From a virus: a stretch of DNA of 64,000 nt. The position numbers and the translations under genes are program-made. The notes under the pieces are model-generated. The model had not been told where the DNA came from and did no database searches. It saw nothing but the letters and a program-made list of their open reading frames with translations. Below, one piece after another: positions 1-64,000 of the stretch (its first letter is position 1; each line of letters begins with the position of its first letter). The stretch covers positions 1-64,000 of the IMG/VR virus record IMGVR_UViG_3300005732_000005; one strand, written 5' to 3'.

Positions 1-26
1 GAAACAAAACAACTTAAGAGAACATT

Positions 27-269
27 ATGAAAGTTAAAAACTTAGAGTCACTAAAAGAATTAATCTTTAATGAAGATGTTGTAACTATCCCGTTAGGTTT
101 TACTTATACAGGGTCAGACTGTTACGGGTGCTATCAAGACTTGGTTACAAAAGAGATCTATGTTAGACACTCAGAGAATAGCTTTTATAAATACAATTCT
201 GTAGAAGAAACTATTGCAGAATATAAAGAATTAGGTTATCTAGTTAGTTTTAATTTATTGGATAAATGA
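27..269 (+). CDS. hypothetical early protein
   Basis: ORF with AAGAGA RBS-like element upstream; part of rightward early cluster. Confidence 0.75.
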   Translation: MKVKNLESLKELIFNEDVVTIPLGFTYTGSDCYGCYQDLVTKEIYVRHSENSFYKYNSVEETIAEYKELGYLVSFNLLDK

Positions 270-272
270 ATA

Positions 273-319
273 GTTGCTTTGTTGGGTCGTTTTATAATAA
301 AATGCCTCTTAACAAGGTA
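273..319. repeat. intergenic stem-loop repeat, copy 1
   Basis: TTGCTTTGTTGG..TTTTA-TAA-TAAAATG..TCTTAACAAGGTAA; similar copy at 588-634; each precedes an early ORF. Confidence 0.65.
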
Positions 320-348
320 ATTTAATTTAACTTAAAGAGGGTAATAAA

Positions 349-579
349 ATGACTAATAATAATGAACAGATGTACTTATTGAATGAAAACAGATTTAATA
401 AACCAGCTTTGAATGCCGAAACTAAAGAAGAAATGAAAGGATTAATTAGTCTAGGTTATGGTAATTTTGTAAGAGTACTTGATGACATCTTTGTAACATA
501 TATATCTATAGATCCAATTAGTTGGGAAAAAGAAAGTGTTAGGATGTACAAGGCTTATTTAAACTCAGACATTTTTTAA
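349..579 (+). CDS. hypothetical early protein
   Basis: ORF with GAGGG RBS. Confidence 0.75.
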   Translation: MTNNNEQMYLLNENRFNKPALNAETKEEMKGLISLGYGNFVRVLDDIFVTYISIDPISWEKESVRMYKAYLNSDIF

Positions 580-587
580 ATAAAGGG

Positions 588-634
588 TTGCTTTGTTGGA
601 GCATTTTAAATAAAAATGCTTCTTAACAAGACAA
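588..634. repeat. intergenic stem-loop repeat, copy 2
   Basis: TTGCTTTGTTGGAGCATTTT-AAAT-AAAAATGCTTCTTAACAAGACAA imperfect inverted repeat. Confidence 0.65.
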
Positions 635-655
635 TTTAATTTTTGAGAGAATATT

Positions 656-826
656 ATGAAAAATAAACACTCTTCTAAGCGCCTAGAGCGTCTATTCAAG
701 TTAACAGATACATTACAAGAGAGGACACTTAGAACTAAGTATCTTTTAACCAAACAGGGGCTTTCTAAGGGTGCAGAATTGTATAAGCCGAGGGCTATTG
801 TTAAAACGGTTATTGTGAGGGGCTAA
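656..826 (+). CDS. small basic hypothetical protein (56 aa, MKNKHSSKRLERL...)
   Basis: Hand-translated ORF below the track cut-off; GAGAGA upstream; follows the repeated stem-loop like its neighbour. Confidence 0.55.
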   Translation: MKNKHSSKRLERLFKLTDTLQERTLRTKYLLTKQGLSKGAELYKPRAIVKTVIVRG

Positions 827-1045
827 GTATGAAAATTAATCTAGGGTGTGACGAGTTTACAGCAGATTATTGAGCCTAATCCACATTTTCATTCAGGGAC
901 TAAAATGTATAACCCAAGGTCTAGCTAGCTTTTTCATTCAATAGCTGATTCTAGAAAGGATAATTTCTATAGAGAAAATGGTTTTCATTTGACAGGGGAT
1001 TCTGCAGGAATTAAGGATTTATGAGATAATCTCAATTTTTCTAAA

Positions 1046-1153
1046 TGTTAATTGTTTGTTGTTAGATGTTAATAAATTGTTAACAAGGCTAACAGGAGTT
1101 AACAATTTTAAAATGTTAATCTATTGTGACAAACAATTAACATTTTATTAACA
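1046..1153. promoter_or_regulatory. cluster of ArcA-box-like direct repeats
   Basis: TGTTAA repeats at 11-bp spacing: TGTTAATAAATTGTTAA 1067-1083 (+), TGTTAATAAAATGTTAA 1137-1153 (-), weaker copies at 1046 and 1114. Confidence 0.6.
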
Positions 1154-1232
1154 ATTACATACATTGAAAACAGGTTACGAATGATGGGGAAAGAATTGTT
1201 AAAAGTCAATACTTAATTAGAGGTAAATTAAA

Positions 1233-1421
1233 ATGTACGTTTTATATGATGGTATGCAAGAATCAAGCCAAGATGTTAAAATATACTGCCCTACGTTAAA
1301 GGGTGATTTCTATCTAAGCCCGTGGTTTGCGAGTTACCCAGTTTGGGATAATGATAATTTCTTTTTTATAGAGGGGTTAGGGAATGATGAGTTAAGACTA
1401 TCTACAATGTTAGAGTTCTAG
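1233..1421 (+). CDS. hypothetical protein
   Basis: ORF with GAGGT RBS. Confidence 0.65.
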   Translation: MYVLYDGMQESSQDVKIYCPTLKGDFYLSPWFASYPVWDNDNFFFIEGLGNDELRLSTMLEF

Positions 1422-1703
1422 TAAGTATCATGCCAAAAAGATTAATTTTGTTAGAATAGTTTAGTCCAGAAAATCACCTGTATATAACAAAAATACATAT
1501 ACTGCTGAGACGTCCTGAGAGCCATTCTGAGGGGTTTTTGTGTTTACCCTAACATTGACAGTTTGAAGAGGAGATCTCAATTCGCCAATATATTGGCGGT
1601 GGACATTTGACAAAGTGGCACAGTATTTGCCAGTAAGGGTATTGAGAACAATTCTCATCAAAAAGTGTGCCAAAAATAAATTAAAATAATTTGTTGAAAG
1701 GGG

Positions 1704-1733
1704 TTGCCTGTTTTCAAAATTTAGTGCTAAGAT
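1704..1733 (+). promoter_or_regulatory. early sigma70-type promoter
   Basis: GGG-TTGCCT...TG-C-TAAGAT (extended -10) with AT-rich upstream tract; same design as 2391 and 2731. Confidence 0.6.
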
Positions 1734-1786
1734 CACCCCATCAAGGCAATAAAGCTTTTAACATATTCTATATAGGAATCATTATC

Positions 1787-2341
1787 ATGTTATCACTAAA
1801 TGAAAAAGCAGCTCACTCAGTAACATACTTTGAAGCATTGCAAGCTAACCCAGATAATACAAAACAGTTTGCTATTGAAAAGCTAGGGTATTCAAAAGGT
1901 GAAGCTGAAGAAGTGGTGAAAGTATGGTGTGATTGTTTTGTAGAATTATCTAACGTTATGGAATGGGATCAGATTGTAGAGCTATCACAGGAAACAATCA
2001 CTGAAGAAGAGATCGCCAAGTCACAAAAACAAGATACAACAAAGTCAATTGTTAAGCAATTTATGAGTGACTGGGACAAAGAGTATAAAGCGATAAAGAG
2101 AGTTCAGAAATTACAAGAGGATCTAGACTGGGTTTATAAAACAGAAAAACCATATGAAAGAATTGCTAACAGTTTGAAGCTATGGAAACAAAAACACACC
2201 GATGCTTTCCAAGTGATTAAAGACAAAGTGGTAAAAGGATTGTATACAGAATCAACACTTGATAAGGCTATCGAATTGCACGGAAAGAATGATCTGGGGT
2301 ATGTAATAGACTGTTTTATGGACATGTTAGAAGAGGCATAA
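1787..2341 (+). CDS. hypothetical early protein
   Basis: ORF; start moved to ATG 1787 after the promoter and AGGA RBS. Confidence 0.75.
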   Translation: MLSLNEKAAHSVTYFEALQANPDNTKQFAIEKLGYSKGEAEEVVKVWCDCFVELSNVMEWDQIVELSQETITEEEIAKSQKQDTTKSIVKQFMSDWDKEYKAIKRVQKLQEDLDWVYKTEKPYERIANSLKLWKQKHTDAFQVIKDKVVKGLYTESTLDKAIELHGKNDLGYVIDCFMDMLEEA

Positions 2342-2390
2342 AACCTTTTCTTTTATAACTTTTTATTCTAAGTGAATTTGCTGAAGAGGG

Positions 2391-2418
2391 TTGCACTGCC
2401 CCCAGAATTTGCTATTAT
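2391..2418 (+). promoter_or_regulatory. early sigma70-type promoter
   Basis: GAGGG-TTGCAC-N16-TATTAT with TG extended -10. Confidence 0.6.
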
Positions 2419-2489
2419 TTATATCAAGCAAGGGGGAACAGAGATACACCCCCTCCAAACGAGAATTATTATCAAATAGGAATATTAAG

Positions 2490-2711
2490 ATGAATAAGCA
2501 AGAAACATACCAAATTATCGAACGTTTTTCTAAATTAGTAGATAAATATGAAAACAAACCAAAGTGGCACACTCTTTGCAAGGATGTAGTTTTCTGTGCG
2601 GAGTCTCTAGCACAACAAATCAATCTTGGCAAGGATAAATTTGAAATAAAAGAATATGTTGAAGATGTTAATAATGCAATTGAGAATTGTTATCAACAAG
2701 AAATAATTTAA
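2490..2711 (+). CDS. hypothetical early protein
   Basis: ORF; ATG 2490 after AGGA RBS. Confidence 0.7.
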   Translation: MNKQETYQIIERFSKLVDKYENKPKWHTLCKDVVFCAESLAQQINLGKDKFEIKEYVEDVNNAIENCYQQEII

Positions 2712-2730
2712 AATAAATGTGTTTTGAGGG

Positions 2731-2758
2731 TTGACACCCTCAACCAGTTTGCTATTAT
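2731..2758 (+). promoter_or_regulatory. early sigma70-type promoter
   Basis: GAGGG-TTGACA-N16-TATTAT with TG extended -10. Confidence 0.7.
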
Positions 2759-2799
2759 ATACACATAGACAAGGCGAACAACAAACAGGAAAAAACATT

Positions 2800-3051
2800 A
2801 TGCTTAAATTCAAAAAACACTTTGCGGGTCGTTATATTGCAACACTAGGAACAGCAGTTATAGTAGTTGAGAAGCTGGAAGGGGAGTGGACATCATACCT
2901 TGAAGGGGACATGACAAGGGACACACAAGAGTTCTACCATACAAAAAAGCAAGCTATTGAAACAGTTAACTGCTATGCAAGTAATCCTGACAATGTGAAG
3001 GAATGGCAAGAATACTTAACTGAAGAAGAGGTAAAAGTTTTTCAAATCTAA
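2800..3051 (+). CDS. hypothetical early protein
   Basis: ORF; ATG 2800 after AGGA RBS. Confidence 0.7.
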   Translation: MLKFKKHFAGRYIATLGTAVIVVEKLEGEWTSYLEGDMTRDTQEFYHTKKQAIETVNCYASNPDNVKEWQEYLTEEEVKVFQI

Positions 3052-3070
3052 ATAAGAATCATTATCAACA

Positions 3071-3100
3071 AATGCCACTGTAAAATGTGGCATTCTTTTT
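3071..3100 (+). terminator. rho-independent terminator ending early block
   Basis: AATGCCAC-loop-GTGGCATT followed by CTTTTT. Confidence 0.65.
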
Positions 3101-3110
3101 GCATACTAAA

Positions 3111-3130
3111 TGTTATGTTATAACATAACA
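3111..3130. promoter_or_regulatory. Zur-box-like palindrome
   Basis: TGTTATGTTATAACATAACA contains two overlapping TGTTAT-N3-ATAACA cores; another core TGTTATAGTATAACA at 4578-4592. Confidence 0.55.
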
Positions 3131-3394
3131 AAATCTCTATTCACTTAATGAATAATTCCCACCTATAGCAAGTATCTAGCAAGCTACGTGCCAACTTGAT
3201 TTTACTAAAACACACTCCCTCTGAAAGCCTTATAAATAAAGGGCTAGAGACTTACGTCCTCAAAAGCAATTCCTGAGCATATGCAACACTACCCAATACA
3301 CTAGCTCAGGTTAATTAACCTTGCTCATACAGGCTCTCTCAAGGCGTTATATCTATATAAAACACTTTGGCACAGTATGTGCATATGAATAAAC

Positions 3395-3487
3395 CTTGCA
3401 TATGTATGCAAAAAGTGAATAATTGAGAATAGTTTGCATTTAAAGGTTAATGCATACCTATGCACAAATTGTGCATAAATATCTACC
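3395..3487. promoter_or_regulatory. ARG-box-like sites (ArgR)
   Basis: TGCATATGTATGCA (3397) and tandem 18-mers AATGCATACCTATGCACA-aat-TGTGCATAAATATCTACC with the canonical 3-bp spacer. Confidence 0.5.
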
Positions 3488-4547
3488 CATTATCTACTAC
3501 GTAGATGCAAGTAGTTCTCATTTACAAACAGTTATTAACCATAGGTTAAATGATAATTATTCTTATTACACTAGAACACACATAAATCTAAATGATAATC
3601 ATTACTAAATACGAATAGTTATCATTAATAAACTCTAATAATATCAATAATCTAAATGAGAATTGTTTTTATTTGCAATGTGCAAATGAGAAGTGTTATT
3701 GTTTAAGAATTAATCTTATTTAGAAATGTTAGCGTTTGTTAACATAAATAGTAATTATTCTTATTTAGATTACTTTATTAATCTTTTTAATGAGAATGAT
3801 TCGTATTAATTGATAAATTAAAATGTGGTATGTTGTTTGCATGTAATGCAAGAAGGATACCTCTTTGTTGCTATGCAACATATATGCCAAACTACCTTGA
3901 AAGCCTTTATTTATATAGCCATGGCTATATGAGAGTGATTGTTATTTGCAATTGCAAATTAAAGTAGAATGTTATGTTACATAGTAACAAAAGGGGGATA
4001 TTCGTCAACCTTGTTGACAAAGACAGGGTATTGTGAGAAGGGATAATTGGGGAAGGGGATTGCTGTAGTGGGAGTTGTGGGGGAGAGGGGTTTAACAAAC
4101 CACGAACACTAACACGACAACAACACAAGACCATTCACCTACTGTTACATAGTAACAAAAGTAAACACCATCTATTGCGTAGCAATAAAAGTACACTCTC
4201 TGTTAACATCGTTAACAAATATATAACCTTTCAAACAATAATCCTCTCACAAGCAATAATATCTCTGATGTAAATTAATTGTTAATAAAAGGTATGTTCT
4301 CGTTAACGTAGTTAACAAAGTGTAAACCCCCTTTACAAAATACAACTATTCATCATATCTATGATAAGAAGTATTATATTCATCTAACTAATACGACATA
4401 ATATAGAATATGTTAAATATAGATGAGAATGATTCTTGTTTGGAGGGAATACTTATTCAATAGGAATTGTTGTTATTTGAGAGGGATTCTCATCAACTAC
4501 GTTGATAAAAGAGATACTTGTTGAGAGGGGTTCTTATTTGAGGGAGT

Positions 4548-4940
4548 AGGATATTTTATACGGAAAGTAGGTTGTTATGTTATAGTATAACAAACGTTGA
4601 GCAATGCTCACTTTACTTTCCACTTTTCCATAAATATCATTTACTTACAGATATTCTTCTCCAGATATTTCCACCCTCATACAAGGATATTTCTCCCCCC
4701 AAAATTTTATTTTTGTAATATAGGATATTTTTATATACTCCGTATATAGAGTGTGGTATGCTTTAAAAGGAGGTTAGTATTTTTATTATTTTTAGTATAT
4801 TTACTAAAGGCAAGCCTATTTTTCCTTAATTAAAACAATAACTTACAGAGAGGTTTAGACAAAATAATTTCATTTTGTAGGAGATATTTTTAATGGTTGT
4901 ATATATTTGAAAGTATGTTATTATTAAGAGTAGGATATTT
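4548..4940 (+). repeat. iteron-like direct repeats, candidate replication origin
   Basis: Seven same-strand GATATT(T/C) copies (AGGATATTT at 4548, 4684, 4722, 4932; CAGATATT at 4648, 4662; GAGATATTT at 4881) immediately upstream of a helicase-like gene. Confidence 0.45.
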
Positions 4941-4976
4941 TATTTTTAAAACACACTTAACAGAGGAGAAATATTT

Positions 4977-6257
4977 TTGAAGATAGAACTTATTGATTAC
5001 ATGATGGGTACAGGTAAGAGTAGTTATATTTTGGACAAGGTAGTTGATTGGAGTAATGAAGGTCTTTATGAACAGTTTATCTATATAAGTCCATTACTAA
5101 GTGAAGTAGGTGGTAAACGTAAAGAGAAAGGTAAAGGTTTCTTAAGAGGAAGAGTTCAAGAGAAAGCAGATTGTATGGACTTTAGATACCCTCTTAATAT
5201 ATCAAGTTCAAAACTAGATAGTTTTAGAGATTTACTTTTAAAAGGTAGTAATATTAGTGCTACACACAATGTATTTACAAACCTAACACCTTTAGATGTA
5301 GACCTTATTAAGGAGAGGAAGAATGTTCTCATCATTGATGAGGAAGTACAAGCTTTAGATACATATACAGATTTAGGTGTAAAGCATTTACAAGTATTAA
5401 TCAATGGTGGACAGGTTTATAAGGATGAAACTAACAGGTTATGTTGGAATCACAGATTGTTTCCGCAAACAGAAGATTTCCTAAATAACCCTTCAGAAGA
5501 TACATACTCTAAAAACGATTTACAGTTATCTAAATTCATTAATTTGTGTGATGGTGGTTACCTTCATTCGGTGAATGATAAGATTATGATCTGGGAATAC
5601 CCTATTAGTGTTCTAGAAGCTTTTGATAAAGTTATTGTCATGACTTATATGTTTGAAGCTAGTCCTATGTACTCTTGGTGTAGGATGAATAACGTTGATA
5701 TTGTCAGACTAGATATACCAGAACTTAAATCCAGAGAGGATGAGATAAAAGCGTCTCTAAAGGATTTAGTAACTGTAGTAGAAACCAGTAAGATGAAGAC
5801 AATAGAGAATTTTGGGTATAGTTATTCTTGGTGGAAAGGTACAGGTAGTAACAAAACTTACACAGCAAAGGTTAAAAATGTTTTAGAGGATTGTGTACAG
5901 AACCAATTAAAAGGTTTAAGTTACAAGGACTATATATTCACCTGCCCAGAGAATAGTTTCCCCAAAATTAAGGGTAAGAGATACAGCAGGAGTGACTGGT
6001 TGTATAGTGATTGTAAAGCTACCAACGATTATGCAGACAAGAAGGTTATGTTCTACCTTTACAGTAAGTTCCCTAATGTGTTTATTAGCCCTTTTTGTAA
6101 AGAGAAAGGTGTGAGTATTGACGAAGACATGTATGCCCTCAGTTCTATGCTACAGTGGTTGTGGAGAGGGTGTATCAGGAAAGGAGAACCTATGAAAGTG
6201 GTGATATTAAGTAAGAGAATGAGGGATTTGTTTAAGGAGTGGTTGGATGGAGAATAA
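4977..6257 (+). CDS. SF2 helicase-like / putative origin-binding protein
   Basis: Walker A MGTGKSS, Walker B IIDEE, C-terminal QWLWRGCIR motif VI-like; TTG start with GAGGAG RBS. Confidence 0.7.
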   Translation: MKIELIDYMMGTGKSSYILDKVVDWSNEGLYEQFIYISPLLSEVGGKRKEKGKGFLRGRVQEKADCMDFRYPLNISSSKLDSFRDLLLKGSNISATHNVFTNLTPLDVDLIKERKNVLIIDEEVQALDTYTDLGVKHLQVLINGGQVYKDETNRLCWNHRLFPQTEDFLNNPSEDTYSKNDLQLSKFINLCDGGYLHSVNDKIMIWEYPISVLEAFDKVIVMTYMFEASPMYSWCRMNNVDIVRLDIPELKSREDEIKASLKDLVTVVETSKMKTIENFGYSYSWWKGTGSNKTYTAKVKNVLEDCVQNQLKGLSYKDYIFTCPENSFPKIKGKRYSRSDWLYSDCKATNDYADKKVMFYLYSKFPNVFISPFCKEKGVSIDEDMYALSSMLQWLWRGCIRKGEPMKVVILSKRMRDLFKEWLDGE

Positions 6258-6993
6258 ATACTATGTCTACCAAGTTGTTCACGAAGGAGAAGTAATCTAT
6301 GTGGGTAAGGGTAAAGGTGGCAGATACAAACACGCAACCTCAGGTAAAAGTCATAATTATAAACTAAATGAATTCCATTTTAAACATAAGCTCCTTGGAG
6401 ATGTGTTGCCAGAAGTTGACATTATAAAGTATTTTGAAGAAGAGAAGGATGCTTTAGCTTACGAGTCAAAACTTATACTAGAACACTACCCTTATTGTAA
6501 CATACAGAAGAAAGAGAACGCATTAGATTTGTTTAAGGTCGAGCCTGTTAAAGATGGTGGTACGGAAGGACAAGATTATGTCCCTGTATATGAGGAAGGT
6601 GGGACAGAAAAGGAAGAGTTGGTTTTTCTTCCCACTACTGTAGAAGATGTGGATGATTTAATGAAGAAAAGATATGAAATCTATCTCGAAAACACAGAAC
6701 TTCTACGACCAAATACTTATCGGACATTCTTGAGTAGTCTTTTGTTCAACAAATCTTTGAAGTGGCGCGATATATCGCACCTCATTGAGGAATTGGTAGA
6801 ATCTATCCCAGATATGAGGAAAGATAATGGTGGACATAATAAGAGGGAGTTTGCAATTAAGTATGGTTTGTCTGAAAAAGAGGCTAAGTGTATTAACAAC
6901 AGGACAAATTATCTTAAAAAGAAAGGTAAACCTGTAACAGAAGAAGATTTATTAAAGACATTAGAAAAGTTTAGGAGGAAAAATGGAAAATAA
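6247..6993 (+). CDS. GIY-YIG-domain protein (paralogue 1)
   Basis: YVY..VIYVGKG..RY..H, conserved E and N; C-terminal possible HTH. Confidence 0.65.
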   Translation: MENKYYVYQVVHEGEVIYVGKGKGGRYKHATSGKSHNYKLNEFHFKHKLLGDVLPEVDIIKYFEEEKDALAYESKLILEHYPYCNIQKKENALDLFKVEPVKDGGTEGQDYVPVYEEGGTEKEELVFLPTTVEDVDDLMKKRYEIYLENTELLRPNTYRTFLSSLLFNKSLKWRDISHLIEELVESIPDMRKDNGGHNKREFAIKYGLSEKEAKCINNRTNYLKKKGKPVTEEDLLKTLEKFRRKNGK

Positions 6994-7528
6994 GTATTAT
7001 GTGTATACGGTTAGTGTTGACAATGAAGTGGTTTATGTAGGTAAAGGTAAGAATGACAGAGCTGAGCACGTAACATCAGGTTGCAGTCACAACAAAGGAT
7101 TGAATGAACTTTATTTTAGACATAAGTTGTTAGGAGAAGATTTACCCTTGGTAGAAATTTATTCCTCAGTGTCAGAAAATGTTGCACTAGCAGAAGAGCA
7201 TTTGCTTGTGAAACGCTATAATCCACGATGTAACTCAGCACTTAAAAATACTGATGTTAAACTTTATAATCATTGGGATGATGGAGATATTCTTAGGTAT
7301 ATGGAAGAAAATTGGGACACTAGATCTTTCAGAGACATACCTGAATCGACAGGATTGAGTAATGACCAAAAAGATTGGATTTACGAGAATATTTGTGGAC
7401 ACGAGATTCTTTATGACGAGGAAATACTTTCTATAGCGGTATCTCATAGTAATCTATACGGGAAAGAGATAAGTTGTGAGTTTGTAAGAGCATTGTCTCA
7501 AGTTAGGGATACTAGAGAAGGGAGGTAG
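6983..7528 (+). CDS. GIY-YIG-domain protein (paralogue 2)
   Basis: YVY..VVYVGKG..R..H..E..YNPRCN; N-terminus highly similar to preceding ORF. Confidence 0.65.
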   Translation: MENKYYVYTVSVDNEVVYVGKGKNDRAEHVTSGCSHNKGLNELYFRHKLLGEDLPLVEIYSSVSENVALAEEHLLVKRYNPRCNSALKNTDVKLYNHWDDGDILRYMEENWDTRSFRDIPESTGLSNDQKDWIYENICGHEILYDEEILSIAVSHSNLYGKEISCEFVRALSQVRDTREGR

Positions 7529-7574
7529 AATCCCTTCCCATCCCACCTATGTGTTTTGAGTAATTACAGATAAC

Positions 7575-7597
7575 AAAAAGGAGGCTCACGCCTCCTC
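7575..7597. terminator. terminator hairpin at convergent junction
   Basis: AAAAAGGAGGC-TCAC-GCCTCCT; near-identical hairpin at 14471. Confidence 0.6.
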
Positions 7598-7981
7598 TAC
7601 AACCTCCATCACATCTCCCAAACATTCCCTAATCTTTCGGAACAAAGACTTTCTATTACTAAGTTTTACACTCTCAGAATAACCTACACAGAAACCATGA
7701 TTAGCTCCTAAAGTTTCCGTCACCTTAACACCATTAACTTCAACTAAATATATCCAAGGTATGTTTCCTTTCAATTCAATATCTATACCTATAGAGTTCA
7801 ATCTCCTTTTTAACCTAGTTAAAGGGTGTGTGTGGAACGTATTCACCTCATCACCAACTTCAAGGTTTCTATAATTACTGGACACTTTTGTAAACCTTTC
7901 ACATTTAGATTGTAAATAGTATTCTTTATAAGCTCCGAACCTTGTAGGAATGGTTTCTATTGCTGTTACATAGAATTTCAT
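7586..7981 (-). CDS. hypothetical protein
   Basis: ORF in tightly overlapping leftward run. Confidence 0.7.
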   Translation of the reverse strand: MKFYVTAIETIPTRFGAYKEYYLQSKCERFTKVSSNYRNLEVGDEVNTFHTHPLTRLKRRLNSIGIDIELKGNIPWIYLVEVNGVKVTETLGANHGFCVGYSESVKLSNRKSLFRKIRECLGDVMEVVEEA

Positions 7982-8244
7982 ATCACCTCCTCTCCAAACC
8001 TTCTTTCATACTCAAATTTAAATTTTCCAATCAATACTTCATCTAAGGTAGTATCTTTACAAAACTTCTCTACTTCCCAAGCAGCTATGACATATTTAAT
8101 ATCGTGATACAACCCTTCGTCCACCCATTCGAAAGAGTACTCCATTGCATCAATGTCTGCAAATTTACTACGTGTAGAAAGGGTTACATCTTGGTTGCTG
8201 TATTCGTTACAAGCTTTAATAATTTTTAATGTATCGATATTCAT
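7978..8244 (-). CDS. hypothetical protein
   Basis: ATGA-coupled ORF. Confidence 0.7.
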   Translation of the reverse strand: MNIDTLKIIKACNEYSNQDVTLSTRSKFADIDAMEYSFEWVDEGLYHDIKYVIAAWEVEKFCKDTTLDEVLIGKFKFEYERRFGEEVI

Positions 8245-8480
8245 TTAGTTTCTCCTACAACAAATATTTCTAAAATTTTCTCTTTTGTATAATAACCTTC
8301 GCCATAATATCCCATTCCAACAATCCAATCTTCACAAAGTTCTTGTCTTCTAATAGACTTCTTGTGTTCAGGGAATAATTCATCAAACACTCTAAATAAT
8401 TTTTCCCGTTGTTGCTTGTTGAACTGTGATAATCTTACAGGGTTATCTTTGTGAAGGTGTTTATGGTAGTAAATACTCAT
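8241..8480 (-). CDS. hypothetical protein
   Basis: ORF with GGAGG RBS. Confidence 0.7.
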   Translation of the reverse strand: MSIYYHKHLHKDNPVRLSQFNKQQREKLFRVFDELFPEHKKSIRRQELCEDWIVGMGYYGEGYYTKEKILEIFVVGETK

Positions 8481-8489
8481 CTAGTCCTC

Positions 8490-8711
8490 CTACCAAATCT
8501 TACTTAGGAATTTATCCCTGATGATATCAAATCCTTCGGGAAAACTGCAAGTACTATCTCCAACTCTTCTGAAATATTCTTGGATAGAAATTTCCTCTTG
8601 TTCCCAAGAATACTCGTAATTGGTTCTATCCCAACCATCAGGGTCAAGGACAATAATTTCTTTGACAATAGATTGCCACTCTTTAGATGTTTTGTTTCCT
8701 GTTAACATCAC
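8490..8711 (-). CDS. hypothetical protein
   Basis: coupled ORF. Confidence 0.7.
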   Translation of the reverse strand: MMLTGNKTSKEWQSIVKEIIVLDPDGWDRTNYEYSWEQEEISIQEYFRRVGDSTCSFPEGFDIIRDKFLSKIW

Positions 8712-8917
8712 ACCATCTCCCAGAAAGTAATATCTTTAGGTACAGGGCATTCTCCCCAATCAAAGAATTTATCTTGGTATCCCATAACCTCCGTCACAAT
8801 ATCCCCTCTTTCATCCAACCAAACTTCTTCGTATCTTCTAGAGTTTGTGGTTGTACAAGTGTATGCCACTACATAAAACTTATCTTGTTCAAGGTGTGCT
8901 TCGTCAATTTGTTTCAT
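8708..8917 (-). CDS. hypothetical protein
   Basis: start at MKQID after GGAGG RBS. Confidence 0.65.
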   Translation of the reverse strand: MKQIDEAHLEQDKFYVVAYTCTTTNSRRYEEVWLDERGDIVTEVMGYQDKFFDWGECPVPKDITFWEMV

Positions 8918-9134
8918 TTTCTTCCTCCAATTCTTTAGCCCTCTTAGCCAATTCTCCTGTTGCAATCAATGTATTCTCAGGAAGGTGCTTAATTAAGGTA
9001 ATTCTGACTCCCTGATAAGTTATTTCTCCACAACTCAAGTTGTAAGTGTTCAACTTATCGAAGACATCTTGTGAGGCGTAGAATTCTCCTTGAGGAGGTA
9101 CATAGTCTACGGTATTGTTTTCAAAATGTGTCAT
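8904..9134 (-). CDS. hypothetical protein
   Basis: coupled ORF. Confidence 0.65.
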   Translation of the reverse strand: MTHFENNTVDYVPPQGEFYASQDVFDKLNTYNLSCGEITYQGVRITLIKHLPENTLIATGELAKRAKELEEENETN

Positions 9135-9661
9135 ACTTTCTCCTTCAATGTTGGAGGTGATTTAAGTTTAACAGTTTCTATAGATCTGTCTATATCTTTT
9201 AACAGTCTTTCTTTGATGGTAATAAACTTCTTATCTATATCTTCTGAAGTCATCTCCTTATCTGATAACAATTGCCCTTCTACTTGATCCAGTATAATTT
9301 TAAAATCTTTAAGGGAATCTTCAACCCCTGATAACCACATCTCCTTTGAACCTGCAGGGCAATATATGTCTGAACTATCTACTACAATAGTTCCATTTCC
9401 TACCTCCCCTATATAAATATCTCCTTTGTCGAACATTGCATTTGCATCCTCCATTAAACAACCCATATAAACACTTTCCCCCTTTTCTGTTTGCTTTTTG
9501 AATAATTCGTTTATATTTTCTGACATCTCTAGGTTGTAAGTGCATATGAAGTTTTTGTCAACCTCACTTACAAAGAAACCAATTCTGTTACTTGGACACT
9601 TCTCCATAAGATTATTGAGTTTTTTAATCCAGCCCGCTTCAGCCCTTGTCAGTTTACTCAT
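9131..9661 (-). CDS. hypothetical protein
   Basis: ORF. Confidence 0.7.
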   Translation of the reverse strand: MSKLTRAEAGWIKKLNNLMEKCPSNRIGFFVSEVDKNFICTYNLEMSENINELFKKQTEKGESVYMGCLMEDANAMFDKGDIYIGEVGNGTIVVDSSDIYCPAGSKEMWLSGVEDSLKDFKIILDQVEGQLLSDKEMTSEDIDKKFITIKERLLKDIDRSIETVKLKSPPTLKEKV

Positions 9662-9686
9662 ATTCCAGTCATCTCCTCGATCAATC

Positions 9687-10118
9687 TCATACTATCTTCA
9701 CCACTTCATATCCTAATTCTTTAGCTTCTCTTAAGAAACGATTTTCTTCTGAATACTTGGCAACTTCTTGAGTGATTCTACTTTTCTTTAACACATATTT
9801 GGTGATAGATTCTTCATCTCCGTCAAACCACTTTCTTACAATATCGTAAGGGATAATAATATTTGAGCTAGAGTAAAAACCATCGTAATCATCTTCATAT
9901 TCCAACACAATCTGAACAGAAGTGTTGTTGAATTCTACAAATGTAACTGTCTCACCATAACCTACTCGGAAAGGATTATAATCGTGAAAAGAAGTATTCC
10001 TACTTTCAAGAGTAACACCACTCAGGAAATCACATAACTCTTGAAAAACACCCTCCACTTTTGACAAAGTTTCTTGTGCTGAAAGGTATTCTTGTTTAAG
10101 AGTTTCTATATCTGTCAT
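9687..10118 (-). CDS. hypothetical protein
   Basis: ORF with GGAG RBS. Confidence 0.7.
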   Translation of the reverse strand: MTDIETLKQEYLSAQETLSKVEGVFQELCDFLSGVTLESRNTSFHDYNPFRVGYGETVTFVEFNNTSVQIVLEYEDDYDGFYSSSNIIIPYDIVRKWFDGDEESITKYVLKKSRITQEVAKYSEENRFLREAKELGYEVVKIV

Positions 10119-10130
10119 AAACCTATTCTC

Positions 10131-10577
10131 CTATTTATCAATATAAACAATAACATTATCTGGTAGTGATTCTAGCAAAGGTAATATTTCCTGTAAAGAT
10201 CTTTTTCCATGATTTATTGCTGGACAGGGAAGATGGAATATCCAGTCAGGTCTTCTCTCGGCATACCATTTTAATTGGCGAACACTTTCTTCAACTACGT
10301 TGAGAGGACTTTCCTTTTGCCAATGAATCTTTGTTTGAAAAGCCCCTATCCACTGTTGTCCGTGTTGAATAAACTTCACCCCAAAGATTTCTTGATCATC
10401 AATAGCCTCTCCGAAAAGTTTATCTATGTTGGAATATGTATCTCTTACAACACGAGCCGTTCCTCTTCCCATAACTAATTTGCCAGATTTTGTTAGAGTG
10501 GAATTAGCTGTGAAGAGGAAGATTTCTTTCCCGACATATCCGCTTTTGTAAATGAGTCTTTTGTTTTTAATCTTCAC
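10131..10577 (-). CDS. macrodomain (Poa1p/DarG-like ADP-ribose processing) protein
   Basis: TAN...LVMGRGTA, FQTKIHW...S and LPCPAI.HG motifs. Confidence 0.65.
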   Translation of the reverse strand: MKIKNKRLIYKSGYVGKEIFLFTANSTLTKSGKLVMGRGTARVVRDTYSNIDKLFGEAIDDQEIFGVKFIQHGQQWIGAFQTKIHWQKESPLNVVEESVRQLKWYAERRPDWIFHLPCPAINHGKRSLQEILPLLESLPDNVIVYIDK

Positions 10578-10957
10578 TATTTAATCCCCAACTTACCTTT
10601 AACATATTCAATAAACAAACCTCCTGAAATAGAAGCCTCTTTGACTTTAGTTTCCAACTCCTCCCGAAGTTTTCTCTCTCGGTTAAGTGCTTGTTGGAGT
10701 TGTTGCATTTCTTCTCTTGCGGATTTATTTTCTATGATACGTTCATACCTATTCAGGTCTTCTACTACTTGATCTTCCATCCAATCTAAGGCAATCATCA
10801 GATTTTTGTAAGCAGAGCTTCTTCCTAGAAATGTTTCTTCTCTTCTTAGTGCATAACTAACATCATTAAGTTTCCACAAAATCTTATCAAGTGATTTCCT
10901 TTTCTCAGCTAACCTTTCTTCTCTACGTTTCTTTCGTAAGTCTGTGTTGTCTGTCAT
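10577..10957 (-). CDS. coiled-coil hypothetical protein
   Basis: ORF. Confidence 0.7.
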   Translation of the reverse strand: MTDNTDLRKKRREERLAEKRKSLDKILWKLNDVSYALRREETFLGRSSAYKNLMIALDWMEDQVVEDLNRYERIIENKSAREEMQQLQQALNRERKLREELETKVKEASISGGLFIEYVKGKLGIK

Positions 10958-11223
10958 AACAATCCATACCTCTCATAAATTTCTCTAACTTGTTCGTTTT
11001 CTAGGTCAGGAGGGTAGCTGTAATCAAAACCAAAACCTTGTGTGTATGAATAAATTATCATAGCTTCGTACAACTCAGCCGCCTTTGTCTTGGTAGGGTT
11101 CTTTAGTAATTCAAAGCAATGGTCGTCTAAAACAAAACCCCCTGATAGGTCGTAAACATCATTGCCGTGATACTCTTTCAAAAACTCATAATCTTTTCTT
11201 GCTTGTTGGTATCTTTTAGTCAT
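10954..11223 (-). CDS. hypothetical protein
   Basis: coupled ORF. Confidence 0.7.
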   Translation of the reverse strand: MTKRYQQARKDYEFLKEYHGNDVYDLSGGFVLDDHCFELLKNPTKTKAAELYEAMIIYSYTQGFGFDYSYPPDLENEQVREIYERYGLL

Positions 11224-11636
11224 AAAGGTGTCTCCGCTGTAACTGCAATTATTAATCTGTCTCCTTCACAAGCAAAAAATACGTCTTCTATATCAGTATT
11301 CTCTGCCATAACATCTTCGTCTTTATAGCTTACGGTAACAGTCATATCTAACCCTTTTAAGAGGTCATACATAAACCATTCAGGTTCTTTAGTATTATTG
11401 TTTACATGATTAATTACTAAACCTTCTAAAGTATTGTCCTCTAAAACTGGTTCTAAAGTAGTTTCTGCCACTTCAAGTCTAATTCCGTCTTGGTAAAGGT
11501 AGTGTCGTATAGTAGGTTGATTTAAGTCAGGAACACCTTCAATCATTACATAACCATGCTCCTCAACATACCACCCTTCAATTTCTCTTCCCGTATCTAA
11601 TTCTAGACCTTTGTGTTTAATTTTAGTCATTACCAA
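11220..11636 (-). CDS. hypothetical protein, YopX-like N-terminus
   Basis: IKHKG..LDTG..IEGWY pattern. Confidence 0.5.
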   Translation of the reverse strand: MVMTKIKHKGLELDTGREIEGWYVEEHGYVMIEGVPDLNQPTIRHYLYQDGIRLEVAETTLEPVLEDNTLEGLVINHVNNNTKEPEWFMYDLLKGLDMTVTVSYKDEDVMAENTDIEDVFFACEGDRLIIAVTAETPL

Positions 11637-11992
11637 TCATCCTCTCTATATCTTCGTAAATTTCTATCTTGAATTCTACTTAACTTATTTAAATTGTCAA
11701 ACTCTTTTTCTTTCTGACGTAACCTTTCTCGAAGCATTTCATTTTCCAGTAAGAGGTTTGTTTCCTTTTGAGAAGGTGATCTTTTGTTCCAAGCTTCTAT
11801 CACTTTCTTGATTATAATATCACAAGATTCTTTATCTAAGTTATCCGACCAAAATAGTTCAGAAGAAGCTTCACAACCATTACACTCTACTTGAGCATTG
11901 TCTATGCTCCAGCTAATATCCATAGAAGATTCGCAATTTAAGTCTACATCTTCACTCCCACAAAAAGGACATGGTAAAAGTTTTTCCATCAT
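11630..11992 (-). CDS. Lar-family restriction alleviation protein
   Basis: LLPCPFCG...VECNGC..S...AWNKR signature. Confidence 0.75.
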   Translation of the reverse strand: MMEKLLPCPFCGSEDVDLNCESSMDISWSIDNAQVECNGCEASSELFWSDNLDKESCDIIIKKVIEAWNKRSPSQKETNLLLENEMLRERLRQKEKEFDNLNKLSRIQDRNLRRYREDDW

Positions 11993-12237
11993 AATCTCCC
12001 TTCAATATCCACCACATCGGTATCACATTCAATCCAGACTCTTCCTCCACAACCTAGAGGCTTGTCTGGAGAATATATCACCCTTGCCACAACAACTCCT
12101 TCGTGAATAATATCCAACTCGTTAAAGTAATTATTCTCTTTATAAGTTTTACTTGTGATAACAGGTTTTCTTTCTTCAGGAGAACATTTTATATTGTGGC
12201 GAATGTTATGTTGATTAATGTGTATAATGTTTTTCAC
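11989..12237 (-). CDS. hypothetical phage protein
   Basis: IHINQHNIR..N, YSPDKPL.CG.RVWIE. Confidence 0.7.
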   Translation of the reverse strand: MKNIIHINQHNIRHNIKCSPEERKPVITSKTYKENNYFNELDIIHEGVVVARVIYSPDKPLGCGGRVWIECDTDVVDIEGRL

Positions 12238-12406
12238 TATTCCACCTCCTCCAACTTAATATCATACCCAACAACGTATACCATTAAAGAAGAATCTTCG
12301 AATCTTAAGTGTATATGTGTAGGGCAGATTGCTTGTTTCATACCTGTCACGTTTTCAAAAACTTCTACCACTTCATTGTCTTTTAATTTAGTAACTTTTA
12401 ACATAA

Positions 12407-12607
12407 CTATTCCTCCAATAATTCAATATCATCGCCAAAACTTAACACTTCATCAGTATCCCAAGCATATTCGTTAGGAGCTTTCTTGTCAAGCTTAATT
12501 ACGTAATAGTCCTCTTCATAAGTGTCTATTATTCTCAAAATATAACCATCACCGAGGAAAGGTTTATCTGTGAAACGTACTCTTTGTTTAAGTTTAAATT
12601 TGACCAT
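12407..12607 (-). CDS. hypothetical protein
   Basis: ORF with GAGGAG RBS. Confidence 0.6.
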   Translation of the reverse strand: MVKFKLKQRVRFTDKPFLGDGYILRIIDTYEEDYYVIKLDKKAPNEYAWDTDEVLSFGDDIELLEE

Positions 12608-12866
12608 TGTGATCTTGCTCCTCTAAATAATCTAATAACCGACTAGCTTCTTGCTGCATCCAGATATTACCTGTAATAATATGTACATCATCTTGATGAC
12701 CTACAGGTTCTAAACCATTAATCACTCTAAAGTAATTATAGTGCTGTATAACATAGATAGGTCTTGCACCAGTTTTAATGTCCAGTAAATCCATTCTAGC
12801 AGGTTCAACTACTTCCCACTCATCCCAATCTTGTAACATTGTTTTGTTTGTGTACGGATTAATCAT
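12594..12866 (-). CDS. hypothetical protein
   Basis: start at MINPY after AGGA RBS. Confidence 0.6.
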   Translation of the reverse strand: MINPYTNKTMLQDWDEWEVVEPARMDLLDIKTGARPIYVIQHYNYFRVINGLEPVGHQDDVHIITGNIWMQQEASRLLDYLEEQDHNGQI

Positions 12867-13140
12867 TTCTTTTCCTTTTCTGTAATATTTTAGAACTAAA
12901 ATTATAAAAGTTTGTAAGGGTGTCTGCAATTTCTATTTTAAAACTACCGACACACAACACCTTCTCGTCACCATTATGGTAAACTCTAGAGCAAGTGATT
13001 CTGGTTATATCATAACCACACAAGCCTATTGCCTCATCTAATGTAAAACTCTTACTTAACGGGGAGAATATTTTTCGTAACATTATTAAATCTTGTCTCA
13101 TTTGTCTTTCGAACTGTATACTTTTGAAAGCTTTACTCAC
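12859..13140 (-). CDS. hypothetical protein
   Basis: GTG start, GAGGAGG RBS. Confidence 0.6.
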   Translation of the reverse strand: MSKAFKSIQFERQMRQDLIMLRKIFSPLSKSFTLDEAIGLCGYDITRITCSRVYHNGDEKVLCVGSFKIEIADTLTNFYNFSSKILQKRKRND

Positions 13141-13747
13141 ACCACCTCCTCATAACTTCCCCACAAATAAATACCTTCTGGATTAAAATGTTCTTCCAAT
13201 CCACCTACTCGGATAAATTCCTTTCCTTTAATATAGACACCTTTATTAGAAGGGTAATATTCTCCCTCAACAATTTCTCCCCAAGATACTTTATCTGAAG
13301 GAAGTCCTGTGTAGATACCAGCATCTGTGGAAAGGGTTTTAGTAATTTAATTTTCATAAGTTTCTCCTTTTGACATGTACCATCCGTAAACATAGTTTAC
13401 ATAATAACTTGCCACACATAAAGCTTTATATGCAAAAACATATACATTTTCTGAGTAGAAATCTTGTGCCAAAGAAATTGCTAGACAGATGAATAGTATA
13501 CTGTAAACATATTATTCCCCCTTACCTTTAAGTACATCTACCGCTAAACGTATTAAGATGATAGCTGATATAAATAACACTAAACCTACCACGATATGTA
13601 ACATATTTTCTCCTCAAAAATTAATTTCCACCACTATACCAACCCACATTCACAAAAGCAACCATTATTTTAAAATTAATTCCTCTTGCCAAAGGATAAT
13701 CTTTTTGCTAAAGTTTGTCTGTGTTCAATAACAAGAGGAGATACACA

Positions 13748-13966
13748 GTGGAATATAATCAACAACAGAGGGATGCTTTTAAAGAGGTAACTCATATAGG
13801 GAAATTTACTGGGACAATGTTCCGTATTAAAGAGGATTCTTCTTTAGCAGATTTCTTGTGGCAAAACCAAGCATACTGGCAAAGAAGTGATGTTACAAAA
13901 GAGATGATTCTTACGGAAGATAAATATTTTGAAGAGTTTACATTTAATGAGGAGGATTTTGTATGA
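13748..13966 (+). CDS. hypothetical protein (rightward island gene 1)
   Basis: GTG after GAGGAG; TTGCCA..TGCTAAAGT promoter upstream. Confidence 0.65.
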   Translation: MEYNQQQRDAFKEVTHIGKFTGTMFRIKEDSSLADFLWQNQAYWQRSDVTKEMILTEDKYFEEFTFNEEDFV

Positions 13967-14196
13967 AAGAGTGGGAAAATGAAATTGTAGGTGACCCTGT
14001 AATGGAAGATGGTTATCTAGTGTATTATAACTTTAAAGGAGAGGTGGTTTGTAAATTAAAAGAGGATGTTGCCAAGGTATTAGAAGATTACCACAAAAGA
14101 TTATACAAGGTTAAGTGTGAATCTAGTGCTGAGATGATTGAATCTTTGGCAAAAGGTTTACTTGAGACAGCTAATAATGTTCGTAAGGAAGTATAA
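13963..14196 (+). CDS. hypothetical protein (rightward island gene 2)
   Basis: coupled ORF, GAGGAGG RBS. Confidence 0.65.
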   Translation: MKEWENEIVGDPVMEDGYLVYYNFKGEVVCKLKEDVAKVLEDYHKRLYKVKCESSAEMIESLAKGLLETANNVRKEV

Positions 14197-14462
14197 TGGG
14201 TTATGATGAAAAGGCTATGTTGAAGTTGTTCAACGATATTCAACAAGAGAATGATAAAAGGAAGGATGTTGTGAAGGAGAAACCTGTTGTGAAGAAGAAT
14301 GTTCTTCCTTGGGAGGAATTACTTGAAGAAGAGTTGGAACTTTTCAACGACGTTGTAGATGATATTTATAAAAGTGAACTTTACAGGGAAAAGAATGTTC
14401 GTTCTTTAAGGGAAATTGGACTGGAGGTGTGGAATGGTTGGCAGAGAGGAAGATTTAAGTAA
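14196..14462 (+). CDS. hypothetical protein (rightward island gene 3)
   Basis: coupled ORF. Confidence 0.65.
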   Translation: MGYDEKAMLKLFNDIQQENDKRKDVVKEKPVVKKNVLPWEELLEEELELFNDVVDDIYKSELYREKNVRSLREIGLEVWNGWQRGRFK

Positions 14463-14470
14463 GGGATAAT

Positions 14471-14500
14471 AAAAAGGAGGCTTTCGCCTCCTTTATTTTT
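14471..14500. terminator. bidirectional rho-independent terminator
   Basis: AAAAAGGAGGC-TTTC-GCCTCCTTTATTTTT between convergent genes. Confidence 0.75.
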
Positions 14501-14631
14501 GCCTAATATTCTTTATAGAAACAAACTTTTCTTCGCCAGACTTACTCTCCACAACACATTTATTCTTGCCAATGTATTTTACTTGGAAAGGGGTGTCTCC
14601 TGAACAAACAAGTTTTACGAAAGAGTCGATA

Positions 14632-14847
14632 TTAATCATAATCTTCCCATTTATCAATTGTTTCTTCCAGAACATCAACCATATCAGACAAAGATGTAAC
14701 CTTCTCATCAGCAAGTTCTAGTGCAACACGTAATACATCTTCGTAAAGATACCCGTTTGAAAGGATATATTGGTCAAGAGTTCCTTTTTGAGACATAGTG
14801 TTGATTTCTTCAAAGGAAAGGTTTATTGGTGGTGTGTAATCACTCAT
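14632..14847 (-). CDS. hypothetical protein
   Basis: ORF. Confidence 0.6.
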   Translation of the reverse strand: MSDYTPPINLSFEEINTMSQKGTLDQYILSNGYLYEDVLRVALELADEKVTSLSDMVDVLEETIDKWEDYD

Positions 14848-15034
14848 CAGTCGTCACCTCAATAATATATCCTTTTGCAGGAAACATAATAACATCTTTG
14901 TCACGTTGCATGGTTAAGAAATCTTTATTCTCTGCAAAAGCAAAATCTCTTACATTTGAGTAACTGTATACCACCCTTTCTGAAGTAGGACATCGGAAGC
15001 TAATTGTTAAATTTTTAATTATAGGTGTTGTCAT
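14840..15034 (-). CDS. hypothetical protein
   Basis: ORF with GAGGGG RBS. Confidence 0.6.
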   Translation of the reverse strand: MTTPIIKNLTISFRCPTSERVVYSYSNVRDFAFAENKDFLTMQRDKDVIMFPAKGYIIEVTTDE

Positions 15035-15046
15035 TTTATTCCCCTC

Positions 15047-15418
15047 TTAGGTTATAATTAAGTAAATTATCAGGTAATGTGTCAAGTGGTGTGTCATTTG
15101 ATCAGCTCCTAGACACCACCAAAATTTAGGATTATCTTGTGTATATCTTCCACCAATATCGGGATGAGCTTTTAATCTATCAACAACAAAATGTACTATT
15201 AAATCTAACATCCCTAATAAATAACCTAATACGATATCTCCTGTGAAGATTGTTGTTATGAGGGATGTTCCTAGAGCATGTATCGCACTGTGAGACAATA
15301 AAGGAAGTTCCCAGTCACTCTTTTTAAACTTACCTAGCATATAAGTGTTTTGTAAAGGATAATCGCACAGGAAATGTTTCACTTGGAATAGTATCAATAG
15401 TGAAAATATTTCATTCAT
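15047..15418 (-). CDS. DUF3307-family membrane protein
   Basis: KHFLCDYPLQ, H..IH, HFVVD.LK, GADQ..HH motifs. Confidence 0.7.
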   Translation of the reverse strand: MNEIFSLLILFQVKHFLCDYPLQNTYMLGKFKKSDWELPLLSHSAIHALGTSLITTIFTGDIVLGYLLGMLDLIVHFVVDRLKAHPDIGGRYTQDNPKFWWCLGADQMTHHLTHYLIIYLIIT

Positions 15419-15429
15419 TTTAGTCTCTC

Positions 15430-16299
15430 TTAATTATGTATACAAACTTCCAAAGTGATTTTATCTTCTCTTTGGTAATTACAACCTTTAGAGTTATCAC
15501 CTAGAGAAATATGATTATATTTGTTCATCCAATCAGATATTAAGGTGTTAGCCTTACCATTAGATAACACTTCTTCAAACAATATAAACTTACCACCATT
15601 CTTTGCAAACTTATCTACCTTTTCAAGTAGGTCTTTGGTATCTTGTTCTGTCCATCCACCCTTTTCATTATAAACCGCATTCGTAAGGACGTATGGGCTA
15701 TCTACAATAATGAAACTATACTCCAAGAAATCAATATCTCGGAAGTCTTTACTCATCCAAACAACTTTCTTTTTCTTAGAGAGACGTTCTTTCCAGTTGA
15801 TAAGCTTCTTACGCATATTCTTGTTGAATGTTCTCTTACCAAAAGGTATATTCCACTCACCTTTATCGTTGAAACGAATATAGTTTGAGAAAGAGTGGCA
15901 TAAGAGTAGGTAGAACAGATAACCTCGTGTAGTTTCTTTCAGATAATAACTATCCACTGAGCCTAATTGGCACTGAGAGTTGAAGAAACTCTTCAAGTTT
16001 TCGTATCCCTCTAAAGACTCCTTACTTAATGAGTAAAGTTCCATAGTATTGTCTAAATTAGAGAGTAGTATCTCTACATCAACAACCCCAAAAACCTCGT
16101 GACAGTTAATCAATTCTTTACACTTATCATTAAAAGTAAGTTCCCAATTATCAGGTAACATACTTCCTAGACTATTACCACCTGTAAATACATCCAGACA
16201 AGTGTGAAACTCATCTTCTGGCAAAAGGTGCTTAATCTTGTCATGGAATCTAGCCTTACTGCCAGTATAATTCATATAACAACCATTATCTCTTGTCAT
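15430..16299 (-). CDS. dam: Dam-like (D12 class) DNA adenine methyltransferase
   Basis: NYTGSK, DVFTGG (motif I), IRFN..G.WNIPFG, DSPY (DPPY variant). Confidence 0.75.
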   Translation of the reverse strand: MTRDNGCYMNYTGSKARFHDKIKHLLPEDEFHTCLDVFTGGNSLGSMLPDNWELTFNDKCKELINCHEVFGVVDVEILLSNLDNTMELYSLSKESLEGYENLKSFFNSQCQLGSVDSYYLKETTRGYLFYLLLCHSFSNYIRFNDKGEWNIPFGKRTFNKNMRKKLINWKERLSKKKKVVWMSKDFRDIDFLEYSFIIVDSPYVLTNAVYNEKGGWTEQDTKDLLEKVDKFAKNGGKFILFEEVLSNGKANTLISDWMNKYNHISLGDNSKGCNYQREDKITLEVCIHN

Positions 16300-16580
16300 T
16301 TATCTCTCCTCCATAAATTTATACCCACTTCGGTAAGTATTCTACTCCAATAAACCAAGAAAAGATACCCTATAAACACATAAAACCATTCTTTTGTGAG
16401 GACATCATTATTTATAATGGCAACACTAAGATTCTCCCATAGTCCTAATAGCTTGAAAAGGTATCCGTATACAATAAGGTAGAGAGGGATTGAGATAGCT
16501 AAAAAACTATCCCAATTAAATACCTCTTTAAGAGATTCCTCTACTAACTTAACCTTCTTAGAGAAATGCTTCTTGAGCAT
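16296..16580 (-). CDS. membrane protein (2 TM)
   Basis: hydrophobic segments. Confidence 0.6.
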   Translation of the reverse strand: MLKKHFSKKVKLVEESLKEVFNWDSFLAISIPLYLIVYGYLFKLLGLWENLSVAIINNDVLTKEWFYVFIGYLFLVYWSRILTEVGINLWRRDK

Positions 16581-17614
16581 TATTCACCGCTTTCCCAAAT
16601 TTCTTGTAAACGCTTCTCAATTCGGGCAATAATCTTTTCCTCAGACTTAATATTGTGAGGAAGTTTTACCTTGAACAGTGTACATAGTTCTGAAAGGTCG
16701 GTATAAGTGTATACCTCTTCTGCAGGAATACCATCTAAGAAGAAAGTATCTTCCTGTTTAGTAAGAACCCACACATTATCTGCAGTATCTTTGAAATTAA
16801 CAACTTTACTGTAGGTGGTTTGTTGTTCCTGAAGAACAAACTTACCCAAACTACCTTCTTCCTGAGATTCTTCTTCCATTAAAGAATTAAACTCTTCATC
16901 AGATAAGCTTCTATCAAAGGCAATCATCTCTTCCTGAACTTTCTTGTAGACAGATAGTTCTTCTTCGGAAAGTTTCTCTGTTTCTAAAAGTTTCTTCTGG
17001 ATAACAGATTCCATTTTATCCATCTGAGCTTCTTGTTCTGAGAATAGGTCTTCTAGGGAAGAGGATTGCTGTGATTGGCGGTGTTTATACATAGCTTGCA
17101 ATCTTTCTCGAATCTCCTCTGCACTGAATATATACTCTTTATCGTGTTCAATCATAAGATCAAGTTCTTCGTCAGTGACGAAACCTTTATAAACTGTTTC
17201 GAACAAAGCCTTTACTTGTCGTTTATAACTTTCAGCACGTTTAACACTTTGAGCAGGTGTTCCGCCTGTGCCACCACCGCCTGAATGTAACAACATCTCT
17301 GAAGCAATACCAACTTCGTGTGTGTCACATGCTAAGAATACAATACTTCCACAAGAATGACTGTTGGCACGTAGGATTCCGTGAACAGGTGATTTACACT
17401 GAAGAATTTCATTTGTAAACTCGATACCTGTTGCCAGAGAACCTCCATCAGTGTTAATTGTGATTTCTACCTTATCGTTTTCGTTTGCACGTTGTAAGGC
17501 TTCTATTTCAAAACGGTAATAACTTGGATGAACAACGTCATCATCAAATCGTAATTTGTAAAGACCTGCAATTGGTTCATACACTACTGAGTTATTAACT
17601 GATTCTGTTTGCAT
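16580..17614 (-). CDS. ClpP-like serine protease with acidic C-terminal extension
   Basis: INTDGGSL..G, SHSCGSIVFLA, MLLH. Confidence 0.75.
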   Translation of the reverse strand: MQTESVNNSVVYEPIAGLYKLRFDDDVVHPSYYRFEIEALQRANENDKVEITINTDGGSLATGIEFTNEILQCKSPVHGILRANSHSCGSIVFLACDTHEVGIASEMLLHSGGGGTGGTPAQSVKRAESYKRQVKALFETVYKGFVTDEELDLMIEHDKEYIFSAEEIRERLQAMYKHRQSQQSSSLEDLFSEQEAQMDKMESVIQKKLLETEKLSEEELSVYKKVQEEMIAFDRSLSDEEFNSLMEEESQEEGSLGKFVLQEQQTTYSKVVNFKDTADNVWVLTKQEDTFFLDGIPAEEVYTYTDLSELCTLFKVKLPHNIKSEEKIIARIEKRLQEIWESGE

Positions 17615-17630
17615 GATTATTCTCCTCTGG

Positions 17631-18287
17631 TTATTTATTAAAGATGGCTAAGTCGTCAATATACTTATCGAAGTTGTCTAGGTAATAGATTGCCCTTTCG
17701 TCAACCTGTCCTCTGTAAGTATCTGCTAAAATCTTTGCCAGTTTTATCTTATGTGCTCGGTAAAGTTGATAACCTTCTTCAGCGGTGTCTGTTCTGCCAA
17801 GAGTCTTATTCTTACCGTTCAACTCTGCACAAGAGACTATGAATTTACCTCCTGATTTAGTGTAAGTGCTTTGCCAAGAGACACCTGCATAACCTGTGAC
17901 ATTCTTAGCTCCTTTTCTAAAAGTAAGGAAGCTGTTCAGGGTTGCAGGAATAAACATACAAGTTTCAGGAGAGTATATCTTCTTACCCTTATCTAAAAGA
18001 TGGCATCCAATATCCTTATCTAGGCTCCAACCTTCCTCATTAAAACCTACTTGATGCCTTGCCCATTCTACAAAATAATTATAACTCTTAAATCTATTGT
18101 CTAGCACTACTTCAAGGTAATTAGGTCTGTGTTGTTGGGTTTTCTCGTTATTACACCTTACAGACATCTTATGAAAATAGGAATACTCTTTAGTTTTATA
18201 ATTTTTACCCCCTTCTTTGTAGGACTTAGTGTAATTTCCATCAATCCTTAATTCAGATAACTTCCGCACTCTGTGATCTTTTCTCAT
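17631..18287 (-). CDS. free-standing HNH-type homing endonuclease
   Basis: M..RC, LDKDI...KIYSPETCMFIP..LN motif with C-terminal AP2-like region. Confidence 0.75.
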   Translation of the reverse strand: MRKDHRVRKLSELRIDGNYTKSYKEGGKNYKTKEYSYFHKMSVRCNNEKTQQHRPNYLEVVLDNRFKSYNYFVEWARHQVGFNEEGWSLDKDIGCHLLDKGKKIYSPETCMFIPATLNSFLTFRKGAKNVTGYAGVSWQSTYTKSGGKFIVSCAELNGKNKTLGRTDTAEEGYQLYRAHKIKLAKILADTYRGQVDERAIYYLDNFDKYIDDLAIFNK

Positions 18288-18288
18288 A

Positions 18289-19092
18289 CTACCAATTACC
18301 ATCTTCTTCAAATACACGAGTCAAGTGGGCAGTGATACCTTCACGACAACTATCTTTAGGTGTGAACCTTACAATACCTGCAAGTTCGTGAGGATGTTCT
18401 TCTAACTTCTCAGAAAGATATTCTAAACCATTCTTTTCTTTTAAGGCAGATTGCAAATTGTCCCCACAAAGTAAAAGTTGGCAACCAAATTCCAATCTCG
18501 TTGTTACAGCTTTTGCTTGTGCAATGGTACAAGATTGAAATTCATCGCAAATAATGATTGTCTTTTCGTTAAAGGACATACCTTGTATCTTTTCTACAGG
18601 GACAATCTGAATACCATCTGCATCTGCAAACAGTTCATCAAAACCATCAAGCTTAAAGTTGTTCCGTAAGATACCTACGCCTAAATACTTCTTAATCTTC
18701 ATAAGCATGGACATACAGAATGGAAGTAATTTTTCAGCATCGTTACCTTTTGTAGCACCATAATCTGCCCCTAAGTGCTTATACGGACGAGTTATTACAA
18801 TATTATCAACACTTCCCTCTAACCAGCGTTTACAGGCCCACCAAACAGCTAATTCTGTTTTACCAACACCACTGCTACCAAACAAACCGATAAGTTGTTT
18901 TTCTTTAAACATATTCAGTGCAATCTTCTGGTTCTCACTCTTGGCCGTCAGAGGTATAATAGATTTTACACGATCTTCTTGGAACTTCTCCTTCACCACA
19001 CGACCACCTCCATCATTTTTCTCGCTTTTAGGTTTTCTGTTTTGGTGTCTAGTCACTTGTGAATCATTACTGTTTCTTTTCTTACGTCCCAT
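18289..19092 (-). CDS. phoH: PhoH-family ATPase
   Basis: GSSGVGKT, ITRP, QG.SF...ICDEFQ, TRL...LLCGD..QS. Confidence 0.85.
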   Translation of the reverse strand: MGRKKRNSNDSQVTRHQNRKPKSEKNDGGGRVVKEKFQEDRVKSIIPLTAKSENQKIALNMFKEKQLIGLFGSSGVGKTELAVWWACKRWLEGSVDNIVITRPYKHLGADYGATKGNDAEKLLPFCMSMLMKIKKYLGVGILRNNFKLDGFDELFADADGIQIVPVEKIQGMSFNEKTIIICDEFQSCTIAQAKAVTTRLEFGCQLLLCGDNLQSALKEKNGLEYLSEKLEEHPHELAGIVRFTPKDSCREGITAHLTRVFEEDGNW

Positions 19093-19102
19093 AATCTTCT
19101 CC

Positions 19103-19588
19103 TCAAAAAGGTTGTTTTATATAAGATTCATCTTTGATCTCGATATACACATCATAATCGTTTTCTAAATAATCACTCATCTCCTTCCATACTCTTTCAA
19201 AACAAACCTTACTGTTCCAAACTTGAAACTCAGGATACTTATCTAACAGCCCCTCACCTACAATAATGCAGGCACTACTTGAGTCTGAGTCGACCCCATT
19301 ATGGAGATATACATACTCAAAGTTAGGAACGTCCTGCAACTCAAGATGCCAATCGAACCAATCCCTTGTCGCACGATACCTCTTTGTCATAGGTGACAAC
19401 GCTTTACGCTTCTTTACAGAGTATACTCCTGCAGGAATACGTGTCTCATGCATAACCTTTTCTTCTTGATACTGGTCTTCCACTGTGAAGCACAGAAAGT
19501 TCATATCATTATCGTAAAGAATACCTCCCGTCGCACTACCTGTATCGTGAAACCTCACTAATGTGTAAGTAACTTCATTATTCATCAC
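19103..19588 (-). CDS. DUF5675-family putative peptidoglycan hydrolase (endolysin candidate)
   Basis: TVED...KV..ETRIPAG.Y, L.DVPNF.YVYLHNG...S.ACIIVG. Confidence 0.65.
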   Translation of the reverse strand: MMNNEVTYTLVRFHDTGSATGGILYDNDMNFLCFTVEDQYQEEKVMHETRIPAGVYSVKKRKALSPMTKRYRATRDWFDWHLELQDVPNFEYVYLHNGVDSDSSSACIIVGEGLLDKYPEFQVWNSKVCFERVWKEMSDYLENDYDVYIEIKDESYIKQPF

Positions 19589-19763
19589 TCAACCCTCTAC
19601 TCAAGTCAAACACCTCTCCCAAACGTTCTATCAACTCTACAGGGTCAACATTGTCAGGGATATTCTCCTTACATTCAAAGTTAACATTCTCTCCAACACG
19701 TTCATAACGGAAATAATCACTCTCGGCAACCATTACGTTATTGCAAATTTCAATCTTCATCAA
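19578..19763 (-). CDS. hypothetical protein
   Basis: ORF. Confidence 0.55.
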   Translation of the reverse strand: MMKIEICNNVMVAESDYFRYERVGENVNFECKENIPDNVDPVELIERLGEVFDLSRGLSDE

Positions 19764-19858
19764 TGTTCTCCTCTCCAGAAGGTTGTTGTTTAGAAGAAGC
19801 CCTTTTCAGAGCTACCTCCAGTAATCGTTTTCGGCAAAGTTTCTTTTGCTTCTTACGT

Positions 19859-20950
19859 TTATGCTTCGTATTCAAATTTTAAATCTTCTGGAACATCATT
19901 AACAAAACCTTTAGCTACATAATTTGCATTTTGTGCCTCTTGGTTTGCTACAGCAATAATATCTTGTTGAATATAGTTCTTAATCCAAGGAAAAGGGTTT
20001 TCCGTTACAACTTTAAATTTAAACGGTAACTCTAGTCTGTCGTAAACTTTCTTGGCTAACATGAGAACATAATCTTTTAGTAAAGAAGAATTAAAACCTA
20101 CAACACCGTTCACATTATCAAAAAGAGTATCTGCCCAAGCTAGTTCGTGTTCTACGAAAGTGTCAAGTATCTTTGCAATCCCTGCATCATCCCATTCTTG
20201 CCACTTTTCCTTGTTCTTAATAATGTTTAATTGAAGAACCACATTATTAACGTGGCTAATAGCTTCATCATTATTAATTAGTGCAACAGCCTTGCCAATA
20301 CCATTAAAACGGTTAGTGCTTTCACACAAGGCAAATGTTGCAGCAAAGCTTGATAAGAACATAATACCTTCTAGTCCTAATAAAGATACTAATGTCTTAA
20401 GGCAAATCTTCTTTTTCTCTGATTCTGAATACTTGCCAGTATCTAAATTATCTACCATATCCATATGGTCTTTGAAAGCATACAACACTTTGCCTAGTCT
20501 ACGAATAACATCTTCATCTTTCTTGATACGTTCAATCATCTCATTAGGATCATCAAAGCACTGTGCAATAATACGTCCGTAAGTATCCTCGTGAACGTAT
20601 TCAGAATCTCCGTGATAAGAAATCAAACCTTTCAGGTAAGGATTACTTGCGATAGGCAGGAACAGTTGTTGAATAGAACCTGATGCAATGCTGTCTGCTG
20701 CCATCTGGAAAGATAATGTTCTTATCATCATCTCTCGCTCATCTTCAGTGACCTTCTGCATATCTTCGTAATCTGTTGTGAAGTCAATTTCATCACTTGT
20801 CCAGAAAAGTGACCTTTGTTCTTGGTCTGCTTCTCTAATTTCAGGATAAGGGATGTTAAAACTGTCAAATATACCTAAGTCTTCTCCAAAATACAAAGGA
20901 TAGTTTCCTGTCTGGTTACCTGAATTATTGATATTGAAATTCTTACTCAC
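19859..20950 (-). CDS. nrdB: class I ribonucleotide reductase beta subunit
   Basis: FW..DEIDF..D, D, E..H...Y radical tyrosine, LEGI.F.SSFA, DE...H di-metal ligands. Confidence 0.9.
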   Translation of the reverse strand: MSKNFNINNSGNQTGNYPLYFGEDLGIFDSFNIPYPEIREADQEQRSLFWTSDEIDFTTDYEDMQKVTEDEREMMIRTLSFQMAADSIASGSIQQLFLPIASNPYLKGLISYHGDSEYVHEDTYGRIIAQCFDDPNEMIERIKKDEDVIRRLGKVLYAFKDHMDMVDNLDTGKYSESEKKKICLKTLVSLLGLEGIMFLSSFAATFALCESTNRFNGIGKAVALINNDEAISHVNNVVLQLNIIKNKEKWQEWDDAGIAKILDTFVEHELAWADTLFDNVNGVVGFNSSLLKDYVLMLAKKVYDRLELPFKFKVVTENPFPWIKNYIQQDIIAVANQEAQNANYVAKGFVNDVPEDLKFEYEA

Positions 20951-20965
20951 TTAATACTCCTCTAA

Positions 20966-23610
20966 TTATAATGAACAACTTTCACAATCTGGTGCTTTAC
21001 CTTCGTCACCTCTTCCTGTCTTACTCACAGAGTAATATAATGTTTTAACACCCATACTATTTCCATAGTAGAAGTTTTCGTGCATCTCTTGCTTAGATTG
21101 CTTCTTGTTCTTGTATTTACTGAAATCTACATAAGTATCAGCACTGATAGTTTGGTCTGTAAATTTCTGAACAATAGCATAAAGGTTTAGAATATCTTTG
21201 TGATCTAAGTCATAAGCAATCTCATAATTATACTTATCACTATCAGGTGCAAAGAACTGAACCTTACCTTTCTTACTATCTTTATATACAAGAGTGTTTC
21301 TTGCTGGATAGATACTGTTTAATCCACCAGAAGCTAAACTACTTGACTCACAAGGCATATGGCAAGCAATAACACTAAACCTTACACCACTCTCCTTAAT
21401 ATCCGCTGCTAAAGATTTCCAGTCATAAATATAGTGGTCTTTAACAAGCTTGTCAACATTCTTATTGTAAGTTTCTAATGGTGTCCAACCTTCTGACCAC
21501 TTAGTCTTATCAATGAATTCAAAAATGCCACGTTCTTTAGCAAGCTTCACACTAGCTTTTAATAGATAGTAATAATGCCTCTCTGACACTTCGTGTAAGA
21601 ATTGTAAATCTTTATAAGACTTACCTTCTCGTGCTACAAGTGTTGCTAAGTTTGTCATACCTACTCCAACACTACGATAAGCTTGTGCTGTAGCGCGTAA
21701 TTGAGGGAAAGGGTAATCCATATTCTCAATTAGATTATCTAAACTCTTTAATACAATGTAAGCCGTTTCCTCATAATCTTTGTCATCTTCGATGTTAGCA
21801 ACATCAATAGCTGATAAGAAACACTGTGCTGTAACACCGTCACCTTCTTCATACTCTGTTTTATACAACTCTGTAATATGATTATAAGGTTTTGTTGGTA
21901 ATAAAACTTCCTGACCATTTATCCCTCCATTTTCATGGGGCGTGGACTATATCATCACCTGTTCTAGGTGTTGGGCGCTAATGTGGTTATTAAGCTCTCA
22001 AGCTCCACTAGTCTCTGAACGTTCTCTATCCTTAGAGCTTCGCTGCTGATTGGCATAGGTAACCCCTTAGCTTTCCAGCAATTCACCCAATTTTTCAATA
22101 CATATTCCTATGTAAAGCTGCGTCAATTTCACAGATTTGAAAGTCTTATTGTTTCTTTAAAAGGTGTATGTCGATTACCTTCTGTTACGTTATATCTGTA
22201 AAGTCTTCCTGTCTCAGATCTAACCTCTAAGTAAAGATCTACAATGTCATAAGCACTTACCTCTACTTTCCTTGCATTATCATCTGCAAGTATATTGTCC
22301 ATAATCTCTGTAAAGCGAGTTAAATCTTTAGAATAAAACTCTTCGTAAAGTTCAGGATAATCTGCACGACTTACTAAAGCTACCTTTTCACGTCTAGCTG
22401 CTCTACGTAACACATCGTGATTCACTCGGAAAGAGTAATCTAACAATTCAATTCTACGTTCTTCTGGACTACGTGGGAGCTTCAATCGTAACAAGTTTTT
22501 AATCTCAGGGTCAATACATTCGAAGCTCACTGTCGCACTACCACCTCTGGCAGATTGTGTCACCTCTTTCACGATACGGTTAAGAGTTTTATAATGTGGA
22601 AGTTTGCCACCTGCCTTAGCATAACCATTTCTGACATCATCTTTTGGACTACGGACATCGTATTCAACACCCAAACCTGCACTAGATGCTGTTGCCATAA
22701 AGGCTACGTGCTTAGAAGCTTCAATACCGTGTAAACTATCGCCTGCAGTTGTAATAACACAACTTACTCCGATGTTACTCTTTGTTCGTTGACCTGATAA
22801 TACTGGAGATGGAATGTTAATCTTATTACTACGTGCTTTATGGTAATACATAATAACATCATCTAAGCTATCTTTTTCCATCAAACTCATAGCAACACCC
22901 ATATACATATACTGAGGTAGCTCTACAAGCTGGCCTTTACCGTCATATTTTAAATATTTATCTATAAATTGACGAATAGTTGGGTAACCGTAGTTAAGGT
23001 CGTAATCGTGGTCAATGAAAGATGCTAAATACTCAATATCTTCTTCGGAGTAATTCATCTCTCTCCAATGACCTTCTGAAACAGCCCACTCATAAAAGTC
23101 CACAAAATCTTTGGGGGCAATTGAACTATTTCGTAAATCACCTAGTAACAAACGACCTGCAACTTTATTGTGTTGATAATCTTCTTTATCTAAACAAGCT
23201 TGGATTAAAGCATCTTGAACAGTTTTAGAAGATACAATACCATCTGGTAACTTCCTAACTGCACTCATAGCAATAGATGACCAATTAACATTATCTGTAT
23301 TTGCTACTGCCCATACTGCCATAGAATTTAGCTTATCTGCTGACCATTCTTCTTTACTGCCGTCACGTTTTAATACGACACGTTTATTAAGCAAATCACC
23401 CACAGTATTAGCACTGTCGCTTTCTCCGTGATATTCACCATTAACAAAAATTTGTGGAACAGTTCGGAAACCTTGGTTACGGATAAACTCAAAAGAATCT
23501 ACATCTTCTGAAATGTCTACATAGTTGTATTCGATACCTTTACTATCTAAAATATTTTTAGCCTTATCACAGAAAGGACAATTCGGTTTACCATATACAA
23601 CTACTTCCAC
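20966..23610 (-). CDS. nrdA: class I ribonucleotide reductase alpha subunit with N-terminal glutaredoxin and ATP-cone; two exons (23610-22131, 21915-20966), 809 aa spliced
   Basis: CPFC Grx domain, KRDG ATP-cone, PSP..SG, SCV, RGGSA, spliced SNL-C-QE, MPCESSS, DQTISAD, KTLYY, terminal CESC. Confidence 0.9.
21916..22130 (-). mobile_element. group I intron (IA-like, ORF-less, 215 nt) in nrdA
   Basis: 5' exon ends in U (CUGU|) pairing with GCAG (P1); UUGAC pairs with 3' exon GUCAG (P10); P AAUUGCUGGAAA, Q AAUCAGCAG, R GUUCAGAGACUA, S GAUAUAGUCC; terminal G; removal restores frame and the catalytic Cys codon. Confidence 0.93.
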
Positions 23611-23843
23611 TATTCTACCTCCCCAAAAATACCCATTTCAGCCAAAGTTCTCATTACACTAAGATTTACCCATACAAATTTTTCTTTATTTTCCCAAGCT
23701 ACTTTAATATCTTCCACCAAATCATCAATATCCTCTTTGTAGTTAAGGTTTTCGATATCATCTGACATTGTGTAAAAGGTATCTAAACTTTTCAACACTG
23801 GATTAAAATATTCACTTGTTAATTCAAACTTATCTTCCATCAT
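23610..23843 (-). CDS. hypothetical protein
   Basis: ORF. Confidence 0.65.
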   Translation of the reverse strand: MMEDKFELTSEYFNPVLKSLDTFYTMSDDIENLNYKEDIDDLVEDIKVAWENKEKFVWVNLSVMRTLAEMGIFGEVE

Positions 23844-23849
23844 ATACTC

Positions 23850-24032
23850 CTATTGTTCATCCCAACTCTTTGCACAGTATTCTTGCATATCATCTGCCCA
23901 CTCTACACTACCACGTTTATTAAAAGCTTTCCACCCTTCAAAGTGAGCCTTATCTGTAAAAAGGTGGCTACTTCGGGGAATAACTATCTGCCGTTCACCG
24001 CTCATACTACTCAATTCTAATTTGCTTTCCAT
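23850..24032 (-). CDS. hypothetical protein
   Basis: start at MESKL after AGGAG; TTGACA promoter at about 24088. Confidence 0.6.
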   Translation of the reverse strand: MESKLELSSMSGERQIVIPRSSHLFTDKAHFEGWKAFNKRGSVEWADDMQEYCAKSWDEQ

Positions 24033-24114
24033 AATTCTCCTGTTCTGTAAGTGGACAAGTATTATTACATTAAGAACAACACTTGTCAAGATAGTTTTTG
24101 TGATTAAGAGTTAC

Positions 24115-24348
24115 TTACAGCAAATATGTTCTAACTTCTTTACCTGTGCTGACAGCTTCACCTTTTATCACTAAAAGATCATCCTCTCGCCAATAGTTAG
24201 TATCGCCTAGTAAAGTCTCGTCTACATTGTAATAACCACCACCATCTTCATTAAGTTTAGTTTCTAATTCAGATTTGGTCATCACTTCTACATGAGTATC
24301 TCCGTCACTGTTACTTATTACAAAATAATTATCTTCTTTCACAATCAC
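24115..24348 (-). CDS. hypothetical protein
   Basis: ORF. Confidence 0.6.
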   Translation of the reverse strand: MIVKEDNYFVISNSDGDTHVEVMTKSELETKLNEDGGGYYNVDETLLGDTNYWREDDLLVIKGEAVSTGKEVRTYLL

Positions 24349-24593
24349 ACCTCATAAACATCTAAATAAAAAGAACCTTTAAGTTTATCATACACTACAA
24401 AGGTTTCTACCTCACCACTACCAGATTGTTCTTTAAACCTGTTAATCCTAGTTTCCCATTTGGTATCTTTAATACTTACTTTAATAGATTCTTCTTTTAA
24501 TAACTTATTCAGGTTATTATCACCAATTAACTTTTCTACATCTTTCAATTTAACAATGTATGAAATTTCTTTGTTCACATTTTTCTCCTCCAC
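24345..24593 (-). CDS. hypothetical protein
   Basis: ORF. Confidence 0.55.
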   Translation of the reverse strand: MEEKNVNKEISYIVKLKDVEKLIGDNNLNKLLKEESIKVSIKDTKWETRINRFKEQSGSGEVETFVVYDKLKGSFYLDVYEV

Positions 24594-25081
24594 ACTTGCA
24601 CACTTGCTTCAAGTTCACCATTACCCACATCAAGTTCTTCCCCAACTTTCTCAAATTCAGAGAGGTCTGGTTTGAAGAAAGTATCTGCTTCTGGGTAAGA
24701 TTGTCTTACTGTTGTTATATGGTATTCGTCAATAAGGTGTTCCATTTGTTTGTAAACACTACCACCACCTATGAGGTATAAATCCTCGTCAGGATCTATC
24801 AACATACCTAAGATTTTCATATTACAAAATTCTGTAAAATATCCATCCCCGTGACTTACACTTCTTGTATTATGGTCGTTTGTTAAGACTATATTATACC
24901 TAATAGGGAGTCCTAAGTTGAAAGGTAAACTTTCAAAAGTCTTTCTCCCCATCAAAATAGTTTCACCAATAGTCTGCTCCTTAAAATATTCCAAATCTTT
25001 CGGCAAACTTCTTCCCCAAGGCATATCACCTTCCTGACCAATTTCTCCATTGAGGCCGTGTGCTAAGATTGCTTTAATCAT
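24575..25081 (-). CDS. dfr: dihydrofolate reductase
   Basis: IG..GDMPW...P.DL.YFK..T, MGRKTFESL, R.NIVLT, IGGG.VY, ADTFF. Confidence 0.92.
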   Translation of the reverse strand: MIKAILAHGLNGEIGQEGDMPWGRSLPKDLEYFKEQTIGETILMGRKTFESLPFNLGLPIRYNIVLTNDHNTRSVSHGDGYFTEFCNMKILGMLIDPDEDLYLIGGGSVYKQMEHLIDEYHITTVRQSYPEADTFFKPDLSEFEKVGEELDVGNGELEASVQVWRRKM

Positions 25082-25277
25082 TGTGCAGAGTTACCTTGTG
25101 CTCTAGTCCATAACAAAGACTGATAAAATCTTCGGCATAATAGAGGTTTTCGGGGTCATCTAAGGATTGCACAATATATTGTGAACCTTGATTATCTTCC
25201 CACACTAATCTTCTTGCAATATCGTCGGTCTCATCACCTTTGAAAACTTCTATAATTTTAAAATTCTTGTCCATCAT
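25074..25277 (-). CDS. hypothetical protein
   Basis: ORF. Confidence 0.6.
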   Translation of the reverse strand: MMDKNFKIIEVFKGDETDDIARRLVWEDNQGSQYIVQSLDDPENLYYAEDFISLCYGLEHKVTLHND

Positions 25278-25283
25278 CTTCTC

Positions 25284-26120
25284 CTAATCAGTTATCATTT
25301 CAAAACCAATCTTACCAAGATGTTCATAACCTGTCAACTTAAAATATTCTCGTGCATGCCAATCTGGTACATAAATATCTGACATCATATTGATTTTAGA
25401 GTTTACTTCAACAACAGGATTGATGTCAAGCGGTTTACGCTTCAACATTTCATAGACACCTTCCAAATGTGGCTCGTAAATGTGTGCGTTGGTTATATTA
25501 TGTTTCACAACTCCTTGTTCCAAACCTGCAATATGGGAGAGTATCTTATTCTCAATCCATAAACTGAATGCGTTAAAAGGTTTCCCAACCGCATAATCTG
25601 CAGATCTTTGCGTTGCCCTTGTATGTAGCTTCCCGTCTAGAATAGTATAAATTGTTTGGAACAAGCATGGGCGTAGACATCCCTTGTCAAACAACTCTGG
25701 CCTCCAGAAATTCATTATCAGTCCACGGTCATCTTCGTGCATAGCTATCTTATTCAACAATTCTGGAATTTCATGAGGTTCTGTAGCCGCACCATACACT
25801 CGACCCATATCGTCAACACCTTTACAATAAGGTTTATTTTGCCACGAATCTTTGTTGGCATCCTTGAACCAAGTAGGGCTACCTATATCTGCAAACTGTT
25901 GTGCATTACAATAAGCTCTCCAATACCCAACCCTCTCTGCCCAACTGCTTACTGGGAAGCATTGTTTTACTGTTAACAAAGACACATCTTCAGGTTTGTA
26001 GGTGAAATCTAGGAAAGGAACTGTTAAACAATCCACTCCTGTTCGCTGATTCTTAATCCACTTACCTTCATCTAAGATATACTGTAACGCATCTAGATAA
26101 TCTTTTTCATATTTTAACAA
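25284..26120 (-). CDS. thyA: thymidylate synthase
   Basis: RTG, MGRVYG, LRPC, QRSAD...G.PFN, NAHIY..H. Confidence 0.9.
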   Translation of the reverse strand: MLKYEKDYLDALQYILDEGKWIKNQRTGVDCLTVPFLDFTYKPEDVSLLTVKQCFPVSSWAERVGYWRAYCNAQQFADIGSPTWFKDANKDSWQNKPYCKGVDDMGRVYGAATEPHEIPELLNKIAMHEDDRGLIMNFWRPELFDKGCLRPCLFQTIYTILDGKLHTRATQRSADYAVGKPFNAFSLWIENKILSHIAGLEQGVVKHNITNAHIYEPHLEGVYEMLKRKPLDINPVVEVNSKINMMSDIYVPDWHAREYFKLTGYEHLGKIGFEMITD

Positions 26121-26420
26121 CTACATTCTCTCCTCAATAATCCAGTTAATACTTAAGAACTCAAACTCTTTCAAATTATAAAATTCTGGGTCGTATGGGT
26201 TCTTTGTAAGATTTTTCTCTATCATCAAGTCATACCTATTATCCTGACACCATTTCGTCCAGACATCCCAACAATCTATATGGATCACTATCTTTGTAAA
26301 GGTATCTAACTCTACTCGATATGTGTTGTTTCTAAAAGGTAATAACTTATGTGCAATATCTATTGTCTGGTCAACGATGTCAATATAACCTAGACAATCT
26401 TCAAATTTTTCAATCTTCAT
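26121..26420 (-). CDS. hypothetical protein; its RBS overlaps the R'' box of attC1
   Basis: GTTAGGAGAAGAA-ATG on minus strand. Confidence 0.65.
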   Translation of the reverse strand: MKIEKFEDCLGYIDIVDQTIDIAHKLLPFRNNTYRVELDTFTKIVIHIDCWDVWTKWCQDNRYDLMIEKNLTKNPYDPEFYNLKEFEFLSINWIIEERM

Positions 26421-26426
26421 TTCTTC

Positions 26427-26483
26427 TCCTAACAAATTAATTAAAGGGACAAGACAAGCTTGCCCGTTATTGTAAAGTTACAC
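26427..26483 (+). mobile_element. integron attC site 1 (57 bp)
   Basis: TCCTAAC-AAATT-AATTAAAGGGACAAG..CTTGCCCGTTATT-GTAAA-GTTACAC; stem with two extrahelical bases. Confidence 0.75.
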
Positions 26484-26525
26484 CCCAATCCCCTCAACCA
26501 TTCACCCTTTTAAGGAGTAAATTTT

Positions 26526-26792
26526 ATGGAACACAAGATAAACCCTGACGATATAACTAACTTTTATCTAGTAAATGTTGAAACAGGTAAACATTTCGAG
26601 GGTTTCGATAAAGATACTGTAATATCTTCCCCGCTACCACCTAAAACAGGTGAATACTTAAATCAATCAGGTTGTTATTTTGAGGTTGTAGGTATTCTTC
26701 AACACTTTGATCAGAACCTTGTAGAAGTTTTCGCAAAAGGTTTAGGTGATAGCTCGGCTTTTCTAAGATACCTACAAAACAAAGTTCAGTAA
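26526..26792 (+). CDS. cassette-borne hypothetical protein
   Basis: AAGGAG RBS; opposite strand to flanking phage genes. Confidence 0.75.
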   Translation: MEHKINPDDITNFYLVNVETGKHFEGFDKDTVISSPLPPKTGEYLNQSGCYFEVVGILQHFDQNLVEVFAKGLGDSSAFLRYLQNKVQ

Positions 26793-26965
26793 GTCCAAGT
26801 AGGACTTTTTACTGCGTGTCTATATAATTCTTCATAGGCACGTTCATTCACAGTTTCACGGTACTCTGTGAGCAAAGGTACAACCTTATCTAAGATTTCT
26901 TTTTGCTCTAAAGTTTTCTTACCAAGAGCTTTTTGTAAATCTAATAAAATATGATCTAATTGCAT
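26786..26965 (-). CDS. small convergent ORF (59 aa, MQLDHILLDLQKALG...)
   Basis: Hand-translated; AGAGGA RBS; 3' end overlaps 26526-26792 by 7 nt. Confidence 0.55.
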   Translation of the reverse strand: MQLDHILLDLQKALGKKTLEQKEILDKVVPLLTEYRETVNERAYEELYRHAVKSPTWTY

Positions 26966-27066
26966 AATAAATTTTCCTCTAAATAAATTAATAAAAGTGT
27001 AATCTATTGTAATAAGTGTTTGTTTTAACTTGTGGTAAATTGTTCGCTTTAAATGGAGCTTTTGTT

Positions 27067-27453
27067 ATGAAAACCCTTTATAAAATAGACAAACACTTAT
27101 CAGACAAATTACTAAAACATATGTTTAACTCTTATGTTAATCACAGAGGAGAAACAACAGGAAGTCTATCTGACTATTGCTTCAACCCTCTATCTGAAAA
27201 CACAATACCTGAGTTACTTACAACCAATGAAAGTGGTAATTCTGTTAATAAAACCTCTGATTATTTCAGGGACTTTGAAAAACGTGGCTTACTTACTCAA
27301 AACGGAGTTTGTTATTACTTGACTGAAGAAGGTTACAAACAAGGTCTAAAGGTAAGTCAGCCTGTAAAACAATTCTTAAAAACACAGTGGAAATGGTATT
27401 TACCTGTAGTCCTTTCTTTAGTTGCCGCTACCACAGGAATACTACGCTTATGA
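27067..27453 (+). CDS. cassette-borne protein, possible winged helix plus C-terminal TM anchor
   Basis: GGAG RBS; RGLL...YYLTEEG wing-like motif; WKWYLPVVLSLVAA hydrophobic tail. Confidence 0.65.
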   Translation: MKTLYKIDKHLSDKLLKHMFNSYVNHRGETTGSLSDYCFNPLSENTIPELLTTNESGNSVNKTSDYFRDFEKRGLLTQNGVCYYLTEEGYKQGLKVSQPVKQFLKTQWKWYLPVVLSLVAATTGILRL

Positions 27454-27511
27454 TAGTTATTGCACACATCCACCAAGCTATGTAGACATCTTCATCCTCT
27501 TTCTTACTCAA
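27428..27511 (-). CDS. small hydrophobic convergent peptide (27 aa, MSKKEDEDVYIAWWMCAITIISVVFLW)
   Basis: Hand-translated; TTG start with AGGGG RBS; overlaps 3' end of 27067-27453. Confidence 0.35.
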   Translation of the reverse strand: MSKKEDEDVYIAWWMCAITIISVVFLW

Positions 27512-27553
27512 AATATACCCCTATATATAAATTACATAAACAAATATAATGTG

Positions 27554-27611
27554 GTGTAACAAGTGGTTAAACTAGGAATCGCTTCGCTCTCCTGTTAACC
27601 AAGCGTTATAA
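27554..27611 (+). mobile_element. integron attC site 2 (58 bp)
   Basis: GTGTAAC-AAGT-GGTTAAACTAGGA..GCTTCGC..TCCTGTTAACC-AAGC-GTTATAA; two extrahelical bases. Confidence 0.88.
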
Positions 27612-27643
27612 CCTACACTATCAACCCTGAAAGGAGTTTTAGA

Positions 27644-27886
27644 ATGTCCTATTACAAAGAACCTTACCATTTCAAGGCAGGTTTCCATCCAAAATGTCCC
27701 AACTCAGAATGTAAGAGTACTAATATAGATATATCACTTTCCGAACACCTGTACGGTCCTGCTAATGGTAATTATGAAGTAATATACTGTAAAGACTGCC
27801 ATACATTCTTAGGTGCTCATCCTGTAGTAATTCAAAATCTACATCCAGATATTAAAGATGAGGATAAGATCAAACTGGGTGACTAG
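27644..27886 (+). CDS. cassette-borne zinc-ribbon protein
   Basis: AAGGAG RBS; CPxxxC and CxxC pairs. Confidence 0.7.
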   Translation: MSYYKEPYHFKAGFHPKCPNSECKSTNIDISLSEHLYGPANGNYEVIYCKDCHTFLGAHPVVIQNLHPDIKDEDKIKLGD

Positions 27887-28031
27887 GCTGTTTAGTTGCC
27901 GTATTTGCTTTGGCTAGTGCTAATAAAGCTTCAATCCTGATAATTCTCTGGGTTTCTGCTGGTGTGTTTTCTAAACTTCTACAATCATTAGCCAAAGCAG
28001 CAATTGCTGCAAAGATGTCTCTGTTGTTCAT
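27870..28031 (-). CDS. small convergent ORF (53 aa, MNNRDIFAAIAALA...)
   Basis: AGGAG RBS; overlaps 3' end of 27644-27886 by 17 nt. Confidence 0.55.
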   Translation of the reverse strand: MNNRDIFAAIAALANDCRSLENTPAETQRIIRIEALLALAKANTATKQPSHPV

Positions 28032-28061
28032 AATTATTTCTCCTATTTTCAATTTAGGGTG

Positions 28062-28118
28062 TTATAACAAGTTAATTAAGCGGACTTGCTTCGCCTGCCG
28101 CTTATTAAGGCGTTACTT
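28062..28118 (+). mobile_element. integron attC site 3 (57 bp)
   Basis: TTATAAC-AAG-TTAATTAAGCGG..GCTTCGC..CCGCTTATTAA-GGC-GTTACTT; architecture like short aadA-type attC. Confidence 0.88.
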
Positions 28119-28132
28119 TAACAAAACTCGAA

Positions 28133-28387
28133 TCAGTTGTCAACACTTCCAACACTACTTTCTTCAAGCCATTTATCAAAATCGTCGTCTCCAGAGTAAT
28201 CTACTTCTCGATTAACAAGGGTATACATTTCCTGAGAAGCTGCTAACCACATTGCTGCCTCTAGAGCATTATCAAACTCTTCAATGACTTCCTTTGTCTC
28301 AAAGTTGATTAGTGCAGAAGGTTTGTTCTTTCCTACACCAAAATCTACTTCAATAAGGTTATTTTCTTCCACAATATTATCGCTCAA
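28133..28387 (-). CDS. acidic hypothetical protein
   Basis: TTG start after GAGGTG. Confidence 0.55.
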   Translation of the reverse strand: MSDNIVEENNLIEVDFGVGKNKPSALINFETKEVIEEFDNALEAAMWLAASQEMYTLVNREVDYSGDDDFDKWLEESSVGSVDN

Positions 28388-28516
28388 AAGAAACACCTCG
28401 TTTAGTAAGTTCATTAATAATCTTAACTTTCTGACCACCTGTTGCAGAAGGTAATTTCTGAATAAGGTCTTTTGTTGAAAGTTGTGCTACTTTTACTAGG
28501 TTCTTTTGTTTTGCCA

Positions 28517-28705
28517 TTATTGTTTCTCCTCGTTAAAAACCACTTTTCGGGTAGATTGGAATAATGTAGAAAGATTACTACTTGTATGATAGTTATTCAC
28601 ACTACCAGTCCAATGCTTTCCAATATAACCACACCTTGTTAAACGTTCATTTTGTGTATATTCATTTAGCTCTTGTGCTGTTTTACATTGTTTGTATGAT
28701 GTCAT
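28517..28705 (-). CDS. hypothetical protein
   Basis: ORF with GGAGG RBS. Confidence 0.5.
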   Translation of the reverse strand: MTSYKQCKTAQELNEYTQNERLTRCGYIGKHWTGSVNNYHTSSNLSTLFQSTRKVVFNEEKQ

Positions 28706-29199
28706 AGTTCCTCCAACCACAGTTTAATATATTCTTGGACAAGAGATTTCTTATCCAAGCCAGAAATTCTTTTTCCAAAGTCTGTGAGTATCTTATCCTC
28801 AACTTTATCCTTTGTCAAACGATCTATTTTCTTTCTAACCTCGTTCATATAAGCATAGTGATAAGGTTTATCAGAATTATCTTTCTTAAGGTAGTTTCCC
28901 ATTCTAACAAGGAATTCTGGAAAGTCAATATCATATTTCTGCTCAATCTTCATTTTCTTAAATAACCCTAAGAAACGTCCTTCTAGCATATTAACTTCAC
29001 TTGTCAGAAGACCTCTTACCTTTCCATCACATCCTATCCCATTATCGTGGGTATGGTCAAGGACTAAATTTCCCGAATGACCAGTTATTTCACACAATTG
29101 TTCCAGAGAGTCTTTATATTCCTTAACACCCTTTGCGTTACGTAACCAGTCTTCGGGAAGAGAAACCCCTTTATGAGGTTTCTTTCTTCTTTTTGTCAT
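28702..29199 (-). CDS. endonuclease VII-like protein
   Basis: LCEITG...LVLDH.H....GKVRGLL...N..EG. Confidence 0.75.
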   Translation of the reverse strand: MTKRRKKPHKGVSLPEDWLRNAKGVKEYKDSLEQLCEITGHSGNLVLDHTHDNGIGCDGKVRGLLTSEVNMLEGRFLGLFKKMKIEQKYDIDFPEFLVRMGNYLKKDNSDKPYHYAYMNEVRKKIDRLTKDKVEDKILTDFGKRISGLDKKSLVQEYIKLWLEEL

Positions 29200-29755
29200 A
29201 AATCATTTGTCCTAAGAAGTAACTGTCTGTTAAGTCATCTAGCCCTGTAGAGTAATTGTACTGGGAGAACATGTCTTGTCCACAAAACTCCCTTACTGCT
29301 TCTACCATTTTCTTCTTATCCATTTTAATCTTCTTAGGCTTACCAGCTTTGGTCATTCCATCCCACTTACTATGCTCAGGTAAGAATTGGTGTGCGAAAG
29401 ATTTAAGTGAAGTGGGTGCAATCTCTTCAACTTCAATATCTGGAAATTCACAAATCAACCTTTCACGAATAGCTCCGAATAAGCAAGCTAAGTCGCGAGT
29501 AGCATTCCCAGCACTACCAAAGGATAAAGCTTCAAAAACAATAATATCTGGCTGAAACTCTTTCACTTCACCAATAACATCTTCGCAAACGTGGTGTATT
29601 TGTTTATGAAGATTATCATAGTAAGTTGTATCCTTTCGTTTTGTCTTTACGGAACTTTTACCTGTCTTGGAAAGTTTCTCGACTAAGAAAGTCCCATTCT
29701 CTTGTCTAGTGATAGCACACTTAGAGAGGGATTGGTCAATAGCTAATACTTTCAT
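29171..29755 (-). CDS. RuvC-like Holliday junction resolvase
   Basis: VLAIDQS, VFEALSFG, PTSLKSFA, DD..DS. Confidence 0.75.
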   Translation of the reverse strand: MKVLAIDQSLSKCAITRQENGTFLVEKLSKTGKSSVKTKRKDTTYYDNLHKQIHHVCEDVIGEVKEFQPDIIVFEALSFGSAGNATRDLACLFGAIRERLICEFPDIEVEEIAPTSLKSFAHQFLPEHSKWDGMTKAGKPKKIKMDKKKMVEAVREFCGQDMFSQYNYSTGLDDLTDSYFLGQMIYDKKKKETS

Positions 29756-31064
29756 GTAACCTCACTAGATGTTTATTTACCGAACACTTAACTTTACTCA
29801 AACCCTCTTCGTTGTAGGGGACACTTTTCTCTACCCTCAACAAAGTATTAAGAGAGTCGGTACACTTTTTCTTAGTAATTATTGTTCTGAAGTTTTCACT
29901 AGTATCCCACATCATTTGTTGTAACGGTTTACCTTTCACTCTCTAATCCTATAAACATTAGGTTTCCAAACATAAGGGTGTAATCCATCTTTAGGAAAAC
30001 TTTCATACAGAGTCACCGAGGCCACAACAGAATCCCAACCTTCTCCTACAGAAAAATCATGATACATTCCTGTTGGAGGTTCTGACATGCCTGATACATT
30101 ATACTCTAAGTGGCTAGGGTAATTCTTTTTCCACTCTAAGAACTCTTCTTTGGTTACTTCTTTCATAAAACTACTCCTCAATAATCACGTGGAAAGACAA
30201 CTCAACATCGTGGTAATCTAATTCTAACCAATCATCCGTGCCCTTGTCAATAAGAATGCTGTTATTAAGATAATCCATTTCCAATACCCTTGCTGTCTCG
30301 AATGAAACCTTTCTGGTATCAAGGTTATACCACCCATAGGTAATCCAATCACCTACTTCCAAAGGTTCACCATTCCAATCCTTCAATACTTTCATACATT
30401 ACCCTCTTCATAAGATTGCACTTTCTCTAAATCATTTACGTCTGCCACAAATTTCTCTCCAGTGCAAATTTCTCTGTAGAAAACATTCACCCCATCAAAA
30501 TCTGTTGGACGGGTAAGCATATCCTCTATAAAAAGTAAATCTGCTTCCGAGATAGCTTTATTGATAAGGATTATTTTATCTCTATTGGTCATTGTTTGTC
30601 CTTTTTGCAAAGTTTCAGTAATACTTCCAATTCTTCTGCGCTTAGTTCTACCGCACAACTACCACTGTATTCTGAATCGAAAACAGTGTCCATTCCGAAC
30701 TCTATACCGTTGCCTGTAATTCTATACTCGATACCGTCGGAAGTTTCTTTAATCATTACATATACTCCTCATATTTGTCCCAGAAGTCGTCTTCTGTCAG
30801 TTCTCTACTCTCTTCAAATATCCCTGTTTGCCAACATCCTGTTTGAGTATCTAGGTTTGCTATAAAATAACCATCCTGTCGAGTAAATCCTTCTGGCAGA
30901 TAACAACTGTAACCTGAAAGCTCTATAGCTTTATAAGGACTCACCCACTTAACCTCTCTTTCACAATCAGACAAACACCAAGCTTTGCAATCAGATATCC
31001 CAATCAATACTGGATAATTCACCTTCCTAAGAAACTTTTCTAGTAACCCTACTTCTAATCTCAT
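29736..31064 (-). CDS. run of small hypothetical ORFs (29736-29939, 29936-30181, 30171-30395, 30392-30592, 30756-31064)
   Basis: Overlapping start/stop codons and RBSs on minus strand. Confidence 0.6.
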
Positions 31065-31744
31065 AACAACTCCTTCACATCAACAAATACACTTGGCTTC
31101 AAATATTTACCATTTGGGAAACGTTCATTATGCTCTTTATCGTATTTACTCTTGAAGATATAAACCTTCTCACCAAGCAGTTCACCTTCTTCAAAGTATA
31201 CGTCTGTGTAGCGACCTTTGCTCTCGATATAATCACACTCTGATTCAGGGTCAACTGTTCCTACGACAGGGAACTTTGATTTATTACTGGTATTTACTGC
31301 ATCAAAGTATTTAACAACCTTCTCCACATCGATATCAGAAGCATTTGTTAAATCACAAAGAACATCTACAGCACTTTGGAAATGTCGAACACTGTGTTTT
31401 GTTGATAAGAAATAACTTTGTGCTTCGTGAAGCAAATCATTAAAGTCCATACCCTCAGGGTTCAAGTCGTAATCATATGTGCCATCAAGAAGAGACTTAT
31501 TACCAGCATACATCATTGCACAAGGAATAACTGTGACATGCAGATCAATTAATCCGTCGTATTTCTCTTCTTCATCATTATCCTTGATGGCCAACATACC
31601 TTCACAAAATTCTGAGTATGCGATATTAATCTGGTGCGGAAGTTGTTCATCTGAGTCAGTGGTAAGTCCTACGGCAACATTAATCTCGTCGGAAAGTTCC
31701 CATGTCTCAAGGATTTTTTGTTTAAGGGTGGTTTGTTGTGTCAT
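31061..31744 (-). CDS. MazG-like NTP pyrophosphohydrolase
   Basis: E..E...EE..DGLID.HV, V..SN.SK, GK.LKP motifs. Confidence 0.65.
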   Translation of the reverse strand: MTQQTTLKQKILETWELSDEINVAVGLTTDSDEQLPHQINIAYSEFCEGMLAIKDNDEEEKYDGLIDLHVTVIPCAMMYAGNKSLLDGTYDYDLNPEGMDFNDLLHEAQSYFLSTKHSVRHFQSAVDVLCDLTNASDIDVEKVVKYFDAVNTSNKSKFPVVGTVDPESECDYIESKGRYTDVYFEEGELLGEKVYIFKSKYDKEHNERFPNGKYLKPSVFVDVKELL

Positions 31745-31756
31745 ATTATTTCTCCT

Positions 31757-32080
31757 CTATTCGTAAACGGTTGTAACAACTTCTTTCGGGAAAACTTCCC
31801 AAACATCTTCTAAGGTAATCGGAGTTAAATCCATATCACTCGGAGAAAGATCACCTGTTGTATGGTAAGATGGTGTTTTAAAGAAACGTTCTTCTCCATC
31901 AATATCGACTTTTATAACTTTCTCATAAATATCATACCATCTTCGAGAATCTACCTTCTCTGAATGAACGTCTTTAAAACATTCCACTAAAGATTCATAC
32001 AAACCTTCTTCGCAAATACTCCACCCTTCAGAATTATTAAATTCTGTAAGGAATTCTCTTAAAGTTTTCTTATTGCTCAT
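31757..32080 (-). CDS. hypothetical protein
   Basis: ORF. Confidence 0.65.
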   Translation of the reverse strand: MSNKKTLREFLTEFNNSEGWSICEEGLYESLVECFKDVHSEKVDSRRWYDIYEKVIKVDIDGEERFFKTPSYHTTGDLSPSDMDLTPITLEDVWEVFPKEVVTTVYE

Positions 32081-33605
32081 CTTTCACCTCCACAATTTCA
32101 CCTGTTTGTTTATTACGTTGAACAGTTTTAAACATATTCTTCTGAATATATTCAATCATCATATCTACTTTCTCCAAAGATGAATCCAATCTTTCAACAA
32201 GTCCATCTTTCTTCAAAGATTTGTATGACTTAAGTTCATTATCTTTTAAACTAGATAATAATGCTAAGGATTCTCCAACAATTTCTTCTGACATTTCTTC
32301 ATTGAATATCTGATATGGTGCTGTCAACAGATTATTATTTTCAATCTTAGAAGTATCTACTTTGAAAGATTTGCACAACTTAAAGAAGTCCATTTGGTCA
32401 TCTAATGATCGTAACATGTATGCTGTTCTAAAGTAGAAATCTATATAAGTCAAAGTATCTACATCTTGCGGATCACCTTTATGGTCAGTATATTGCACTC
32501 CGTAAGGAAGTAGTTCTGCAAAAATATCGATAGTTGTTTGCAAAGATTCTTTGGCCGTTTTACAAGGTTTTAATCGTTTATAAACACTGTCTGCACCAAA
32601 ACCCATACCTCCGTTCAAATGACCTAATGCACTATAAAAATCTGCCCCATCTCCGACCAAAATTTGCCACAATAAACCTTTAAAACCAATAAACTTATAG
32701 TCCGCAGATGTCTCTTTAGGAATAATTTCTATATCCCCTGCCGACTCATTTGTATTAGGTACGCGGAAAGGTTGTGGAAATTTAAACTTACCCTTCTTAG
32801 GATGTTCCCCTGAATATGTGTCTGGATTACAAATCAACTTTGCAGAGTTATTACCATCCTTATCACTAAGGATACAAATTTTATTGAACTTACCTGTCTT
32901 GTTGTAATTGATAGCACCTAACCACCCCATCATATCCACGTAGTCATCAGTCTCAATGTTTCCGTGGATAGGTGATTCAGGTGTCTCTATGGCCAACCCT
33001 TCCTCTACTGCCCACTGTCTCAATTCTTTTAGAAGAATAGGAGGAAGACTGTCTTTACGATTACCTTTGTATGGTTTGCAAAGCGGAATTAAGTTCCTGA
33101 AATTCTCACCAGAACCGATTACAGTTATGACTTTATTAAGCCCGAATTGTTGCCTTACACGTTTAAGTTTTGTATTAACTTGGATCTGTGCTTGCTTGAA
33201 ACACGCTGACTTTTCACCTTTCAACTTAGAATGCTCTTCTATTGTGAAATCTTCTAAATTGTAAGGTTCTTTACCAGAAGTTTCTCGTTCCAAATTTTTA
33301 AGCCATAACCAAGAGTCCTTTTTAATACCTTTACCTAGCCCCTTAAAAACTTTGATACCTGCTAATTCTTCTGACCAACCATCTTTGTGGATCACCTTGA
33401 TATACTTGGTCTCTTGGTTCTTAGCAGCTTGGAAATACAATGTATCTGCATCGTAGTAAGCTACACAATCATCAGTGATAATATCCTTTAGGTTATCGAT
33501 TTGCCACTCTTTGAATATTGGATTATCACTCTCGTCCCTTTCAAAAGGTTTCTCCTCCTCAACAACACTCTGCTGCGAAGGGGTAAATTTCTTTGTAAAC
33601 GCCAT
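32070..33605 (-). CDS. 5'-3' exonuclease (T7 gp6/FEN-like)
   Basis: DAD, NFR...YKGNRK, ETDD, DKD, GD.AD motifs. Confidence 0.8.
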   Translation of the reverse strand: MAFTKKFTPSQQSVVEEEKPFERDESDNPIFKEWQIDNLKDIITDDCVAYYDADTLYFQAAKNQETKYIKVIHKDGWSEELAGIKVFKGLGKGIKKDSWLWLKNLERETSGKEPYNLEDFTIEEHSKLKGEKSACFKQAQIQVNTKLKRVRQQFGLNKVITVIGSGENFRNLIPLCKPYKGNRKDSLPPILLKELRQWAVEEGLAIETPESPIHGNIETDDYVDMMGWLGAINYNKTGKFNKICILSDKDGNNSAKLICNPDTYSGEHPKKGKFKFPQPFRVPNTNESAGDIEIIPKETSADYKFIGFKGLLWQILVGDGADFYSALGHLNGGMGFGADSVYKRLKPCKTAKESLQTTIDIFAELLPYGVQYTDHKGDPQDVDTLTYIDFYFRTAYMLRSLDDQMDFFKLCKSFKVDTSKIENNNLLTAPYQIFNEEMSEEIVGESLALLSSLKDNELKSYKSLKKDGLVERLDSSLEKVDMMIEYIQKNMFKTVQRNKQTGEIVEVKDEQ

Positions 33606-33727
33606 CTATTCTCCTCAAAATTTCTTATCCCATAATTAATCTTACCAAAATAATCTCTTTAAAGCCAGAACTTTTTGCAAAAAGATTACTTTGAGAAGGG
33701 GAGATCATTTGTCTCCCACAGGGGTTA

Positions 33728-35182
33728 TTAGTTACTAGATTTATTACCCTTAATTACATCTTGGACAAGTTTTGTTGATAATAAGTCACTCACTTGATTG
33801 CCACCAGTATTACCACCCATAACAATGTCTGGAGTGTCAATCTTAACTTGAGGTAATACTTGTGCAATAGCTTTAGCTTCTTCAAGAGACAACTCTGCAA
33901 GATAGATCTTTTCATTAGATGACTTTGCTTCTAGCTTAGCTTTAGCAACAGCAGCCTCTGCAAAACCTTTTTCTTTAGTAGCTTTAGCTTCGTAAAGAGC
34001 GGCTTGGTAGTTAGCAGCTTGAATACCCTCGTTTGCTTCTGCGATTTGCAATTCACGTTGTTTATCAATAATTGCCAGATTAGCTACCTTTTGACGTTCT
34101 ACAGTTTCAATAGCTTCATTATCTTTTGCAATCTGTAACTCACGCTGCTTATCGATCACAGCAAGGTCTGCAACTTTCTGTCGTTCAACCTTCTCTTTAT
34201 CAGCTTGAATTTGAGCTAACTCTACTTGTTTCTGAGCTTGAATTACTTCACGGTCTTTCTCCATAAGTGCTCGGTTCTTGGCGCTGATTCGTGCTGTCTC
34301 ACCTTTAAGTTGTGCGTTTACCGCTGCTTCTCGTTCTTTCCGTTGATCAGCAATCATGTCTGCACGTTCTTTCTCTCGACGTTTAATGGTGGCTACATAC
34401 TCTTGTAAATCAGTCATCGGTGCAAACTCACCCAAATCCACTTGAGAGATAGTGATACCATATTTAGTCAAAGAGTGTGGACGACGAAGAGGAATTCCTT
34501 TATCATCAGTCTGAATCACAACTTTATACTGGAACTGTTTCGCAGTCGCATTCTGGTCACGATTACCTGTTAAAGATTGGTCTGCCACTTGATCTTCAAC
34601 TTCCACCTTCTCTCGACGAGTTTGTAACATACCATTATCAGCTTGGTCTTGTAAACGCTGCTTGAAAGCACCTTTACCACCTTGCATGAAATCTTGTGCT
34701 AAGAATTGGTCGGTTGTTAAACTAAGCATATCTTTGGCAAATGTCTGGAATGTGTTACCTTCTAGATTACGTTGAGATTTAACTTCTTGGTGCATCTGCT
34801 CAAGTTTGTCAGGTGATGTTGAAAGACGTACTCTCCAACAAGCCTCCATCAAACCACCATAGTTGTCTGCAAAAGTGACCATTAACGGAGCACGTACTGC
34901 ACTCGCTGTATTAACAATCTCTTCATCATCACTAACACAAATTGTAGAGACAGCGTTATAAGTATCTACACGAGAGAAGAATGGTACTTTAAATTTCATA
35001 CCCTCTGTTTGATGCCATTCATATTTACCATTCATTGTGTTCTGGATACGGACCATCTCACCACTACTTACTGTTGTGAAACTGCTCATGCCTGTAATAA
35101 ACAAACCTAGGCCGATAGCAACACCCGTTCCATATTTCTTGACTGTTTTCATTACATCTTGTTGCTTAACTTGTTCGTTCAT
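33728..35182 (-). CDS. SPFH/band 7 (flotillin-like) membrane protein
   Basis: N-terminal TM, FKVPFF, TFAD.YGG, YGI.I, long Ala/Glu-rich coiled coil with internal repeat. Confidence 0.8.
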   Translation of the reverse strand: MNEQVKQQDVMKTVKKYGTGVAIGLGLFITGMSSFTTVSSGEMVRIQNTMNGKYEWHQTEGMKFKVPFFSRVDTYNAVSTICVSDDEEIVNTASAVRAPLMVTFADNYGGLMEACWRVRLSTSPDKLEQMHQEVKSQRNLEGNTFQTFAKDMLSLTTDQFLAQDFMQGGKGAFKQRLQDQADNGMLQTRREKVEVEDQVADQSLTGNRDQNATAKQFQYKVVIQTDDKGIPLRRPHSLTKYGITISQVDLGEFAPMTDLQEYVATIKRREKERADMIADQRKEREAAVNAQLKGETARISAKNRALMEKDREVIQAQKQVELAQIQADKEKVERQKVADLAVIDKQRELQIAKDNEAIETVERQKVANLAIIDKQRELQIAEANEGIQAANYQAALYEAKATKEKGFAEAAVAKAKLEAKSSNEKIYLAELSLEEAKAIAQVLPQVKIDTPDIVMGGNTGGNQVSDLLSTKLVQDVIKGNKSSN

Positions 35183-35262
35183 ATTTATTTCTCCTCTATC
35201 TAGTTAAGAGACCCTATCTTACCAGAGCCTCATTTATTGTCAATAATTATTTATTGAAAAAT

Positions 35263-35652
35263 TTAATCCCAACCACCTGACGAACTACTACTATCATAGC
35301 TGCTTGAAGAATCTCCCCAAGAACTTGAGCTTGAAGAAGGACTATAACTCGAAGGTGTATAAGACTCTGTAACGTGTGTTTCTACAAAATCATTTAACTT
35401 TGGCTCGTAACTAGAGTTTGAAAGTGTATAACCTCCTTTATCATCTTTATCATAACCTACTTCCTCGAAAGAATTGAAGTCTACAACATAATCTGTATCA
35501 TCCATAATCATTGACCAAAGCAACCACTGATTTAAGCTTGAATCGTACACTTCACGGTGACCGTTGTTATTAATACGACTCTTAGTAAAGTTCTTTGCCT
35601 GATACTTAGGTTTCTTTTTAAAACCGAAAATCTCTTTTAACTTTGTAAACAT
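35263..35652 (-). CDS. hypothetical protein with Ser-rich C-terminus
   Basis: ends SSSYDSSSSSGGWD. Confidence 0.7.
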   Translation of the reverse strand: MFTKLKEIFGFKKKPKYQAKNFTKSRINNNGHREVYDSSLNQWLLWSMIMDDTDYVVDFNSFEEVGYDKDDKGGYTLSNSSYEPKLNDFVETHVTESYTPSSYSPSSSSSSWGDSSSSYDSSSSSGGWD

Positions 35653-35764
35653 ATACTCTCTTATTATTTATTGAAAAATTTCTCTTGGCAACTCAGAACT
35701 AGATTACCAACACTCACCACTACCATTACAAATATTACAAAACTTACAATAATGTCTAGCAGCA

Positions 35765-36670
35765 TTAATAATCTACCTCAGTAGCTTCCTTCTCCAAGCT
35801 ATTCACCACTTTCAAAAGGGTTGGTAGTTGGATGATATATTGTCCCATAAAGTTTGCACTTGGAGTAGAGTCTTCATCTTGCTCAAAAGCGTGGTCTTCT
35901 TTAAACTTGATGCCTTTAATCTCAAACTTATTTGTCACCTCAAGCTCTACTACACCATCATAATCTAGCTGAAGTAATTTTACCACTTTGTTACGATTAC
36001 TGATGAACGCCAACACTTCATCATCAGCAGGGTATTCCTTCTTAACACTGATTGTCACTGACTTAGGACTCTTCTCAAACTCACTTTTATCACCAAGGGA
36101 TACCTTCTCCACAAGCATAAATGGATCAGGAAGATGCTTACTTTCGTTGATGATATAGTTTGTCAAAAGCTTCTCTAAAATAGGTGCTTCAAACTCTACA
36201 GGAAGAACATTCTCATAATCACCTTCCATTGCACCAAGAATATAACTCATAACATTATCGACTTTCTTAACACCACCTTCTACCAACAACTTGCTTGTCT
36301 GGTTATCCAGAACAACTAAACTCTGTTGGATAGGTTTGAATCCTTGATAAGGGAGATATTCTTCTCGAAGTTGTAGAATCTTCTCATCAAGTTCCTCATC
36401 TGTATAAGTGTCACCTTCTTTAACTTCACTCTCTAGTTGAGATTTAGCTTCCTGTTCAAGCTGTGTTAGGTCAGGTTCTTTTCGTTCCTGATAAGCCACT
36501 TTGATTAAATCAAAACGGTCAACCTTCTGAACAAAAGTATCATCGAACAAAGGAACAAAACCTAACATAGAGACTTGATTGTTCGTCATTTGACGAAAAT
36601 GGTGTTGTTCGATAAAATCTTGGTTGAAAGATGCTTTGCCTTCGAATTTGAATGTTGTGATTTGCTTCAT
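35765..36670 (-). CDS. rdgC: RdgC-like recombination-associated protein
   Basis: GFVPL, ERK.P, LP, V..L.L and IKGIKF patterns; about 300 aa. Confidence 0.55.
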   Translation of the reverse strand: MKQITTFKFEGKASFNQDFIEQHHFRQMTNNQVSMLGFVPLFDDTFVQKVDRFDLIKVAYQERKEPDLTQLEQEAKSQLESEVKEGDTYTDEELDEKILQLREEYLPYQGFKPIQQSLVVLDNQTSKLLVEGGVKKVDNVMSYILGAMEGDYENVLPVEFEAPILEKLLTNYIINESKHLPDPFMLVEKVSLGDKSEFEKSPKSVTISVKKEYPADDEVLAFISNRNKVVKLLQLDYDGVVELEVTNKFEIKGIKFKEDHAFEQDEDSTPSANFMGQYIIQLPTLLKVVNSLEKEATEVDY

Positions 36671-36695
36671 ACTACCATTTCTCCTTATATTAATT

Positions 36696-36917
36696 TTAAA
36701 CGTCTGAGGTAACTTTTGCGATTGTAAGTAAAATGATACCTACAACAGTCTGCAATAACCAATAACCTGCATTAGGTAATACAATCTCAAAGAAACCTTG
36801 TTCTGTCTTCACCATTTCGTAGATACTGTAACCTACCCAAATAACAGTGCTTGTTGTTGCTAATAGCCCACCTAATACTAAACTGATGCTTGCAATTAAA
36901 ACTCTTAACACTTCCAT
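36696..36917 (-). CDS. membrane protein (2 TM)
   Basis: hydrophobic segments. Confidence 0.6.
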   Translation of the reverse strand: MEVLRVLIASISLVLGGLLATTSTVIWVGYSIYEMVKTEQGFFEIVLPNAGYWLLQTVVGIILLTIAKVTSDV

Positions 36918-36933
36918 AATCTTTCTCCTTATA

Positions 36934-37122
36934 TTAATCTTCTAATAAACCTGAATCTACTAAAGCAACTATCATAGCCGTCATTGCAGCAATATTATCA
37001 TTCTCTTCGGGTGTGGTCAAATACTTTGTAAACTCTTTACGTAAATATTCATACTTCTGCTGCACAGATTCATCTTGCTCAGACATAATACCTTTAGCCA
37101 TAAGTGCGTACATTTCAATCAT
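36934..37122 (-). CDS. hypothetical protein
   Basis: ORF; TTGACA promoter at about 37182. Confidence 0.6.
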   Translation of the reverse strand: MIEMYALMAKGIMSEQDESVQQKYEYLRKEFTKYLTTPEENDNIAAMTAMIVALVDSGLLED

Positions 37123-37185
37123 ATTGTTTCTCCTTTGTTGTTAAGATAGCGCCCATTTTACAGGACGCTGATTGTTTGTCAAGGG

Positions 37186-38157
37186 TTATTTTGTTACATT
37201 TCTAAAATAATTCTTACGGTCTTCAACTGTGTTTAAGTTGCCACCTTTACGTTGAACCTTACCACAATCTCCACATCTCACTGCCTCAAACACACTTACA
37301 TCAGTATAAGCACGTTCAGTAAGGTCTTCTAAATCTTCACTACCACATACACGGCACGAGGGTTTATCAGAATCTTTATACAAAGAGACATTGGGATGAC
37401 TAGGAATCCATGTACGAATCTTTTTGTAAAGTTCCATACAAGTAGGTATATCCCCTTCATTATACTCATACATAAGATTAAAGGCATCTTTATCGCCATG
37501 CATACAACGTATCCAAAGGTCAATACCATCGTGCTTACGTTTCATATAATCTACTTCAAAGTAACGTGTTGCATAGTCTAAACTATTTGAGGGTAAGCTA
37601 AAAGCTTTCTTCAAACCTTTTGCTGTGCAGATTAACTTATACGGACTTGTTTCAGGGAATCCGTGAAAGGCACATCTCTGGGCAAACCAACCTTGGTCAA
37701 ATTTGGAATTATGTGCAATGGCAATATTACACTCATCCAACACTTTCCACAAAGCTTCTACTAAGAAATAGTCATCAGTGTGGTCATTGTCAAAATGTTC
37801 TTCATAGTCTGTCAGTTTTGCACCAAATACATTATCAGGGTCGCTCATCCAAGCTGCAGCCCATGTAAGCATATAAGGTCGTTGGATAACGTGATCAGGT
37901 GAACTAAAGTGTTTGAACATACTAAACGCTGCTACAATACTTGCACTAACCTCACAATCAAACACTACAATTTTTAAATCTTCTTGATTCTTCTCTGTCT
38001 TAAGAATATTTCCTTTCTTAATATTGTATCGAATAGTGGACTCTTTGGTTCTAGAGCCTAATACTTCTTCCGCAGCATCTCGATGACTACCACCTTTGTT
38101 AAGAATATACTCAATTGCCTCAATCATTTCTTGTGATAAAACTGTTTTTCTTCCCAT
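37186..38157 (-). CDS. RNase H-fold (DnaQ-like) exonuclease with N-terminal HTH and C-terminal Zn ribbon
   Basis: FDCEV, AHN.KFD, SNSLDY, YN.GD, CxxC..CxxC. Confidence 0.7.
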   Translation of the reverse strand: MGRKTVLSQEMIEAIEYILNKGGSHRDAAEEVLGSRTKESTIRYNIKKGNILKTEKNQEDLKIVVFDCEVSASIVAAFSMFKHFSSPDHVIQRPYMLTWAAAWMSDPDNVFGAKLTDYEEHFDNDHTDDYFLVEALWKVLDECNIAIAHNSKFDQGWFAQRCAFHGFPETSPYKLICTAKGLKKAFSLPSNSLDYATRYFEVDYMKRKHDGIDLWIRCMHGDKDAFNLMYEYNEGDIPTCMELYKKIRTWIPSHPNVSLYKDSDKPSCRVCGSEDLEDLTERAYTDVSVFEAVRCGDCGKVQRKGGNLNTVEDRKNYFRNVTK

Positions 38158-38168
38158 TTTATTCTCCT

Positions 38169-38483
38169 CTACCAAATATTCTGCATACCGATTAATCTTG
38201 CTTTAGTTCCTGATAATTTCTCGAACTGTTCAGCCTTCTTTTTAATATCTTGTAACCATTCTTCAAAACCTTCCGAGGCTACAACAACATCTGCAACTTT
38301 AAAACCTACCGTACAGTTTGAAACATCTGCATCATACCAAGGACTCATTGTTTCTAGGTCATACTGATCCAACCACTCCCACATACAGAAATGTTCATCT
38401 TCTAATTCATCTTCTGGAATATCGAAATCACACTCACCAAATTCCGCACCCACAATCATATTACCTGAATAATCAATACCCAT
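38169..38483 (-). CDS. hypothetical protein
   Basis: ORF. Confidence 0.65.
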   Translation of the reverse strand: MGIDYSGNMIVGAEFGECDFDIPEDELEDEHFCMWEWLDQYDLETMSPWYDADVSNCTVGFKVADVVVASEGFEEWLQDIKKKAEQFEKLSGTKARLIGMQNIW

Positions 38484-38837
38484 TACCTATTAATAAGTAA
38501 CAGGTTAAAAGTGTAAGTAATAATCCTGTTGTCAATGTATTATATACGCTTTTCACGGAACAGCTTTTATAAATGTTCACTTTCTATTCTCCTTCTTCCA
38601 CTCATCAATCATTTTTCTTAAATTAACCCTTAAGATTTCAAAATCTTTTTCTGTCCAACTAGAATCTTTGCTTGGCATAAGAATACCTCTCTAAATCATT
38701 AGTAAGTTGTTCGGAAAGTGATTTTACTACAGATTCAATATCTACGTCAATAGCATTCCTCTTGCCAAGAGAAATCCCCTTTAGGACAGCTTGTTCCATT
38801 ACGTAGAGTATTGTATCTTTAGTTGCTGTGATTTGTT

Positions 38838-39215
38838 TCATAATAAATAATCCTCACAATCAAAATAGGTTATCTTCTTACCAATACGTTCGGCATGTTT
38901 AATTTCATCTTGGATACCTGTAGATTTAGTCCAGCACCCACCATAACTGTCACTCATCTTCAGAACATACACTTCCGAACAATGGTCTATTGCATTACGG
39001 TCAATCTTTTTCCAGAAATCATATTCCTTAGGTAAGCCATACTTACGAGAAATCTCGTGACAATGTAATATTGGTGAATAAACATACTTTCCCTCAAGTA
39101 ACCATTCGTGAACACGTTTCATTGTGTAATCAACTCTTTCGTCAAGAACGTTATCTTGTTCACGAGGATCTAGTTTGGAAATACCGTTGCTGTAAAGTGA
39201 ACATACGTAAATCAT
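38838..39215 (-). CDS. DUF1937-family (nucleoside deoxyribosyltransferase-like) protein
   Basis: MIYVCS.YS, YSPILHCH, FW..D, W..STG...EI..A. Confidence 0.7.
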   Translation of the reverse strand: MIYVCSLYSNGISKLDPREQDNVLDERVDYTMKRVHEWLLEGKYVYSPILHCHEISRKYGLPKEYDFWKKIDRNAIDHCSEVYVLKMSDSYGGCWTKSTGIQDEIKHAERIGKKITYFDCEDYLL

Positions 39216-39484
39216 TTATTATCCTCCAAACAATTGATATAAGGCCAAACCTCATCACCATACACAAACTCCATCAAAGCTTCATATGCATAGCGTGTAT
39301 CAATCTCTAGGACATCTTCTCCCTCTTGTAAGAATGTCTCTGCCAAATCAACTAAGCCTTGTATGCCAGAACAATTTATTGAACAAACAACCTTTGGACG
39401 TAAAGGTATTTTCTCTTGTTCACGTTTATTTTCTGCAAGTTTATATAACTCTTCTGAAGTATATTCTTCAATAGGTTTACTCAT
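39212..39484 (-). CDS. hypothetical protein
   Basis: coupled ORF. Confidence 0.6.
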   Translation of the reverse strand: MSKPIEEYTSEELYKLAENKREQEKIPLRPKVVCSINCSGIQGLVDLAETFLQEGEDVLEIDTRYAYEALMEFVYGDEVWPYINCLEDNK

Positions 39485-40245
39485 CGGTTAAATACCTCCA
39501 CTTGTTTATCAACATAATATTTACATTTAGTAGCATCATACTCAAAAGTGTTACCTTCCTTTCCACCGCCTTGTGTCATATCGAACATACGTTTTTGGGC
39601 TTTAAATATGTTGGTGAAGTTAAAATCGTTTTGGAATAAAACTTCTGCCAAATCCTCCAACATTATTTTACCATTTAATTTATGCTTTTCCATAAGCCAT
39701 TCAGGTAATACCACATCGTAATATTTACTTTCCCCGCCATCACTTTTCACAGGAGATTTCTCTTTTTCTCTCTTAATCTTCACACACTCCTCCAAACTCT
39801 CTTTCAACTCTTCATACAAATCTCGATCACCATCTTTAGAATGACAACTATTTTGCACAGAGGCGATCATCTCTTCATCATAATATTCTTCCAACAAACC
39901 ACGATAATAGTTAGCAACACCCTTATCTGGCAACAAGTCCATTTTATCAAGATTCAAGCTTACATAAAGTTTCTCTTTCTTCCAATTCTCAGATGGACGT
40001 TTCCGAGAAGGGTTATTTGGAACAACAGGATCTTTCTTGATGTAGAACCAGTTTTTATATGTATCAACACAAAAATTATGTATAGCAAATCTATCATCTT
40101 TTATAGAGAAGAATCCATCACATACATAAATATCTTGGAAAGTAGAATACTCTTCACCTTTGGTGCAAAACCTTACACCACTTTCTTCCATAAAACCATC
40201 TCTCCAAGCAACCAACACTTTCCCAACTAAATCTTCCGCTTTCAT
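39481..40245 (-). CDS. hypothetical protein, C-terminal DUF3310-like domain
   Basis: SDGG.S.YY...F...NIFKA..R....K.G....YD..K..YY. Confidence 0.45.
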   Translation of the reverse strand: MKAEDLVGKVLVAWRDGFMEESGVRFCTKGEEYSTFQDIYVCDGFFSIKDDRFAIHNFCVDTYKNWFYIKKDPVVPNNPSRKRPSENWKKEKLYVSLNLDKMDLLPDKGVANYYRGLLEEYYDEEMIASVQNSCHSKDGDRDLYEELKESLEECVKIKREKEKSPVKSDGGESKYYDVVLPEWLMEKHKLNGKIMLEDLAEVLFQNDFNFTNIFKAQKRMFDMTQGGGKEGNTFEYDATKCKYYVDKQVEVFNR

Positions 40246-40259
40246 AATTTCCTCCTATT

Positions 40260-41618
40260 CTAAACTTTCACTTTAATTCTTTGTTTATCTAAAATGTCTT
40301 CGTAACAATCACATTGTTCAGGTAGTTTATCATAACGAGGACGTTTGTAAATAGGTAAGAACAAGCTTTGTTGTTTAGTTCTCTTATCTTCTGTAATAGA
40401 GTCATACTCGACCTCAATAACTGGAGGAGGATTATCTAAATACTCTTTACGTTCCTCATCACTAAAACCACTGCCCACATTCACCTTGATACGTCCACAG
40501 GTCGATTCGCAATGAAATCCTCCTAACAAACCTTCATACTTTGAACCTACTTCTGCAGGATATGTTCCTACCACTTTTAAGTCGCAAGGCTCCTTTCTCT
40601 TAACCTTGATACAGTAAGTTGGTTTACCATTATCTTTCCAAGTGGCATCCATATCCTTTACAATAGCCCCTTCAAAACCATCACGCACATAACCTTCAAA
40701 GATTTCAAAAGCTTCTTCTACAGAGACATTCTCTTTACGAGGAATAAGTAGAATACGATTACGAACACCATTCTCAACACACCAACCGTTGTACTCCGCT
40801 ACCATAAGCTCTAAGAGTTCTCTTCGTTCTATATTGGTAAATGGGTATTCTCCTTTTGGTTCGTAGTAACTTGTATCGATACAATCCCAAACTTGATAAT
40901 ATACGTTATCTAAATGTTCTTGAGAAGCTGTTCCTTTCACAATACGTGTAATATGGCCATTACCTTCTTCACGAGTAGCCTTTGTTGGATCATAAATTAA
41001 TTCACCTTCTAATGCAAACCCATTAAAAGCTCCTGAAGATAAATGTTCTTGTAAAGAGTTAATCTCCAAAGGATTACCATTACGGGACATCATAGTAGTA
41101 TCTTCACCACAAACACTTCCCGCATAAGAACCATCTGACTTAAGTTCAATTGCAAGATTTTTAATGGTTTCCATTTTCTTCAGGGACTTCTCATTCATAG
41201 AACAAGCACCCATTCTGGGCGGCTTAACAATAAGATTCTTCCAAACTTTGTTAATTGTAGAAGCACCAATACCACACTTAAGATCTTTCTGGATAATACG
41301 GTAAACTACTTCCGCAATCTCGTGGTCACAACAAGAAAGGATACCATTAATCAGATAGTCAATAGCTTTGTGACCAGTTATTTCTCTTGAAGATAGTTTA
41401 TTTAGTTTCTGAAAAATAACTTCCCAATTAGGTTCTACCTTTTCGGTATGTTGCCAGCCATCAGGAACTTTCTTAATATAGAACTGCACTGTAGGTGAGT
41501 ACGCTAAACGACAAACTTCTTTCAGATATCCATTACTTTTCTGAGACATTAGAATCTCTAGCTTTTCATTACCTTTTGCCTGTTCGATCTGATTTAATAC
41601 TTTTAAAACTTTACTCAT
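40260..41618 (-). CDS. lig: ATP-dependent DNA ligase
   Basis: ELKSDG, SRNG, LEGEL, EGAIVK, KVK, VGSGFSD, SLFLP. Confidence 0.92.
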   Translation of the reverse strand: MSKVLKVLNQIEQAKGNEKLEILMSQKSNGYLKEVCRLAYSPTVQFYIKKVPDGWQHTEKVEPNWEVIFQKLNKLSSREITGHKAIDYLINGILSCCDHEIAEVVYRIIQKDLKCGIGASTINKVWKNLIVKPPRMGACSMNEKSLKKMETIKNLAIELKSDGSYAGSVCGEDTTMMSRNGNPLEINSLQEHLSSGAFNGFALEGELIYDPTKATREEGNGHITRIVKGTASQEHLDNVYYQVWDCIDTSYYEPKGEYPFTNIERRELLELMVAEYNGWCVENGVRNRILLIPRKENVSVEEAFEIFEGYVRDGFEGAIVKDMDATWKDNGKPTYCIKVKRKEPCDLKVVGTYPAEVGSKYEGLLGGFHCESTCGRIKVNVGSGFSDEERKEYLDNPPPVIEVEYDSITEDKRTKQQSLFLPIYKRPRYDKLPEQCDCYEDILDKQRIKVKV

Positions 41619-43471
41619 AATAATCCTTTCTCCTCTAATTTTAAAATTGCCGTCATTAAACTATGTGCCTGAGAATTTGTCTTGGAGATTAAATCTTTCT
41701 TGTGTTTCACAAGTTGAAGATCTTTCTCCACAAGTTTCTGTTCGGCAAGAATACTATTCAAAGAGTCAGTTAATTTGTTTGTCAAAAGTTCCAGTTCTTC
41801 TGTTAAAGGGTTTGATTCTTTCTCTCCATCATCCAGATAACTTGCAGCAATGTATAATGTGCCGATACCTTTCTTTTTGATAGGAATACTGTAGACAAAA
41901 TCCCCCTTCTTGATAAGGTTACCACTTACGTCGCAAGTTTTACTTTCCTTTGACATAAATACGCTTTTCTTCAAGGCACGTCTAAACTCACGACCATCCT
42001 CTACTTTGAAAGTGATGTAATCTCCTTCAGGTAAGTACTCTCGTGTAATAATATCTGTAATAGGACTTAAATTATGACTCACTTATCTCTCCTCCCAATT
42101 ATACATTTCAATCTTATCACTGGCATAATCACCAAACAAATACTCTGAAAAAGTTAAGTCTTCTCCGTAGTCATTATCTTTCTCTAGGTTATATTCCTCT
42201 AACATCGTTATTCTCCTACTACTTTTTCTTAGGGCTTAGAATAGCAAACTCTTTCTTGCTAATCAACCCTTTTCTATATCTACCTTTAATTAATTGGTTC
42301 TCAATATAATCACTCAATACAATCAAATCATATTCTTTCGAAGGATTCCATTTTCGCGTATATTGGAATGTCTTGTCAAGTCTTTCTTTCAACCATTTTG
42401 TTTCTACTTCAATTGTATACTCTTGTTCTTTAGGAGGATCTACCCCACCATTATCCTCTAATCGAGTTCTCTTTACAAAGTAAGACACTACTTTTGCATA
42501 AGGAGCATCTTCTTTGAAACAAGGTTCATTGAGGTAAGACTTCCATCCATTCTCCCTAAAATCTTCATACTTCTTCAAAAGATTCTTCTCCGTAGTCTAG
42601 ATAATCAAAATCACTTAGGTAACACAACTCTACAAGCTCCTGTATGGCTTTAGGGAGAGAGTTGTAATATTCTGATACGATGGCTTCACTATCATACAAA
42701 ACACTCTCAAAACGCTTCCTGTTGCTTATATAGTAGCATTTCTCTGACATAAAGCGGATTTCTAAAAGTTGTTTCTCTGTATCAGTGAAAAGTTCTACAT
42801 TAAAACTTTCTTGCTTCAAGGCATACTCTTCTTCCCACCAATACTCCACTAGAGAAAGATTATCCCTTGATAAAATAAGTTGGAACACTATACCAGCATT
42901 ACCCCATTCTAGGCAAGGGAGTGTTTTATCACCACCTTCCAACTTAACGTGTTTTCTGCATTTATGACTCTTTCGTTTAAACTTTCTTTCATATCCAACC
43001 TCCTCTGCCAGAACAGGGAATGGTAGTGATGTGTCTAGTGGTTTAAAGTTTTTCATTTCGTGCCTCCCCTTCTGTTAATTTTCTCATTAGCCTCTATAAA
43101 CCAAAGGAACTTTGAAAGTTCTTTTATATCCTCTGAACCGTAATCATGCAGGTAAGAAATCATATCCACCCTGACACCTCCTCTTTCTTTACACCATCCA
43201 ATCATGCCTACATCCTCACCTTTATATAATAACTTATTACCTCTCTTATTCCAGATATTTTTCATAAAACAACCTCCTCTTTAATAATCTCAAATTTCCA
43301 CGTATCATAATCCATATCACAAATTAACTTATGAGAATTCTTCTCAAGCCAAGATGCCTTTACGTGATCGTGTGTCTGTGTGGGCAATATCACCTCATCA
43401 AAGACAACCTTGTCAAATAAATCTTCATATAAAGATGATAATGTAATTTTAATAAAGTATTTTGTTTTCAT
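41615..43471 (-). CDS. run of hypothetical ORFs (41615-42082, 42219-42578, 42565-43056, 43053-43265, 43262-43471)
   Basis: Coupled ORFs with RBSs. Confidence 0.6.
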
Positions 43472-43482
43472 AAAAGTTTCTC

Positions 43483-43929
43483 CTAAACGTAACCATTAAA
43501 GAGAGCATACCCTCTTACAAAGTAAAAGTAAACCTTTCTTAGAAAATAATTTACCTTATATTGTTTCATTTGATCAAGGAATATCTCATCAATAACTTTT
43601 CTTGTGTAAAATTTATAATCCTCTGTTCCATGAAACATTTGACAAAGAACATCATGCACACAAGAAGGTTCTTTCAAAATTTGTTCACCATTGTCATCAA
43701 GGTATCCATCCCAAACACCAACCTTTACCCCAAGGATATTAAATTTAGGAGAACATCCATCCCAAGAGTAACCTTTGTAGATATGGAGAATACCTTCGTG
43801 AGAGATTTCTGCCAAGAGTTGTTTTGTTTTCTTTCTGTAGATATATCTTGCCTCCCCATTATATTCTGGTAGGTGAAATTTTAAATCTTCTTCAAGGGTG
43901 AATTTTTGAGTGATACGTTTTATTGGCAT
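43483..43929 (-). CDS. DUF1353-like protein
   Basis: GY.WDG.S, HD.LCQ, R..D.IF; TTGACA promoter at 43992. Confidence 0.6.
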   Translation of the reverse strand: MPIKRITQKFTLEEDLKFHLPEYNGEARYIYRKKTKQLLAEISHEGILHIYKGYSWDGCSPKFNILGVKVGVWDGYLDDNGEQILKEPSCVHDVLCQMFHGTEDYKFYTRKVIDEIFLDQMKQYKVNYFLRKVYFYFVRGYALFNGYV

Positions 43930-44004
43930 GGATTTTCTCCTGTTTAATACGTTGTTAGGGGAGAGTTTATATTGGTGAGAGGGTGTTGTCAAGGAAATTT
44001 AGGT

Positions 44005-44042
44005 AATAAAAAAGCCCGAACCTTTTTACAGGAACGGGCTTT
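44005..44042 (-). terminator. rho-independent terminator
   Basis: AAAGCCCG..CGGGCTTTTTT on minus strand. Confidence 0.7.
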
Positions 44043-44168
44043 CGGAGGAGAAGCAACTTTACGCAAGTTGTCAGCGAAGAGGGAGAAGGAGAGAAACCCC
44101 TCTTAAAGTGGATGTCTGGGAGGAGAAATCAGACAAAGAGATTATTGTTATTATTAAGGGAGAAATAT
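44043..44168 (-). ncRNA. candidate structured RNA with CU-rich (anti-SD) loops
   Basis: Hairpins whose minus-strand loops read UUUCUCCUCC / UUUCUCUCCUUCU; four CU-rich tracts in total. Confidence 0.4.
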
Positions 44169-44169
44169 T

Positions 44170-44388
44170 TTAGTAAAGGTCATCTGGTAGGATAGGTAAG
44201 TCTAACCCTAAGTCAGAAAAGTTAATCTGTTCTTCTTCAACATAAGATTCGGATTTATTCTGGCAATTGTTACAATAAGGATCATCTACTGTAATAACCT
44301 TATATTTGCCAGATTTCTCTGGATGAGGGACTTTTACCTGCCTAGTGGGATAACCTATTTTTGCATTACATGCGATACACGTTGGCAT
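44170..44388 (-). CDS. small Zn-finger protein
   Basis: CxxC..CxxC; own promoter TTGACA (44540)/TG-TATCAT. Confidence 0.6.
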   Translation of the reverse strand: MPTCIACNAKIGYPTRQVKVPHPEKSGKYKVITVDDPYCNNCQNKSESYVEEEQINFSDLGLDLPILPDDLY

Positions 44389-44553
44389 AAGGATTCCTTT
44401 TTTAGGAGTAAATTTGTTTAAAGAAAGTCTCTATTTAGAAACTTTAGTTTTTAGGAGGGTTATTATGAAAACAAGAAATTTTCTTTAAACAAACTTTTCA
44501 ATTTATAATTAATGATAACAGTGTTTTTGAAGTGTGTCAACTGTTTTGGGAAT

Positions 44554-44628
44554 TGGAGCGACATATCGGTTACGATCCGATGACTCCGACTTGGAAGGAC
44601 GGGATTTTTCCAATTAAACTAATGTCGC
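44554..44628 (-). tRNA. tRNA-Gly(TCC)
   Basis: Acceptor GCGACAT/ATGTCGC-T-CCA, anticodon loop CTTCCAA, T arm with ATCG variant. Confidence 0.8.
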
Positions 44629-44685
44629 AATGTTGGAGATTTTTATAACCGTGATCTCCTGAGCTACCAAACTTATTTAAATTTA

Positions 44686-44817
44686 ATCCATAGGTGGCTG
44701 GGTTAATACTTCCCCATTTACTGACTCCGACAACTAATGTTCCCCGACTCACTACTTTACTACAGTATCTCTTGCCTGTCACACACTTACTCGCACACGG
44801 GCTGAACCTTAGGATTA
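44686..44817 (-). ncRNA. candidate structured ncRNA upstream of tRNA-Gly
   Basis: GC-richer segment with complementary ends (AAUCCUAAGGU / ACCUAUGGAUU); no credible ORF. Confidence 0.35.
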
Positions 44818-44838
44818 AAACTTTTTATTCAGGTTTAT

Positions 44839-44991
44839 CTAGTCCCACAACTCTTCATTCCAAACAAAGACACCATCTTCAATCTCAGAATCATCTAACT
44901 CCTTAAAAAGTTCATAACTCTCCAAGAATCTTTGTTTCTGATCTTCTGCTATTTCGTCAAGACGTTCTTTTGTGAAAATATTATCTTCCAT
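44839..44991 (-). CDS. small acidic hypothetical protein
   Basis: ATG after AGGAGG. Confidence 0.55.
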   Translation of the reverse strand: MEDNIFTKERLDEIAEDQKQRFLESYELFKELDDSEIEDGVFVWNEELWD

Positions 44992-45009
44992 AGTAACCTC
45001 CTTTAAAGA

Positions 45010-45355
45010 ATTTGTTTCTTGAGAGTTAGACACCTTACTCAAGAATTGTGTCTCTCAGAAATACATCTAGGCACGTAAGTCCTAAAGTGGGCTGAGAAAT
45101 TACTTTAGTTTCACACTTGACGGTAGTGACTCACCTAAAACAACCTATTCATCTTACAATAAGAGATTACCTCGGTCAATGGTAATTTTATGATTATTTA
45201 TTTAACCCATCTCTTTTAACGTCAAGTTAGGGTAAGCAGTTTTTCTCTGCAATAACTCTCTCACAATGAGATTCTGGACGGTATTGGTAAATGTGTGGAT
45301 TGCATACCAAAACAATCATTATGGCGAACTAATTCATCCATAATCACATCTTATA
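45010..45355 (-). ncRNA. candidate long structured ncRNA/leader
   Basis: TTGACA(45388)-N17-TATGAT promoter followed by about 350 nt without ORF; several hairpins; long-range CTTGACG/CGTCAAG complement. Confidence 0.35.
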
Positions 45356-45525
45356 ATTAATCATAACAATATTATTTCTGAATGTCAAATAGTTTCTGTA
45401 GAAATCCCTAAATAATCCAAACCTTGGTCCTCACCTTTCATATTATACTCCTGTAAAACCGTTGTAAACACGAATATCTCTCATAACCATCTCCTCTTTT
45501 TGTTAATGTATGATTTATTATCGCA

Positions 45526-45759
45526 TTACTTTTTCAAGAGTGCAACCTCTTTCTCTAAAGATTCTATTCTTTCTAGAAGACTACTACCTTCCACTATATC
45601 GTGGATCTTATCCTTACAAGTGATATCTATCTCCAAGTAGTCCAATATTCGCTGAACACCTTCTGACATAAAAGCTTTCTCTTTGTTACAAAGTTTGCTT
45701 GAAGAAAGGGCGTTGTTTTTGGAGAAGTCTTGCTTCATTTGTTGTATTGTATCTTGCAT
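45526..45759 (-). CDS. hypothetical protein
   Basis: ORF. Confidence 0.6.
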   Translation of the reverse strand: MQDTIQQMKQDFSKNNALSSSKLCNKEKAFMSEGVQRILDYLEIDITCKDKIHDIVEGSSLLERIESLEKEVALLKK

Positions 45760-45764
45760 ATATC

Positions 45765-46403
45765 TTACTCTCCAACATAATACCTGTCTAGTAGATCTTC
45801 ATTAACTATGAAGTTTAAATCTTCACCTATTACAGAGAATTTGTCCAGTTTTAGTTTCCGCTTTGACTTCCCTTGTGATCCAACTTTATGACAAAAGAAT
45901 CTAACCTCTTTTCCAGCATACTCTCCACCTTCATACCTTCTTGCATTACTTAGATTTACAGATTTATTGTATCTCGGCTTATATTGTAATATGAAATTAT
46001 CCTCTGCCAAAGAAGTTTCCTTTTCTGTATCAAAGTACTGTATAAATATCCTATTATAGTCTTTATTATTGTGACCAATGATTCTAGAGAAGATGTTACA
46101 AGATTTCCCTATATAATTAACATTCTCATCTTTCTTTAGGAAATAGACTACATTAGCTTTCATATATTGTAAAGACATATACACAGCTTTTATACCCTGC
46201 GATATAGGGAATCCATTATTTTGTGTAGCTGTAAGTATTGTGCAATAGTCTGCCAAAACTTTATCCATCTCAGCTCCAAGCAAAACTAAACCTCGAAGGT
46301 CTTTACTAATGATTTCCTTGTTTCTTACACCGTCCCTTGTTTCATTATAAAGGTTATCCATAACCCTTAGATATTCATCTTCACTAATACTCTCACTTTT
46401 CAT
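45765..46403 (-). CDS. GIY-YIG-domain protein
   Basis: VVYFL....VNYIGKS.NI.SRI..H...E...I..Y.PRYN. Confidence 0.7.
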   Translation of the reverse strand: MKSESISEDEYLRVMDNLYNETRDGVRNKEIISKDLRGLVLLGAEMDKVLADYCTILTATQNNGFPISQGIKAVYMSLQYMKANVVYFLKKDENVNYIGKSCNIFSRIIGHNNKDYNRIFIQYFDTEKETSLAEDNFILQYKPRYNKSVNLSNARRYEGGEYAGKEVRFFCHKVGSQGKSKRKLKLDKFSVIGEDLNFIVNEDLLDRYYVGE

Positions 46404-46568
46404 ACATACTCCTCATATTCTTATTAAATGGTTGCTCCTTATCAGTCGACATTTAGGATCTCCGCTCCTAATGGAAAGTCTCAAATTTTTCAACCAAGAA
46501 AACACCACTTAAATCATAGACTTAGGCAGTGTTTTTACGTGTTACACAATGTGATAAACAGGGGATTT

Positions 46569-47450
46569 TCAAGAGGATAAAATCCCCTCGACATACTCCA
46601 ACTCCCCTCCCTTCAAATACCCTTGCTGGATAAGATAATTAACATAATCAAGATCCTCTCTCACCACGACAGACCACTCTACTCCAAAATATTTCTTCTT
46701 ACTACAAATTTTATATTGCTCAAGTTTAACACTCTCATACTCAGAAAGCAACCCTTCTAAATAATCTAATTCTTCTTGGTCAAGCTCTACATTGTTGAAA
46801 GTGTATTCTACGTAATCATAATCATTGTGTTTAAGAATGATATCTTCCCAACGTGTACCTCTTGGATATTTCTTCCCACCCTTACAAGTTGAAGGATCGT
46901 ATAACATTTCCCAAGCTTGATCAAGAGTTAGATTGTGGTCACGTAACATATACTCTAAAACTAAACCATTTACCAGCGTATCTGATTTTGCACTATGAAG
47001 ATGGATACTATGCTCATCTAAACGTCCATCCTTATACAAACCCCACTGATAATACAATACTCCAAGTTTATGACTCTCAACTTCTTCCTTAGAGTATAAT
47101 ACACGAGCAAGTTTCAATGTGCAAAGTTGTCTAACATTCTCAGGGAAATAATCCTCTGGTAAAACTGCTTTCTCATAAGAGAGGTTGTGTGCGAATACAT
47201 ACTGTTTTCCTTCAAGAGAGTGTTCTTTCAAAACTCTTTCTAAAGAGGGTGCATCTTTCACATCTTCCTCTGTCACCCCGTGAATAGCCATTGCTTCGAA
47301 AGTGATCGGTTCTTGTGGGTTAATCATTGTCCCTCTAGAATCTACTACTTTAAAAGTGCCATCCTTTGTCACACGGAAAATAGTTTCTCCGAATTCACAC
47401 ACCTTACCTTTCATATGTGTTGTTTCTGTATCAATTCCTGATATTAGCAT
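46569..47450 (-). CDS. DEDDh 3'-5' exonuclease (ExoX-like)
   Basis: IDTETT, AHN, CTL.LAR, H.L..L, HSA.SD. Confidence 0.8.
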   Translation of the reverse strand: MLISGIDTETTHMKGKVCEFGETIFRVTKDGTFKVVDSRGTMINPQEPITFEAMAIHGVTEEDVKDAPSLERVLKEHSLEGKQYVFAHNLSYEKAVLPEDYFPENVRQLCTLKLARVLYSKEEVESHKLGVLYYQWGLYKDGRLDEHSIHLHSAKSDTLVNGLVLEYMLRDHNLTLDQAWEMLYDPSTCKGGKKYPRGTRWEDIILKHNDYDYVEYTFNNVELDQEELDYLEGLLSEYESVKLEQYKICSKKKYFGVEWSVVVREDLDYVNYLIQQGYLKGGELEYVEGILSS

Positions 47451-48667
47451 AACAACTCCTCCTTCAAAATCCTAATCAAATTATCTTTCATATCCCTTGC
47501 CGCAGACATTTCCTTTTGTGTGACATAACAACTCATACAACAAGGATAATTTTCTAGACGTTCAATTGTTGCAAGGATTCTCTCTTGTTGTTCATTCCAA
47601 GAATTCTCTGCAACACACTTTACATCATATACATCTATATCTAAACAGTCATCTGAGTAACCATACCAATTGTGGTGACTGTAATTTTCTTCCCACCAAC
47701 CTTCAAAACTCATAATAATCTCTCCTCGTAATGTTTCAAATAATCAACAGCACCTATATAAAAATCATCGTACTCAGAAAACTCTCCTGAATAGTATAAT
47801 TCCCACTTCAAACTCTCTACACCTGTTGCATCATCTTCAAAGAAAATACCTTCCTCTATAAAGTTCTCCGCCCACAACAACCCTTTCATCCATTGTGATT
47901 GTTTCATACATTACTTCTCAAAATAAACCTAACCTTGTCCCAGAATTTCATTTTTCCTGAAACGTTCTTAATCTGCTTACCCTCTGCAACTGTAAAATGC
48001 CAGTTCAAATCTACAAGTTTATACTCTATCAAAGGACAATGTTTCTTGTCAATGTTTTTGACTAACAAATGGTAACCATCTACCGAAATAGGGTATACAT
48101 CTACCCATACACCGTTTATGTAAAGTTTCATTGGTGCGAGAAGGTCTAGTGTTTGGTATTTCATATATTACTCCTCATAAACTAAAATATAATCAAAACA
48201 AAATTTACCACGAATATTTTCTCCCGTCAAATCTTCTAGCAAAGAAATTTCATCTTCGTTGCCAAGCAACATAAAGGATGCCTTTGTTGAAGTGGAGTTT
48301 CTCATTTCCAAAGGTATCTTGTCGATAATATCTTTTGGTAAGATACATTTTAGGAAGACACCTTGTTGTTTAAGGATCATTCTTCTTCCAAATTTACTAG
48401 TTGGTCAGTAAGGTTTTGCAACAACTGATGAACCTTTTGTCGATCTTTCTTACTTTCATTTCGATATTCGAAATAGTCATCAGTATTGTTCACAAAGTTT
48501 CTGTATACCCGAAGGTATCTTTCGTTGAGATTATTTTGCTCAAGAAGTTCTTCGTATGTTGGGTAACGTTTATATTTGTTGCAACTACCTTTCCCACAAG
48601 TGGATGTATATTCTACAAGCTTACCACATGGGTAAGTGGATTCTAGTTTATCGATCATTTCAACCAC
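47444..48667 (-). CDS. run of small hypothetical ORFs (47444-47713, 47710-47907, 47904-48164, 48168-48380, 48377-48667)
   Basis: Coupled ORFs. Confidence 0.6.
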
Positions 48668-49221
48668 TCCCTCACACGTTCACGGTGTTCAGGTAAATAC
48701 AGATTAAATATTTCAACTCCGTGTTTCTGACCTAAAACACAGGCTGTCCGAGTTCCACCCTTCGGAATTACACTACCTTCTTTTTCACTCTTTCCGTAGC
48801 ATAATATAAACCTGCTCGGTGTGTCAAGATCTTTACCTAAAATCTGCATCGTATTCCTAGCGTGTAAACTTTTAGCGCCATTAGAGCACTTACTCCAAGC
48901 AGGGTGTGTTTCCTCTGCTAACTGGTAAGCTTTGCTTTTAAAAGGTAAATCATTTAAGGTGTAGTAACCATCGTCATCACTATCACGCTTGTTGAAATCA
49001 TTCCAAGGTAAATAAATTTCCATTAAAGATTCTTGTAGGTACATACCTAAATTATTATCTCTGAGATATTGTTTAACACCTTTTTCTAAACAGGTATCCG
49101 CTCCATCAGCTCCACCAGAACGTCCAATATAACCCTTTGAAGCTGCTTTGTATGCGAACTTTGTCATAAGGTCTAAAATATCTTCTGGTGTACTTCTACT
49201 TCCAATAAGTGTATAAATCAT
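48655..49221 (-). CDS. DprA/Smf-like SLOG-domain protein
   Basis: IGSR.TP, RSGGADGAD, YLPW, HP.W, RN.MQILG, GGT..A. Confidence 0.7.
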   Translation of the reverse strand: MIYTLIGSRSTPEDILDLMTKFAYKAASKGYIGRSGGADGADTCLEKGVKQYLRDNNLGMYLQESLMEIYLPWNDFNKRDSDDDGYYTLNDLPFKSKAYQLAEETHPAWSKCSNGAKSLHARNTMQILGKDLDTPSRFILCYGKSEKEGSVIPKGGTRTACVLGQKHGVEIFNLYLPEHRERVREWLK

Positions 49222-50753
49222 TGTTTCCTCCTCTCATTAAATTCTGCTACACATTCCCACCAATAATCAATAGATTCTCTACAAACCTTTATATGTTTCT
49301 TCTCAATGGGGCGTTTTAATTGTATATGGTCGATACTTGTAAATCTACCTAAAGCTACAAATAATCCTGCAACCATATAATCAGGCATCCTTTTCCAAGT
49401 GTAGAAGTAATCTTTCTCAGGATCACCTACATCAATCAAACCTTTCCTGTTAAATGTTTTGCCTTGGCATCTCGCACAAACAAATCCTGCACTTAACTTT
49501 ACAGGAAGCATATACGCACTGTCAATGTGAACTCTGTCTTGCTGCTTAACTTTATCCTTAACGTGAACATTATAAAGTTTATTCAGTTTCTCCCTGCCAA
49601 GATTTTCAGGGACATTCGCTAAACCAAGAGCTTTCACAACTTCTGACCTTAGTTCATAAATATTCAAACTTTCTACAGGAGTCTCGTGGAACTCAATTTC
49701 TTCTTGTTTGAACTCGTGTATTGGGACAAATATTTCTTCACCAGAATCCTTTACCCCAAAAATACCTTCTCCTACAAGAATACCTGTCACAGTGATCTCT
49801 GTACCGTTTTGGTAATTACCTTCAGGGTCGTTTACGAGACAAATACATTTACAACCTTCGGCAAGAGTTACTTCCCATTCCATAGGGAAATCTTTCTTAT
49901 CATACTTAGCACCAAACTCTGCCTTAAAGGTTAACTTAGGGTTAGGATTCTTTTCCAAGTATTCTAGGTTGTATGCATCTACAAGAGCATTTGTTGGTGC
50001 AATATATACACTACCCTCCTCATAATTATCCCCTACTACAAGCTTATTCAAGCCCTTTAAAACAGTGTCATAATGTTGCTCCAATCCGTATCGTATAACA
50101 TAGAGAGCTTTCTTAAACCATATATCTTTAGGAGTCTCTCCTGATTGCCTTTTAACTTCTTGGAATACGTAGTTTGTAAAATTAAACTGTTTCCACAAAT
50201 AGCTACGGAACATCAAATAGTGCCCATACTTACGGATAAGTTTCTCTTTAAGTTGGTCTTCTACAATAGGAAGTCTTTGTAAATTATCTCCAACCAAGAG
50301 TAGTCTAATATTACGCTGTCTTCGTTTGGAATTCCCTTTATTCAGTTTCCTAATCTGATTAAGGATCTGATCCAAGTCTTGACTGTTGTAACAGAAAGCT
50401 TCATCTAAAACAATTATCTTAATAGTGTCACTGCTTGTTAAAGCTCTGATCGCACTACGTTTATAATCTTTAGGTATAGCCTCTCCAACACTCAGGTTGA
50501 AAATCTTATGACCTGTTGCCAAACCAATGTTATCTGGTAAGTTAACAGTTGCAACACCACTACTTCCTCCAAAGATAATTTCTGAACCATAATACTGTGC
50601 CAGAATCCACATCACTGTACTTTTGCCCGTACCAGAGTCACCGTTGAGTGCAGCATGACCTCTTCCAGATACAAAATCTCTTAAAAAGAAATCTTGTTCT
50701 TCTGTTAAAGTGAATGGTAATCCGTCAATAATCTTTTGCAATCTTTCGTTCAC
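49218..50753 (-). CDS. SF1B (Pif1/RecD-like) helicase
   Basis: GDSGTGKS, SGVA, LDEA, VGD..Q.LPI, KRQ, NG, QGKT, VAL.R. Confidence 0.8.
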   Translation of the reverse strand: MNERLQKIIDGLPFTLTEEQDFFLRDFVSGRGHAALNGDSGTGKSTVMWILAQYYGSEIIFGGSSGVATVNLPDNIGLATGHKIFNLSVGEAIPKDYKRSAIRALTSSDTIKIIVLDEAFCYNSQDLDQILNQIRKLNKGNSKRRQRNIRLLLVGDNLQRLPIVEDQLKEKLIRKYGHYLMFRSYLWKQFNFTNYVFQEVKRQSGETPKDIWFKKALYVIRYGLEQHYDTVLKGLNKLVVGDNYEEGSVYIAPTNALVDAYNLEYLEKNPNPKLTFKAEFGAKYDKKDFPMEWEVTLAEGCKCICLVNDPEGNYQNGTEITVTGILVGEGIFGVKDSGEEIFVPIHEFKQEEIEFHETPVESLNIYELRSEVVKALGLANVPENLGREKLNKLYNVHVKDKVKQQDRVHIDSAYMLPVKLSAGFVCARCQGKTFNRKGLIDVGDPEKDYFYTWKRMPDYMVAGLFVALGRFTSIDHIQLKRPIEKKHIKVCRESIDYWWECVAEFNERRKQ

Positions 50754-51317
50754 TCACACCTCCTTTAAACTAATTCTTGGGAAAGCACAACCTGTCCCAT
50801 AAACATAACCTGTGCCGTCAAGCATTCTACGGTAACCATAACTACCCAACTCAACATTGTGTCTGTTGGTTAAATCAATCTCGTTATCGTTATTCCACTC
50901 AGTTACATAATGCCCTTGTTTAGAATAAAATTCTCTTGCATCATCAGCGACATTTTCAATAATATCGTCACAGTTTCCAAAAGTAATGCCACCAACAACA
51001 ATCAACTCTAGTTTCATAAACATCAGGTAGTGTGTATTACTGGTGAAACGTTCATGACGGTAGCAAGGTGTCACTGCCATATATTTACCGTTTGGAAGTT
51101 TACCTTCTTTGTGTAACTGAATGAAACTCTGTTCGGCACTGGCAATATACACTTTATGATCATCACCAACCTTACCGTGATACAGTTCAGGAACACCCTT
51201 TGGTTTGGTGTGCTCACTCACATCCATATCTACTACAAGAGGAACATCTATTGGAACATAACCTTTGCTTGAGTAAAACCGTAGTGCTTCCATAAGTATA
51301 CTTGTTGAAATGTTCAT
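50754..51317 (-). CDS. stand-alone class II aminoacyl-tRNA synthetase-like catalytic domain
   Basis: ASAEQSF, motif 2 PCYRHE...FMK.EL, ELGSYG, motif 3 G.G.AFPR; no anticodon domain. Confidence 0.65.
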   Translation of the reverse strand: MNISTSILMEALRFYSSKGYVPIDVPLVVDMDVSEHTKPKGVPELYHGKVGDDHKVYIASAEQSFIQLHKEGKLPNGKYMAVTPCYRHERFTSNTHYLMFMKLELIVVGGITFGNCDDIIENVADDAREFYSKQGHYVTEWNNDNEIDLTNRHNVELGSYGYRRMLDGTGYVYGTGCAFPRISLKEV

Positions 51318-51580
51318 TATCTTCTCCCGTTATCAAAAGCTCTTTCTGTAATATCTTTCATCTTAATAAGATCCGTAAGTGTGAGATTGTAACTATCTTT
51401 CACGTAATGGTCAATAGCTCCAAGTAAGTCACTTAACTCAACAAGTTCCATTACAACACAATCTTGGGCAACACTATCTTGCCACTCAGTAAACTCTTCT
51501 ATAATCTTACTTCTCTCACCAAGAACACCTTTCTCGATATCTTTCAAATGGTAACCTACCTTCTCCATAATCTCCTCCAT
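51317..51580 (-). CDS. MazG-like small protein
   Basis: KIIEE..E...ELVELSDL acidic helix pattern. Confidence 0.5.
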   Translation of the reverse strand: MEEIMEKVGYHLKDIEKGVLGERSKIIEEFTEWQDSVAQDCVVMELVELSDLLGAIDHYVKDSYNLTLTDLIKMKDITERAFDNGRR

Positions 51581-51704
51581 TGCCCATATAAGGCTTTTCT
51601 GTTATAATAACCTATGTTACATCTCCAACCAAGGAATGTATTCTGGAAGTGAGTGTAGCAAACCAAAACACGATAAGCAACAACTATTTTAAGGTTATTT
51701 AAAA

Positions 51705-52013
51705 ATGACAGAATTAGGAACAATGCTTGCAATACATTGGTGGAAGGCTGTCATTGCGTTCGCTATGGGTATTCTAGGTTTTAAGTTCCAGAATGACTAC
51801 AAGGAAAAGTCAGACAGGATACGTAATCTAGAGACAAACCAGAACGAAATGAAAGAGCAGTTAGCTGTCAACAAGAGTGAGCACGATACACTTAAGTCTA
51901 ACTTTGAAAAGTTTCTTGAAAGGCACGATAGATTGTCAGAAGACATTTCTAGCATAAAAACAGATACCGCAGTTATTAAGAATGATATTCAACACATCAA
52001 AGAGGATAAATAA
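51705..52013 (+). CDS. TM plus coiled-coil protein (holin/XhlA-like)
   Basis: N-terminal TM then heptad repeats; first gene after TGTTATAAT promoter at 51600. Confidence 0.55.
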   Translation: MTELGTMLAIHWWKAVIAFAMGILGFKFQNDYKEKSDRIRNLETNQNEMKEQLAVNKSEHDTLKSNFEKFLERHDRLSEDISSIKTDTAVIKNDIQHIKEDK

Positions 52014-52014
52014 T

Positions 52015-52077
52015 ATGATTAATTCAATCACAACTAAAGATGCACCAGATTTACCAGATCCTAAAAAAGAAAAGTAA
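52015..52077 (+). CDS. 20-aa peptide MINSITTKDAPDLPDPKKEK
   Basis: Fills the gap exactly between two genes; GAGGA RBS. Confidence 0.35.
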   Translation: MINSITTKDAPDLPDPKKEK

Positions 52078-52083
52078 CCTTTT

Positions 52084-52536
52084 ATGGAAACTTACTATGC
52101 TGTAATATTCTTTATTGCGGCAATATTCCAAGAACACGTAGAAGGTTTTTCTGTAGCAAGTTTCTGTACGGCAATAACCCTGTATAATGAAGCCATAGTT
52201 GATTATCTTTCTTCTCTGGGTCTTCCGTTCTTTCTCGCTCCTATACTAATCAGTGTAGGAATGGTTGTTGTGTCAGTAAGTTTTATAGGACAACGTTTTT
52301 CTAAAATACTTCTAGGGGTTTCGTTAGTTTCCATCGTAGTAAACATCTTCTTCTGGGTACACTACAATCCAGAAGGAGCTTATCTTTACCAAATAATACA
52401 ACCATACTACAAATATATCAATATTATTCTCCTAGAGATTCTTGTTTATAGTTGCCTAGCTCATTCAAGACTAGTTCCTCTTGGGAAAGAATATTTCATG
52501 AAAGCGAGGAGTTGGTATGCTGCCCGTAATAATTAA
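52084..52536 (+). CDS. multi-pass membrane protein
   Basis: 4-5 hydrophobic segments. Confidence 0.65.
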   Translation: METYYAVIFFIAAIFQEHVEGFSVASFCTAITLYNEAIVDYLSSLGLPFFLAPILISVGMVVVSVSFIGQRFSKILLGVSLVSIVVNIFFWVHYNPEGAYLYQIIQPYYKYINIILLEILVYSCLAHSRLVPLGKEYFMKARSWYAARNN

Positions 52537-52984
52537 AGGCTTGATTACAGGTGGATGGACTTTCTTCACAAAATGGAAAGAAGGTAAGCACAAGGAAGCT
52601 TTAGAAGAACTATCTATCAAGAAAGAAGAGAGATCTGCTCAAAATAAGATACGTTTAGAGAATGCCCGTTCTGGGAATAATAATACTTCTGAACGAATTA
52701 AACAAATGGCAAACAGTTTTAAAGATGAATTCACTATGGTAGTTATCTTTGCTCCGTTTGTCACATCAATCATATCCCCTTACCTAGACTTATATTTTGC
52801 CTTAAAAGATTCTTCTTACCAGCAAGGTATGTTGGCAGATGCTTCTCTGCAAGCTGTACAGTCTCTCAACGAGTTCCCTTTGTGGTATGTAATCTTGGTG
52901 ATTCTAATGGTGCTATGGTCGTGGGGAGCTTCTAAGGAAGTAATAAACAGGTTTTTAGATATGATCCCTAAGTGGAGGAAATAA
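52517..52984 (+). CDS. putative holin (3TM type)
   Basis: SFKDEF.....AP and P.WY motifs with TM helices. Confidence 0.55.
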   Translation: MLPVIIKGLITGGWTFFTKWKEGKHKEALEELSIKKEERSAQNKIRLENARSGNNNTSERIKQMANSFKDEFTMVVIFAPFVTSIISPYLDLYFALKDSSYQQGMLADASLQAVQSLNEFPLWYVILVILMVLWSWGASKEVINRFLDMIPKWRK

Positions 52985-53166
52985 TGGCTGTTAAGTTAGT
53001 CAATGCAGAAGTTATTATGCAAAGTAAGGCATCTGCTCAATCAGAAAAGAAAGATAAGGATTTGCAAGAAGCTGCTTTATCAGATGAGTTTCGTCTAGAG
53101 AACATTGGTGATTCTGGAGAGTTTTATTCTCAAGCGGGTGACCCTTTAATGCAATCGGGCAATTAA
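52984..53166 (+). CDS. hypothetical protein
   Basis: GGAGG RBS. Confidence 0.55.
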   Translation: MAVKLVNAEVIMQSKASAQSEKKDKDLQEAALSDEFRLENIGDSGEFYSQAGDPLMQSGN

Positions 53167-53196
53167 TAGAATTAATAATAACAATAGGAAATTTAG

Positions 53197-55164
53197 ATGA
53201 GAGATTTACAAGTAACTCGTCCTACTCAAGTAGATGCTGATGCAGCTTTCCCTGTGTCTGGTAAGGCGAGAAACATTGTCACAAGTGGTGATAATACAGG
53301 TACTCCTTGGATAGAGGATGTAATCAATGACCGTAGCTTTGGCTGGCAAGAGAATGTTCTGAAAAGAGCAGGTATTGTTCCAAACGGTAACCCTGAAGAT
53401 GCGGATGACAGTCAGATCGCAGAAGCTGTTGAGCGTGTGAGTGCTGTTAAAGCACAAGGTAAGAATCTTGCTGGCAGTAGTCGTTATGGATGTACATTAA
53501 CCTCTGAAGAGGATTGGGTTGTTGATAACTCAGGTTCATATTGGAAGTGGGGCGGTAGTTTTCCTAAGAATGTTGCTGCAGGAGAGATTCCTAGTGTTGG
53601 GAATGGGTTTATTGTAGTGGTGTTTGGCGGTGCAGATTTAGTTGTAGATTCAGAAGGAAGTAACGTACAAGACTACATAAATAAAAACTTAACTCCGTTC
53701 AAAAACGTTGCTGAAATGGTAGCTTATGACTATACAGAAATTCCAGCGGATTCAAAGATAGAGTGGCAAGGTTACTACGCACAGTCGGACGGTGGAGGTA
53801 ACAGAGGTGTACTGAAGAAAGGTGATAGTACATCATTAGCAGATGATGGTGGTTCGATATTCATCATTGTTAACGACACCGTTAACGGTGTCTGGATTGA
53901 ATCTAGCCACCTAAAAAGTGAGATAGCAATAGAAAAGTTTGGTGGCAAACCTGACGATGTGCTTGTAGATAATGCAGAAGTTGCAAATAGAATCTACACA
54001 TACGCAACAACAAAACTAGCCAGAAATGGCATAAAAATAACACTGGGAAATGGTAGGTATAATGCTCAAACATCTGTTAACCAACTATCTTACTGCGAGA
54101 TGGAGGGGTTAGGTCAAACCGTTTCTCAGTGGTACGTGCTAAACAAGGTTGATGCGTTTGTAAGACCAGCAGACTGCCGTAATGCCAAGTGTACAAAAAT
54201 GTCTATAACATCTGTTTTTGTTGAGTCGGATGGAACAACAAATGAGCACGATGCTATAAAATACGATTTGACAGGTGGTGCTGAGGGCTGTTTTGACAGT
54301 AACTTATCAATAAATGAATTTAGGTATGGCATAAGATGCGGAAATATCTGGTGGAATAACTCTGTTCATGAAGTTAGGATAAACAGATGCTGGGAGTCAA
54401 TATACAATGATAGTACAGACGGTCTTTCTATAAATAATAGTTTTTATAAAGTATATAGTAACGAACCTTTTAATCGAGGGTGGAGGATAGGCGCTGTTAA
54501 AAATACACTTGCTACTCTGTGTAATTTTGGTGGTCGCACCGACGGTGCTGCATCTAAATACCTGTCTATATTCGGACCAAACGCCACAGGTATAACATTT
54601 GCAGCTTGCAACTTTGAAAATATAGAGATTACTCAAGATTCAGGAGCGATTGAAATCTGGTCTAACAGCAGAGTTAATTTTATTAATGGTTGTACTTTTG
54701 TTGACAATGGTCCGAACACCAGTGGAGGTGCTAATAGGTCTTTTGAAATTAAATCAAGAGATACTGCATTTGTAAACATATCAAACTGTATACAATTACA
54801 ACCTAAAACTGGGCAAGGGTTTTTAACAGCTACAAATTCTTCAATCATCAAAACAACAGATAATGATATTTCTTCTGTAACGAATAACCTCGTATTCAAT
54901 GACGCAGAAGTAATAAAAGGTGACGAAAGGGTCTACAAAGGTAGCTCCACAGGGGTAACAAGCGGTGATTTCATCGACACAGGAAAAGGTTCGGCTGTTT
55001 CACAGTTCTTCCCAAGCCTTGTTGTGGCAGATGGTGCATACCCTACTGTCGCGGTTGCAACTGACGCACGTAATGGTAGCGGCTCTGTTCGAGTCAGGTT
55101 CGTTAACATAGTAGATGGAACTAATAACTTTGGAACACACGACTTAGATTGGTTGGCCTATTAA
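53197..55164 (+). CDS. tailspike / polysaccharide depolymerase-like receptor-binding protein
   Basis: N-terminal virion-anchor (G..PNG..E....SQ; YWKWGGSFPK), GYY..DGGG, FG.KPD...DN pectin-lyase start, beta-helix repeats. Confidence 0.75.
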   Translation: MRDLQVTRPTQVDADAAFPVSGKARNIVTSGDNTGTPWIEDVINDRSFGWQENVLKRAGIVPNGNPEDADDSQIAEAVERVSAVKAQGKNLAGSSRYGCTLTSEEDWVVDNSGSYWKWGGSFPKNVAAGEIPSVGNGFIVVVFGGADLVVDSEGSNVQDYINKNLTPFKNVAEMVAYDYTEIPADSKIEWQGYYAQSDGGGNRGVLKKGDSTSLADDGGSIFIIVNDTVNGVWIESSHLKSEIAIEKFGGKPDDVLVDNAEVANRIYTYATTKLARNGIKITLGNGRYNAQTSVNQLSYCEMEGLGQTVSQWYVLNKVDAFVRPADCRNAKCTKMSITSVFVESDGTTNEHDAIKYDLTGGAEGCFDSNLSINEFRYGIRCGNIWWNNSVHEVRINRCWESIYNDSTDGLSINNSFYKVYSNEPFNRGWRIGAVKNTLATLCNFGGRTDGAASKYLSIFGPNATGITFAACNFENIEITQDSGAIEIWSNSRVNFINGCTFVDNGPNTSGGANRSFEIKSRDTAFVNISNCIQLQPKTGQGFLTATNSSIIKTTDNDISSVTNNLVFNDAEVIKGDERVYKGSSTGVTSGDFIDTGKGSAVSQFFPSLVVADGAYPTVAVATDARNGSGSVRVRFVNIVDGTNNFGTHDLDWLAY

Positions 55165-55170
55165 TAAATA

Positions 55171-55200
55171 GAAGGTCATCTGAAGAAGATGACCTTCTCT
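55171..55200 (+). terminator. terminator-like hairpin
   Basis: AGAAGGTCATCT-GAAG-AAGATGACCTTCT. Confidence 0.55.
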
Positions 55201-55282
55201 ACCACACCCCTCCTAAAAATGTTATAATACCTCATAAACTATAATTTTACAATAAGATTATTTATCCACGAGGAAATATATT

Positions 55283-55846
55283 ATGGCGAAAAAGTCCGAT
55301 AAAGAATTAAAGAAAGTTGCAACAAGACATTTCTTCCCCCAAGAGATTGCTCTAACAGGTTGCCCTACTAAAGAACAAAAAGCTCACAATGATATGGTGA
55401 AGAGCTATCTTGCCGATTATAGGAAAGCTACAAATCAAGCTCAAATGGGGGAAGATATCTTTAACTGGATATTAACTGATATTCATACAAGTTTCAACCC
55501 TGCAAATATGGGTAAGGCAGAAGTTATTGAGGTTGAGAATCCTGATTTTGATAATAGCAAGAAACCTTCTAAAGATAATCCTCTGACAATACAAGTTTAT
55601 CGCCACATGTATGATCCTGCAAGATATAAAGAAAATACGGCACGAGAAGTTGCTAAAGAAGCTATCCGTAAACGTGATGATTATATCAAGATGTGCCAAG
55701 AGCATGAGAAGCAGGAACAAATTTTGGCGGCGAGAGAGTTGCGTGAGAGTGAGGGTGTTGTGAGTGAGGGGGATGATGTGGGTGGTGTGAGTACTGGTTC
55801 CCTTATCACAATTGATTTTGAAGAAGATGGGACTACTTTGAATTGA
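55283..55846 (+). CDS. hypothetical protein, possible terminase small subunit
   Basis: Position upstream of terL; TGTTATAAT promoter at 55220. Confidence 0.4.
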   Translation: MAKKSDKELKKVATRHFFPQEIALTGCPTKEQKAHNDMVKSYLADYRKATNQAQMGEDIFNWILTDIHTSFNPANMGKAEVIEVENPDFDNSKKPSKDNPLTIQVYRHMYDPARYKENTAREVAKEAIRKRDDYIKMCQEHEKQEQILAARELRESEGVVSEGDDVGGVSTGSLITIDFEEDGTTLN

Positions 55847-56007
55847 TAATTATTCTGTAAAGTGGTATCATTAAATAAGGGCGATATTTTAGGACAGGAG
55901 TAGCTACCTGAAATAAGTATTGAAAAGAGAGTCTGCAGGAACTACCTCACTTGCAGATTCCCCTTTATTTTAATACGAGGTAGATAGTTTGAGGTAAGAA
56001 TTGTAGT

Positions 56008-57237
56008 ATGAAAAGCACAATATACACATATGAATTTTTAAAGCGACATGAGATTGTTAAAAGTAAGAGAGCAACGGCCGATCACGGTTATTATGGTGAG
56101 GGTATAACACTGATGTTCCCTGTAGATATTCCCGATAAAACCAAAGGTTTATGGGCAACTAAATGCTTGTGCGGTAATTATTTCACCTGCCAACCCAGTG
56201 ATGTATATCATGCTAGGATTAAAAGCTGCGGCTGCCACATTAAAAGACGTAACAGATTAAAATATACTCTAGAAACAGTATTGTGGAGTATAAAACGAAA
56301 TTATACGCTAGGTTCTTTACCTTCAGAATATAAGAGTAGAGATATAAAATTAAAGTGTAATACTTGTGAAGTGGCTACAGATAAAGGTAATTTAACAGAG
56401 CACCTTATAGGCAACAGGCTTTTCTGTAGATGCGGTAAGACCTACAAAAGATCCTTCTCAGAAGTAAAACATGATTGCGAGGAGTACTTAAGAGAAAATC
56501 CCGAATCACCTTGGAGTATAGAGTCTTATCCAGAAGAAGAATTTACTAGTGTAAAAGATGTTAGGATATCTTTGAAGTGTAACATTTGCTCTCACGAAGT
56601 TGATATGTTATTTGGCAATTTTGTAAGGGGAAAGGGTTGTCAAGGTTGTAGCGATATAGCTTTAAAGAAAAGGATTAGCAAAGACTTGTCGTACTTCTTA
56701 GAAAAGTCTTACGAAACTCATGGTGATAGGTACGATTATAGTAAAGTTGTATACACTAAATGTAGAGAACCTGTTGAAATAGTTTGTAAAGAGCATGGTT
56801 CTTTTTGGCAATCTCCTGATAACCATTACAACAAGGGAAAGGGTTGTAGGAAATGTAACGGTAATAGGTATGTAAACTTTAAAAGAGTTTCTGTAGAAGA
56901 TAATAAAGATTTCTTAAAAAGTAAAGATTCGGGTGTATATGTTCTAAAATCTAACCTAGTAGAAGATTTGTATAAAATAGGTATAAGTGTCGTACCAGAA
57001 CGAAGGTGTAAAGATGTATCTTCGGAAAGCAAACTTGACTTCGAAGTTTTCCACTACAAACCTCTGGACATGTATAATGCGTATATATTAGAGAACAATC
57101 TACACACCGCGTATGATAGTCTTAACTGCAGAGATGATTTCGATAACAAGTTCGCAGGTTATACGGAATGTTTTATATTAGAAGAACAAGACCTGACTGA
57201 TGTAGTAAAATTAATAGATAATTATAAAGAAGGATAA
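56008..57237 (+). CDS. free-standing homing endonuclease (Zn-ribbon repeats plus C-terminal GIY-YIG/T5orf172-like domain)
   Basis: C.CG, KSCGC, YDYSKV.Y, C..HG.F, GKGC..C; GVYVL...YKIGIS..P.RR, E..LH, GYTECF. Confidence 0.75.
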   Translation: MKSTIYTYEFLKRHEIVKSKRATADHGYYGEGITLMFPVDIPDKTKGLWATKCLCGNYFTCQPSDVYHARIKSCGCHIKRRNRLKYTLETVLWSIKRNYTLGSLPSEYKSRDIKLKCNTCEVATDKGNLTEHLIGNRLFCRCGKTYKRSFSEVKHDCEEYLRENPESPWSIESYPEEEFTSVKDVRISLKCNICSHEVDMLFGNFVRGKGCQGCSDIALKKRISKDLSYFLEKSYETHGDRYDYSKVVYTKCREPVEIVCKEHGSFWQSPDNHYNKGKGCRKCNGNRYVNFKRVSVEDNKDFLKSKDSGVYVLKSNLVEDLYKIGISVVPERRCKDVSSESKLDFEVFHYKPLDMYNAYILENNLHTAYDSLNCRDDFDNKFAGYTECFILEEQDLTDVVKLIDNYKEG

Positions 57238-57240
57238 TTC

Positions 57241-59338
57241 ATGTCAAAAGATAAACAAGAACCTTTCTTTAAACCTGCAAGTAAAAAACAAGCTCTTATG
57301 TTAAAAAGAGCTTCTGATACTCAAATATTGATTATCGGTGGGGCTTAAAAATCCAGTGGTCACACCTTAAACTATCCTGCTAATTCGGTGGAAGCTAAGT
57401 GTTTATACTAACATACGCCAATACCGAGCCGAATGATTAAATTCATGGGTGTAGAGGTCATCTCGTAAGAGAGTAGAGTTCAAGTGGACTCGAAACGTAG
57501 GACTGTATACCAATACAGAAGATATGATCCGACAACACAGGAAACTGTGGAAAGAGTGTAACGACTCTAAAACTGTCTCAGATTAAAGGCTGGTTCTGGG
57601 AAAAGTACGATATTAAATCACCTGCCTCTTATGTTACTAGATGACCCCAAAACAAACTGCATCTTGTATCGTAGGACAAATCCTCAACTGTTAGGTGGTC
57701 TTTGGCCTAATGCTAGAGGAATTTACGAAAAACTTCCAAAAGCTTATGAACCTAAGGCTATAAGAGATCATAAGATGGAAGTAGTATTTAAGAATGGAGC
57801 TAAAATAAAATATCAACAAGCGGAGAACGTGGCTAAATCTAAGAATGATGCTCAAGGTCAGGAGTTCACGTTTGTCGGAATAGATAAAATTTGTCTATTT
57901 GAAAGGTTTTTAGCATAATTATTTTAATGATTATAACCTTTCTGGAAAAATTGTGTGAATTCGGTGGAACTCTTTGTAAGACAATACCGAGCCAAGGTTA
58001 CGGGGTAACTCGTTTCAAGGTGTAACGACTAGAGAATACGAACCTAGAGGGTTTATGAATCTCGTACAGCCAAGTGGTAGCGAAAGCTTTAAATGGAAGC
58101 GCACAAACTCTAGCTAAAAGAGTAAGATATAGTCTCAACTTCTACGGTGACGTAGAGATGCAGGTAATGCTGCTGGTAAAGATTAACGAACTTTATTGAA
58201 GATATTGGAAGGTACACAATTCGAGTGGGAACAAATAGAGTACTTTATGTCACGTCTACGTTCCCCCTCAAAACACTTCTCCCGTATGGTAATCTCATGT
58301 AACCCCGACCCCGACCATTATATTAGGACGATGATCGACTGGTACTTAGACGAATCTGGTTATGCTATACCTGAAAGAGATGGGGTAGTAAGATACTTCG
58401 TACAGGAAGGTGGTGAGTATGTATGGGGTAATTCTAAAAAAGAGTTAGGTGAAAAGTTAAATTTACCTAAAGATCGTTGGGAAGATAAGATCCTCAGCTT
58501 CTCGTTTGTTAGTGGGACGATCTACGATAATCCGATTATGATGGAGATTAACCCGTCATACTTAGCTTTCTTAGAAGGTCTTAACGATGTCGATAAGGCA
58601 CAGTTACTTCACGGATGTTGGGATGCCAGACCTCAAGGTGCTAATTACTGGCAAAGAGAATGGGTAACGGAGATACAATCTAAAGATGTAGACCTAAGTT
58701 CTATGAGAAAGGTAAGAACATACGATTTAGCGGCAACAGAACGTAGTCAGGTAAATAAAAGCCCTGACCCAACAGCTTGTGCTCTTATGTGTAAAGACCG
58801 TAATGGTTATTATTACATTGCAGGTAACTATCATCCAGATTTTTATGATGACTACTATGAGATATATGGTCAATTCTGTAAACGTTCTGGGGATAGGGAT
58901 ATGCATATAATAAAACAAGGTCATCATGACACAGATGATACTGTAATCTTGTTGCCAGTGGATTGTGGCGCTGCAGGTAAGACGGCTTTCACTGCCATGG
59001 CTTCAAACTTTATGCAAGAAGGCTTTACAGTAAAGGCTGACCCTACTCCAAACAACAAGACAAAATTGGTAAAATTTCAGCCATTTGCAACGGCAACAGA
59101 GAACGGGCTTGTATATGTGTTGGTAGATACTTTTGATAAGAAGACTTTAGAGTTTATATACAAACAACTAGAAGCTTTTGATGGAGAAAGGTCTACAGCC
59201 ACAAAACATGATGAATTTCCAGATCTATTGGCGAGCGGGTATAACTATCTCTCAAGAGAACGTGTCATCAAACCCTTCTCCCTTCCAGATTGTTCCTCCT
59301 CCACAAAATACACTTCTTATCGAAACTCGATAAAATAA
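57241..59338 (+). CDS. terL: terminase large subunit; three exons (57241-57345, 57589-57885, 58208-59338), 510 aa spliced
   Basis: Splicing restores Walker A GGA|AGSGKS and Walker B FVGID|EGTQF; SRLRS, CNP, YDLAA, HDE..D. Confidence 0.9.
57346..57588 (+). mobile_element. group I intron 1 in terL (ORF-less, 243 nt)
   Basis: Exon GGUGGGGCU| pairs with GGUCACACC (P1, U.G); CCAGU pairs with 3' exon GCUGG (P10); AAUUCGGUGGAA/AAUACCGAG P4; P7 GGUCA/UGAUC; terminal G. Confidence 0.88.
57886..58207 (+). mobile_element. group I intron 2 in terL (ORF-less, 322 nt)
   Basis: Exon AAUAGAU| pairs with GUCUAUU (P1); AAUUCGGUGGAA/AAUACCGAG; R GUAACGACUA, S AAGAUAUAGUCU; terminal G. Confidence 0.9.
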
Positions 59339-59504
59339 CCACTTGTGGTAAATCTCTCTTGTGGAAACATTCCCTTTGGAAGAAAGATCTCTTTTTCTTC
59401 CAAATCCCCTCCTCACAACACTTATATCAGGGTAAGGAAACCTTGATTTTACAGGGATGTATATAAGTGTTATAATTACTTATATTAACAAACGGAGAGT
59501 AACT

Positions 59505-61037
59505 ATGCAAGCGAAACCTCGCCAGAGAGTTTATGCTAATGTAACAAAAGCTACTTCCCCACCAACCACCACTCGTGAACAAAGAGAAGCTAAGAAGCAG
59601 AATTCTAGTGCAGCAATAGAGTTTGTTCGTAAGCAGATTAATATTCTTAAGCCTTATGAACTTAGTCAAACACAATACCTTCGCACATATCAATTAATGA
59701 TGCAAGATGATGCTGTTGCCACATGTTTCTATGCTCGGACAATGGGTGTTGCTAAAGCTCAGAAAAGAGGTAGCTTTAAACACAACCCTAACTCAGAAGA
59801 ATCTATCCAAGCAAAAGAGTTTCTGGAGTATAACCTTAATAACTTAAGAGGTCAATCTCCTTTAACAGTAGGTCTTATGGCAAGTCATATGATTCGGGAT
59901 AGATGGAGTCCTTTTGAGAATGTTTATGAGGCTGCAAGTGGTGATTGGGAAGGGATGTGGAAGCTTAAGAAATTAGCTTATGTTCATCCATTAAGTCTTG
60001 ATAAACTAAAACCTTTTGTGGTGAAAGCTGGCGGAGACAGTATTAGTCATCTTAGACAAGTTCCTGATGCTTTCATAGGAAGTGATGGTCAAGGTAGTGC
60101 TACTTTTGGACAGACAGTTGGTGGAGTAAAAGAAATCCCTTTCAACTGGGTATCTTATTGCAGTTACTCTGCTACAGATAGTCAACCTATTGGTAACAGT
60201 TTATTTGATGCAGCTTATATCCCTTGGAAAGAAAAGCAACTCTTACAAGATCTAACTCTTGTTGGTGTGCAGAAAGATTTAGCTGGTATGCCTGTTCTTG
60301 GTGCTCCGAGTAGTTTACTTGCTGCAGCAGCAGAGAACCCTGATGGTCCAGAAGCATTAATGGTTGAGCAACTTAAACAAAACCTTGCCAATCTACACAA
60401 TGGTGACCAAGCATATTCTATGATCCCAACAGATACTCACTCGGAGACAGGTAATGGTCAGAGACAGTTTGAGTTAAAGTTCTTAGGTATCGATGGTATT
60501 GGTAAACAGTTTGACGTAGAAGCTCTTGTTGAACAACGTAAACGTGCCATCTTCAATTGTTTCTCTTGTCAGAATATGCTCTCAGGGGAAAATGGTGGAG
60601 GAAGCTACAACCTCCTTGAAGGACAAACATCTCTACAAGCACACGCTGTTGAACTAGATAATATGATTGTAGATGAGATGTGGAATAAACAGATCATCCC
60701 TAAATTATTACGTCTCAACAATTGGAAACTTGCAGAGAAAGATATTCCTGTATGGCAAAGTGGTGATGTTCAAGAGATTAGTCTTGATGAATATGGTAAA
60801 GCTGTCAACCGTATGGCTAGACTATTACCTGCAACACCTGCTGTTGTTAACAGTATTCTTAAGAAGCTAGATATTCCTTTCGTTATGCCAGAGAATACAC
60901 CTGCAGAAGATATTCGAAATATGTTATTCGAGTTTAAGGAGCCTTCTAAGGTTGGGACAGGAAACGCTAGTTCAGGAACAGGAAGCACTCAAGAGGGTGG
61001 AAGCGCCAGCGACACCAATAGTGAGAATGCAGCATAA
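59505..61037 (+). CDS. portal protein
   Basis: About 510 aa after terL; MMQDD.V, P.G.S, G..KDLAGMP, GSY; GGAG RBS at ATG 59505. Confidence 0.8.
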   Translation: MQAKPRQRVYANVTKATSPPTTTREQREAKKQNSSAAIEFVRKQINILKPYELSQTQYLRTYQLMMQDDAVATCFYARTMGVAKAQKRGSFKHNPNSEESIQAKEFLEYNLNNLRGQSPLTVGLMASHMIRDRWSPFENVYEAASGDWEGMWKLKKLAYVHPLSLDKLKPFVVKAGGDSISHLRQVPDAFIGSDGQGSATFGQTVGGVKEIPFNWVSYCSYSATDSQPIGNSLFDAAYIPWKEKQLLQDLTLVGVQKDLAGMPVLGAPSSLLAAAAENPDGPEALMVEQLKQNLANLHNGDQAYSMIPTDTHSETGNGQRQFELKFLGIDGIGKQFDVEALVEQRKRAIFNCFSCQNMLSGENGGGSYNLLEGQTSLQAHAVELDNMIVDEMWNKQIIPKLLRLNNWKLAEKDIPVWQSGDVQEISLDEYGKAVNRMARLLPATPAVVNSILKKLDIPFVMPENTPAEDIRNMLFEFKEPSKVGTGNASSGTGSTQEGGSASDTNSENAA

Positions 61038-61101
61038 ATTCCTTTGTGTTGCACTACCTTATTAATAGTGTTATAATTAATTATCAATTGGAAACAACTG
61101 T

Positions 61102-61632
61102 ATGACTTACACACAAGAGTTCTCTGTCAGAGAGGGCGAAGTAATCAGATGTTTCGATGCACTTCTATATGATGCAGTTGTTAAATCTTCTGCATCTAAA
61201 GTTTCCGAGTATGTAATCTCCCTTACCACACAAGATTCTTTCAATACCTACAAAAACTATGCTTTCTCGTTAAACGAGATGGAAGCTACCTTTGATTCAA
61301 AAGATGATTCTCTTATAGAAATTGTTCTTCGTGATACAAGTGTCCATAAGAAAATTATCCTCAAGAATGATAAGTCTACGCTAGTTTACGCCAAAGGTCA
61401 AGATGTTGTTGGTAAGAACAGTGAGATTAACGATATTACTTCAAAAGAGAATATCTACTCAATAACTATTAATACTCAAGAGTTTGTTACTCCTTTTAAT
61501 GATGATAATTCTTTAGAAGATGTTTATGAACATTTAACAGGTATTAATCTTGAAGCTGCAAGAGAAGCACTTGGAGAAGATATACAAAATCATGATTCAC
61601 CGATTAATTGGTGGTCTGCATTTATAACGTGA
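61102..61632 (+). CDS. hypothetical virion-associated protein
   Basis: Position in head module; TGTTATAAT promoter upstream. Confidence 0.6.
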   Translation: MTYTQEFSVREGEVIRCFDALLYDAVVKSSASKVSEYVISLTTQDSFNTYKNYAFSLNEMEATFDSKDDSLIEIVLRDTSVHKKIILKNDKSTLVYAKGQDVVGKNSEINDITSKENIYSITINTQEFVTPFNDDNSLEDVYEHLTGINLEAAREALGEDIQNHDSPINWWSAFIT

Positions 61633-61640
61633 GGACAAAT

Positions 61641-62222
61641 ATGCGAGTCAACGATTCGAGTGTATTGAACAAAATCCTCAAGGGTTTACAAGCTGCAATT
61701 GGACAACAAGAACAGCCTGTAGAACAACCACTTGAAGAAGAGGTTGTTATCAAGAGTTATAATGAAATTGAAGAGTATACTGCTCTTGATTCTCAAGAAG
61801 AAGAAAGACGTTGCTTACAAATCATTATGGAGCCTTACAAACGTGATGCTCACAACAACTGGTATACAACAGAAACAATTCAGAAAGGTCGTGAATCTTA
61901 CGAGAAGAATAAAGAAAACATTCCAGCCAATTTATTCCACCTTGTAGATACAACATCTTTCGAAGTTGAGGAGACTTTCCTCCTTGAAGAAGATACTTAT
62001 TATGAAGCTATTGATGAGACCTTAGTTAAAGGTACATGGATGGCTTGGACACACTACACAGATGATGAAGTTTGGGAACTTAAGAAGTCAGGTGAAATTG
62101 GCGGATTATCTCCATCTTGTCTTGGTAGTGTTGATAAAGAAACTGGTGAGATTACTAACTTAGCTTTCACCAAAGAAGATTTCTATAAGCAAGTTGAAGA
62201 AGGACAACATAATGCCTCTTAA
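61641..62222 (+). CDS. prohead protease (XkdF-like serine protease)
   Basis: MEP...DAH, N.FH, KGTW, W...KSGE..GLS. Confidence 0.75.
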   Translation: MRVNDSSVLNKILKGLQAAIGQQEQPVEQPLEEEVVIKSYNEIEEYTALDSQEEERRCLQIIMEPYKRDAHNNWYTTETIQKGRESYEKNKENIPANLFHLVDTTSFEVEETFLLEEDTYYEAIDETLVKGTWMAWTHYTDDEVWELKKSGEIGGLSPSCLGSVDKETGEITNLAFTKEDFYKQVEEGQHNAS

Positions 62223-63189
62223 TATTGTTAAAGATGCTAAAGAATTTAGTCCTCACATTGCTGCTTGTTCTCATACATTAAACGATGGTGCTGCTAATAA
62301 TCGTAACATTGATTTGATTCAAAAGTCAAAGATTAAATCTGATAAAGAAATCATGTTACTTAAGATGCTTCAACAAGATACACCAGAAGTTGTTGAGAAA
62401 GCAAGTGTTCGTAATGTTGAGAAGATGCTTTATTCAGCATTGAAAGAGAAATTCACTTCTGCAGATAGTTACTCTTGGGTTTGGTTACGTGACTTTGATC
62501 ATTCTATTCCAGAGCCTGTAGCTGTATTTGAGATGGATGAGAAGATTTACCAAATCGGATTCACTCTTTTAGGTAATGGTTTACTTGAATTGAATGATGA
62601 TATGGAAGAATTAATCCATCACGATGTTTACACAACAGCAGAAGAAAATGAATTGGTTTTAAAAGGTAAGTTGGTTGAAGATGAACCTGTTGAAACTGAA
62701 AGCTCAGATAATTCTGAGGAAATTGAAGAAGAGGGAGAGCAATCAACCTCAGAAGATAATCTAGAAGAAAAAGAAGAGGAAACTATGTCTGAGAAAAAAG
62801 ACGCTCCTGTAGAGTTTTCAAAAGCTCAACTTAATCAAATCGAAGAGTTACTTAAAGCTAAAGAAGCTGAAACACTAGCTCGTATCGAAGCAGAAAACCT
62901 ACTTAAGTCAACTACTGAAACATTATCTGGTTTAGAAATGGTTGAGTCTGCTGACGTAGAAGTGCTTGCTAAAGGTATTGTTGCTAACCAAGAACTTGGT
63001 GAAGTGTTTGTTAAGTCACTAGCTAATGCACAAGAGCTTATCAAATCAGCTAAAGCTGAAGCAGAAGAAGTTCGTAAAGAACTAGGTTCACATGAGCAAA
63101 TCACTGACGAAAGTGAAGTTAAAGAACTTGAGAAAGGTACTGACACAGCTTCAGCACTTGCAGCTCAAATGGCTAAATTAAAAGCTTAA
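62212..63189 (+). CDS. capsid scaffold-like protein
   Basis: Acidic linker and C-terminal coiled coil between protease and decoration genes. Confidence 0.65.
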   Translation: MPLNIVKDAKEFSPHIAACSHTLNDGAANNRNIDLIQKSKIKSDKEIMLLKMLQQDTPEVVEKASVRNVEKMLYSALKEKFTSADSYSWVWLRDFDHSIPEPVAVFEMDEKIYQIGFTLLGNGLLELNDDMEELIHHDVYTTAEENELVLKGKLVEDEPVETESSDNSEEIEEEGEQSTSEDNLEEKEEETMSEKKDAPVEFSKAQLNQIEELLKAKEAETLARIEAENLLKSTTETLSGLEMVESADVEVLAKGIVANQELGEVFVKSLANAQELIKSAKAEAEEVRKELGSHEQITDESEVKELEKGTDTASALAAQMAKLKA

Positions 63190-63215
63190 TAAGAATAATA
63201 AAGAGGAATATTTAA

Positions 63216-63560
63216 ATGGCTACATTAAATCGTGAACAGATTGTTGCTAACGCTCTTGCAGGTCAAGGTGCTGGTGATGACATGACTCATACAACTATCT
63301 CTGTTACTAAGACAGCTACTATGGTCAATGGTACTTTGTTACTAACTAACCGTACAGAAGCTGCTACTGGTGACCTTGCTGCTAATATTGTTTATGTAAT
63401 TGATGATCCAGAGATTCAATTTGCTGCTACTGGTGCTGTGGTAGAGGTTCGTGCAGTAGAAGAGCTTGATTGGGTTAAGTTCTACGGTGATAACCTTAAA
63501 ATTGGTAGTACTGCATTAACTGCAGCTCAACAAGGCACTTTTGCTAAAAAGTACGCTTAA
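63216..63560 (+). CDS. head decoration protein
   Basis: 114 aa, Ala/Thr-rich, directly before the major capsid gene. Confidence 0.6.
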   Translation: MATLNREQIVANALAGQGAGDDMTHTTISVTKTATMVNGTLLLTNRTEAATGDLAANIVYVIDDPEIQFAATGAVVEVRAVEELDWVKFYGDNLKIGSTALTAAQQGTFAKKYA

Positions 63561-63588
63561 TAATAAGAATAATTAGAGGAAATTTAAA

Positions 63589-64000
63589 ATGGCAGATATC
63601 CGTCAAGGCGAACAGGGTTTACAGAATTTTACACCACTTATGGACTTAGTTCCTCGCCAAGAGAACATGCTACAACGTATGGGTCTATTCTCTGTAGTAG
63701 AATACACAACTGAGAAAGTAACTGAGTTTGAACGTCGAGTTCTTGGTATTGATACTATGTACTCTGTTGAGCGTGGTGCTGATCGTCAGTATGCTGGTGA
63801 TGAAGGCGCGCAAACAGCGTTACTAAAAATTCCATTCTTCACGTTAGATAAAGTTATCAAGCCTAGCGATGTTGACCAACTACGTGAGTTCTTAACAGCT
63901 ACTGATCCAGAGACAGTTCGTAGCCGTGTTGAGAAAGTTATTGCTCGTATCCAACGTGGTCACGTAGAGTTACACAAGAATGTAATGTATGAAGCACTAG
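63589..64000 (+). CDS. major capsid protein (5' part, runs off window)
   Basis: GAGGA RBS; open frame MADIRQGEQGLQNFTPLMDLVP...RG...IPFF.LD..IKP.D, lambda gpE-like. Confidence 0.8.
   Translation, partial: MADIRQGEQGLQNFTPLMDLVPRQENMLQRMGLFSVVEYTTEKVTEFERRVLGIDTMYSVERGADRQYAGDEGAQTALLKIPFFTLDKVIKPSDVDQLREFLTATDPETVRSRVEKVIARIQRGHVELHKNVMYEAL

Follow-up and report, generated by a model that had tools for sequence, protein, structure and literature searches.

The window analysed here, a 64,000-nt stretch of IMG/VR virus record IMGVR_UViG_3300005732_000005, comes from a lytic marine phage, probably of Vibrio or a related bacterium, whose complete genome of 140,374 bp (~140 kb) hosts an array of attC sites. 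Six ORFs lie in this array as three units, in each of which a rightward ORF (u1+, u2+ or u3+) converges with a small leftward ORF (u1-, u2- or u3-). An earlier note on this DNA had located the six ORFs and given their 3′ overlaps as 7, 26 and 17 nt, and both the coordinates and the overlaps proved exact. The features of the region, with scores from the attC covariance model R1 described below, are as follows.

26121-26420, minus strand: leftward gene of 99 aa, whose start and ribosome site adjoin attC_A
26426-26484, plus strand: attC_A, degenerate, at the left end of the array (R1 26.3 bits, E 8e-4, plus strand only)
26478-27605: cassette 1, units 1 and 2 together
26526-26792, plus strand: u1+, 88 aa, AAGGAG ribosome site, codon score 0.35
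26786-26965, minus strand: u1-, 59 aa, GAGGA ribosome site at 9-nt spacing, codon score 0.38
26970-27021: possible remnants of the left half of a decayed attC, from local alignments
27067-27453, plus strand: u2+, 128 aa, GGAG ribosome site, codon score 0.24
27428-27511, minus strand: u2-, 27 aa, hydrophobic, TTG start, weak ribosome site GGGG, codon score 0.04
27553-27612, plus strand: attC_B, closing cassette 1 (R1 73.6 bits)
27606-28112: cassette 2, unit 3
27644-27886, plus strand: u3+, 80 aa, AAGGAG ribosome site
27870-28031, minus strand: u3-, 53 aa, AGGAG ribosome site at 8-nt spacing, codon score 0.26
28061-28119, plus strand: attC_C, closing cassette 2 (R1 71.2 bits), of the same fold design as attC_B
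28115-28143, minus strand: leftward promoter-like site (TTGACA, 17 nt, TAAAGT, preceded by TG; 10/12 consensus matches)

An attC array without an integrase

Three attC sites, every one on the plus strand, were detected in the array with the covariance model R1, which was built from five equal-length attC sites with the structure set by hand. Misaligned arms had prevented RNAalifold from returning a structure when 14 attC sites were aligned with MAFFT, and a home-made TAAC...GTTA hairpin finder gave excess noise on long spans and was dropped. Inverse core sites (TAAC...GTTA) form the termini of attC_A, attC_B and attC_C, and the core 7-mers match the R′′/R′ consensus (RYYYAAC / GTTRRRY) loosely, as in GTTATAA. 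The canonical bottom-strand architecture is present in attC_B and attC_C and partly present in attC_A. When folded (-9.0 kcal/mol, z -2.9), the bottom strand of attC_B shows an R box, then an unpaired spacer, an L box containing a single extra base, and a loop of GCGAAGC. Over 54 nt this site shares 85% identity with an attC site from Pseudoalteromonas phage H101. The degenerate attC_A is 71% identical to attC_C across 42 nt and gave a weak, partial fold as single-stranded DNA. Because the extra base sits in the 5′ arm of the plus strand, the plus strand is the attC top strand, according to a polarity rule (extra base in the top-strand 5′ arm) for which the aadA1 attC of plasmid R100 served as the reference. 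This polarity is shared across the array and opposes leftward phage transcription. The cassette boundary lies between the G and the TT of R′, and between paralogous cassettes of H101 sequence identity begins and ends at GTTAT.

Since three attC sites delimit two cassettes, units 1 and 2 share one cassette, and the three cassette units of the earlier note become two cassettes. Integron cassettes are usually described as carrying one promoterless gene that faces attC, and anti-phage defences are now known among their cargo. The content found here is different, as cassette 2 consists of a forward and a reverse gene and cassette 1 of two forward genes with one or more reverse genes. A decayed attC had been suspected between units 1 and 2. 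In support, the spacer at 26966-27066 can be aligned locally, though weakly, with the left half of attC_A (p 0.004) and with that of attC_B (p 0.03), but it gave no R1 match at E <= 1 and no fold (z +1.2), and such a remnant is possible. A search of the complete 140,374-bp genome for tyrosine recombinases, IntI included, returned no PF00589 match, and neither attI nor intI was found beside the array; lacking intI, the element is a CALIN and not an integron. The spot it occupies is variable: a related phage (76% ThyA-like identity) has different genes there and no array.

Promoter-plus-stem-loop shuffling elements are described for T4-type phages, and the palindromes were also considered as elements of this kind. 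That reading was dropped because the palindromes agree with attC in their sequence, their fold and the way their boundaries behave, and because sites of the H101 type are recombined by IntI1; PMC9892861 reports recombination of two PH101 attC sites with attI1 by this integrase. Arrays of attC sites in lytic phages are already published (Qi et al. 2023), and H101/PH101, like the present phage, is a lytic marine phage with an integrase-less array. PH101 cassettes are described as typical of bacterial arrays and as co-oriented in the available part of PMC9892861, which reports neither forward/reverse pairs nor cargo reversed with respect to attC. In the present phage, and by our own reading in H101, cassettes contain both a forward and a reverse gene, and most phage cassettes are reverse-only. 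We found no description of the paired layout in the literature. The array shares with sedentary chromosomal integrons of the Vibrio superintegron type the R′′, L′′, L′ and R′ boxes, the unpaired spacer, the extra base and the boundary before TT, together with promoterless forward genes that face attC; relatives of u3+ and u1+ occur in such arrays. A canonical cassette (L018) carries a single forward ORF with its stop in or beside R′′. Here, in contrast, a second gene lies on the opposite strand, and IntI and attI are absent.

Forward genes and reverse ORFs

The forward genes each have a ribosome site behind a short promoterless leader and run in the direction of the attC top strand. Relatives of u1+ comprise eight cluster representatives (35-64% identity), and its predicted structure is beta-rich and confident (pLDDT 83); Foldseek against the PDB gave no match at E <= 0.001, the best being HisI-like (E 0.08). 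No close relative of u2+ was found in genome_contigs. As a lead only, u2+ resembles a winged-helix domain followed by a C-terminal hydrophobic helix, with weak profile matches (HTH_45, Sso10a) and structural look-alikes in the Atlas among DtxR/MntR-type regulators (TM about 0.5). Relatives of u3+, 69-82% identical, come from Vibrio and from metagenomes. Its four conserved cysteines (CP..C ... C..C) resemble those of a zinc ribbon, and its structure model is weak (pLDDT 58) and too poor for a fold search. For u3+, pN is 0.09-0.21 versus pS 0.62-0.99, and with pN far below pS the forward genes are maintained as coding sequence.

Between 170 and 190 nt follow the forward stop and hold the second gene on the opposite strand, co-directional with the leftward gene block of the phage. 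The lengths of the reverse ORFs were compared with dinucleotide shuffles of the spacer, and their codon scores with those of 551 small spurious ORFs that lie within long genes of the same phage. The length of u1- was matched in 3 of 2000 shuffles (0.15%) and its codon score was reached by 0.2% of the spurious ORFs; the corresponding values for u3- were 30 of 2000 (1.5%) and 1.3%. Both ORFs have phage-like codon use on par with the real genes of this phage, and both encode hydrophilic helical proteins. Judged by length, codon use and ribosome sites, u1- and u3- are probably real genes. The length of u2- was matched in 266 of 2000 shuffles and its codon score was reached by 21% of the spurious ORFs; it is at chance level, and the third pair is probably without a real reverse gene. 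The earlier note had given every reverse ORF its own ribosome site and had counted three convergent gene pairs. Both statements hold for units 1 and 3, where u1- (GAGGA) and u3- (AGGAG) have such sites and the pairs are probably real, but not for u2-, which has GGGG before a TTG start and is indistinguishable from chance. Homologs of u1- and u3- were found neither among 5.8 billion proteins nor in phage genomes (tblastn included), and the reverse ORFs show no similarity to one another. Searches with the six ORFs and the reverse ORFs of related cassettes returned nothing above threshold in Pfam, PHROGs, PADLOC or NCBIfam.

Partner swapping between related cassettes

A check proposed in the earlier note, whether homologous cassettes keep the reverse ORFs, came out negative, as the relatives carry either none or an unrelated one. 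The u3+ family is found in L018 as a canonical cassette of one gene, which has no spacer for a reverse ORF, and outside cassettes on Vibrio chromosomes (L013, L015), where it has its own terminator. In the forward array of L019-22 an unrelated reverse ORF of 57 aa comes after it, has an AGGAGA site and was also picked up by a gene caller; the ORF in this equivalent slot of L019 is unrelated to u3-. The u1+ family is found without a reverse ORF in L023 and with an unrelated 76-aa reverse ORF in L025. L019-22 and L025 are short contigs for which a bacterial or phage host is not established. In H101, two cassettes are identical from G/TTATAC at the boundary to the forward start codon and again from the reverse start codon to the end of attC, and the coding interiors of the same two cassettes are unrelated on both strands. 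Forward and reverse partners look independent and are swapped between homologous cassettes.

These relatives also bear on whether the reverse ORFs are genes at all. The DNA behind the forward stops might instead be long 3′ untranslated or regulatory sequence, with the forward genes as the only cargo, and the absence of homologs for u1- and u3-, the chance-level u2- and the gene-less, promoter-bearing cassette DNA known from Vibrio superintegrons (PMC11014356) would all fit this. We regard it as quite improbable, given how rarely shuffles matched the lengths of u1- and u3-, their codon scores equal to those of real phage genes and their canonical, correctly spaced ribosome sites. A reverse ORF led by a ribosome site occupies the equivalent slot in L019-22, L025 and H101, and the canonical u3+ cassette of L018 has no such spacer. 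The two reverse ORFs of H101, which have an identical leader, are CDS in the deposited record, where the annotation covers reverse genes only.

Functional coupling of the partners was also weighed, either as the toxin/antidote pairs that the earlier note had offered as an alternative or as type I-like pairs whose converging, overlapping transcripts regulate one another, with the 27-aa peptide as a small membrane toxin. Some type I toxin-antitoxin loci typically converge with a 3′ overlap, and chromosomal integrons commonly contain toxin-antitoxin cassettes that bring their own promoters. Such cassettes are co-directional operons of conserved families, the partners of which are inherited together. 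What the present pairs would share with them is two small genes per cassette and expression independent of Pc (cf. PMC13108822); the differences are that the genes converge here, that they match no family and that their partners are swapped or absent in homologous cassettes, which also sets them apart from type II systems. The closest precedent in print for the antisense silencing that the earlier note had proposed is a bottom-strand promoter in a gene-less Vibrionaceae superintegron cassette, which suppresses the upstream cassette (NAR 2024, PMC11014356); antisense transcription from a cassette can act on its neighbour. Those cassettes are gene-less and bacterial, whereas the bottom strand here bears an ORF with a ribosome site and its transcription would be the phage's. 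For a type I comparison, u2- has a charged N-terminus, a hydrophobic tail and a 26-nt overlap with u2+, but its codon score and length are those of a chance ORF, and u1- and u3-, being hydrophilic and helical, are not membrane peptides. With forward homologs that carry no reverse ORF or an unrelated one, and reverse ORFs that are mutually dissimilar and all without a match in Pfam, PHROG, NCBIfam or PADLOC, coupling appears very unlikely, and toxin-antidote pairing is unsupported because the reverse ORFs are orphans. The direct result is modest: two of the three pairs are real, their partners are independent, and the toxin-antidote reading is set aside.

Cargo strand and transcription

Viral and bacterial arrays with this type of attC, collected with the same pattern and the R1 model, were compared for cargo direction. 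Bacterial arrays carried 20 forward and 3 reverse cargo genes and viral arrays 1 forward and 15 reverse (Fisher p 4.6e-7, a value that overstates the contrast because cassettes within one contig are not independent). ORF direction was assigned by a simple longest-ORF rule, which left 17 of 56 cassettes unclear. In 14 of 19 viral contigs, most neighbouring genes run opposite to the top strand of attC. A first viral scan with the pattern TAACAAG...GCGTTAT yielded almost only chance hits, with an R1 match at 1 of 100 checked loci, and was outperformed by a pattern that included the loop motif GCTWCGC.

The earlier note had proposed that the cassettes are bi-functional, and the layout supports this in part, since the forward genes are integron-like and the reverse ORFs run with the leftward phage block. 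We propose with moderate confidence that every pair combines a forward gene in the integron style with an independent reverse gene in the phage style, within an integrase-less array of two cassettes. The reverse gene would be a separate small gene that fills the gap between the forward stop and attC, laid out like the single reverse genes of most phage-borne cassettes with the same attC type. It would be read by leftward phage transcription, through read-through or from the promoter-like site at 28143-28115. During infection, the forward genes would be silent or covered by antisense transcription; their expression would require a rightward promoter in front of them, for instance Pc in a bacterial integron. 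Tight packing would account for the 3′ overlap, which would not be a coupling device. The cassettes may be of composite origin, either by fusion of a forward and a reverse cassette after loss of the intervening attC or by exchange within shared leaders. The fusion origin is a conjecture, since the forward/reverse junctions show no trace of an attC.

The promoter-like site at 28115-28143 would read into attC_C and u3-. Seven promoter-like sites were found in the region against 9.6 expected from shuffles, and given this lack of enrichment the site is a candidate only. An enrichment test for 8-mers upstream of genes revealed no strong promoter motif; the phage's own TGTTATAAT motif was found by inspecting one 8-mer from this test. 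That motif is resembled by GTTATAAC boxes 31 nt before the start of u3+, in R′ of attC_B, and 29 nt before the start of u3-, on the bottom strand in R′′ of attC_C. Both partners might accordingly be expressed by the phage from inward promoters composed of attC R boxes and leaders, with converging units tuned by transcriptional interference, and the identical leaders on both sides in H101, with a TACAAT box noted by eye in the forward leader, would agree with this. The last base of the boxes, however, is C, in contrast to the T found in all gene-proximal copies of the motif, and all but one of the other genomic TGTTATAAC copies are without a following gene. As the forward leaders in the window, at about 40 nt, also have no -35 element and promoter-like sites are not enriched, we consider inward promoters unlikely.

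Building on the favoured reading of an integron-style forward gene beside an independent phage-style reverse gene, we tentatively suggest, as a rather doubtful extension, that two-faced cassettes could be a shuttle format, with one gene readable from Pc and the other by the phage. Through the action of host integron integrases, such cassettes would travel from chromosomal integrons to lytic phages and back. Phage arrays might be kept "backwards", with the attC bottom strand as sense, with some mechanistic basis, for example that the recombining strand then folds more easily, and the R boxes may double as inward promoter elements that match TGTTATAAT. If phages do keep opposite-strand cargo and some cassettes can be read both ways, the gene pools of phages and of chromosomal integrons would be connected through host integrases, a link missed by annotation, and small orphan reverse genes would be candidates for phage counter-defence or host-takeover functions.

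The leftward gene at 26121-26420, beside the left end of the array, takes its ribosome site from the R′′ flank of attC_A. Its layout resembles that of the reverse cassettes of L025, and the gene may represent a third, reverse-only cassette.

Convergent ORF pairs and their coding potential

As the earlier note had described, three rightward ORFs each meet a smaller leftward ORF, and all six ORFs (6/6) lie where it had placed them, with 3′ overlaps of exactly 7, 26 and 17 nt. Good ribosome sites precede 5 of the 6; the exception is the 27-aa u2-, which has GGGG and a TTG start.

ORFs of the three units, with the tests applied to the reverse ORFs
26526-26792 (+): u1+, forward ORF of unit 1
26786-26965 (-): u1-, reverse ORF of unit 1; codon score 0.38, reached by 0.2% of spurious ORFs; as long in 3/2000 shuffles
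27067-27453 (+): u2+, forward ORF of unit 2
27428-27511 (-): u2-, reverse ORF of unit 2; codon score 0.04, reached by 21% of spurious ORFs; as long in 266/2000 shuffles
27644-27886 (+): u3+, forward ORF of unit 3
27870-28031 (-): u3-, reverse ORF of unit 3; codon score 0.26, reached by 1.3% of spurious ORFs; as long in 30/2000 shuffles

Codon log-odds scores were derived from 88 long phage ORFs and compared with 551 spurious small ORFs in other frames inside long genes; in-frame windows of the phage’s real genes have a mean of ~0.28. For the length test, 2000 dinucleotide shuffles were made per spacer, and those with a reverse ORF as long were counted. By codon scores and shuffle counts together, two of the three reverse ORFs, u1- and u3-, are probably genes, and u2- is not supported as one. 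The u1+/u1- junction coincides exactly with a short hairpin (26786-26815, AGTAAGTCC ... GGACTTTTTACT) and a T run behind it, which may together act as a weak bidirectional terminator within the overlap.

Among the forward products, u1+ gave a confident beta-rich structure model with no fold match in a structure search, u2+ resembles a winged-helix domain that carries a hydrophobic helix at its C terminus (a lead only), and u3+ is probably a zinc ribbon, its structure model being poor.

A two-cassette attC array in a phage genome

The window covers the opening 64 kb of a complete virus record (140,374 bp, with direct terminal repeats), and from 7.5 to 51.5 kb nearly all long ORFs are on the minus strand. 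Within this block, three plus-strand ORFs occur together only in the attC stretch, which has the following flanks and sites:

25284-26120: ThyA-like gene
26426-26484 (+): attC_A
27553-27612 (+): attC_B
28061-28119 (+): attC_C
28702-29199: endonuclease VII-like gene

In a related phage (L011) with a 76% identical ThyA-like protein, a TnpB-like gene and other ORFs occupy the array position, and no palindromic sites were found at the corresponding spot; the comparison thus indicates a variable spot in which the array is an acquisition. By eye, the 493-aa ORF at L011 3990-5471 reads as a TnpB/IS200-IS605-type OrfB protein.

The sites contain three imperfect palindromes (TAACAA...GTTA, at 26430, 27557 and 28065). 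Single-strand folds of B and C have the attC design: an R box of 4-5 bp, then an unpaired spacer, then an L box that carries a single extra base, and finally a loop. The polarity rule was checked on plasmid R100: in the attC that follows aadA1, the gene-sense strand has the extra base in its 5′ arm. Applied to the sites studied here, the rule makes the plus strand their top strand. A covariance model made from five sites of this attC type matched A, B and C, and only on the plus strand. The earlier note had suspected a decayed attC between units 1 and 2; that spacer yielded no model match and does not fold, and it shows only weak similarity to A and B, in their left halves. The three units are therefore not one cassette each, as had been proposed, and form two cassettes, 26478-27605 and 27606-28112.

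No tyrosine recombinase was found in this phage’s genome, so that the element is a CALIN (an attC array without integrase). Lytic-phage CALINs have been published, including that of Pseudoalteromonas phage PH101/H101, whose attC sites are described as recombining with IntI1 (PMC9892861). Site B shares 85% identity with an attC of H101. The bottom-strand apical loop is GCGAAGC or GCGTAGC in attC_B (27580-27586), attC_C (28088-28094) and the sites of H101, L025 and L019, and this attC family shares the motif. It is d(GCGNAGC), a DNA mini-hairpin of very high stability, from which the recombining strand would begin to fold.

Left of the array, a 99-aa leftward gene (26121-26420, -) has its start at a distance of 9 nt from TAAC in attC_A, whose R'' flank supplies the gene’s ribosome site GGAG. 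The G|TT boundary rule places attC_A in the cassette of this gene, and the array may hold it as a third, reverse-only cassette.

Exchange of partners

The 80-aa u3+ family, with its four conserved cysteines, is well conserved, with saturated synonymous and far fewer non-synonymous differences. Its L018 member is a canonical single-gene cassette with its stop within R'' of a ~125-nt attC, and in Vibrio chromosomes (L013, L015) the gene stands alone and has a terminator of its own. In L019-22 it forms a forward-array cassette adjoining an AIPR gene; the ORF after it, 57 aa long (AGGAGA site, 14-nt overlap), converges on it and is unrelated to u3-. The u1+ family occurs in a forward array without a reverse ORF in L023, and is paired with an unrelated 76-aa reverse ORF in L025. 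Searches of 5.8 billion proteins and of phage genomes detected no relatives of u1- or u3-. Across all compared cassettes, the reverse ORFs are unrelated to one another, and none matched family libraries. These patterns indicate that forward and reverse partners are swappable, which argues against the toxin/antidote pairs that the earlier note had offered as an alternative, or other obligate pairs.

Cassette orientation, expression and promoter-like signals

Viral and bacterial arrays were surveyed with one retrieval pattern and one model, so that the contrast is indifferent to which strand is called top. With the longer ORF per cassette taken, crudely, as cargo direction, bacterial arrays gave 20 forward (with the attC top strand), 3 reverse and 10 unclear cassettes, and viral arrays 1, 15 and 7 (Fisher p 4.6e-7, cassettes within one contig being non-independent). 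Flanking genes run mostly opposite the attC top strand in 14/19 viral contigs. In L025, with at least 8 sites of this type, almost every cassette holds a single minus-strand ORF, with its ribosome site and start adjoining the R'' end of the next site. In reverse cassettes of viral loci (L159, L156, L160, L240, L144 and others), the minus-strand ORF frequently reaches 6 nt into the 3′ end of the adjacent attC match, where its stop TAA is the complement of TTA in the R' box GTTA; this mirrors forward cassette genes, which stop in R''.

Two cassettes of H101 (L002) have two identical stretches in common, one running from G|TTATAC up to the forward start codon and the other from the reverse start codon to the far end of the attC site, and differ in both coding interiors. 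The identical forward leader spans ~84 nt (3057-3140 and 4464-4547), and the reverse leader plus attC ~110 nt (3553-3664 and 4954-5066). One forward ORF of the pair (82 aa, 4545-4793) is unannotated in the GenBank record; the other’s frame is broken after 8 codons.

We propose that each pair joins an integron-style forward gene and a phage-style reverse gene under one common attC site. In the phage, the reverse genes would be expressed by leftward transcription, from read-through or from a candidate site, TTGACA-17-TAAAGT (28143-28115), and this would pass antisense over the forward genes. With leaders of only ~40 nt, the forward genes would depend on a rightward promoter from elsewhere, for example Pc of a bacterial integron. 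In a further, more novel reading, the cassettes may be bi-functional, as the earlier note suggested. The 3′ overlaps would be a packing effect; the variable tail of u3+ is its last ten or so residues. The pairs could have arisen by fusion of a forward with a reverse cassette once the attC separating them was lost, which agrees with the weak attC remnants after u1-; no attC remnant is seen at the forward/reverse junctions.

An extended -10 type box, TGTTATAAT, has 13 copies in the whole genome; 8 of them have a ribosome site and start codon 22-50 nt downstream, mostly those of rightward genes past 51.6 kb. Examples are at 55220, 59468 and 61069 (+) in the window and, in G000:C1, at 66235, 76971, 82306, 94492 and 103018 (+) and 85960 and 79902 (-). 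It is probably a promoter signal proper to this phage. The attC R box GTTATAAC at 28062-28069 (both strands) shares 8/9 bases with it, ~30 nt before the u3- start, and that at 27605-27612 shares 7/9, ~30 nt before the u3+ start; the R boxes end in C and TGTTATAAT in T.
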